A DNA stretch of 64,000 bases from Utricularia gibba. Lineage: Eukaryota; Plantae; Magnoliophyta. Below the pieces are notes generated by a model, which saw nothing but the letters and a program-made list of their open reading frames with translations, was not told the origin of the DNA and ran no database searches. The first letter of the stretch is position 1. Every line of letters starts with the position of its first letter. Shown here piece after piece: positions 1 to 64,000 of this stretch. The position numbers and the translations under genes were made by a program. Where the stretch lies: the NCBI GenBank assembly GCA_002189035.1, contig NEEC01000019.1:1488001-1552000 (forward strand). Reading direction: 5' to 3'.

Positions 1-65
1 AATGCTGCTTCTTCGATATCAAGTTCTTTTACCGTTCCCATGTTGATGCCACCCTCTGCTATCAG

Positions 66-746
66 CTATCAAAGAACCAGAAGTTGGTGGACGCCACTCA
101 GAACCTGGGGTACGCTCGATTCCCCTGGTCATGGAACTGGTTCAGCGATCAGCTGCCTGTAGCAGATGCTTCACAGAGCCAAAAAGCAGCAGAAAGTGTT
201 GCATCAACTCCTCTACAGGCTTCCTCAGAGACAGAGTCGAGCACCCGCTTCCTTACAAGATTCTACAACCACAGGAATCTGTATTCCAAGAGTGGAGGGT
301 CTGTCACGCCGCAATCCACAAAGTCAGCAGCCCTTTTAAGGCCAACCAAAAGAAACCCGTTAGGAACCAGGAGGTTCTTCATATCAAGAGCAAGTCCTGT
401 TAGTTCAGCTGGTGACACTCAACCGAAAGATGATGACAGCCACTTGAGCTGCCCTCCGTTCTCCCGTCCTCATTACATGACGCCCACGATCTCAGCATTG
501 GCGAAAGCAAGAGGGGGTAGCAATCCGAAGGAGAGACTTCCCGGCACTGCGGACTCCGGGAGGCGGCGATTCTCGCTTCCCTTTACTCCGGACAGCAGAA
601 ACTTGAAATGGAAGAAAGGGGATTCCGGATCTCAGACAGGAAGTCAGTACCAGGAGTCTCCGAGCTCCAACAAAAGCTATGTTGCAAATTCGACGGTTTC
701 CATGCCGGCTTTTGTTGGCAGAAAGCCTTTTAACAGATTTGTATGA
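66..746 (+). CDS. IQD14-like: Last coding exon of an IQ67-domain protein (IQD13/IQD14-like, DUF4005 C-terminus); gene starts before the window
   Basis: Acceptor AG at 64-65. The exon reads ...ARFPWSWNWF...DDDSHLSCPPFSRPHYMTPTISALAKARGGSNPKER...RRRFSLPF...KWKKG, matching the recalled IQD13/14 C-terminal pattern (DDDSLTSCPPF..PSYMAPTVSAKAK.R..SNPKER). Confidence 0.8.
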   Translation, partial: LSKNQKLVDATQNLGYARFPWSWNWFSDQLPVADASQSQKAAESVASTPLQASSETESSTRFLTRFYNHRNLYSKSGGSVTPQSTKSAALLRPTKRNPLGTRRFFISRASPVSSAGDTQPKDDDSHLSCPPFSRPHYMTPTISALAKARGGSNPKERLPGTADSGRRRFSLPFTPDSRNLKWKKGDSGSQTGSQYQESPSSNKSYVANSTVSMPAFVGRKPFNRFV

Positions 747-1011
747 ATCCTTTGTGCATGTCATGGCCATGTTTTCTCTGTTTTCTATTGAACGTGCATT
801 AAAAAAAAAAGGAGTTGACACTGAGAAAAAAAATACTTAATTTTAAAAAGAAAGACCTTAACCACATCCAAGTACCAAATTAAAATTCAATATTTCACGA
901 TCACTATAAATCGTATCGATTTTATATTTGAGGTAAATTTTATAATTGATAATTTGACACCAATATCTAGAGGTGGACAGGGGACCGATTCAACAGGTTG
1001 CAGGTCAACAT

Positions 1012-1450
1012 GGAGCCGGGCTGGGCTGCTACCAGGAGTCGAGCTGGGCTGCCACGAGGAGTCGAGCTGGGCTGCTAAGAGGAGTCGGGCTGGGCTGCTA
1101 TGATGAGTCGGGTCGGGCTGCTACAAGGAGTCGGGCTGGGCAGCAACACTGAGCCCGGCGGGGCTGCCACGAGAAGTCCGGCTGGGCTACAACACGGAGC
1201 CGAGCTGGGCTGCCACGAGCAGTCCGGCTGGGCAGCCACAAGGAGTCGGGCTGCGCTGTCCCGAGGAGTCGGGCGGGGCTGCCACGAGAAGTCCGGCTGG
1301 GCTACAACACGGAGCTGAGCTTGGCTGCCACTACGAGTCAGGCTGGGCTGCCACGAGGAGCCGGGCTGCCACGAGGAGCCGGGCTGAGCTGTCACGAGGA
1401 GTCGGGATGGGTTGTCACGAGGATCCGGGCTGAGCTTCCACGAGGATTCG
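1012..1450 (-). repeat. 23-bp GC-rich tandem array, left block (roughly 19 units, reverse orientation)
   Basis: Repeated GGGCTGGGCTGCCACGAGGAGTC, the reverse complement of the right-block unit. Confidence 0.9.
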
Positions 1451-1451
1451 T

Positions 1452-4400
1452 GCTCCGTGTTGCAGCCCAGCCCGACTCATTGTGGCTGCTCAGCCCCACT
1501 CCTCGTGACAGCCTAGCCCCACTTCTCGTAGCAACCCAGCCCACTCCGTGTTATAGCCCAGCCCGGCACATCGTGACAGCCGACCCGACTCCTCATGGAA
1601 GCCCAGCCCGGCTCCGGGTTGCAGCCCAGCCCGACTCCCTGTGGCAGCCCAGCCCGGATCCGTGTTGCAGCCCAACCCGGCTCATTGTGGCTGAGCAGCC
1701 CCACTCGTCGTGACAGCTCAGCCCCACTCCTCGTAGCAGCCCAGCCTAGCTCCGTATTGTAGCCCGGCCCGGCTCATCGTGGTAGCCGACCCCGACTCCT
1801 CATGGCAGCCCATCCCAGCTCCTTGTTACAGCCCAGCCCGGTTCCGTGTTGCAGCCCAGCCCGACTCCTCGTTGCAGCCCAGACGGATCTGTGTTGCAGC
1901 CCAGCCGACTCCTCGTGGCAGCCCAGCCCCGCTCCGTGTTGCAGCCCAGCTCGACTGCTTATGGCTTCCAGCCCGACTCCTCGTGGCACCCCAGCCCGGC
2001 TCCGTGTTGCAGCGAAGCCCGACTCTGTGATGCACCAAAGCCCGGCTCCTTGTGTCTTCCAACCCGACTCCTCGTGGCAGCCCAGCCCGGCTCCGTGTTG
2101 TAGCCCAGCCCGGCTCCATGTTGTAGCCCATACCGACTCCTCGTGGCAGCCGACCCCAACTCCTCACGGCAGCCCAGCCCGACTCCTCGTGGCAGTCCAG
2201 CAAGCCTCCTTGTTGCAGCCCAGCCGGACTCCTCGTAACACCCCAGCCCGGCTCCGTGTTGCAGCCAACCCCGGCTCCATGATGCAGCAAAGCCCGGCTC
2301 CTTGTGGCTGCCAAGCAGATTCCTCGTGGCAGCCCAGCCCGGCTCCGTGTTGTAGCCCAGCCCGACTCCGTGTTGCAGACCAGCCCGAGTCCTCGTTGAC
2401 AGCCCAGCCCATCCCCATGTTGCACCCCAGCCCGACTCCTCGTGGCTGCCCAGCCCAGCTCCGTGTTGCAGCCCAGACCGACTCCTCGTCAAAGCCCATC
2501 CGGACTCCTACTAGCAGCCCAGCCCGACTCCTTGTGGCAGCCCAGCCCGACTCCTCGTGGCACCCCAACCCGGCTCCGTGTTGCAGAAAAGCCCAGCTCC
2601 ATGTGCGGCAAAGCCCGGCTCCTTGTGGCCTCTAACACGATTCCTCGTGGCAGCCCAACCCAACTCCATGTTGCAGCTCAGTCCAACTCCTCGTCGCAGC
2701 GCAGACCGACTCATAGTGGGAGTCCAGCCCGACTCCTCGTGGCAGCACAGCCCGACTCCACGAGGCAGCCCAGCCCGACTCCTCGTGAGCAGCTCAGCCC
2801 GAATCCTCGATGCAGCCCAGCCCGACTTCTTATGGCAGCCCAGTCCGACTCCTCGTGGCAGCCCATCCCGACTCCTCGTGGCAACCCAGCCCAACTCCTC
2901 GTTGGCAAACCAGCCCATATCTGCAGCCAGCCCGACTCCTCGTGGCTGCCCATCCCATCTCCGTGTTGCAGCCCAGCCCGACTCCTCGTCGCAGCTCAGC
3001 CCAGATCCGTGTTGCAGGCCCGCCCGACTCCTCGTCGCAGCCCATCCCGACTGCTATAGGCAGTCCAGCCCGACTCCTTGTGACAGCCCAGACCAACACC
3101 TAGTGGGAGTCCAGCCCGACTCTTCGTGGCAGCCAAGCCCGACTCCTCGAGGCAGCCCAGCTCGAATCCTCGTGGCAGCCCAGCCCGACTCCTCGTGGCA
3201 GTCCAGACCGACTCCTCGTGGGAAGCCAGCTCGACTCCGCGTGCCAACCCAGTTCGATTCCTCGAGGCAGTCAGTCCAGCTCCTAGTGGGAGTCCAGCCC
3301 GACTCCTCGTGGAGCCCAGTCCGACTCCTCGTGGCAGCACAGCCCGACTCCTCGTTGGCAGCTCAGCCCAGGTTTGCAGCTCAGCCCGACTCCTCGTGGC
3401 TGCCCAACCCATCTCCGTGTTGCAGCCCATCCCGACTCCTCGTGCCAGCTCAGCCCGAATCCTCGTGGCAGCCCAGCCCGACTCCTCGTGGCGGCGCAGC
3501 CCAACTCCTCGTTAGCAGCCCATCTTAGCTCCGCAGCACAGCCCGCTTCCTCGTGGCGGCGCAGCCCAACGCTTCGTTGGCAGCCCAGCCTAGCTCCGCA
3601 GCCCAGCCCGCTTCCTCGTGGCATCGGAGCCCATCTCCGTGTTGCAGCTCAGCTCGACTCCTAGTAGTAGTCCAGCCCGACTTTCTGTGGCAGCCCAGCC
3701 CGACTCCTAGTGGGTGTCCAGCCCGACTCTTTGTGACAGCCCAGCTCGAATCCTCGAGGCAGCCCAGCCGGACTCCGTTTTGTAGCCCACCGAGTTCTCG
3801 TGGCCGCACAGCCCAGCTCCGTGTTGCAGCAAAGCCCGACTCTTCGTCGCAGCCCATCCCGACTCGTATCGGTAGTCCAGCCCGATTCTTAGTGGGAGTC
3901 CAGCCCGACTCCTCGTAGCAGCCCCGCCCGACTCCTCCTGGCTTCCTAGCCAGCTCAGTGTTGCAGCTCAGCCCGACTTCTTGTGGCTTCCCACCCGACT
4001 CCTCGTGGCAGCCTAGCCCGACTCCTCGTGGCAGCCCAGCCTGACTCCTCGTGGCAGACTCGCCCGACTCCTCGTGGCAGCTCAGCCCGACTCCTCATGG
4101 CAGCCTAGCCCGACTCCTAGTGGGAGTCCAGCCCGACTACTCGTGGCAGCCTAACCCAACGCCTCGTGGCAGCCCAGCCCGACGCCTCGTGTCAGCCCAG
4201 CCGGACTTCTATTGACAGTACAGCCCGACTCCTTGTGGCAGCCCAGCTCGACTCCTCGTGTCAGCTCAGCCCGGCTCCGTGTTGCAGCTCAGCCCGAATC
4301 CTCTTGTCAGCCCTGCCCGAATCCTCGCGGCAGCCCAGCCCGACTCCTCGTGGCAGCACATCCCGACTCCTCGTGGCTGCCCAGCCCAGCTCCGTGTTGC

Positions 4401-5743
4401 AGCCCAGCCCGACTCCTCGTTGCAGCCCATCCCGACTCCTAGTGGCAGTCCATGCCAACTCCTCGTGGCAGCCCATCCTGACTCCTCGTGGCTGCCCAGC
4501 CGGACTTCTTGTGGCAGCCCAGATCGACTCCTCGTGGCAGCCTAGCCCGACTCCTAGTGGGAGTCCAGCCCGACTCCTCATGGCAGCCCAGCCCGACTCC
4601 TCGTGGCTTCCCAGCCAGCTGAGTGTTGCAGGTCAGCCCGACTTCTTGTGGCTTCCCACCCGACTCCTTGTGGCTTCCAGCCCGACTCCTCGTGGCAGCC
4701 CAGCCCGACTCTCCCAGCCCGAGGCCAGCCCAGCCCGACTTCTTGTGGCTTCCCACCCGACTCCCTTCCCTCCTCGTGGCAGCCCAGCCCGACTCCTCGT
4801 GGCTCCCAGCCAGCTCAGTGTTGCAGCTCAGCCCGACTTCTTGTGGCTTCCCACCCGACTCCTTGTGGCTTCCAGCCCGACTCCTCGTGGCAGCCCAGCC
4901 CGATCCTAGTGGCAGCCCAGCCCGACTCCTCGTGGCTTCCCAGCCAGCTCAGTGTTGCAGTCAGCCCGACTTCTTGTGGCTTCCCACCCGACTCCTTGTG
5001 GCTTCCAGCCCGACTCCTCGTGGCAGCCCAGCCCGACTCCTCGTGGCTTCCCAGCCAGCTCAGTGTTGCAGCTCAGCCCGACTTCTTGTGGCTTCCCACC
5101 CGACTCCTTGTGGCTTCCAGCCCGACTCCTCGTGGCAGCCCAGCCTGACTCCTCGTGGCAGCCCAGCCCGACTCCTAGTGGCAGCCCAGCCCGACTCCTC
5201 GTGGCTTCCCAGCCAGCTCAGTGTTGCAGTCAGCCCGACTTCTTGTGGCTTCCCACCCGACTCCTTGTGGCTTCCAGCCCGACTCCTCGTGGCAGCCCAG
5301 CCCGACTCCTAGTGGCAGCCCAGCCCAACTCCTCGTGGCTTCCCAGTCAGCTCAGTGTTGCAGCTCAGCCCGACTTCTTGTGGCTTCCCACCCGACTCCT
5401 TGTGGCTTCCCAGCCCGATTCCTCGTTGCAGCCCAGCCCGACTCCTCGTGACTGCCCAGCCCGACTCCTCGCGGCAGCTCATCCTGACTCCTCGTTGCAG
5501 ACCAGCCCAACTCCTTGTTGCAGCTCAGCCTGACTCTTCGTGGCAGCGCAGCCTGACTCCTGATGGAAGTCCAGCTTGAATCCTCATGGCAGCCCAGCCC
5601 GACTCCACGAGGCCCATCCGACTCCTTGCGGCTTCCCACTCGACTCCTCGTGGCAGCCTAGCCCGTCTCCGTGTTACAGCCCAGCTGGATCCGCGTTGCA
5701 GTCCAGCCCGACTTATTGTGGCTTGCCAGCCCGACTCCTCGTG
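1452..5743 (+). repeat. 23-bp GC-rich tandem array, right block (roughly 185 degenerate units)
   Basis: Two main unit types, CTCCTCGTGGCAGCCCAGCCCGA and CTCCGTGTTGCAGCCCAGCCCG(A/G), interspersed. They generate the many low-complexity ORFs in all six frames. Confidence 0.92.
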
Positions 5744-6321
5744 CGACGAGAAGTCAACATAAAAAATCGTTATGCCATAGATAAGGATCAACAAGTCATT
5801 TTACAATTTATATATACTAATACGAATTAAATTTAATTAAGAAGTTCTAGACCCAACTTAATTGTTCAAGTCATTTGATAAAAAAATGTTTTTTTATTAT
5901 AAAGTTATATTTTACGTTTAAACCATTTAATTTGTCATATTCACCCATATATATATATACTATGAGTATGCACGTGTTCCATACCCATTTTTTACGGTTA
6001 CATGTAACAGGTCTGACTTGTAACGGGTTAAGCCGACGAATATTCGAGTTGATTCGCATATGTGTCCACCTTTAATCAATATCAAAAATTGCAAAGCTTA
6101 TTCTTCTTTTTTCTTGTTATTTTTTATTAAATCGAAAAAAGGGTATAAAATGAAAATAAATTCATCTTTGTAAATAACATAGAATCAGGATATTTTTCCC
6201 CAAGCAGGCGATAATGACTTGGATTATAACATAAAGTGAAAATGGACAAATATTGGATCATCTTCTGCGCCAGATTCCGGTCCTCTTCTTCTGCTCCAAG
6301 GGAGAAAATGACCCCCTGTCT

Positions 6322-7367
6322 TCATTTACCCTCGCGCTCACGATCTGCAGTGACAAGACAAGAGCGTCAGCACCAGAAATGCTTTTTGTTTCTTTTATTT
6401 TACTGCGGAGGAGTTGATCATTACACATCCGGTCGGCGAGCTTGCTGTAAAAAGAAACGAAGACGATGAGGATCGCGATTCCGGCGATGAGGCCGATCAG
6501 GAGCGCGAGATCCCTCTGCACCTCCTCCTCCCCATGCGTGCCTTCAGCCCATGTATCAGTGAACAATGAAAGGGAATTGGGAGAGAATGAGGTGATTGTG
6601 TAGAATGTTATTACCGGTGTGGGAGGTGTAGGTACGGGGGAGTAACGCGCGTAGCACTTGGCGAGGAAGATGTCGCCCCAAGAGGAGGATGCGCAGTGGC
6701 TTCTGAGCAATTGGACGGCGTCGGAGATGCAATCTTGGCACTCACCCACACTCAGGTCTTGGACGCACTGCGCGGTTCCCACTATACGCCCCACCGCCGC
6801 CACCCGGAAATACTCGCCCCCGTTCATGAGCGACGACAGAACCGCGTCCTTCCTCGTCACCAGCTCCGAATCGTCCGCCGCCGCCCCGCACCTATCGACG
6901 ATCAAAGTCTTATCCGCCATCCCCACGAACGAGGCGTTATCGTACCTGATTAGCAGAATATTCATTTCTTTATGAGATTAATAAAGGGCTATCTACAGTA
7001 CTTGTAATCTTCTGTCATACCTGACAAAGCAGCCCTCCAACTGCAGGGCTCCACCGCAGGCACCGTCGCATTCGGTGCCGAGACGGGCCACCGCGGCGGA
7101 GACGCAGTCGTGGCAACCCGAGTTGCTGAGGTCGCCCCGGCACTGGAAAAGCCCGTACGCCGGAGGGAGGGAGATATTGAAGGTATTGTAGTAGGAGAAG
7201 GAGGCGGAGCTGACCAGGGCGCCGAGCAAGGATCGCACATCCGAACCGTCAGGATATTTCTGCGGCGAGCATCCCACGTAGATGAAGGTGTCGGGAACCG
7301 CAACCGACGGCGCGTGCCGAATCAACACGAATGTGACGAAGAAGTAAACCGCAGCCGGAGACCTCAT
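6322..7367 (-). CDS. PDLP6-like: Plasmodesmata-located protein / cysteine-rich repeat secretory protein (2x DUF26, TM, short tail)
   Basis: Signal peptide MRSPAAVYFFVTFVLIRHAPSVA; YGLFQCRGDLSNSGCHDCV...GGALQLEGCFVR|YD; second domain AQCVQDLSVGECQDC...FLAKCYARYS; TM LALLIGLIAGIAILIVFVSF. GT-AG intron 7020-6946; the later intron boundaries are approximate. Confidence 0.88.
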
Positions 7368-8837
7368 GCTGATGAAAATGAAACCGAAGCCCCTTCCTTC
7401 AACTGGAGACTCCGATTGCGTTATAATACCGTTGTGAACTTGAACCTTACTCAATTTAATTATCCAATAATCGTATAAAATACGTCATATTTTAATCATT
7501 TATGGCGTCATATTAACAATCAAACGAGTATGTTACGGTGATTATACCACATGCGCATGTCACATGTTCAAGATCACAAATTTTGGAGACTTTTCAATCA
7601 TATAATATATTCTAATTATCAATGAAATTTCAACATAATTTATGACTAGGGTGGGTGCGATGCCCCGGAGGCACTTTTCTAGGGCTCGTGGGGGTCTCCC
7701 TCAAACTGTTGGATTTATTATCTCTAGTGACATGATGCGATATGACTCTAGACGTGCCACATCCACTGTTCAAAAACACAACATATGATTGAGATCATTT
7801 ATAAAATTAGTCATTATTGATTTCTTTATTATACACTAAAATCATTTTTTTATATATATGATGATTATTTTTCTTACACACTAAAAAAAGATGATTAATT
7901 TTTTAATAAATCCACTTTTTTGAGGTATAAACTGTTCCCAATAGAAATTGAGTTAAATTCAATAGAATCATAATTGAATTGTGTTTACATTACGATCATT
8001 CATGAAATCGATTCACATTTTGAATCATTTTTTGATCACGTTTGAAAATTTAGAATAATTTTGTTATCAAACCAAAATATTCAATTTCACGGGGATACTA
8101 CAATTTTAGAAATATAATAACATTTTATAATATTAATAAATACTAGGATAACAAACTTAAAAATTGAGTCAAAATTTTGATGAAATTTAGAAATTTTATT
8201 TTAAAAAATATAAGTGGGGCCCATCTTTTAGGATCCTTGACACCAAGAGACCGCCTTTAGCTTTATTCTTCCTCATCCATGAGATTCTATTATTCTCCAA
8301 AATGGAAAAATTAAAATGGATTATAATAATTTAAAAGTATCCTGAAAAATGATAATAAAAAATAAAAAATAATGCCAAAAAGTATAAAAAGATTAAAGGG
8401 CATGGATGGTAAATATCACCCACTTTGCATATGCGAAAGTTGGATGGGGAACGCTGGTGTTGATATAAAGGAAAGGCATCTTCTTCCTTTGGGGTGGCGA
8501 GCTTTAGCGAGAGGGACAACCAGCACAAAGGTGAGGAAAATGGTTCCTTCATTAGTCCCTGTACAATGTGCATCAAAACACAACTGAAGTACTAAGGAAC
8601 GTTTCCGTTTTCGGTTTCAGTTCCGTTTTGTGACAAAATTATCCGTCTGGCTCGCCTTGCTTGCGGGTTTGTTACTTGATAAAGAAAGCATTGCTAGGGA
8701 ACTCGTAGAAGAATCAAGAGTTGTACATGAGCATTCTCGTGTCTGACCTAAATGTAATAGAAGTAGTAGTAGAAGTAGTAAGATCTTGAGAGGAGGACTC
8801 CATCTGCAGCTTATAGCACTCCTTGGTTGTATTGGTT

Positions 8838-10418
8838 CTACAGGATGCAGCATCGCAGGGTTATACCCTTCTGCTCCACCCCTCCACCGTCGCTTCCTGC
8901 AAAAATGAACAAGATGGTGATCTTCTAGCACTTCGCTGTAGCGACTGCATGGTGTGTGTGAGTACCTTCGGGAGGTTGGAGGAGCCTTCGGTTTTGTGGT
9001 GACAGCATCTCTTTCTTCAACTCTATGAGTATGGTCTCCATTGTGTACTCCCTTCTCCAGTGTGCCAGGATTGGGAACAGATATGGTTCTACCTGGAAGA
9101 TGGGAAGACAGAAGCCTGTTTCAAGTGATAATATGACACTTCGATTCGATCGGATCGAATCTAATGCAAGCACGCATCACTTACCATGCCGGTTTCCTGA
9201 TTGACACAACTCATGTTAATCCGAGATTGGAACATTACGGTAGGAGGCTTTTCTGGATAATCTTTGCCACAGAAAAGTTTTAGTTGGTATATGCGGCCCT
9301 CATGAACAGTCTGTTGAACAGGTTTAACGTTCAGGTAATGTTACCTCAACATGATTCCATGACACAAACATGAACATAGCAAGAATGGACATTAAACTAG
9401 AGATTCTAGCAGTGAGGAAAGCATAGTGCTATCACCAAGAAACATGGTAGATATAAACCAAGGGAAGACTAAAACAATGGTATTGGGCGAATGGTACTAA
9501 AAGCCTTGCTAGTGTTGCAGACTAGATGCATCCGGAAAACAAAACAAATCTGAAACTGAAACGCAAAGGGTAATAAACTCATGCGATATCAAAATGAAGC
9601 AATGGCAGGGATAACATAGTGTGGAAAACAGACAAGTCATGAACTCAAGCAGCATAGAATGATCAGGAACATGATGCAGTGTAAGCAATGGGTTTCATGA
9701 AGATGTCTGTGACTAGAAACGGAGAATGAGATGGCATACATTTGGTGGGCCGATGATAGTTCCAGTCCACGATTGCATATAAATATCATCAGCATCATCC
9801 ATCCCATAGCTCACCGTACCATCCCCTATTCCTTTCTCACCTCTTTCAAGCTCTTCCAATAGCCGGAAGTTCCTAGGGACTTCACCCAGCAAGTAACAAT
9901 TACCAATTCAAAGCAGAGTCATTACCAAGAGATTTCAAAAATTTCCCCATCCAAGCTTACGCCAATTCAAACAAGTGGAAACAAGAAACAGAAAGTTCAA
10001 GTTCATGATCAACTCCATTGAACGAAAGACTTTTCCAAACCACCCACCTTCCACGAAAAGTATTAAACAGCAGCAAAAAATTGGTGCTCGGAAATTGATT
10101 TGTGCTAAGGGAGTAGAAAAATGATCAAACATAACGAATCACAAAAATTTCTGCCAAATACACAAAATCACAAATTGGAGACACACAAAAAGACCCGTGA
10201 ATCATCAACACAGATGCCTTCCCCAAACGTATCAGTAATTCAACACAGACTCCTTCTCCAATTAAGGCATCTAGCAGAACCCAGAACAAGAAACGAAACA
10301 AGCTTCCCAATTAAGCAGTGAAATCAACCCGAAAACAAGAAAAAGCTACAAAACAAACAAACACTGCCAGCTCACCCAGAACCCTCGAATTCCCTTCCGC
10401 ATCCGCCTCCCGCTGCAT
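8838..10418 (-). CDS. UEV1: Ubiquitin E2 variant UEV1/MMS2-like, 5 exons, C-terminal CaaX (CCIL)
   Basis: [47 protein letters not shown] (9880-9740); [14 protein letters not shown] (9310-9185); [22 protein letters not shown]; last exon [19 protein letters not shown]. Confidence 0.93.
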
Positions 10419-10901
10419 TTCCAGGTGATCAACACGAAGGAAAAACCACTCAAAAAACTTTTCTCTAGTTGTAGTTATTGGAAAGAAAAGGGAGCTGCTG
10501 GACCCGATAGATCATTAACAATTTGACAAGGGTTGAACCACCTCTTATTTATAATTAACCCCCTCTTTTAAAATTTATATTTTTATTACTAAATTATTAT
10601 TTTAAATAGTTTTTAAAGCTCGAGGACAAAACTTGGTTCGGCCCGGCCCACTCCGAATTCTTCGGTCTGTGGCCCATATTCAATGGGCTCAAACTTCGGC
10701 CCATCATTAATTGTATTTTTTTTATGATTTTTAAAAAGATATTAATTCTAAATTCTACTTATTTTCCACGTCATATTTTACCCTCCAAAATAAAATAAAA
10801 AAAAGAAAAAAACGAAGAATGCCGAGTAAAAAGGATGATTGATACAACATTTGAGCATGTACAAAATGCAAAGGGAGTTTACAACAAAATGAGCGCACAA
10901 C

Positions 10902-13900
10902 TTACAACCGCTCAAACGGAGAAGGGCTCAGCAGTGACTCTTCCACCTCCCGGAAACCGACGTACACTGGAGTCGTTTGGTGCGCCGGAAGTGGCAGCCG
11001 TTTCACCTCCGCCATGTACCTGGTTTTCCAGTCACCAAAAAACACGCAGCATATGAGCTAATGATGCAAAGAGCAGGTGGAAGGAGATGAAACTAGAGAC
11101 TCCCACCTGTTGGCTGCGCTTGTGATCTTATCACGGATGCCTTTATTGACTGTTGTGTGACCGGCTGAAAACTGTCCGCCCAGAATTAGGGAAGCTCCGG
11201 CGGCGCTTGTGCCCATCTTCTGAGCAAAAATCGTCATTGCCCACTCGCGAACTATGACCAGAATCGATCGGAGAATCCGAAGCCGTAGAACCGGAGATGG
11301 AAGAATTGCGCCATTCGATAGCAGCTGGTCGTAGGTGTTGAGTACAGGTTCAACTGATCCCTTGCAAGCAGCAAGGATGGACCTTGCTACGTCTTCGTCG
11401 CCAATGGTTTCAACTCCGGAAGCCACTCGCTCCTATCATCATTCAAGTGGCATCTTGTTACAGAGAGAGGATGTGATAGAAGAAAACACAATGGAATGAT
11501 TCTTCAACGGAGGCCAACAGTGAGCTCTTACCTGAGCTGCCTTCTCAAGATGAAGGCACAGTGTATCCAATGGCAAATTAGTTCCATCTCCGGGAAAAAC
11601 TTGTGAGCCAACTCTTTTAAGCACCTCACATGCTTCAGCAATGCCACCTTTAAGAATGGATTTATCGATCAGTCTAGCCCATGTCTCTCTCAAAATGCTG
11701 CTATCTGCATCACTGGAGTAACTAGCGAAGTACTGCATTTCCAAGCATTCCTGAAAACAGGCAGGCCATGGGGTAAACCATCTTTAAACTATTATGCAAG
11801 GACAGAAGAGAAGATGAAAATGCAAAGCATTTGTATGAATGCACAACTGCAATTAGAATAAGATTTTCTGTAGTCATTACGAACCTCCCAGAGCTCAAAA
11901 GGCAAAGCGTATTCGTTGTATAATTGGGTGATGGGTTTTAAGTCCACTGACAACTCCCGAGCCTTCTCTCTGAGTAAAAGAACACTACCAGAAGTATCAG
12001 GTCCACTATATGCAGATTCTGACTGAGCAGCTTCCATATTCGAAGCTGTAGTCTCCAGTACATTTTTAATCTTCATCTGAAACTGAAGAATAGTGAGCTT
12101 ATCATCGAGAATATCAAGAAGTCCAGCATTCCCTCCAAATCCATGAAGATTATCAGATCCAGTGCCACTCTTTGCCTGCAGAACAGCATTACTCAGGTAC
12201 TGGTGCCTGCCAAAACAAAGAAAACTTTAATATTTACCTTCAAAAGAAAAAGGAATGAGCTCTCAGAAACCATTCCAAGAACGGAAAATTTGATTAGTGC
12301 TGTGTTTAATTTATCCTGACAAAAGAAATATACATAATACCTTTGCTCAAGGGTTGGTGTATTTGCAGAATCTGCACGCCTTTCTGCCAACCTGAACAAT
12401 ATTTGAGCAGCCAGACCATGTTGCCGTTTTGAGACATAATACCTTGCCAGAAGTTCGGTGTACTTTTTCTGGGGAGATGGTAGAGGTTGGCGAGAGTGAC
12501 CCATAGGAGAAATACGAGATGCAGCCCAAGGATCTGCTACCTGAAAGAGAGATGGTAGAGACGATTACTGAATGCTATATAAATTTTTTCTAGGGAAGAT
12601 AGTCAACCATTCTGTTTCAGCATAATGATTAGAAAAAAATGTAGAGAAAAAGCTTCTTCTAGTATGTGTAAATATGACACGAATCAAGCAATCAAGAAAT
12701 GAATCAAGTGATAAGAATGAAACCTCTTGAGTAGATTCACGTCCAGCATTTTGTAAGAACTGGACCAAATCTGGTCCTCCATATTCTAACAACTCATCAT
12801 CGAAGCCTAGATCAATAAGTGTACGATACAGATACTCATGGAAAAGTTTGTCTGAAGATTGAACACCAAGTTGAATGATCTGGCATATGTACTTCCTTCG
12901 AGAAGCCTGATCAACGGCAGTTTCAACAGGAGGCCGGAAAGTAGATCTAGAATCCTTTCCTGAAACCTCACCTTTGAGAGAACGCAGAGCATTAGCCACA
13001 ATTTCATAACACTGAATACGGGTTGAAAGTGCATGCTCTCGAACTGCCAATTCTATCTGATCATTGTAAGCTTCACCATCTGGATCTAGAGCATGGGCCC
13101 TCAGCAAAGGTAATCGGACAACAGCTTCATAGAATCTGCAAGGTCATAAGTAAGCAGGAAAGCTCTCGACTATTTCACAAATGTCAATCCACAAAAACAA
13201 ACCTTAAATCTTCAAAAAGTTTGCACACGGAGCGTATATCAGCAAATGCAGGGATTTTACTCAGATGATTAAATGCCTCCCTAGCTAGGGATTCCCTTTC
13301 CTCTGCACCAGAAGCACTAGCAGCTTTTTTAAGACATTCAACTGCTACATAGAACATTCGATCAGTTTCCCAGTAATAACTTGGACAACCATCACGCATT
13401 CGGTTACTGATATCATCTACTGTTCCCCTCCCATCAGGACCTGTATAGTACTGAATGCATGGATAACATATGTAAGTGATTAAAGGCTCGTTTTAAACAT
13501 TATAAAAAATATGAAGAAAATAAGTTACGCTATATGAAGAAACAGACATAAATAAAAGCTTCAGAATACAATTATGAATCAACTTGAGGAGGCTAATAAT
13601 TAAACCAACTGAAAGGTGGCATACCTCCATCAGAGCATAAATAAGCCTTCTTGAAAATCTATCTCCGGCTTCTGAGCATACTAACTGGTTGAATGTTAAC
13701 TCAACTACTGCTTGCCTGTCGCTTTCGTCAAAGCTTTGAACCAGACGCACAACAGCATGTTGTGAAAGAATTTGAAGCAAAAAAAGTGCTTCTCCACATC
13801 TAAGAAGCAACTGTCTAATGCACTCCATAGCTCTTACCTAAAAAAACCATATGCTTAATCACAAAGGTGGAAATATGCCAAATGAAGAAATTGATGAGAA

Positions 13901-16886
13901 ATAATATGCAATGAACCTCCATGGCAGCCAAGTCAGCTCCACTATATGGCATACGCTGCTTTTTGTTCGAAGATTCACCCTCCCAGAATCTCTTGAACCA
14001 AACAGATTCCGTGCCATACTTCTGTCACCAGCAACTAGATCTGATCCGGATCCAATTAAGATCGAACCAGTAATATCTCCCATGCCAGAAACATATCCAT
14101 GAAGTCCTCGCCTCATATTCCATCGAGACCTTAGAAATTTCTCAAGGGAACGAATCTTATCTTCAAGAAGATGCATTGCAGCAAGAGAAAGTCGACAACT
14201 TATAATGCCATCATGAGGGATACTATCTGCTGACGGAGAGCCACTTCTAATGACAAAAACAGGAAAGTCCCACAGTGGCAGAAGTAACCTTGACGTGCAG
14301 AGACACAAACCCTCATACGCACCTGAAAAGATTGGTTCAGATTCTTGAACGACCTGACCCATGCTGAAACCCCCAGAAACATTTCTAATGGTTGATGGCC
14401 CACCACTTCCTTCTAACTGCGGCAGTCCAACGACTCTGGATCATCAAAAGTTTCAGCTGCCTTCTCAGCAACTACATTGCTTATGAATGTCCCAGTACAT
14501 GCTATACGTGCAGCAAGCAGTAAACACATTGCAGCTGCTTCTCCCGCACCAAAACGACTAAAAAAGTCCTCAATGAGCGATCTTGGTGGGTTAGACTCAA
14601 GCAATCTCCTTAAAATTTCAATTGGCCTGTTAAAAGCTATTTCCATCACACCCATCGTACTGAATATGATCATTTCTCTTCTAGGCAATATATGCTGAGT
14701 AGAAAGGTCACCTCTAGCCCAAAGTTTCAGGGAGGCCTTTTCAGAAGACTCATGTGGACACTGATATCCACAAAGCCCTGATTCTGAATACAAGGACTCC
14801 ACAACGGATGCTGTGTCTTGCTGGTGAAAGACATCGGCCACAAAAAGCATTCTACCATCAACAGGAAGTGATGATACTGATTCTTTAAGTGCACGAGAAC
14901 TCCGTGGACCTGTTACCAGACTCCCAGAAGCAGAGGATTGAGAAATAGAATCTCTTTTAACAATTAGAAGAGATGAAAGAGCAGATGGAGATGAATCAGA
15001 GAGGATCAAAACAGAAGAAGAATAATGCGCCGATTCAATTTTCAATGCAAAGTCATCACTTTGAGATCTTCCAGCAAGAGATAGAACTCCTCCAGTAGGA
15101 GGAGCAGGTCTAGTAGACACAACCTTTAAGCAGCTGGGTCTTTGGTTATTTGATTCAAGCCCACCGTTGTTTCCACCTGATGAATATGTTGAGAGGTACA
15201 TTCTACGTCCATCGGACAAAATGGCGACAAGATGCACCCAATTTGACTCCAAGGTTGATACAGGGAACATGCACACTATAGAACATTTGGCTGATCGAGG
15301 AGCCCTTGAGCCTGCTGGCTGTCTGCCACCATGAGCAATCAAGTCTCTCTCTTCAGCCACCTTCTTGACTGGGCCATCTCCACCTGGCCCAAGTGAGAAC
15401 ACTTGTATTTTCATCTCCTCAGATCGTGCATATAAAATATTCCTCTCAGAATCAACCACCATTTCAACTATAGGATCAACAGCTCCAAATTTGAAAACAT
15501 TTGGAACAATCCACCTAAGCAAACGGAAATATCATGGCTGAGAAAACTCTAAGATATCGAGAACATAAGCGAAAAGCATTTACGAAACTCTATGGGTTGA
15601 GAAATATCATGGCACCGAAAGGGACTTAAGTAGAAGGATAATGATACCTTGAAATTAAACTTCCCAAGCCACCAGTTATGCACACCTTACGACAATGATT
15701 TTGCCAACCCAAACCATTTGTATACTGCAAAGTATATAGATGACCATCCCTGCCAGCTAGAAATATATGGCCATCAGCAGTGCTAGTGACACACGTCATG
15801 GTCACCCCATCAGATGAAATAGTATACTCTTGTAGCGGTTGCAATGAGACCTCTGAATACAGGTCAGCTTTACCACCTCTTCCAGAACAACATACCCCAA
15901 CAAGAACAATCTGTAGTACGTGTAAGATGGAAAAATCTAAGTTTTAAAGGATTAAAATAAAAGGAGTTTCCAACATATTTACCACGCACCATATGTGATA
16001 TTTGTACCCATGCATACCAAAAAAAAAAAAAAACGGAAATCAAGATTATGAATACAACCTCAACTGGAGTTGCCAGAACTAGAAGATACTGAATGGCCTC
16101 GACAAAAACCCCAGGTGTAGCTTTTGCCAAACCAACAGCACAGATAGCTTGCTCGTCCACACTAAATTCAGCACATTCCCCATCCCTGCATTTGAGTTTT
16201 GCACACATGATTCAACTGTGGATGTACCAAGAACACTCTGAAATCAAAATGTTTTTTTCCTACGGTGAATAGAAATTAAATACGCAATTACCATTTGTCA
16301 AATCTCCAAATAAACAAGGAGTTGTCTACTGAGGCCCAAGCTCTCCTAATTTCTGGAAATATTCCACATAAAGCTGTTCCTTCACCCCCGGCTGCATTGT
16401 ATCTTTGGATCAACACCGGTGGCAGCTCCCACGTGTTTAGAACTTCAACAGGGGGTGCCCACTGCAACAAACATGAAACCAAGTGACTTTATTACGATAA
16501 AAAAAAATAAAGAACATCTTATAACCGATATCACAACTCAAATTTGAATATAAACTTTACTTCAACTCATTGCAGAGCGGCCATCATCTCAATTATCCAA
16601 ACTGAATCTGGCTTAGGGGTGAGCATATGTACTACATGGCTTCCCAATACCACTAAAATAAGATCTTACCTAAAAAAACTGTACCGGCCTAAAAATCCCA
16701 ACTTCCTAAATAGAAACAGAAAATACAAATCACCTCTCGTGGTTGACAAGTGTAGGGGTGGCTCGCATATCTTGAAGCTTCCAAGGATTCTTCAATGTCG
16801 ATGTGCCCAGCAACCTCTCGTCCAATGCGGTCACTTACAACTAAACCCGCGTTGGAGACGTCCTTGAGAATAACCTCGCCATCCAT
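10902..16886 (-). CDS. NUP155: Nuclear pore complex protein NUP155 (multi-exon; two 1-nt deletions at ~14437 and ~13983 in this sequence)
   Basis: N-terminus ..LEASRYASHPY..PRE|W.PPVEVLNTWELPPVLIQRYNAAGGEGTALCGIFPEIRRAWASVDNSLFIWRFDKW; EQAICAVGLAK..PGVFVEAIQYLLVLATPVE; final exon YMAEVKRLPLP...LLSPSPFERL*. Confidence 0.93.
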
Positions 16887-17363
16887 TATCTGCCTTTCTT
16901 CGAGGTCACCCTGAAAACGCAGTGACCGACGCCACCCTCTGCTAATACAAACAACGACTTCAGCAACGACGCCCCTTTCACCAACCGCCGAAGTGAAACG
17001 AAAACCCGAGTAGGATTTCACGAGGGTTTTTCCAAGGACTTGCGACCGCTGGCGGGGTCCAAAATCCAATTTCGCAGTCTTTCAAAACACGATGGGCATA
17101 TTCGTCTTTTGCTTTTTTTCTTGACCTCCAAAGAAAGGGTCATGACGAGTCGTTGGAGGAGTCAAACACGATTTTGTACAAGTTTTCGGATTTATAGATA
17201 TATTTTCCCATTTTCCAATAATGAAAAGAAAATTATTCAAATATCTTAAATATTTATTCAATATATTTCATTCCACACACACAACAAAAGTTTATTCAGC
17301 TTCTTTTACCACACACGGACAAATACACAAACACCTCATCGGCACCGTGATCCTGCTTCTCCT

Positions 17364-17825
17364 CTAACCGGTGATGTCAATGGCCTTGACCTCCGGCTTC
17401 TTGATTTCCACCTTAGGGACTGTAACAGTGAGGACTCCGTTCTCCATGGCCGCCTTCACATGATCCAGCTTCGCGTTCTCCGGCAGCCTGAATCGGCGGA
17501 GGAATTTGCCGCTGCTCCTCTCCACGCGGTGCCACCTATCGTTCTTCTCCTCCTGCTCCTTGCTCCTCTCCCCACTGATCTGCAGAATCGCCCCGTCTTC
17601 CACCTCCACCTTGACCTCCTCCTTCTTCAGTCCAGGAACATCCACTTTGAAGACATGGGCGTCCGCCGTCTCCTTCCAATCGATCTTCGCGTTCGCAATG
17701 GCGGTTGTTTCCGTTGGAAAATTGGCGATCGCGTTGAGGCCCTGGAAGGGATCCCAGATATCCAGCGAGAATGGATCGAAGATGTTGCTGCGGCGGTTAC
17801 CGAAGAAGCTTGGAATCAGAGACAT
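17364..17825 (-). CDS. HSP17.x-CI: Class I cytosolic small heat-shock protein (HSP17/18), intronless
   Basis: [27 protein letters not shown]...[60 protein letters not shown]...[14 protein letters not shown]. Confidence 0.97.
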
Positions 17826-17921
17826 CCTTGAGGCTTTTTTCTCTTCACAGACTGACTGACGCTTGATTGATTTGGGAACTCGATCGAAAGCTGCTGATGA
17901 TCGACATGCAGGTAGCACAGC

Positions 17922-18046
17922 TATTTATAAGAGCATTTAGAGAACCCCCGGGTTTTCTCGAAGTCTCCAGACACACGGAGCACCTTCCCGTCCGGGCTCG
18001 GTGGAAGTATGTGGGCGTATCGTGAAGCACTAGAATATTCTGGAAA
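17922..18046 (-). promoter_or_regulatory. sHSP promoter: TATA box plus heat-shock elements
   Basis: TATAAATA on the minus strand at 17929-17922; TTCtcGAA at 17955-17962; perfect three-unit HSE aGAAtaTTCtgGAAa at 18032-18046. Confidence 0.85.
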
Positions 18047-18129
18047 TGGCATGAAACTACTCGAACAAGTCTCTTGATGAGGGGATCTGGAAAGATGAGA
18101 ATATTCAGGTAAAAAGATGAATTCCCTCA

Positions 18130-19136
18130 TTCAGCATGTGCATATCCACTGCTCGTGGTTCCATCGCCACTCTTTGGAGGTTAGAAATCTGTACTTGGGA
18201 AGGATGCTCAGATCTGCATCAGTTTGCCTCGTCCTGCAAGATCTGATACAATCTTTCTCAAAGATCAGGCGCTTTCTTCTGCATTGAGAATAGCTATGGT
18301 GCAAGGCAAGCAGGAGGGAAGAGGAAGCCAGGCATGCTACAACACCATACAATATGGCAAAAGTGACATGAATGGCAGGAATAGCACAGCAAGAAATAAG
18401 AGATTTTGCCATTGATTCAGGGTTCATCATGCCACCAAGAAATAGGAACAAGAATCATTCTTCAATTCAGCATGGTCTTTCATTCATAAATGAAGTTCAC
18501 AGACTAGCAGCATTTCTCCTACAAGAGGGATGCATTCACAAGCACAGAGAGAAGAACAGCATTCTTCAAATGAGCATTTCGAGCTTGAATAGAACAAGCA
18601 GTAGGATACGCAAAGATCCAAACCAATGGCAAACAAAAACCATGAATCGCCAGAATCAATCCACAGAAGACAATGAAATGGAGCCGCATCTGGGAACTTT
18701 GTTCCCTTCGGAGCACCAAGGTATTCGACTGCGTCCTCGCTCGCAATATAATTCTCTGCATCTCTACTCCAGTTTATCCCCTACCTCGAAGTCCACCTCC
18801 TGAATTCCATGAAACACTAACCATATGCGCCAGACGCTGAAAAGCATACCCACGAACCCAAATCCTAATCGGGAGATTGATTTTTTCCTTGTTAGTTCAA
18901 AGCAGCATTACGACCCTCAAAATAACGGCATATGAGTGCAACAGCGGGCTTCGAGTATCTCCCATCAGCCTAGGTTACTCAAGAAAACGGGCTGCAGTCT
19001 CGCATACGGGCATCGATGCTGCTGCCCGCTACTGAGCAGTGGATCCAAGAAAACTGATGAGCGAGAGGGGGGCGCCGGATGCGGCGGCTGAAAGCGCGCC
19101 GCCTCCGTTGTCTTGGAGTATCAGCCCGGAAGACAT
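18130..19136 (-). pseudogene. Decayed transmembrane RING-H2 E3 ligase gene (At1g12760/At1g68070-like family)
   Basis: ATG at 19136. Remnant motifs SMPVCETAARFLE*, (R)AD.RYSKPAVAL, VVMLL*TNKEKINLPIRIWVRGYAFQRLAH, CLPCTIAIL and ADLSILPKYRF match the recalled family pattern [28 protein letters not shown]...PIR.WI.GYA.QCL.H...CLPCIIAIL...ADLSILPKYRF. Several in-frame stops and indels. Confidence 0.75.
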
Positions 19137-19401
19137 CTCAATAATTTGGATTCAGCACAAGCTTGCGAGTCGCGAACCCAAACCGTAAGGTGACAGAAGA
19201 CGGTGAGATTACTGAGTGCTTTTTCGGAGCCGTTGCGACTTTGATCACATTCTTCCGGTAACTCCCATTTTCGACCCAATATTTTTGAAATTCTTCATTT
19301 TTCGCCTTGACCCAACATGTATAACAGCTCCTTCCTTACATGCTTACTCACAGCCTTTCATTTAGATTCTGAACCCTACCGCCGTCGCCACGCCGCCAGG
19401 G

Positions 19402-21439
19402 ATGGAGACTCATATGCTGGCATTCAATCATCAGCCATTTCTCAACGCGGTTTCCAGGCGATCCATTGGATGCTCTGCTCGACCCTGCGCAATCCGTTCT
19501 CCGTTCGTATGTCACTCCGAGAGGATGGCCCCTCCGTCGCCATAGTTGGAGTCACCGGTGCTGTCGGCCAAGAGTTCCTCTCCGTAATCTCCGACCGCAA
19601 CTTTCCTTACAGATCCCTCAAGCTTCTGGCATCGAGTAGATCAGCTGGTAAACCCATGACTTACGAAGGCAGAAACTACACTGTGGAAGAACTGACTGAA
19701 GACAGCTTTGACGATGTTGACATTGCTCTTTTTAGCGCTGGTGGAAGTATAAGCAAAAAGTTCGGCCCTGTAGCGGTTGCCAAGGGCACCATTGTTGTGG
19801 ATAATAGCTCTGCATTCAGGATGGATGAGGGGGTTCCCCTGGTGATACCAGAGGTGAATCCTGAAGCCATGGAAGGTATCAAGGTCTCGGGACGCAAGGG
19901 AGCGCTCATTGCAAATCCAAATTGCTCTACCATCATTTGTCTAATGGCTGCCACCCCATTGCATCGGCGTGCTAAAGTAAGGATTTTTATAAGCTGCTTG
20001 TTTGTTTCATTTCTTGTTTGTGATGGAGAAATAATCGTCGCGACGATGAAACATATCGCTTACAGAAAGGTAGACGACTTTGAAGAATATACCTTTGTCA
20101 AAGATTGATTCTTACCTTGCAATTGTTCTTTCATCTTAAATGAGTGACATACGTTTTTCGTATATCTGTTTTTTCAAGTGCTTGGGACACTATTCTTGTT
20201 ACATAATTTTTTATGGGTTTCAAGAATATTCTGACGGTTTAGTCATCCTTTTTGTTTTTGAGTTAGATCTGAGGTCCAATTTATACTTGTTTTGAAGCCG
20301 TGGTGGCAGACATTTTGGATTTGATTTCGATCACTATTAGTTGTATTTCTGAGCTGTAGTTCGGTTTTTCTCGCAGGTAAAGCGCATGGTTGTAAGTACC
20401 TACCAAGCAGCTAGTGGTGCAGGAGCTGCTGCTATGGAAGAGCTCGAACAACAGACACGTGAGGTAAATGAGTTCCTCTTGTTTCTGTTCTCCCCTTTAT
20501 TAGATCTGTGAAATGACGCAGCCTCTTACAGGTTCTAGAAGGGAAGGAGCCTACCTGTAAAATCTTTAAACAACAGGTTTTTCTTTCACATTTGAGTTTT
20601 GGAAACTTCTATAAACCATTTCCAATAAAATACGTTGTTCTGCAGTATGCATTTAACTTGTTCTCACATAATGCGCCTGTGCTTTCAAATGGTTACAATG
20701 AAGAAGAGATGAAATTAGTCAAGGAAACAAGAAAGATTTGGGTAAGCTTTTTGGTTTGGATTTCTGTAAGAATCGACTACAGGCACAATGGTTATTGTAT
20801 CAAACAATTTTGGAATCTACGCTGCAGAATGATAAAGATGTTAAAGTAACTGCCACCTGCATCAGAGTACCTGTTATGCGTGCGCATGCAGAGAGTGTAA
20901 ATCTTCAATTCGAGAATCCTTTAGATGCGGTAAGTGTAAATTTTTATGTAGTAGCACAGATGGAAGCACTTGTTTTTAGTGGTTGAAACCTTTACTGAAG
21001 CCTCCCAACACCCCCACCACCTATTTTGATGCATGAGCTAAATGGTTACTGTTGTTCTTCGCCAGGAAGCAGCACGAGAGATCCTAAGTGAAGCCCCTGG
21101 TGTGGTCATTATCGATGACCGAGCAGCTAACCTCTTCCCTACACCGTTACAAGTCTCAAACAAAGATGAGGTTGCAGTAGGAAGAATACGGCAAGATGTG
21201 TCACAGGATGGAAACTATGGGTAGGCACCCGCGTTCCAGGATTTCCCCCTTCATTCGACTAAATGCATGGCATGACATGCATCCTGCATTTTCGGTTGTG
21301 GAAAATAATTATATACCACTTTTTGTTGTGATCTAATTTGCATTTCTCTTGGATCAGGCTGGACATCTTTGTTTGTGGTGACCAAATACGCAAGGGTGCT
21401 GCTCTTAATGCTGTCCAAATTGCTGAAATGCTGCTATGA
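19402..21439 (+). CDS. ASD: Aspartate-semialdehyde dehydrogenase, plastid-targeted (1-nt deletion at ~19483-19485 in the transit peptide)
   Basis: [91 protein letters not shown]. Confidence 0.95.
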
Positions 21440-22268
21440 ATCTCTCTCCTTCTCAGGTTTGTGCATCAGATGAGCATAAGGTAAAATTTCTTGCAAAAAA
21501 GTTAGTTCAGTGCTCTGTAGCAGCATGTCCTGAAGTTTTCTGGGTTTTACAACTGTATTCCAAACCAGTTGTATGATTTCGGTTCAATTTCCAGTTTTGG
21601 ATGTAATCATGCTCATCAAAACCCAGATTGTTTTTTCTCATTCAACTGACGCTCCAAATTCAGAAGAATATACAGTACAAGATCTTCATGCTCAGGATCC
21701 AACCAAAATGGCGAGATATTAAATTGGTTAAGTAAAAACAACCCGACCCACATGAAAGAACTTGGTCGGAAGCTGGTTACCTGTTTCAGAACACAGCTTT
21801 CCGGCAACAACAGCAAGAACCCAAATCAAAACCAAGTTAGATGGAAGACAGAGTGGTGGATGAGATCTGAAGAAACCGCTTTCAGGCATTTGTACAAACA
21901 GTTGGAAGTCAGGAACCCGAGGAAACCACATTCAAAATTAAATGAATAAGTAATTGCACAGTAAATTAGATAACCCGAATACCAAATCGAATATTCATTT
22001 TAGAACTAAAAAATATAATTTTCCAAGAATTCTTTGTAATTATGTATCGTCAGGTTGCTCTAAAATCAGAACTGGAAATGCCGCTAAACGCGACCATCCA
22101 CAGCTCCCCACCGTGAAGTCCGAGCCATCGGAACAGCATTATACATCGAGAACTTCGGTAAATCCCCCCGCTTCTATTTCCATTGCAGAGCCAGAAACCA
22201 GCTTCGTTTCATTCCATCGGAAACAGTTTTCGCTGGCACGCCGAGAGCAACAAGATTTTGCTGCAGAA

Positions 22269-23444
22269 ATGGATCAGGAGGAGAAAAAAGGAGAAGGGAA
22301 TCCACCGGCACCTCCTGCGGATTGGAAAATCAGCATCCCCCAGGTCAGTTGAAAGCCACGATCAAAAGCCTTCTTGATGGACGGATAAGCCATTTCGATT
22401 ATGGATCGCATTCGCAGACTAAGACGATAAGGGTGAGTAACATATCCGAACAAGTATCAGAGAGAGATGTCTTCGAGTTCTTCACCTTCTCAGGGACAAT
22501 TCAATACATAGAGATGCAGAGGTAAATCGCTGGAAATATACGATCAGAGTGAAAATCAGCACGGCACCAAAAGCTTTCAAGTTTTGCAGGGAAAGCGATG
22601 CTACGCAGCTTGCTTATGTTACCTTCAGGGAAGTTCAGGAAGCAGAAACCGCAGCCCTTTTGACGGTAGGCATCCTTGCTTAATCACTCAGCAGGCGCAA
22701 ATAGGATAACCTTTAATCCTCCAGGGGGCAGTTATATCTGGTCTCAGGGTGTCCATTACTCCTGACAAGGAGTATCAGCTTCCTCCAAACGCAGTGCCCA
22801 TCTTCTCGGTGAGTTGTATTGTGTGTGTCTCGTCCTGATAGATTTGGATGAATGGTCTAGTAAACTATTCCAGTACAGGAGGAGCAAAGTCCGAAAACAG
22901 GGGACTCTGGTTCAGTAGTAAAGAAGGCTGAGGAAACGGTGAGTACAATGCTGGCAAGGGGGTACGCATTAGGGAAGGATGCACTGAACAGGGCGAAGTC
23001 GTTCGACCAGAGGCACCAGTTGATATCGAACGCGACATCGACGGTGGCGTCGATCGATCGCAGGATCGGTCTGAGCGAGAAGCTGAGCATCGGGACCACG
23101 ATGGTGAATGAGAAGGTGAAGGAGATGGATGAGAAGTACCAAGTTTCCGGGATTACCAAATCGGCTCTGGCTGCCGCCGAGCAGAAGGCGACTGACGCCG
23201 GGTCGGCGATCCTCATCAATCCGTATGTCTCGAGTGGGGCTTCGTGGTTACGAATGCGTTGAGCGCCGTATCGAAGGCGGCGGAGGATGTGGGTGCCATG
23301 ACCTTGGAGAAGCTTGCTGAGGAGCAGAAGAAAGAAGCTCAGCAAAAAGAGAATGTTGCGCCTGCTCCAGAGCAATCAAATGAAGGTGAGAAAGGTGGCG
23401 CTGCTTCTATTCCTGCCACGTCTGCTGACGAGGAACACGTCTGA
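22269..23444 (+). CDS. BPA1-like: RRM protein, BPA1 (binding partner of ACD11)-like (1-nt deletion at 23246-23247)
   Basis: TKTIRVSNISEQVSERDVFEFFTFSGTIQYIEMQR|ESDATQLAYVTF...AETAALLT|GAVI; KKAEETVSTMLARGYALGKDALNRAKSFD; IGLSEKLSIG. Confidence 0.88.
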
Positions 23445-23632
23445 TTTTTCTGATGTGTTCTTTTTTTCGGATTTTATATAATATAACATATATTTCAATG
23501 TAAATAAATATATATGGAACCATCAATAAATAACTGTAGAGAGTGTATGTGGGGCCCACGAGCAGGTTGGTATAAATAACTCTTTCACGCAGTTTCTGAA
23601 CCGTTCCATACAAAGTACTTCCAGTTTCAAAC

Positions 23633-25904
23633 ATGCGCACCTCGCGAAAGTCTCCTGCACCTGAAAATCTTATACCAGTCTCTCGTTTACCGATGAAACG
23701 CAAGCTCCTCACAGAGACTGCGACTACGACTACTGTGAAACAAGAAGAAGAAGTCAAATCAACCACGGGTCAATTTCTGAGTTTCACCACGAAACGCCTC
23801 CGATCGACCGTCCGTCGCCGGAGGCAGTTTCGCATTGCGCCCATCGTTCGAAATGCTGGCATCAATTCGCATGCTACGGAAGTAAGCGAAGTATCCTGCG
23901 TATCGAGTGTATCGCCGAATCCGCGAGATGATGATCGGTGTCCTCGACTCATTACGCGATCTTACTCCAGGATAAAGTGCTACGAGAACCGGTGCTGCGA
24001 TCAATCGTCGCTAGTATCGGAGAATTCGTGCCTGGAATCGCATTCTAGATCAATCCTAGAATTTTCATTGAAGCTTAAGAATGAGGATGTGAGCGAATCT
24101 GATGCGCAATCAGTAGAGCAGCTTTCGAAATCTGAAGTGTCCCATGCTCCGTCGTTCTTATCGTCGGAGACGGTCACAGGAAACGAAAGCTTGGTCGAGG
24201 TGAACGGAAATCGGATCATCGTTGAAGTTCAGAACGATTCATATCGGGAATTTAATGATTCGGATTCTGAAAATGAGAATTCACTTGGTAACGACGCGGT
24301 ATCCAGAATCGGTGAAACTGTGACGGGCGAAGATACAAGAATTCAAGGTATTGTTGGATTCAACCTTGATTTGGCTTGCTCTGAGAACTTGCCCAATGAA
24401 GGAATTTACAGTGCCGATGAGGCTGAGAATGAGAACAGCACCTTATCGTCGAAGATACCAAATCTTTCATCGGAATCATGTTTCGATAGTTCAGATTATA
24501 CGCCGTCATTTTGGAGTTATGCTTCTGGAAGTCAGTTTTCTGAAAAGTCTTCAGGAGAAGAGAGTTCTTCACCGACTTATGAAATGCTCATGCTGTTTAA
24601 AACGCAGTTCAATAGATCTAATTTCGCTTCACAAGAAAGTGAACAGCATGATTCTCTGCATATGGATGTAAGGACTCTGTTTTTGATCTCGTTAGCAGAT
24701 ATTGATCTTCTTCATAAGAAAATTATTTGCAATTCGGGAATCTAGGATCTGGGCCTAGAAGATGTAGAGGAGGAAGAACAATACAGAATGATTAGGAAAC
24801 GGGAGAGGAGGAAAAGATATGTTCACAACTACGTAGAGAAGTACAGCGCACTTGAATGCGGTAAATTCATCGTCGAACAGCGGCTGCACATGGTTCATTG
24901 GATTGTTGAGGTCACTGAAGCTAACTCTACTTCTGATTGTAGGTTTTTTCATATTGTTTCCTGATCCAACTGAAGTTTTTTTTTTTTTTTTTAATTTGTT
25001 CTTTCAGCAAGCTACCCTCCAGGAGCTTCAAAAGGAGACCATATTTTTAGGGGTCAATCTACTTGATAGATTCCTTAGCAAAGGATACTTCAAAAGTGTG
25101 AGAAATCTTCAAATCGCTGCCATTGCATGCCTCACTCTAGCAATCAGATTAGAAGAAAATCAGCCCTACAACTGGTACTAGGCATTTACGTTGGCCAAAT
25201 TTGGTGGATCATGTCACTGTTGAATGGTTAGTTTGTGTGATAAATGGCAGCGTAAGGAAACATACATTCCATGTGGGAAACACAAGATACAGCCGATGTG
25301 AGGTGGTGGCTATGGAGTGGCTGGTGCAAGAGGTTCTCAATTTCGAGTGCTTCTTACCAACCTCATACACCTTCTTATGGTAACGTACAACTTTAGAATT
25401 CATATCGCTACAGTAAATTATAAGTGGCTACGTGCAATTGGGATTGTTCATTTGTGTAACAGGTTCTATTTAAAAGCTGCTAGAGCGAATGAATCGGTTG
25501 AAAAGACCGCCCATTACTTGGCGGTTCTTACACTTCTGGGTCAGCAGCTTCTCTGCTATTGGCCTTCTACTGTTGCTGCCGGTCTTGTTATCCTTGCCTC
25601 AATTGCCATGAAACAAGATGCATCATGCAACAGGGTAACAGCGGTACGCACCATACAATATTGTGATTTCGCACATCAATTTAAGAGAAAGCACAACTTC
25701 GGAGATGAAACCGTAAATGTTTTCTAAACTTTCAAACTGGCAATACAGATTCATGCAAGACAGAAAGATGATGATCTACCTAACTGCATAAAGGTAATCA
25801 ATGATCCAGTTTATACGTCATTCTTTGCTGGTATGCTCACAATCCAAATGGCTTAACTTAAGATTGTTACACAGAGCATGGAGTGGTTGGTGAAGTACAT
25901 CTGA
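23633..25904 (+). CDS. SDS: Meiotic cyclin SOLO DANCERS (start may be 23633 or the next ATG, MKRKL)
   Basis: Long S/E-rich exon 1 with SDYTPSFW...SGSQFSEKS; cyclin box [12 protein letters not shown]|...[44 protein letters not shown]; ends SMEWLVKYI*. Confidence 0.92.
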
Positions 25905-26129
25905 TTGACAGTGCGTTTCCATCTTTCCACGGCATTCATGAGACTGGTTTCGGGACCAGGTACCACACCATCTGCCATTCTTTTTATGTGTAGGAAGCAA
26001 CGATCATAAAATGTCCGTTGGCGATTCATTTAAAAGATGATATGCAATCCATAAGCACATTCTTTAGCTAATATAATAATATGGAAAAGGAAGCTATTAG
26101 ATACCAGGAATGTTATTACTCTTCTTTGT

Positions 26130-26660
26130 TTGAATTCTTTACCTAATCTACCCTCTGCTGGTTGTTTTGCAACATTCCCTGAAATTGAAAATTACAAGCG
26201 AATCAGAGAAGAACTGAATGCTCTAAAATTTCACTAAAAAGCATGGTGAGGAACCACGGCAGCGGATAGGGCATCCGGTAATAGCAACAAGTTGAAGAAG
26301 ACATGTACCTCCAAAAGCTTCAGAAATACATTGCAGTCCCATACGCAAATCCCGCTCTCCGAAGTACCGTAAAAAGCAATAGCATTTCATCTTCCCACAC
26401 CACGCAGGTAACAATCGATCTAACTAACCAATCCATATTAAAGAAAAAGCAACCGATCTGTCAGAGAATATAAGTAAAACTACCGTAATTAGGGCAGTTT
26501 AGACTTCGAAGCACAGCGATTGTGATCAGGGAGGTGGGAACGTTATACCAGACGGAATGGAAGGGGCAACCGTGTCACCGGAAGCCGACGAGACTGACTG
26601 TGCCGGTGATTAGATGGCCGCCGGCGGTGACTGTGGGATGTAGTGTACGAAAAATGATGG
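26130..26660 (-). pseudogene. ASB-like: Anthranilate synthase beta subunit (class I GATase) remnant
   Basis: Minus strand gives PNYGSFTYIL*Q (cf. DNYDSFTYNLCQ) and GIC[frameshift]MGLQCISEAFG|G (cf. GVCMGLQCIGEAFGG) followed by a GT donor. The intervening sequence is missing and stops are present. The duplicate at ~29800 reads NYGSFTYNL. Confidence 0.65.
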
Positions 26661-27674
26661 ATTTACCCATCACCGAGAGACTCGGAAGTAGAAGTATGCG
26701 AACTGCAGGGGATTCAATTTTGACTTACTGCAATTTTTTATTGGTAAAGCGTCATTTATATCGCAAGCATTTAAATAAATGAAAAAAATCTACAAATAAA
26801 CATATTTAATAAATTTAAAGTCTATTAATTAATAAAAAACATTTTTAAACATAATTAAAAATTATATATTTTTATCTTCTACACAAAAAGTCTAAACCCA
26901 AAGATTTGGAACATCTTTTTATATTAACCATGAAAAACGATAAATATTCTGATTTTTATAATAATAAGTTTTATCTTTCAATTGATGATATTAAATATGA
27001 TTATAACATTAAAACATAAAATAAATATAGCAAGTATAAAATATAACTAAGATAACCTTAAAGTGGTGTATGGTTGATAATTTTTATTATTTAAATATCT
27101 ATATATCAATAATAATATATATTTGATAAACTAGTTTAACAATACATAAGTATTATACAAAATAAATATAAAATACTTTGAGTTTAGTATTTTAAAACTC
27201 ACTTTTTTGTTGAAAAATTCAAATTTTAAATTATTTATTTTAAATATAAATAAATATTTTATTTATCTATTTTGTTGATATATTTATTGTTGATCACCTG
27301 TGCGTTGTGATATTCTTTGAAGTTCCTTTGTTTATTTTTTATGATTGTATTTGTTAATCAGAAGATTTTCATGAATGTTGGAATATGTAATTATGGTTTT
27401 TTTATTATTATTTATACTTGATAAAATCATGAATAATTAATCTTTATATAGAACTACAGCCTACTTAACACCTGATTATATTATATAATATTTTAATCAT
27501 ATCATGTTACATGGCAACATTTCCTAGTTTAGAGTAATATCTATATCTGATTACAAATCAGAATGTTTCCATATTTCAGGGCATCTGAATCCCTATAAAA
27601 AGAGGGTTGTTTTCGTTAAAGTAATTCTTCACACAGACTAACAGCCTAACCCCTCTTGCCGACTTGTTTTTCCA

Positions 27675-28538
27675 ATGGATCGCCTGGCCGCTCCTTTCGT
27701 GTCTGCGCCTTTCCCGATGAATATCCATGCTCCTCCATACGTGCCACTAAGTTTGAGGGAGTTCATACTTCCACAGATTTTCGAAGCTCCTCAGGGGTTG
27801 GATCCCCTGGCCCCTCCTTCCGTGCCTGCGACTTTCCCGATGAATATCCATGCTCCTCCATACGTGCCACTAAGTTTGAGGGAGTTCATACTTCCACAGA
27901 TTTTCGAAGCTCCTTACGGGTTGGATCCCCTGGCCCCTCCTGTCGTGCCTGCTCCTTTCCCGATGAATATCCATGCTCCTCCATACGTGACATCAAGTTT
28001 CACACAGTCCGTCGTTCCACAGATTTCCGAAGCTACTTACGGGTTGAATCCCGACGCTCCACCCTTCGTGCCACGTTTCAGAGGCTTTTGGTGCTATGTG
28101 ATGTTTCCTCGTAGTGAGAGTATTTCCTCCGATGAAGAACTGGAGGTTCTGGACAAACCCATCGTTGAGGGCAATGAGGTTGGTTCGAACCAGAGGAGCA
28201 GCGAGACGGAGGACGCGGCCTTCGCGGAGGAGATCGAGGAGGATGAACCTGCGCATGACGAACATCAAGAAAGGTTACTGAGGAGGTATCAGAGGATACT
28301 AATGGAGAGCATGACACTGAAGAACAATTGGGAAATTGAAGCCATTGATGAAGAGGGGCAGTCCAACATCTGCGTCGTTTGTCAGGAGGGCCTCTGCGAC
28401 GACGACGGCGGCATGATCGGAATCCTGGACTGCCAACATGAGTTTCATTCCGCATGCATCAAAAAATGGCTGGAAGCTAAGGACAAATGCCCCCTCTGTC
28501 GCGCAAGAGTCAAGGTTTCTCTGAACCGTCGTCGTTGA
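27675..28538 (+). CDS. Intronless RING-H2 E3 ligase with N-terminal 3x41-aa repeat of PAM2-like motifs (copy 1)
   Basis: C3H2C3 RING CVVC...CQHEFHSAC...CPLC; acidic linker; 3x123-bp internal repeat; upstream TATAAAA near 27595. Confidence 0.88.
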   Translation: MDRLAAPFVSAPFPMNIHAPPYVPLSLREFILPQIFEAPQGLDPLAPPSVPATFPMNIHAPPYVPLSLREFILPQIFEAPYGLDPLAPPVVPAPFPMNIHAPPYVTSSFTQSVVPQISEATYGLNPDAPPFVPRFRGFWCYVMFPRSESISSDEELEVLDKPIVEGNEVGSNQRSSETEDAAFAEEIEEDEPAHDEHQERLLRRYQRILMESMTLKNNWEIEAIDEEGQSNICVVCQEGLCDDDGGMIGILDCQHEFHSACIKKWLEAKDKCPLCRARVKVSLNRRR

Positions 28539-28795
28539 TCACCTTGTTCATCTGAATGCCCTGTCAGCACCTTTGTATCTTGGATCCAGATTGCAATGAA
28601 TATTAGAGAATGTTCACTTTGGCATTGCATTGAATTGTTTCCTTTTTTTATTTTTCAATCCGTTATATTTTTCTCAACGCTTCGCGGCAACCAGAAGAAT
28701 CGATGGGGCCAGCTTCGGTTTCCTTTCAGTAGTATAAATTGATTTGACCGAAGGAGTAGTGAAATTAGAACAGGTGAGATATTTATCGATCAACT

Positions 28796-29359
28796 ACGGC
28801 GGCTTTGAGCGTTTCCCCGGTCTTGACTTCTCCGCGAGACGACGCTACGCAGCTATACCGCGCGTTCAAAGGTGATGCGCAACTCTTCTTCTTTAATTCT
28901 GCTATCAGGAGATTTTATTTCGTTGTTTGTGTTAGAAATTTGAATGCTGAAGGTCAATTGTGTTGTTCTAGGTTTCGGTTGCGATAAGGAGGCCGCTATC
29001 AACGTTCTTGCTCATCGGGATGCGGCGCAGCGGCAGCTGATCGAAAACGAGTACAGAATGATGTACTCTGAGGAGCTTTCGAATCACCTTGCGAAAGAAC
29101 TCCACGGCGATCTCGAGGTACGGTGATGGAAATGGAATCAGCGACTTTGAATGTGTTTTTTAATCTTGAATCGTTGGTTGAGTTTTTTTTTTTTTCGTAT
29201 TCAGACTTCAGAGAGCGTTTTTGATGTGTTGTCTGATCCGGCTTCGCGTGATGCGATCATTTTGAGGAAGAGTTTATCTGGTGAAATAATTAATCTAAAA
29301 ACTGCTACTGAATCATATATATGCTCCCGCAGTTGTGCGCAGCTTCAACTCTTGAAGCA
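28796..29359 (+). pseudogene. 5'-partial annexin D5 copy (exons 1-3), start codon ATG>ACG, truncated
   Basis: ACG GCG GCT TTG AGC versus ATG GCG ACT TTG AGC in the intact copy; indels in exon 3; homology ends at TTGAAGCA (29359). Confidence 0.88.
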
Positions 29360-29360
29360 C

Positions 29361-29701
29361 AACATACATTCCATGTGGGAAACACAAGATACAGCCGACA
29401 TGAGGTGGTGGCTATGGAGTGGCTGGTGCAAGAGGTTCTCAATTTCGAGTGCTTCTTACCAACCTCATACACCTTCTTATGGTAACATACAACTTTAGAA
29501 TTCATATCGCTACAGTAAATTATAAGTGGGTACGTGCAATTGGGATTGTTCATTTTTCTAACAGGTTCTATTTAAAAGCTGCTAGAGCGAATGAATCGGT
29601 TGAAAAGACCGCCCATTACTTGGCGGTTCTTACACTTCTGGGTCAGCAGCTTCTCTGCTATTGGCCTTCAACTGTTGCTGCCGGTCTTGTTATTCTTGCC
29701 T
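29361..29701 (+). pseudogene. Direct duplicate of SDS internal exons/intron (source 25259-25599)
   Basis: Near-identical sequence from AACATACATTCCATGTGGG to GGTCTTGTTAT(T/C)CTTGCCT; ORF 29419..29703 mirrors ORF 25317..25727. Confidence 0.92.
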
Positions 29702-30146
29702 AAAAAGCAATAGCATTTCATCTTCCCACACCACTCAGGTAACAAATCGATCTAAGTACCCAATCCGGATTAAAGAAAAGCAACCGATTTTTCAAGAGAT
29801 TATAAGTAAAACTACCGTAATTAGGGCAGTGGAGGCTTCGAAGCACAGTGATTGTGATCATTGAGGTGGGAACGTTGTACCCGATGCAATGTAAGGGGCA
29901 ACCGCGTCACCGGCAGCCCACGAGACTGACCGTGCCGGTGATTAGATGGCCGCCGGCGGTGACTGGGGGATGTAGTGTACCAAAAATGACGGGTTTATCC
30001 ATCACCGAGAGACTTCGAAGTAGAAGTACGCGAACTGCAGGGGGATTCAATTTTGACTTCCTGCAATTTTTTATTGGTGAAGTGTTATTTATATTTCAAT
30101 AGCATTTAAATAAATGAAAAAAATCCACAAATAGACATATTTAATA
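29701..30146 (+). repeat. Direct duplicate of 26370-26820 (includes the 5' part of the ASB pseudogene)
   Basis: TAAAAAGCAATAGCATTTCATCTTCCCACAC...TTTAATAAA(T/C)TTAAAG shared; ORFs 26522 and 29848 are paralogous. Confidence 0.9.
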
Positions 30147-30310
30147 AACTTAAAGGTATGAATATCATAGGCCTGATTCGTGTATCATAAATCGGGACAT
30201 GAAATGAAACACAACACCACACAAGAGAAGGAAGCAGCAACAGACACTTTCTTTCGACATGAAACGAAACCACAACTTCGACGCAGAAAACACCGAGAAC
30301 AAAACGTGGA

Positions 30311-31342
30311 TCATTGCACGAGCTTGGCCATTCCGAAGGCAGCCGCAGAAGCAATCGCCCCAATGGCCGTAGTCTCCAGCGCGCTCTTGAACGGCCTGCC
30401 GCCGGTGAAGCAGCCCTTGATGTAGCCGAAGACGAGCAGCGCGACGAGCGTCAGCACGACGGAGGCGAAGACGGCATCCCCGCTTGTAGTGAAGAGCATG
30501 TAAGGGAGGAGGGGGAATATCCCCCCCACAATGTAGGCTATGGCTATTGTCGCTGCACTTTGGACAGCTCTATGCGGAACTGGCTTCTCCAGTCCCAACT
30601 CAAATCTGCACAAGTCATGAACTTGAGTTGTAAATTCACAGTATCAGGGGGCTATAGATTTTGTGACAGGGGACTGAAAGCAGCATGAAAAGAAAAGGTG
30701 TTGAATACCCATTCTGCAGACAATGAGAGGTGCCCATCTCCCCCAAAATCCCCAAAATAAAAACAAGTACTCACTTCATCATAAAATCAACCCATGCTTT
30801 TGGGTTCTTTCTGAGAGAATTCACCACTGGAGTATACTCATGAGGCTGGACGCCATAGGCGGCCAAAATTTCTGCAACCTCAGCAGCTTCTGCAACTCAA
30901 CAACAACAAAAAAAACTTCATTCCACATGCATTTTAAAAATTATTTTATTGATAGGGAGACCTGTATCAGGCACTGTGATGATCTCCTCTTCTTCCCTTT
31001 CCTGCTCTCTCATGTAGTGGTCCTCTTCGCTCTTGGCCGCAAGGTAGCTGCCCACACCGCACAATGAAGAGTGGGGAACGAGGCATCACTATCAAAAAAA
31101 CCAAGTGCTGGAATGAATGTATACCCTCCGAGACCCATGGAGATGGCGCCCGCGGCGACCTCCGCCAGCCCGGCGGTGAGAATCAGAGACGGCGAGACCT
31201 TGGCGCCGGAGAGACCGGCGGCGAGGGCGAAGGGCACAGTGAGGCCATCGGAGACTCCGATGATCACATCGCGCACGACCTGGTTCGCCGTGAAGTGCTT
31301 CTCCTCATGGTGGTCGAGTAGCGAACGGTCCACTTGATCCAT
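30311..31342 (-). CDS. VIT1: Vacuolar iron transporter 1, 4 exons
   Basis: EKHFTANQVVRDVIIGVSDGLTVPFALAAGLSGA...AGLAEVAAGAISMGLGG|YLAAKSEEDHY...|EAAEVAEIL..|FELGLEKP...AIASAAAFGMAKLVQ*. Confidence 0.96.
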
Positions 31343-33474
31343 TCCCCTCCGATCACGTTGCGACTTTTGGAAGGGGAAGGCTCCATGCCTCCATGGGCGG
31401 CACGCCATTATATAGACCTCCGAAATTCCTTATAAACTATTAAATTATATAATTAAATATGGATTTATTAAATTATAGTTTAATTGAACCCAAAAATATT
31501 ATCCTTATTTTTTAATACAAAATTGCATAAAAATATTCCCTTACTATAAACTTAGAAAAATAATTAATCGGAACAATTACATGAAATAAACCAAAGTAAA
31601 TTGAAAGTAATGAAATCATTAATTAAAAAATATTATATTATCGGTTTTATTTAAAGTTAGTTATCTTATTAAGTTTTAAGTCTGGTCAATAAAAAGATAA
31701 ATCCACGTCAAGCAAGCGTTGTCATGACAACCTTTTTATTAAAAATAAATAAATAAATATTAAATGGATTGAAAAAGGCCGTGACAAGGGATGTGTGGGT
31801 TGGGCGTCCCATAGCCTCCTGGTAAGTGCAGGAGCACGTGCTGCATTGCTTCACTCTCTCCCTAACTCACAACACACAACACACATCCCCTGGGTTCGGG
31901 TCGGGTTCGGGTTGGTGGTGTAACGCCCTGACCAAAATCAGGCACGAATAGTGTACCGGAAGTAATTAAGTAGAATGATTATACAAATTCTATACCAAAT
32001 ATTTTTTCGAATAAAGAAAGAATTTTCTTGATAATTATTTTTCAATTAAGTATGTTTTATTTTTTCATAATAAATTATTATTTAAGAAAGTGTTTACATA
32101 AATATGAAAATAACTTAAAATTATGAGGGTTGAGAGCTAAATTATATAATATCGTACAAATATTACATGAATGGTTATAGTTGATAGGATAATTGCGTGG
32201 TGGTATGTAGATGGTAGTTGTGTGAGGTTAAAATTGTCAGTTCAAAGCAGGTGAATGAATGTCAAAGTAAGTAGTTGAAAGAAAAGGATGGCGTCCTCTC
32301 GTATTCATGTGCTACGGTTAAAATAACAACAAAAACAATGATGATTATTATGGATAGGTGGTGAAGTGTGATGATGTGTGTGTGTGTTGTTGTATTAAAA
32401 TGATGATAATTTCAGAAGAACAAGTGAATGAAATGGGGTTGGTGATGCTGTAAGGCCGACGCGACTGGTCCCATCAGCTTAGCTTTTAACTTCATGGGAG
32501 TGTGTGCGGTGCACGACGGGCTACGTGGACGCCCCGTTGGTCGCGTCTTGCAGCCTGCCGCGTCGACAACAGAGTGCCGTCATCGGTGGAGACAACGCCC
32601 TCTTCGCCAATCAGCTGCGATCATGAAACGGGGACCCTTGGGAACAATACGACAATCCTGTTGATGAGATTGAAAATCACGGCAGAATGGGGAGTTGTGT
32701 TTGATGAAATTTGTAGGCGTGTGAATGTGGGTGGGACGCACCGCACGCCCCAGTTCGTGTGCGGTGGGGGCCGCAGATCGATATTGTTCCCTTTGTCTCC
32801 GGGAGCAAATTCTCAGTCCCTCGCATCCACCGGAAGGGACGGCGCGCAGCGCTACCGTTGGCGGGCACACGGATTTTGGGGATTTTGGTTGTATTTTGCA
32901 ACAACCACAACACCCACTATTAAAATCGATCAATTTAGATTCAATTCTTTTTATAACATGTAGAATTGATATTAATAAGTTATAAAAATAATTATCTAAA
33001 GTAAAGATTGAATCGAATTTAATCATGAATTTAAAGAAATAAATTATGTAAACAATAAAATTAAAAATGGCTCAATTAATGGAGTCCAAAAATAAATCAC
33101 ACTACTGGTTTTTCCTTCTATCTTAACACCAAGGATAAAAAAAAAAAGAATAAGAACGATTCTCCATAATGGATATCTGGATTCTTGCATTTGAGATTTC
33201 TCTTGTGTTAAAACAAAAACATACAAAATATCGTTTCTATGGAAGATTTCAAACAAGGTGGTGCAATCAGCAATACTAAATATACCATGCGAAGGATTAG
33301 TTAGACAGCGGATTTGGTCTTATATTACAAACCCAAGGCGCATCACCGAAGTAAAGAAGCAGAAAAGATGCCTGGCACGACCTATCATCATGCTCATATT
33401 GCCCAATTTTTTTCTAGGAACATGCAGAAGAGGAAGAAGCATGAACGTTAGAGGGGTCATCACCCGGGAGCCGT

Positions 33475-34904
33475 TCAGCGATACGTCGGCCCCAAAAGTG
33501 AAAGAAGGAATGCCCTGTAATGGCTGGATGTTTCTGCGTGAACTGCATCATTTAGTGGCGTGTGATACTTCTTTTGGTACTCTGCTTTTATGTACTGCAT
33601 GTCGATCTCTGTTCTGGTCACTATGACTCTTGTGAGAGTGGATTCATCAGTTCCAATGCCCTTCATTGAGTGATGCAGCAACTGTGGAATTTGCAGGAGA
33701 AATTCAGCATCATGAGGAATATATGTAAGATGTATAACACTGAAACACCCTTCAAGCAAGTGCAGAGAGGTGCAGTTCGGTCAATACCTTTGCGAAGTAC
33801 TTGGCAGGATTCAGAGCACATTGCAAAATTGTCAATAGGGCGAACTCGAAGAGGCCTGATGTTTCCCTTTTAACTGCCTGAAGGAGACGACGTGTTTAAT
33901 GTGTGGTATATGAATCAATTCGTGGGAGATCGTAACGAGCCTACCTTTTTCAGAGAGCGGCCGTACATTGAGTGATAAGCAGAAGCCACGGCAGCCAAAC
34001 GTCCAGGACTAGACTCGGAAAATATGTGTATGAATGTTTTCTCATCGGTTCCCAGCCTCCTTTCTCCAGCTTTGTAGAGTGACTTCGCATCGTGCTCTGC
34101 TCCTGCCCTGTCCACAATTGGACCTTCAAAGCGTACTTTACTGACGTAAGCCAGAAGCAACTGCAGCATTGGTGATGCTAGGACAATCAGTGAGTGATTA
34201 TATTACGCAGCACAAGGATAACCATCAAATATGCTTTCATGTTCTGGTATCATAGCAAGACGAGAATAATGACCTTTTTCAAATCACCGGTTATTTGACA
34301 CTCAATGTCTTGTTCAAGATGAAGATGAAATCTAGTAACGTATATCTGCTTCAAGTGTTGAAGCTGCGCAGAGCTGCGGGAGCATATGACTTCAGTAGCA
34401 GTTTTTAGATTAATTATTTCACCAGATAAACTCTTCCTCAAAATGATTGCATCACGCGAGGCCGGATCAGACAACCACATCAAAATCGCTCTCTGAATAC
34501 GAAAAAAAAACTCAACCAACGATTCAAGATAAAAAAAAAAAAAACACATTCAAAGCCGCTGATTCCATTTCCATCACCGTACCTCGAGATCGCCGTGGAG
34601 TTCTTTCGCAAGGCGATTCGAAAGCTCCTCAGAGTAAATCATTCTGTACTCGTTTTCGATCAGCTGCCGCTGCGCCGCATCCCGATGAGCAAGAATGTTG
34701 ATAACGGCCTCCTTATCGCAACCGAAACCTAGAACAACACAATTGATTTTCAGCATCCAAATTTCCAACACAAACAACAAAATAAAATCTCCTGATAGCA
34801 GAATTAAAGAAGAAGAGTTCTGCGTCACCCTTGAAAGCGCGGTATAGCTGCGTAGCGTCGTCTCTAGGAGAAGTCAAGACCGGGGGAACGCTCAAAGTCG
34901 CCAT
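33475..34904 (-). CDS. ANN5: Annexin D5-like, intact, 6 exons
   Basis: [26 protein letters not shown]|FGCD...LAHRDA.QR; [18 protein letters not shown]; [30 protein letters not shown]. Confidence 0.95.
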
Positions 34905-37238
34905 AGTTGATCGATAGATATCTCACCTGTTCTAATTTCACAACTCCTCTAGTCAAATCAATTTATAGTACTCAAAGGAAACCGAAGCTGGGCCCCATCG
35001 TTCTTCTGGTCGGGACGCGTTCGTTAGGATGTGACGTGTAACGCGTACGATAAAAATATAATATCATGGTTTTGAATTTTCTTCTTTTTTTTTGGCGTAC
35101 GACATACAAAGGTGCCAAACCATTTGCGAAATATATATTTTATTAAAAATAAATATGTTTATAAAATTTTCAAAAAAAAACCCCCGTTCAATTTATATTC
35201 AGTTTTGCTATCCAATTCTATTCCAAGAAAATTGGAAAAGTTAAAAATACTTTACATTTTTTAAAGCCTAAAAAAATGTGACCGAAGGAGTTGTTTTAAA
35301 AAATAAATTAGGTCGCGAAGCGTTCGTAAGAATGTGACGTGTGACGAGTACGAGAAAAATATAACGGATTGAAAAATAAAAAGGAAGCAATTCAATGCGA
35401 GTGACATTCTCTAAGATTCATTGGATTCTGGATCCAAGATACAAAGGTGCTGACAGGGCATTCAGATGAACAGAAGGATTCAATTCAAGCAAATCAGGTG
35501 ATCAACGACGACGGTTCAGAGAAACCTTGACTCTTGCGCGACAGAGGGGGCATTTGTCCTTAGCTTCCAGCCATTTTTTGATGCATGCGGAATGAAACTC
35601 ATGTTGGCAGTCCAGGATTCCGATCATGCCGCCGTCGTCGTCGCAGAGGCCCTCCTGACAAACGACGCAGATGTTGGACTGCCCCTCTTCATCAATGGCT
35701 TCAATTTCCCAATTGTTCTTCAGTGTCATGCTCTCCATTAGTATCCTCTGATACCTCCTCAGTAACCTTTCTTGATGTTCGTCATGCGCAGGTTCATCCT
35801 CCTCGATCTCCTCCGCGAAGGCCGCGTCCTCCGTCTCGCTGCTCCTCTGGTTCGAACCAACCTCATTGCCCTCAACGATGGGTTTGTCCAGAACCTCCAG
35901 TTCTTCATCGGAGGAAATACTCTCACTACGAGGAAACATCACATAGCACCAAAAGCCTCTGAAACGTGGCACGAAGGGTGGAGCGTCGGGATTCAACCCG
36001 TAAGTAGCTTCGGAAATCTGTGGAACGACGGACTGTGTGAAACTTGATGTCACGTATGGAGGAGCATGGATATTCATCGGGAAAGGAGCAGGCACGACAG
36101 GAGGGGCCAGGGGATCCAACCCGTAAGGAGCTTCGAAAATCTGTGGAAGTATGAACTCCCTCAAACTTAGTGGCACGTATGGAGGAGCATGGATATTCAT
36201 CGGGAAAGTCGCAGGCACGGAAGGAGGGGCCAGGGGATCCAACCCCTGAGGAGCTTCGAAAATCTGTGGAAGTATGAACTCCCTCAAACTTAGTGGCACG
36301 TATGGAGGAGCATGGATATTCATCGGGAAAGGCGCAGACACGAAAGGAGCGGCCAGGCGATCCATTGGAAAAACAAGTCGGCAAGAGGGGGTTAGAGTAG
36401 TCTGAAGAATTACTCTCACGAAAACAACCCTTTTTATAGGGATTCAGATGCCTCACTTCCGCTGAAATATGGAAACATTAGGATTAGTAATGAAATACGG
36501 ATATCACTGTAAACTAGTAAATGTTGCCATGTAATATAATATAATTAAAATATTATATAGTATAATCAGTTTTCATTAGTGTTAAATATAATCAGGTTTT
36601 CATTAAAATATAGATTACTTCTTCATGATTTTATTAATTATAAATAATAAAAAATAGAAAAAAATCAATAAATCTGCCAAAATTACATATTCCAACAATC
36701 ATGAAAATCTTATGATTAAAAAATACAAACATCAAACATGAATAAAGTAATTTTTTTTTAAAAAAAGAACACCACAATGCACAAGTGATCAAGTCAGTTT
36801 ATCAATAAAATAGATAAATAAATTATTTTATTTTATATTTAAAATAAATAATTAAATTTTTGAATTTTTCAACAAAAACGTTAAGTATTTTTATATTTTT
36901 TAAAATATGCATGCAATTGTTAAACTAGTTTATTAAATATATATTATTATTAATATATAGATATTTAAATAATAAAAACTATATACCAAGCAACACTTTA
37001 AGGTTATCTTAATTATAGTTCATACTTGCTATATTTATTTTATGATTTAATGTAATATTCATATTTAATATCATCAATTAAAAAATAAATTTATTATTTT
37101 AAAAATCAGAATATCTATCGTTTCTCATGATTGATACAATAAGATATCCCAAATCTTTGGGTTAGACTTTTGGTATAGAAAAGAAAAATATATAATTTTT
37201 AATTATGTTTTATTTTTTACTAATTAATATAAATTTAG
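34347..37238 (-). repeat. Right (source) arm of the inverted segmental duplication
   Basis: Reverse complement of 26810-29359, with an extra ~300 bp at ~35010-35340. Confidence 0.9.
35502..36365 (-). CDS. Intronless PAM2-repeat RING-H2 E3 ligase (copy 2), identical to copy 1
   Basis: Same 287-aa protein; the reverse complement matched copy 1 base-for-base in a manual line-by-line comparison. Confidence 0.88.
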   Translation of the reverse strand: MDRLAAPFVSAPFPMNIHAPPYVPLSLREFILPQIFEAPQGLDPLAPPSVPATFPMNIHAPPYVPLSLREFILPQIFEAPYGLDPLAPPVVPAPFPMNIHAPPYVTSSFTQSVVPQISEATYGLNPDAPPFVPRFRGFWCYVMFPRSESISSDEELEVLDKPIVEGNEVGSNQRSSETEDAAFAEEIEEDEPAHDEHQERLLRRYQRILMESMTLKNNWEIEAIDEEGQSNICVVCQEGLCDDDGGMIGILDCQHEFHSACIKKWLEAKDKCPLCRARVKVSLNRRR

Positions 37239-37773
37239 AGTAATAATGTTAAATCATATTAATAAATACATACAATATATTATTGAATTATGCTATTGTT
37301 TTGATGCATTTATATGTATTTATCTTCATCTTCTCCGTTGATCCTGGAGCACGTGTCCTTCGGGACTCCTCACGTGGATCCAAGAAGAGTGATGATTGCC
37401 TTGCGCGACTGAAGATGAAAAGCGGGCACATTCCGAAAATTCTTTCCTAATGATTGTGGTGCTGACACCTAAGGCCTAATCCAAAATTCCTTCCAGAAGT
37501 CAATGCAGAGCATATTTTTTAAATGGGAAATGCAACAATCATCCTGCCTGATACGACGCTATGGATCGAATCAATCTTCTGTTTCAAATCAGCACCATTG
37601 ATTGATCTCATCCATGACTTCTAATGGACCACTGATCGCAGTGCAGTGTGTACTCTTGGGGATGATATATACCAGTCACGTTTCTCAATTTTGTTTTCAA
37701 TATTCTTACGGCTTCTCGTGAGCTACTTTCTGTCGCCTTCTCTTTTGTTTTCTGTGTGTCCGACCAGTTGGGT

Positions 37774-40463
37774 ATGGGGGATCTGCGAAGAGGTTCATCG
37801 CTTCTACTTCTTGTGTTGATCGCATTAGCTGTTGCTGTTCATTCCCAAGATGGAGATTTTTTGAGTAGAAGAAGTTTGTTGGCAAATGGGCTTGCGGCCA
37901 CTCCTCAAATGGGGTGGGCACCTTTTTCTTATCTTTTTTCTATTTGGGGTGAACTGTGTTCTGGGTTGTGCAGAATCATGACTGTGCGATGGTTTTTATT
38001 ACGCCGATGTACTTTTTGTTTGTCATCCATCCATTTGTTGAAAATGATGTTTCTGGAAACTGTTTTCTGGGGTCTGCCAGATTTTGCTAGTGTTCCTCAT
38101 CTTTCTGGCTTTGGAAATCATTTTTATCCATTGCATACTCTGTTCTCTTAATGTTATTGTGATCTTGTCGTTGAGGAAAGGATAATCTCTTCTTATTTTG
38201 CCTTTGCTGGGGTTTCACTTTTCAGGTGGAACAGTTGGAATCATTTTGCGTGTCACGTTGACGAAAAGATGATCAGAGAAACAGGTTTGCGACATCTTCT
38301 GGAGCCTCTTGTATTCAAATCGTCTTTCGCAACAGGGGAAGTTCCCTTGCTATATCCTTTTCATTACTTGTTCCAACACAACGATTTTGTTTTGGTCAGC
38401 GGATGCTTTGGTTTCTACTGGGCTTTCGAAGCTCGGTTATGTCTACGTCAATATTGGTATGTTCTTAGAGTTTGGAAATTGTTTCCACATTTCCTTGTCA
38501 TGAATGCTGGTATTCTTTGTTCCCAGATGACTGCTGGGCCGAGATTTTTCGTGATGACAAGGTTTGGTTCATTCGAATAATCGAACAACTGTGATATATG
38601 TCCAATGTTTTAGCTCCTGATTCATGGAAATTCACTCTCAGGGCAATCTTGTCCCAAGGAAGACTACCTTTCCTTCTGGAATGAAGGCATTGGCTGATTA
38701 TGTTCATAGCAAGGGGCTTAAGCTCGGGATATATTCAGACGCAGGGTAATCTAAATTCAACTTTGTGTTTGATATCAGGCTTCAAACTAGATAACTTCAG
38801 CTGTTCATTGGAATCTCTCAGGTAGAGTGACTGTTCTTACTGTGTTTTCTTTTCCTTTGGCAGAACTTACACCTGCAGCAAGACAATGCCTGGCTCACTT
38901 GGACATGAAGAACAAGATGCAAGCACCTTCGCATCTTGGGTAAGGATCGTTGTGTTGCAAATTCTGTTATCGATTGCTGTATTGCAGTTTGTGGTTTGGA
39001 AACCGGAACTTCATCCCTAGATTTTATTGCAAGAATCTCCACCCACAGAACTGACTTCCCTTCTGCATGATACTGTCTTTCAGGGTATAGATTACTTGAA
39101 GTATGACAACTGCAACAACAAAGAAATCAAGCCTATCATAAGGTACAGAATTTCTGTTTGCAATGCCAGACTCTCTGTACTCATTAAAAAGATTTGAGCT
39201 CCTGGATCTGTTCTTCATTCAAATGTCTATCTGTGCATTTGGATATGCAGATATCCCGTGATGACAAGGGCCCTGATGAAAACAGGGAGGCCAATCTTTT
39301 TCTCTCTCTGTGAATGGTGATTCTCGCTTACTACACAGCCTGCATTTTTTACCCCTTCTCGCATCTCACTTCTGTTCAACGACAGGGGAGACATGCATCC
39401 TGCTCTGTGGGGTGCCAACATTGGAAACAGTTGGAGAACCACGAATGACATTGCTGATAACTGGGACAGGTATGGATGTGCCTTTTACCTTTGAAAACAT
39501 ACAGAGGTTGCTTGGTAGAATCTGATCATGAGCGGCTCTCTTCTTCCAATCTGATGATCCTGCAACAGCATGGTCTCCAGAGCTGATCAGAATGAAGTCT
39601 ATGCAGACTACGCAAGGCCTGGTGGCTGGAATGGTTGGCCTTATAGATGAATCAAACATTTTGGAACACATTACTTAAACACAGATTCATTGCAGATCCT
39701 GACATGCTTGAGGTTGGAAACGGAGGGATGTCCAAGGATGAATACATAGTCCATTTCAGCCTATGGGCAATATCCAAGGTCTGTGTACAGTTTACTGGAG
39801 TAGACTCCACCGCATCTGTGTTCTCTGTTTCATCCTTTTCATCTTTCATGCCAGGCTCCTCTGCTGATTGGTTGCGACGTGCGAAACATGACTAAGGACA
39901 CTGTGGAAATCATTGGAAATAAGGAGGTTATAGCAGTTAACCAGGGTACAAGCAAAACCACTTCTCTGAATAGCAGCTGCCTGCTCTTCCTCTGTTCATC
40001 CTCATCCATAATAATCATTCTTGTTGCAGACAAGCTGGGGGTTCAAGCTAAGAAGGTCCGAATGGAGGGCGATCTCGAGGCAAGTCATGTTATTCATGGC
40101 CTCCAAAACGATCCTTGAAACTCAACTCCCAGTTTACAGGTTTGGGCAGGGCCTCTGTCTGACTACAGAGTGGTAGTTGTGCTCCTGAATCGAGCTCTCC
40201 TCCCGTACACCATCACTGCTCACTGGGACGATATCGGCATCCCCGTCAAGAGCTCTGTAGTCGCAAGAGACTTGTGGAAGGTAACCAACCCCCCTCCAGC
40301 AGCTCCCCACACTAATCCATCTCCTTCCTGTTGATAACTCCCTTTTGGTGGATTGTTGTCGCGTTGGCAGCACGAGACGCTGAAACAGAGGTTTGTGGGT
40401 AAGCTGACAGCAACACTTGATCCACATTCCTGCAAGATGTACATTTTGAAGCCTGTCGCCTGA
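37774..40463 (+). CDS. AGAL1-like: Alpha-galactosidase (GH27), secreted, about 15 exons
   Basis: Signal peptide; [13 protein letters not shown]|WNSWNHF; DDCWAE; [10 protein letters not shown]; [12 protein letters not shown]; ends [12 protein letters not shown]. Confidence 0.95.
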
Positions 40464-42318
40464 GCATTCTTCTCTGGTCTTCGGAGTTGAAACAGAGACA
40501 GAGATATTCAGCTCTGGCTTCTGATTCAATCCTTGCTACATGAATAAAAGCTACTGTCATTCTCACGAAATCAACCAATGCACCATTAACACTCAACAAG
40601 GTTTGAGAACACACAACTCACCTGAGTTGTTCTGAAAACTGACACAATTGACCTGCAAGTTGTGCGTGTGCAATGTGATTCTGCACACAAACGTGCCACC
40701 ATAAAGATGAATGAATGAGCACAGGCTGCACATCCATGGATCAAAACGAATCGGGTCGGGTCGAACCAAACCCAAACCACACAAATTGGTTTAGTGGAGG
40801 ATTACCAGCCAAACCAAACCACAAAACCAAATCATTAAATGGGTAAAAAAAGTCAAAACCAACCAAACCAGTTTCTGATTGGGAGTTACGCCAACAAATC
40901 TACCATTTTGGGTGGACGTACACGTGGCGGTTCGTCAACGGGATGGATTATGTATGACACAACATTTTTTATGTTAATTCACCTAACTTTTAAATTATCC
41001 GAATTGGAAAATAATAATAAATAAATACGTCACCCGGTAGCCGGCCAGGTTAGCTATTGGATTAGATGGACCACTTTACCCTTTGAAAATCTTCTCCACG
41101 TTTTCCACATGATCCAAAACGGGATATTAATTATAATAATTATTAAAATTGACATTGGATAATAATTATTACACAAAGACGACAAGAATCCTTCTCAAAC
41201 AAGGCTGAGGCTGTCCATTACTGAGACAAGACTGACGAGCCCCACCCGAATCCCATCATGCCCGACCCGAACAAAAAAAAAAGTTTATATTTATTTGAAT
41301 TTTTTATTTTAAAATAGCAAGAAAATTTGATTTTAAGCGTGTGGATGTGACGGGGGCTGAGCTGACCCATTCCCCGTGGGGGAGGGATCCTTTTTTGGGG
41401 CTGCCCATGAGTCAAACCTCCCGTTGACGCTTTGACCTTTCCTTTTAAAAACTATTTTCTTAATATTTCTCCAAATAATTAATTATTGAAAATTAATGTT
41501 CTGTGCAATAATCAGGAAAGAGTAAATGGGCTCTTAATCAAGGAATTAATAATTAAAAATAAATAAATATTTTAAGTATTATTATGAGAAAAAAAACTCT
41601 GAAAATCGTCATCGGTTTGGGTAGTGGCCCTGGAGCAGCGGAGTGGCGGTTGATAGAAATCGTGGGTGTGGCAGAAAAGACGTTATCTTTCTTTCTACGT
41701 GTTGAAGTTTTCTTTTCTACTGGTTTTCAAGGGAAACGTCTATTGTGTCTTCTCTGCCACCGCGTTTTGCATAGTTAGCAATACAGTTTACACGTATATA
41801 TATACATCGGCACACCATTCTGCGTTTTGGGACATCAATTGATTCTTGAATTCCTAGAAGCGACACTCGATCTCTTGCTTTACGAGGAAAACAAACTTTT
41901 CTTAGCTTTCAGATATCCGAATCCCTCGTGTGTAAGTCTCTTTTGAACAACCCCTTTTCGAATATTCTCTCGAATGCCAACTATCTCATCGTTTCTGGCT
42001 AAAGATTGCCTCTTTCGATCGGTGTTTCTTCAAAGACTACATATTTCGATGTGGGTTCTCTTGTTTTCTTGTTGGGTTTATGCTTTTTATTGAGATGAAA
42101 GCCCCAGAATTGACTGTTATGTTCGGTATTGGCTGCTGAATACTTTTCCGTGTTCCCGTTTTTATTGTTTTTTTTAATCAAATGTTTCTGTAGCTTTATT
42201 CTTATCTTTACAAATTGGCGGCTTCTAGCACATCTTTGTTGATTCGATCTCTTTGGTGGTTGATAACTATAAACAGAACCAGACAACCAGAGCCAGGAGC
42301 TTGCCAAATTCTCTTGCC

Positions 42319-43589
42319 ATGGGGGATCATTTCGTTTTTCTAGTTGATCGTTTGCTCACGGAGTCGACGCTAGAGGCTGCAATCCGAAGTGGGAACATGC
42401 TAAAACAGGCAGCTTCTGCCACGATCACCGATTCCGATGCCGAATTCTCGGAAAACTGTTCGTCGCCTAGTAAGCTAGCTGAGTGCAGGATATGTCTTGA
42501 TGAAGACGCGGTTTCACGCATGGAAGCTCCGTGTTCCTGCTCGGGGAGCTTAAAGGTACGTTTTGCTGCTTTCTAACTCTGAGATGAACTTCGCTGCTCA
42601 TCTTGATTTCCATGGTTTTTCTTTCCAGTTTGCTCACAGGAGATGTGTACAGAAGTGGTGCAACGAGAAGGGGAATACAACTTGTGAAATATGTCATCAG
42701 GTAAGCGTGTGCTTCAGAGATTTCTGTTTCATCGAAATATTCGACTCTTCCTGATTCATATGTGTTTTCCAGCAATTCAAGCCTGGATATGTTGCACCTC
42801 CCCCTCTGTTTCGGTATCCGATGGAATTCAGGTAGTTCACCTTTTCATGTCTGTATAGACATGGAGCATGTAGTTCTTTTTTCTTTCTTTTCACCAGCAT
42901 CTGTTGGTTCCTTTCAGGAGAAACTGGAGAATCGTCAGAAGAAATGTGGACAATCAGGAAATCATCGCAATGGTCTCAACAGATCCAACTTTTATTGATA
43001 TGGATGACAGCAACTACGCCATCTCTTCATCATCACGCAGAACAGTATTATGCCGTGCAGTGGCCACAATAGTAAGTTTCTATGTCCTGAACTGATAGCT
43101 TTGATGAATGCAATATCTAATCCATCTAATTAACTGTACGATTGGTTTTCTTCAGTTCATGGCTCTGCTAATCCTGGGACACACTCTTCTTGTTGGGGAT
43201 CCAGCCGAGAGCTACACTTTTCCATTGTTCATGGTAAGAAGTTAGCTTCTTCAAGAGTAGAAATTGTGAGAAAAGCGCTGCAGTATTGACTTTAATCGTT
43301 TGTCAAATACAGATCTTGATGCTGGGAATTACTGGGATTCTTTTGTCTGTATGCATAATACTGAAAACAATGATCTCCTTTCTAGCGCAACGGGATCAAC
43401 AGGTAAAGCCTAGCTACAGTCCCTACATTCGGTGATAGATGTGAACGCAGCCTGAATCGCCTTGCAACAAGATGACAATGTGCTTTTGTTGACTTACAGG
43501 CAAGTCTTAGTCTCTACCAACCTGCATCTGCTGAAGAAGATGACTTGGTGAATCATCCGCAACAGCAGCACATTATTGCAATACAATAG
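42319..43589 (+). CDS. RING-CH (RINGv/MARCH-like) membrane E3 ligase, DUF3675 type
   Basis: [22 protein letters not shown]; ECRICLDED....[12 protein letters not shown]|[24 protein letters not shown]; two C-terminal hydrophobic segments. Confidence 0.92.
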
Positions 43590-44207
43590 CAGGCCAAAGG
43601 TGCAAACAAATGGAGTTAATCTACTAGCTGAATGCTGCTGCTGTTAAAGAAGCAGGCAGCTATACACAAAACCAAACAAGACAGAAGAACCTAAAGAAAA
43701 CGTATGGAGCTTGAAGGTGATGTAGGTAGTTCATGTAGAGGTGTATCAGATCGGATACATCGGAAGTAAACATAAAGAAGGTGTGAAGTTCGAAAAAGGA
43801 TGTCTATAGATCCATGAATATATATACTTTCTATAAGATTCAAGTTTAAGGATATGCAGCTATAGTGTAATAGCATGTTGAGTAGTATCTATATAAATTA
43901 TACACCAGCAATCATTATCCAATCTTCAACACCACCTAAAAGATTTCACTGGATATGATGATAAACATGGACCATGTTAAGATAATGACTTTCTTCATCA
44001 ACCACTAGCAAACAAAATGTATGTTTCATCACTGTGTTATCATATCAGTCAATGAGAAATCAATGCCCTCACGCAAAGCAAAATTCAAAGAACTTAGTAG
44101 TAATAGAAGGCTCCACGTTCATCCTGATACAGACACTAGATAATTGGTTGATCCAATCCAAAATTTTCATCCTCAATGGATGGTGACATTGATGCTAAGC
44201 GTAGATA

Positions 44208-45058
44208 TCAGAATCTATTCCTCAAGTCATTGTAACAAAAGGCATCTTCCTGCAATTCATTCCCAATTTTAGTCTTCACAGTGATACCATCAACACCAGC
44301 AACGATCAAAGAGGTCGCCAAGCCGATGAACATCCCATGCTCAACAATTCCAGGAAGCCTCAAAATTGCATCACTTGCTTCATTAAGGTCACCAATCACT
44401 CTTTGAAAGTACAAGTCAATGATGTAGTTCCCATTGTCAGTCACATATGGCTGCCCAGTTTCAGAAGATTTTCTCAACTTCCCAACACAGCCTGCATCAC
44501 GAAACAAAGCAACAAGCCTGTTCAAAGAATGCTTCCAACAGAAGGGAATAACCTCCACGGGCATGGCCAGTCCGCTCCCCCCTACATAATTGACCAACTT
44601 CGATTCATCGACTATGACAATGAATCTCCTGCTTGCTGACTCCACCATTTTCTCCCTCAACAAAGAACCCCCTCGCCCCTTAACCAAATTCATAAAAGGG
44701 TCAACCTCATCTGCCCCATCAATAGCTAAATCAACCACGGGATGTGAATCAAGATCAGATAATGGAATGCCCAAGGAAACAGCTTGCTGGTGAGTTATCG
44801 TTGAAGTAGGTATCCCACGATATCCTTCAGCTTCCCCTGTTTCAGAAGCTGCCCAATTCTCTCTACAGCATGCTTTGCAGTGGAGCCTGTGCCTAGCCCC
44901 ACAACCATACCAGATTCAACATACTCCACAGCCTTGTAAGCAGCAATCTTCTTCAAATCATCCTGGGTGAGGCTCACTGCTAAACAAGGGGAAGAAGAAA
45001 CGGCCGAGGAAACCATAATCTTAGCCTGCTCGTAAGACTCCGTGTAGGCTGCAGTCAT
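44208..45058 (-). CDS. RPI: Ribose-5-phosphate isomerase A, intronless (1-nt deletion at 44814-44816)
   Basis: LTQDDLKKIAAYKAVEYVESGMVVGLGTGSTAKHAV; DLAIDGADEVDP..NLVKGRGGSLLREKMVE; PGIVEHGMF. Confidence 0.95.
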
Positions 45059-45285
45059 AGCCTCAAGTGCAATCCAAGCAATTGGTTAGTAAAAATCCAG
45101 TAAACGCCAATATGTACTTTTCAACGATTGATTGGGATCTCAAAGGATGACAACCCTTTCACGTATGGCTAGGTTTTATCATCCCAACGAAGAAATCTGA
45201 TCGTCCGATTCATCTTCCACGATTTGCCTGACAGAATTAGGGCTTGGGAGTGGAGGCGCTTTTAGTAGGCGGTTCATGTTTTAAA

Positions 45286-45376
45286 TTATATATATATATA
45301 TATAATATTTAATTAGATTTTAGATGAGGTTTATGTTTAAATATATATATATATATATATATTTTATATATATATA
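45286..45376. repeat. Interrupted (AT)n microsatellites upstream of RPI
   Basis: Direct reading of the sequence. Confidence 0.8.
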
Positions 45377-45888
45377 TTTTACCATCATATAGATATACAT
45401 AATTTAAATATTATATAACTTATGCAATTATTCAAAATAATAAATGAATACATTATACATTCATACTAATTTAAATCTCCAAATATATTCATAATTCTTA
45501 GCTATAATTATTAATAGTTCATTAATTACCTCTTATTCAATAATTATGATTTTAAATATACAATTTATTTGAACTGTTTACAAAAATTCAACATGTATAT
45601 GTATATTAGTTGTATATTAAATGGAACTTCGGCCCAAAAGTATATACGAAACGGCTATAAATAAAATCTTGTGATAACCAAATTTATAATAAATCATAAA
45701 AATTTTATGATTTATACAGTTAAGATATAATTTTTAACAGTTACTGTTAAAAAACTGTTTAATAAAAAGTTACTGTACATTACCGAGCACAGTAAATTTC
45801 ATCAGTTTCAGTTCAGGTACAACAGCGAAGACGATATGCAATCGCAGGAAACAAGAGGATGCTATGGTGAGAAGAAAACGAAGCAAGA

Positions 45889-46931
45889 TCAAGAGGTTTT
45901 CTTGTTCATATTTTGTGCAAGCTGCTTCATTTGAAATCTCCAGAAGGCGAAATACGCCAATCCCAAACCAATCGCCACGTAAATCCACACGTTCTCTTCT
46001 TTCCTCTCTGATTCTGCGACCGCCTCTGCTATGCTGAATTCATCTCTTTCAGAAACCCCATCGCCCACATGCCCATACAAAACGTACACCCTGTTCTCCG
46101 CTCCGGCTGCCACCGCCGTGCCTTGTCTTTCTCCGTCGAGTTTGGTTTCGTCGATCACAGCACCTGCACTCCAGCTGTCGTCGCTCTTGATGAAGTACAC
46201 CTTATTCTCCGGGACAACACCGATACGATGCCGTTCTTCCTCAAGGAGATACCCCCATTTTCAACAATTGGTAACTCCTTGTTCAGGGTCACCGCCTTCG
46301 CGGACCCATCGTCGGTGTTGACCTTGAATAGCTTACCGGAGTCTGATTTGGCAACAAGAAGATACCCCTTGGGATTGTAAACGACGCCGTTTAGGCCCGA
46401 TTTTAGGGATTTGAACGCCACTGATCTGGACAAGATTGTCGCCTCGCCTTGCTCGGTGACTTTGTAGATGACGTCGTTGGCGGAATCTGTGACGTACGCA
46501 TTCCCGGAGTAATCCACCGAGACGTCATTCGCCGCGACGGTTGACGGGAGGAGATCGTCCAGCGGTGCGATGAAGCGGAGGGTGAAAGAAGGCAAGTCAT
46601 AGGCGGTGATAGCCGAGTACGGAGGGGAGTCGCGGCGGATGACGGCTAGAAGGCGATGGTGTCGAGGATCGAGAGAGACACTCCGGAAGGAGGAATCGGA
46701 CGGCAGCGAACCCGAATCGGAGGGTAGCAGGAGGGACGAGACAACCCCGGCGTCAGATACGGAGATCAGTTGGGAGCGGCGGATGGAGGCGACGATGAAG
46801 TGCTCGGATTTGGGGTCCCACGTGAAGCGCCCCGGAGAGAGATCCGTCCACCTGAAATCAATGACGTGGTGGTTTCGGCAATGAATCTGAGTGATCAGGA
46901 AGACGAGAACGACGACGAATTTGTTCACCAT
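45889..46931 (-). CDS. Secreted/membrane-anchored beta-propeller protein (NHL / SMP-30 / phosphotriesterase-like), intronless (1-nt deletion at 46211-46213)
   Basis: Signal peptide; FTWDPKSEHFIVAS....ISVSDAGVV; ANDVSVDYSGNAYVTDS; GLNGVVYNPKGYLLV; C-terminal TM VWIYVAIGLGLAYFAFWRFQMKQL. Confidence 0.85.
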
Positions 46932-47287
46932 CGTCTGCAACCAACTTGAATTCGCGAATCACTTTCCTCTTCTTCAGGTGCGATCGGCGGTGCAGATGCA
47001 ACCAACTATCCCGTACATCGCCGTTTTGTGCCGGTGGCCCAGCCCTAGTATGCCCTTGAGCTATTTTCCGTCCAGGCCCAATGGGTCTCCAATCCACTAA
47101 TCTCAGCCATATATAATCTTCTATATTATTTGCCAAGTTGAGAGCTTGCGAAGTTTTATCTTGGAATTATTCGCATGCTAACATCAAATGTTGGAACGTG
47201 GATGACTGGTATCCCCGAGGCCAATTTGTCTTCTCCTCTATAGAGTTCCAAACCCAATTGATTTGCATCCAAAAGAAGGGAAATTGG

Positions 47288-48785
<1,498 letters not shown>

Positions 48786-49144
48786 GTTCTCAAGGGAGTT
48801 GACTGCAACCAGGCAGAAGTCTTTGCATCCTCCATTAACTTGTTTATCTTCAAAAAGTAATTTGCTTCACGCTTCATAGACACACTCTGTTGTGACTTCG
48901 TCATGTATCGAAACAGTCTCAGTTTGTTATCTATGATCACATCATTTTCTCAATGATCTATTCTATAATCCACAGGATCTTACTGTTAGCTTCAAATTCG
49001 ATGCTTCTGCAATTTCTCATAAAACTTTGATATCTGTGCAACGGTTGTTCTCTTTTTTAGATAGTAAACTGCACTGGGGACTCTTCAATGAAAGCTGTTA
49101 CATTGTTGAAATTACTAGGAAATACATAGTTTTGGCTTCCTGGA

Positions 49145-50431
49145 CTAGATCTCTCTAGTGGGAAGGAACTCAAAGAATTGACTCGGCTGTAGCCTCGCTG
49201 TTCTCAGAAGGCTTTCCCCCTCCTCTTTGCCATCAGCCGGGATAAGCACAAGTTTCTTGGTTGGAAAAAGGTCTAGTGTCTGAGTGTCCTTGACTTCCCC
49301 TGAATTGTCTGAACAGCTTTCAAATTCAAACGAGTTTCCATTTTCACAGCCAAAGACTTTTTGTGCAGAGAAGCTTTTGGTGAACATAAAGGAAGACGAC
49401 TCCAAATCCAACGGCCAACTAGGTGCACTGCTTTCCGCTGTCTTAATCAAATCATCCATTGACGCTGGAACTGGATACTGGATTTTCATATCAATAGTCA
49501 AAGCCAGAAGAAGACAAAGGTGAGTAAATATTTGTGCACTTTCCCAATAAATTCTTAATAAACTACAGAAACCATGAAGTGCTGCAGCTTTCCCAGGTCC
49601 TCTTGCAAAACCAAAAAAAAGTGTTGTTTCCAGCTTTCCATTCCTTGCATTAAAGTCATCATCTTTTGGCCTACAGATGATTAGCCTATAATTTTGCCTC
49701 TGTCTTATGTCCTAATCCCCAGTTTTCAAGTCAGATGTCGTGTTCTGTGCGTTGTTGTTAACTCACATCATCATTCACTGTACACTACTCTACTGATCCC
49801 CTGCATTACATGGATAATCACTAAAACCCATTACCCTTTACCCACCAATCCGCACACAGTGCTCAGTGTTCCCTACAGTTTACCTTGAAAGGCAGTGTCC
49901 CCAGTGATTGAGCAAACGATGCTGTGGGAAATTGATGTGATCCTGGAAATAGCACAAAGATGCTGGTCCTTTACAGAGGAAAGGGAGGAATAAGTAGTGC
50001 AAGTGAACAATACATACCCTGGTGGTGAAGCAGAAACTCCAGACGGCGGCGCTTCCGCTGCTTTTCCCTGGCCTTATGGTTCTGAAACCAGTAGAAGACG
50101 TTCTTCCCTTCGATTCTCCCGAATCGACGGAGCTTCCCAACGATGTGGCGGATTTGATCCGCGGACGGAGTCGTGATCCCGTGTCTGTACAGGTCTTCCA
50201 GGAACTGCAGCTGCTCCGGCGTGGGGCTCCATCTTGCAGCCACTAATCCCCACTTCCTCCTACAACCAAAAAGAAAATGTATGGCAAACAAGTGAGCTAT
50301 TTTCACCCTCCTGAAACTTCATCCTATCCATAAGTTAACGCACTCGCAGCGGCAGTGGAGGATCGGCGATGATCCCATCCGCAGGCATCGTGCAAAGCAG
50401 TGGAAGCAGCTTCCTTGTGCCCTCCTCCCAT
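49145..50431 (-). CDS. WOX1-like: WUSCHEL-related homeobox, WOX1/STF/LAM1 clade (5' end uncertain)
   Basis: Homeodomain [26 protein letters not shown]...[23 protein letters not shown]; WUS box TLDLFP; STF-box-like QFFEFLP; upstream RKLLPLL resembles the WOX1 RKLRPL motif. Confidence 0.88.
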
Positions 50432-52416
50432 GGCGACCTGGTATCTGCTGATGCAGGAATACGAACTTGGGGGGTGTGAGAGTTTTTATTGAGAGAATTT
50501 TTGGGACACGGGAGGTAAAAGCGACGTGTCGCTGACGACGCGTGTCCACAGTTTTTCCTTCATACTTGTTCCTGCTTCTACCAATCTGATCTGCCCCCCT
50601 CTGCCCTTCCCACTTCCCGAGGAAAGCTGCTCCATGGCTGACCTGAACATCACATTGACTTTCTTCACCGCCAACCTCCATGACATTACATCCCATGCAC
50701 ACGTGCATTTCTTCTTAATGACCTCATTACCATTAACATTAGTAGGGTATTTGATAGTTTGGGTATAGTAGATACTAATTATATCTATAATACTTACATA
50801 CTCAAATTTATATTCTCGAATATCAAACATTATATACAATTTAATGTATGAATACTCAATTATACTATGATTAAACATTCTAATACCCTATTATAAAACC
50901 ATTTTTATAACACACACCCATGATACGTTAGAACCCCTAGTGGATAAGCATGATGTATGAAAAAGGATTACATTAATACACGTGATTAATGGGCCCATAA
51001 AAGCCCAAGTTCGATTCATCGATTGGTCATTGTTAGGGTTTGTGACATGGAGGTTACTTGTAAGAGAGAACAAAGACGTTTGATTGTTCTTTAGTGGTAC
51101 ATATTTTTTAAATATTATTTTATGAATAAAATATTGTGATTGTAATTTTTGGTTTTGGGCCGACAGAGCAGAGGGGTAGTGGGATGTGGAGAGTGACAAG
51201 TGATGAGGTGGGAATAAATTTATTTTATTTATTATATTATAATATTCGTGGCCTGCGTTGAAATTCCCCGAGCCGTCAATTCTCATATCAACGCCTTGTT
51301 TTGTTCCCATTTTGCCCCTGTTGACTACCTGGCTTTTTCCATATTTATCCTCCTCGCCTCTTTCCCAATCCGTCCAAAAATACGTGTCATATATGTGGGA
51401 CCATGACTAGTGCCCAAGAAAATGGTGTGTTAAAATAAATATCAATTTACATTCTTTTTTATCAAAATTTTATTATACTTATTTGAGCTAGGGTTATATA
51501 AATTTTCACTTGAAAAAACAATAGTCATTGATTATAAGGATTAAATTAAGAACTTATTTATATAAAATATGAATATTAATAAATATGGATAAATTCGAAA
51601 TGAGGGTAATAAATCATAATAAATATTCACGATTTAAATTAGGAGTTCATGCCACGTATGATGAATTGTAATTTGAAGTCCCTGTATTTTTAAGCCATGG
51701 CAAAACAGTCCCTGTAGTTTTAAATTTTCCGAAAAGAACCCAATGGCAGACAGCCCATAAAAACAATCGCTATCCCATTTACCACTACGCGCCGGTCCTT
51801 CGAATCACAAGACGCTTCCAACTTCTCCGCCTGCTCGCGGCCGCGTCTTTCTCTGGACCTTCCGCCGTAAGCCCCGTCATCTTCGCATTCCTCTGCCATC
51901 ACATCTTCTACATTTTTTGCATGAATTACTTGATTTTATTGATAATTTCGGCAACTGAATGTTTAGGGATTGCATTTTATCAGAAGATCCAAACACTTAC
52001 ACAAGAAAGTCAGCGGAGATTTGGGAACAATATGTTGTTTCTGAGACGGGTTATCGATTCTGTACAAGTTGATTAGAATCATATCGCAAAGAGTGTGTAA
52101 CCAGGAGAAAAGATTCATACGGGAAGAGTTTTTTCTTCCGTAATCTTCGGTTGGATTCACCGATTTTTTTTGTACTCGGTTGTTGATCATGTGTAATCTA
52201 ATGAAAATCAAGGAATAATCTCTTTCTTTATTTTGAGTTGATAGTGTAGTGTACTGATAGCTATTGAGATTCTGTAATTCGGGAATTTTTTGAGTTCATT
52301 GACAACATGAACTGAAAATAAGAAAAAAGAAATTTTGTTTACTGGTAGTTCTGCCCCTGTTTATCTTCATCGGCTGGTGTGAGGAGAGTGCAAATTTTGT
52401 TGCGCTCATATTGTTG

Positions 52417-55767
<3,351 letters not shown>

Positions 55768-56761
55768 AAAAATGCAGCAGAAGGGAGAATCTGTTTCTTC
55801 TCGAGTTGAGGGGATGTCGGATGTTTTGTGAATAGTTTGTTGAGCCGGGTGTCTTTTTATGCAACACAAGATGACTTTTATCTTCACTTCATCCCTAATA
55901 GAACCACATTTTATAAACATCTTATTTCTAGAGATACTCGATAAGAATTACTTTTGATTTAAAACGATGAGCTTTCCCAACTCATGAAGAACTTGCAAAA
56001 TGTTGTATGGTGTGTTTGATTTCGTAGGAGGCCTACTAGATGGGTAGACTTAAATGCATTGAAGCCCATCAGAGCCTGGGCCCTTGACCTAGAATTTGGG
56101 GGATGACCGGGCTATAAAATACATAGTGCCTTGTGATCAGGCTCACGGACTAACTGCCATTCCTTGTTGAGCTGTTTAGAAGCGAGCATGCTGAACTGCT
56201 TAGAAGCAGGCCAATTGAGCTGTTAGAAGCGGGATTGTTGCACTGTATGGAAGTGGGCTTCGCTGGGCGGTCTGGAAGTGTGTTTACTGGACTACTTGGA
56301 AACGAACTTGATTGGCTGTTTGGTATCGGCCAAGCATTGCTATTCGGCATAGCAATGAAATGAGATTAGATAGACATTGAGCAGATGTTTTAATCACTGT
56401 AGGCTGTTTAAAGCAAGCCACTATTAGAAAACAAAGCATGCGCTACAAAAAAACCAAAATGTAGTCGGCTTGAAGAATCATCATTGGAGGCAATGCAGCA
56501 AAAGAATACAGCAAGTATATTGGCTTGGCTCAATGTAGAGTCAGCAGCTCCGGGAAAATAGACGTTTTCACGACAACTGAATCGCTCCTTGAAGCTCTGT
56601 AGTTATGCAGTAGAGAACCAGAGGAGCAACAATGGTCAATTTACTTCTGATTACTGGGGACTAAAACACCTGGGAAAAGAAGAATGTACCTTTGGCAAGT
56701 GAATCGTCGGCAGCTTTCTTGTTACTACAAAAAATTCATTGTGAAATGTTTAGATGCTAGT

Positions 56762-60001
<3,240 letters not shown>

Positions 60002-60054
60002 TGAAGATAACCGGCGACGCGAATGCTGAGCACAAGAACCGAGCTCTTTCTCCC

Positions 60055-60170
60055 TTACAAACCCTGAAGTTTAGCCCTGCAGCCTGCAACTAAAACCTAA
60101 AAATGTAACGACACTCCCTTATATGGGCCTCCCTTGGGCATCAACTCCATTGAGCCCTGAAGCCCATATG
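60055..60170 (-). promoter_or_regulatory. Likely LysRS core promoter (telo-box-like and site II-like motifs)
   Basis: AAACCCT at ~60059-60066 and ATGGGCC / AGCCCAT site II-like motifs at ~60123-60170, a combination typical of plant translation-machinery promoters. Confidence 0.45.
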
Positions 60171-60314
60171 ATTTTTTAAAAAATCTTCTAAATTTTTTTA
60201 ATATAATATTCATTTTTTATTAAAAAATTACAATCTTTAAAAATTAAATCGTTTTATACTACAACGATTAACCGACAACCACACTCCTCAAACAATACTC
60301 AACTAATTTTTAAA

Positions 60315-61711
60315 TCAACGGTTAAAATGCATTACACGTGGCGCAAATCTCAGCAGCCTATCTAGCGCGTGTTGCGTGAACTTCCTAGCGAACAAGTGGC
60401 AAACGTTGGTTTCCATACCGTTGTAACGACAACGCGCCGCCGTCCTCAGCCTCTCCAAAAACTCCGGCGTGACGTGCGGCCGCACAAACCTCGACGGGTG
60501 CCGGCCGCCTCTCGACCAATCCACCCAAGTCAACGTCCGGTTCGCGTTTCTGGCCCCAAATTTCATGCTCACGAATGTTGGCAAATAATGCTCATCAGCA
60601 TAACACGGATCTTTACAGTATCTTCTAAACAAGGGGAAGTACACTACATCGGACATGATCTCCACCGCCAGTTCCCGGTCCACCGCGAACCACTGCGACC
60701 CTTTTCGCCAGTCGCTTATTTTGATTATTGGGTTCATTTTGTGATTGTACCTGAATAGTCTCCAAACACTCAGAAGCAATATGGCCATTAAAACTACTCA
60801 CAAAAATCAAAACTGTTTCAAAAACATCATATAAGAATTAGAATTATCTATCGGATTCTTAATTTCAACATAATCTCGAATTCTAAAACGTACCGGCCTC
60901 GGGCTACTCGGCCCGGCTGGTCGTAGGCTTCTATGAAGGTGTGTGTAGAGTTGAGAAGATACGAGTAGATGGTGGAGAAGTTGTAGAGAGGAATGCAGGA
61001 CTCGGAGAGGAGGATGAAGTACTGGTTCGAAGTGTCAACGAGGGCGTTTGCAAGGAGTCTCCTTTCAGCCTCCACCATGTTCACATTTCCCCATTCAACT
61101 TTCTGCAGCCTTCTTAATTCGTCAAGTTATATACACAAAATTTTAGAATATGTTATGATCGTTGATTTAGAAACATCTTCCAACTCTATGGTTGCAATTT
61201 GGCAGCTTCTAGAAGCCCAATCTATATTTATGTGCATTTGTCAGGAATTCAACTTTTGTGTAATTACCTAATATGGGAAAAATCTAAATAGACCAGCACA
61301 CCTGACTGGGAATCCTCCGGCCGAGAAACACCGAGCCGGGAGAATCCGACTCCGGCCCATTAAAAGAAGGATCCGAATGAACGTACAGGGAGAACTGCTC
61401 CTCGTGCCCTTTGAAAAACTTCTCCCACAGCGGCGCCAGAACCACGGCCCTCGAGTCAAAAACATGAACGCCAACTTGGGCTGCTGTCGCGGCGGACCTT
61501 CGCGGAGAAGAAAATCTCCGGTTGCGTTGGAAGGAGTGGAACGAATAAGGGGCGGTGAAATCTCAGGCGGAATAGCGGAGAACCGCCGACGGAAATTGGA
61601 GGGGAAGGCCGTGTAGTGGATGCAGCTGATGATTCCCAAAGCTCCGCCGAACACGAATATGAAGACTCCAGATATGAGCTTTCTTAGAATCGGTGATGGG
61701 AATCTTTTCAT
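60315..61711 (-). CDS. Core-2/I-branching beta-1,6-GlcNAc transferase family (DUF266/BC10-like) (1-nt deletion at 61446-61447)
   Basis: [24 protein letters not shown]; [33 protein letters not shown]; WRKGSQWF; [10 protein letters not shown]; [15 protein letters not shown]; LFARKF. Confidence 0.93.
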
Positions 61712-62641
61712 GGTGGCCGCCGGGTGGAACGGAAGAAAGAATCTGTAAGTGCCCGCGTTATGAAGGAAATGAATTCCGCTTCATCGTTTTGCCAATGGAA
61801 AGGGCACGCAAAGGTAAAAAAGCGTTATTCTTTTTGGTCGTACGTTGAACGCGCTTTCAATCCAGATCAGGAATTGGTGTCACGAACTTAATGACTAGGA
61901 TTAGGGCTGCGCTTGGGTCTGTAGATATACTCTTTTATTTTCCTTTGGTAAACATATAAATCAAACTTCATTTATTTTGCAAATCACATCATCTATTTCA
62001 TAAACTTTTTTCTAAACATAATCTATTTTGCAAAGCAAAATCATAAAGTACATCTAAATAAATCATTTTCAGCTAGGATTAGGGTTGATTTTTCTTTATT
62101 TTCCCTCCTAATTAGGTTTTTGACTTTTAATATGCGCCTGGATCGGTTGATACCCCTCTTGTGGGTGTAGCCCCGTGGGGGCTGCTTTTGATAACCATGC
62201 CCTTAGATTATTTATTCACCTCGAGGTATTACTCTAATCCTTTGTGTTAAATTTAAAGATTGTTTGATATTATAGTATATAAAATTTATATCTAAGTTTA
62301 TACAGAAATTATTATTTAATTAACTAACATATGTATATCAGTTTTACATAATTATATCATTTATATATTCATTTTTTTTGAATATGTGGAATCAAGTATA
62401 TAATTATATTTATATTAATTACGTATTCAAATTTATATTTTCAAATATAAAATATTATATAAAATTAATAATATATATATATATATATCTAATTATAATA
62501 TACTTAAACATACTAATATTTTATCAAACTACCTCTTGCATTCATCTAATTAACTTTGATTATCTTGAATTTTAGTAAAAATATATATGTATTTTATTTA
62601 AAAATAAAATAAACACACAGAATTTTCTAAATACTAGTTAA

Positions 62642-62683
<42 letters not shown>
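62642..62683. repeat. Compound microsatellite (AC)n(AT)n
   Basis: Direct reading of the sequence. Confidence 0.9.
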
Positions 62684-64000
62684 GTACATAAATTTATCTT
62701 TTATATAATTAATACAGAAAAAATACTTTATTACATATAATAATTTAATTTACTTTTTAATAATTATAGATTCAATTTATATGTAAAATATTACAGTAAA
62801 TTAGTATTAAAATAATTTTCATGTGGAGTGCACATTAACAAGTCATAGGCTACGCCATTAAAGCAAACCACTAGGAAATAAAAGAAATGCTAAGGGAGTG
62901 AGGTGGCATGTGGGCGAGTGTGTTCGTGCGTCCGCATCGATTATAAAACAACACTGAACAGTGAGTCTCTTTTAAAAATGAGTGTCATGGTACCATCTCG
63001 CAATATTTTTATAATATTTTTAACGGAATTTAAGTTTTTTATACTTATTTTAAAATATAAAATATGTTGTCAGCAGATTCACGGTGGACAATCGGGATCC
63101 ACCGATCGTCAACGAGAGCAGTGGCAGCGGCAGCGGGCGGGATTGGGACAGGGAATTGTTACTTTCCGAGCGTCTGAATGGATCGGAATGTCCCGTGGTT
63201 AGTCCCAGGCGGCGTTGGAAGATGGGTTTTGCGGGATGAGGTAAAAATTATTGAAATTTATGATGAAATAGGCAAGCATACGTAAAATATAATTATACAA
63301 TAAAAATGGATCATATTAAAAAAATTAAATTTAATCGATTATTAATGATTTATAATTTGTTATATACATAATTATTATATTTTCAAATTTCGATATGAAA
63401 TCATATATTCAATCACTTGCCCTCAAATTGAATTGATTTCTGATTCGATTAAGTAGGTGGATTTAATTTTTGGTCACTTAAGTTTAATACATCTTTTTTG
63501 TTTTTTTTAATTAGATCTCACACCAATTACAAACTCATTTTGGTCATCCAAATCATATTGCAACGCAAACGCTCTAATACTATATTAAAATTTAAGATAT
63601 GATAAATCAAATGAATACACATGAAATCCAAATACATAATATATATAAATTATATTAAAAAAGATAGTATAAATCGATTATTAATGATTTATAATTTATT
63701 ATATACTTATTATTACAATTTTAAATGTATATTTAGTATCATGTGTTGTAACATAAAATGGTGTTGCATCTCCAGACGCATGCGCACAAGATGAAAAAAG
63801 AAACGTTTTTACCCATCTTCAAATACAACCTCCCATCTGTCGCCGCCACCGTCGGCGCACGCCGAACCCCACCACCCGTGGAACTCGAGGACCACTGGAT
63901 GTTGTACGTGTAAGTCTTCGGTAATCGTCCCAACTACTTCACCCACCGCCAAATCGGACCAGCCGCCGTAACCCCAGATGGGGTCACTTCGACCGGCGTC

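Follow-up and report, generated by a model that had tools for sequence, protein, structure and literature searches.

A RING-H2 gene of Utricularia gibba with a tandem-repeat N-terminus and one consensus-grade PAM2 motif: a candidate PABP-docking ubiquitin ligase

The gene and its coding frame

The window analysed here is a 64,000-nt stretch of Utricularia gibba DNA (contig NEEC01000019.1, positions 1,488,001 to 1,552,000 of the forward strand). It is ordinary gene space, containing genes or gene fragments for a semialdehyde dehydrogenase, Nup133, ribose-5-phosphate isomerase and others. The gene of interest is intact and intron-free, and its open reading frame (287 amino acids, ATG to TGA) was recovered exactly as a previous sequence-only reading of this DNA had described it. 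The layout proposed in that reading was likewise borne out: a 123-bp array and seven motifs of ten residues each are followed by an acidic linker and a full C3H2C3 RING (Table 1).

Table 1. Features of the PAM2 and RING-H2 gene and its twin, in window coordinates (aa, amino acids)
Feature	Positions	Strand	Basis or remark
TATA-like box (TATAAAAA), putative promoter element, 81 nt 5' of the ATG	27594..27601	+	Read from the sequence; kept in the twin
Single-exon CDS, PAM2 and RING-H2 protein	27675..28538 (stop codon included)	+	ORF list; Pfam zf-RING_2 and PAM2
123-bp (41-codon) tandem array, three full units and a partial fourth	27676..28072	+	Tandem Repeats Finder; repeat search
Motif 1, MDRLAAPFVS, aa 1-10	27675..27704	+	Ala7 and Phe10 kept; fails positions 4, 5 and 12
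Motif 2, MNIHAPPYVP, aa 15-24	27717..27746	+	Near-consensus (Met3, Ile5, Tyr10); matches the loose pattern; no Pfam hit
Motif 3, LDPLAPPSVP, aa 42-51	27798..27827	+	Asp4; Phe10 replaced by Ser (TCC)
Motif 4, MNIHAPPYVP, aa 56-65	27840..27869	+	DNA identical to motif 2
Motif 5, LDPLAPPVVP, aa 83-92	27921..27950	+	Asp4; Phe10 replaced by Val (GTC)
Motif 6, MNIHAPPYVT, aa 97-106	27963..27992	+	Like motif 2 except Thr12
Motif 7, LNPDAPPFVP, core aa 124-133	28044..28073	+	Consensus-grade PAM2 (PF07145); envelope aa 121-135 at 28035..28079
Acidic Ser/Glu/Asp-rich linker, about aa 146-193, predicted disordered	28110..28253	+	Translation; AF2
Predicted helix before the RING, aa 194-220	28254..28334	+	AF2 secondary structure, pLDDT about 51-65
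RING-H2 (C3H2C3) finger, aa 232-276	28368..28502	+	Pfam zf-RING_2 (E 6.9e-11) and zf-rbx1 (E 1.2e-10)
Inverted twin gene	35502..36365	-	CDS identical, 0 differences over 864 nt

The array makes up the first 377-400 nt of the frame, arranged head-to-tail. Tandem Repeats Finder places it at 27676-28052 with a period of 123, 3.1 copies, 90% matches and no indels, while the repeat search returned three 151-nt copies in register at 123-nt spacing, the later two being 94% and 81% identical to the first. A second frame on the same strand (27656-28114, 152 aa) also crosses the repeats and is probably open merely through their composition. It was rejected as the coding frame as it does not reach the RING, and the frame beginning at 27675 is taken as coding because it alone runs on into that domain. 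Substitutions between units (27676-28052) fall mostly at codon positions 1 and 2 of the real frame, in small numbers. The frame offset by +1, in which these substitutions look 'synonymous' (dN/dS 0.2-0.3), contains stop codons and was discarded.

Roughly 400 nt downstream, the RING gene is followed by an annexin exon (28944-29123, +; Pfam Annexin, E 3.1e-13), which was duplicated together with the gene in an inverted segment (34528-35010, -, 92% identity). Two pairs of direct repeats, 25259-25602 with 29361-29704 (97% over 344 nt) and 26370-26820 with 29701-30155 (90% over 456 nt), lie on either side of the RING gene and the first annexin exon; they are contiguous downstream and about 770 nt apart upstream, and may be an element that was duplicated or the product of local tandem rearrangement. 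About 3 kb upstream of the gene there is a 370-aa open reading frame (23633-24742, +) with no Pfam match at E<=0.01. Further away, an open reading frame at 54716-55471 (+) carries a fragment of a poly(A) polymerase RNA-binding domain (PF04926, E 2e-5). This is probably one exon of a poly(A) polymerase gene, and its nearness to a gene with a PAM2 motif is probably coincidental.

The inverted twin and transcript evidence

Comparison of the two copies (27650-28600 against 35440-36390) showed that their identity extends to the 25 nt before the ATG and to most of the approximately 60 nt after the stop codon, where it is interrupted by one 23-nt indel. The flanks beyond are 83-84% identical upstream and 91-95% identical downstream, as determined with an AT-rich stretch about 420 nt upstream of the RING gene (27217-27259) masked with N. 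The 3' flank of the twin also contains an AT-rich insertion of about 330 nt (35021-35352), which is missing from the first copy (28675/28676). Since an identical coding sequence lies inside diverged flanks, the two copies are best explained by recent gene conversion roughly limited to the presumed transcribed part. The TATAAAAA box is kept in both copies despite an upstream flank of only about 84% identity, and the 287-codon frame and the eight RING ligands are intact in both.

Transcript support for the RING gene is thin. Sampled words of 28080-28600 were found in two 'RNA?' runs from different studies at shares of 0.25 and 0.21, compared with 0.58-0.90 of sampled words in DNA runs of the same organism. 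The repeat half of the gene contributed no sampled words in either 'RNA?' run, as the word counts imply. At 8 and 86 million letters these runs are very small, hence absence from them means little. The exact 287-aa protein is also absent from a collection of 15 billion proteins that includes gene calls on Logan assemblies.

These results bear on the idea that both copies are silent, and that their frames are open only through recent duplication and conversion between the inverted copies. An identical coding sequence within flanks of 84-95% identity points to a recent conversion, which would also have erased early decay, and the low word shares in the RNA runs and the absence of the exact protein from the collection agree with silence. 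However, in both copies the 287-codon frame and the TATA box have stayed intact together with all eight RING ligands, and two independent 'RNA?' runs, small as they are, contain part of the 3' half. On balance we regard silence of both copies as rather improbable.

The RING-H2 domain and its relatives

The RING-H2 finger retains all eight metal ligands (C233, C236, C253, H255, H258, C261, C272 and C275), which are invariant in comparison with aligned relatives, and its pLDDT in the AF2 model is 86-88. Its best solved relative is the RING of RNF38 (4v3k, E 8.6e-12, 48 bits), which was solved with UbcH5B~Ub and with which all ligands align. The CVVC, HEFH, KWL and CPLCRA segments are common to the two domains. 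Similarly, alignment with RNF38 shows that the Val/Ile following Cys1 is kept, as are Trp265, Pro273 and the Arg next to the last Cys; we take these positions to be those that bind the E2 in RNF38-type RINGs.

Run against 1.84 billion representatives, phmmer returned 6,149 hits; every one was through the RING, and multi-RING proteins stood at the top. The nearest RINGs, at 52-61% identity, are found in small Lamiales RING-H2 proteins, including those of Paulownia, Buddleja, Sesamum (annotated as 'MBR2'), Castilleja and Penstemon. Like these MBR2/BIG BROTHER-like ligases, the present protein carries the CQ-[ED]-x-LC insertion, which is unusual, as well as the signature MIG-x-LDC-x-HE[FY]H. However, their pre-RING GLSEE...LKTR segment is not recognisable in the present protein, and they have neither a PAM2 motif nor the 123-bp array, both of which are found in the present gene. 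Pfam gave no PAM2 hit in the Paulownia, Buddleja, Sesamum and Castilleja relatives, and no PAM2-like pattern was matched in the fetched relatives, including that of Penstemon. The top Swiss-Prot match in Foldseek was a BIG BROTHER-related protein, a weak pointer given a TM of 0.16 (TM <0.3 throughout) from a mostly disordered model.

The N-terminus stands apart from this family. No relative of it was found among approximately 15 billion proteins, also when aa 1-140 were searched alone, and a word-indexed set of 5.8 billion returned no useful homologue for the whole protein, aa 1-140 or aa 185-287. As there is no relative of the N-terminus, conservation cannot vouch for motif 7. Taken as a whole, sequence comparison indicates that the gene is young, confined to its lineage and most likely derived from the small MBR2/BIG BROTHER-like RING-H2 ligases found in Lamiales.

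Grading of the seven motifs as PAM2

All seven motif strings are present in the translation as the sequence-only reading had written them, and two types alternate: an L-type (motifs 1, 3, 5 and 7) and an M-type (motifs 2, 4 and 6). Their description as 'PAM2-like' holds as a statement of resemblance. As PAM2 motifs proper it does not hold, since the Pfam model PF07145 (gathering cut-off 20 bits) recognises one of the seven when they are scanned apart. On the whole protein the model scored 22.4 bits over a single stretch, aa 121-135. Motif 7, scanned as an isolated 20-mer, reached 29.3 bits (E 5.2e-7), while motifs 1-6 were each not detected at E<=10; HMMER filters drop very weak matches, and these six are thus recorded as not detected rather than scored.

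The structural definition of PAM2 calls for Leu/Pro/Phe at position 3, Asn/Ser at 4, Pro/Val/Thr at 5, Ala at 7, Phe at 10 and Pro at 12, of which Ala7 and Phe10 are invariant and Phe10 is the most important residue in the motif (PMC2854688). All six key positions are satisfied in motif 7, the only one of the seven to match the strict pattern. The other six fail the definition, and Phe10 is absent from five of them (motifs 2-6). The earlier suspicion that motifs 3 and 5 may be dead was right, in that Asn4 and Phe10 are both missing. An engineered 'super-PAM2' peptide used as a probe (SNLNPNAPEFHP...) tolerates the Pro that motif 7 has at position 8 (10.1101/2021.02.07.430161). Phe10 can be replaced by Trp in LARP4/4B (PMC7356810); for Tyr at this position, no literature evidence was found either way. 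Moreover, the PAM2 motifs of Makorins are off consensus and needed a custom model (10.1101/516005), and a motif without a Pfam hit is therefore not thereby shown to be non-binding.

Several observations bear on whether the match in motif 7 could be accidental. Shuffling of the Pro/Ala-rich N-terminus produced the strict PAM2 pattern in 0.1-0.25% of cases, a rarity that makes a strict match unlikely by chance. Neither the strict nor the loose pattern was matched in 160 fetched RING relatives (50,467 residues). When aa 1-140 alone were submitted to a language-model search, a PAM2 cluster ranked first (score 0.49, a lead only). A PDB sequence search with the PAM2 region returned designed propeller proteins only, which were set aside as chance matches. 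In the AF2 model, built on a shallow 10-sequence alignment and indicative only, aa 1-174 are without secondary structure and almost all at pLDDT <50, including the whole of aa 130-174. This would place motif 7 in an accessible disordered segment, as is usual for short linear motifs.

Evolution of the array

Between units 1 and 2 there are 7 codon differences, every one of them amino-acid-changing, and between units 2 and 3 there are 13, with 12 amino-acid-changing. The resulting dN/dS between units is at least 1.3 (Nei-Gojobori). With 0-1 synonymous against 7-12 nonsynonymous changes, no purifying selection is visible on the array; nor do these substitutions prove positive selection, the number of synonymous changes being not significantly below neutral expectation (p = 0.23). 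The Phe10 codon of the L-type motif, TTC, has become TCC in the second unit and GTC in the third, and on this codon evidence Phe10 was lost twice, through independent single-base changes. Comparison of motif 7 with the other motifs gave pS of 0.42-0.57, above pN of 0.21-0.34. This was not counted as selection because the motifs were paired by amino-acid likeness, with 30 nt per comparison.

The MNIHAPPYV block has identical DNA in all three units, synonymous sites included. Such identity points to recency or homogenisation, and selection is not demonstrable from it. This block has a place in another reading of the array, in which the shared A-P-P-x-V-P core is a proline-rich ligand for some other module or substrate and the ligase has a role unrelated to mRNA metabolism, perhaps resembling that of its MBR/BIG BROTHER relatives, which target nuclear or growth regulators. 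What all seven motifs have in common is A-[AP]-P-x-V with P, S or T as the next residue, rather than the PAM2-specific Asn4 and Phe10; the MNIHAPPYV DNA is identical across the three units, and the nearest relatives are MBR2/BIG BROTHER-like ligases. However, neither Pfam nor any other model points to such a ligand in the present protein, the data suggest no partner, and the identity of the MNIHAPPYV blocks reaches synonymous sites, as recency rather than selection would produce. A proline-ligand function is considered very unlikely.

As for its origin, aa 21-45 of the repeat align with aa 11-37 of a Buddleja relative (P0025) at 46% identity (E 0.005, BLASTP, single comparison). The Buddleja sequence was chosen by eye among about six relatives, which makes this evidence modest. 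It suggests, at the level of sequence, that the repeat unit descends from the N-terminal segment of the RING family itself, a segment that is not PAM2 in the relatives. Most likely the triplication of the 41-codon unit was recent and rebuilt the N-terminus.

This history raises an explanation to which we assign real weight, appreciably below even: the gene may be a young, fast-evolving and dispensable RING-H2 duplicate whose N-terminus grew by slippage or unequal crossover from the Pro-rich N-terminal segment of the family, in which case the PAM2 match, located in the final, partial unit, would be a compositional accident and PABP would not be engaged. The resemblance of aa 21-45 to a non-PAM2 Buddleja N-terminus is in keeping with such an origin, as are the dN/dS of at least 1.3 between units, the double loss of Phe10, the absence of orthologues from databases and the weak RNA support. 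Nevertheless, an accident does not account readily for a strict six-position match that is so rare in shuffles and absent from the RING relatives, for a second, independent near-consensus motif type inside the same 123-bp unit, or for the full integrity of both gene copies.

Proposed docking on poly(A)-binding proteins and the question of multivalency

The sequence-only reading had proposed a PABP-docking ligase with several binding sites. The part of this proposal that is supported is an intact RING-H2 joined to one motif above the PAM2 cut-off, while the multi-site part is not. A single-site PABP-docking E3 with a logic like that of Makorin-1 is predicted here, and we favour this reading tentatively, with confidence only a little under even. 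In such a model, the LNPDAPPFVP segment (aa 124-133) would dock on cytoplasmic poly(A)-binding proteins through their MLLE domain. Docking would then bring the RNF38-type RING-H2, together with the E2~ubiquitin bound to it, to polyadenylated mRNPs, where PABP or PABP-associated factors could be ubiquitinated, as they are by Makorin-1 in animals. The three MNIHAPPYV copies may contribute weak avidity, while the LDPLAPP[S/V]VP copies and MDRLAAPFVS are probably inert. The sequence analysis itself establishes how the gene is built, its repeats, the grades of the motifs, the predicted disorder and a complete RING; for the present protein we infer MLLE binding, ligase activity, substrates and expression alike. 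Against docking stand the N-terminus without relatives, the nearest RING relatives without PAM2, the unconstrained repeats, the loss of Phe10 in two copies and the thin transcripts.

The stronger claim, that repeat expansion produced a multivalent MLLE binder able to read PABP density, is unsupported, as six of the seven motifs are missed by the PAM2 model. Working multivalency is also undercut by the five motifs without Phe10 (two of them by single-base loss) and by the dN/dS of at least 1.3 between units. Multivalent reading of poly(A) length would need the Tyr-type motifs to bind MLLE, so that motif 7 and the three Tyr-type sites could together hold several PABPs along one tail, and we consider this highly improbable. 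If it were true, the residence of the ligase, and hence ubiquitination of PABP or its partners, would scale with poly(A) tail length, and differences in unit copy number among paralogues would tune the response to it.

Comparison with known systems

The combination of PAM2 and RING is known in animals and fungi, while a plant PAM2 and RING-H2 protein formed via tandem-repeat growth appears to be undescribed in the searchable literature. No plant PAM2 and RING-H2 protein was found there; hits to a rice ozone GWAS and to NFXL2 were irrelevant or negative. If motif 7 binds MLLE, the gene would be a case of a short linear motif grafted onto an E3 through recent repeat evolution, and would offer a lineage-specific plant route for ubiquitinating PABP complexes. 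Its general importance is limited by its youth, its restriction to a single lineage and the weak expression evidence.

Among plant proteins, the nearest parallel for the PAM2 part is found in the ERD15/CID group, in which an N-terminal PAM2 binds PAB2, PAB4 and PAB8. Binding of GsERD15B to PABs, for example, was detected by Y2H and BiFC (PMC8196659). However, ERD15/CID proteins combine PAM2 with PAE1 and other family motifs, or with LSm, CUE or RRM domains, and are without a RING.

The fungal protein Upa1 of Ustilago maydis, like the present protein, combines MLLE-binding peptides with a C-terminal RING, in an arrangement of one PAM2, two PAM2-like motifs, ankyrin repeats, a FYVE domain and the RING (PMC4466420). 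Upa2 has four PAM2 motifs and is described as a 'multi-PAM2' protein (10.1101/455378). Both are large endosomal scaffolds in which the motifs are dispersed, whereas those of the present gene lie in a recent tandem array. The PAM2 motifs of Upa1 and Upa2, as well as the RING of Upa1, were dispensable in the assays used (PMC4466420; 10.1101/455378), and that genuine PAM2 motifs can be dispensable is counted here against the docking model.

The template for the proposed docking mechanism is provided by the Makorins, PAM2-bearing RING ligases that link ubiquitination to poly(A) mRNPs in animals. MKRN1 and MKRN3, like the present protein, carry a RING ligase and a PAM2 peptide in one chain (10.1101/516005; MKRN3: PMC8053111), and in MKRN1 binding to PABPC1/4 depends on the PAM2, which brings the ligase to PABP on poly(A); its substrates include PABP and RPS10 (10.1101/516005). 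Makorins are characterised by CCCH zinc fingers on either side of a C3HC4-type RING, an MKRN C-terminal domain, RNA binding and metazoan-wide conservation. In contrast, the present protein has a RING-H2, no RNA-binding domain was seen in it (no Pfam hit to a CCCH finger or MKRN1_C at E<=10) and it is without detectable orthologues. The PAM2 itself also differs, as that of Makorins deviates from the consensus which motif 7 fits. To judge from its domains, the present protein is no Makorin, although it may act in a Makorin-like way.
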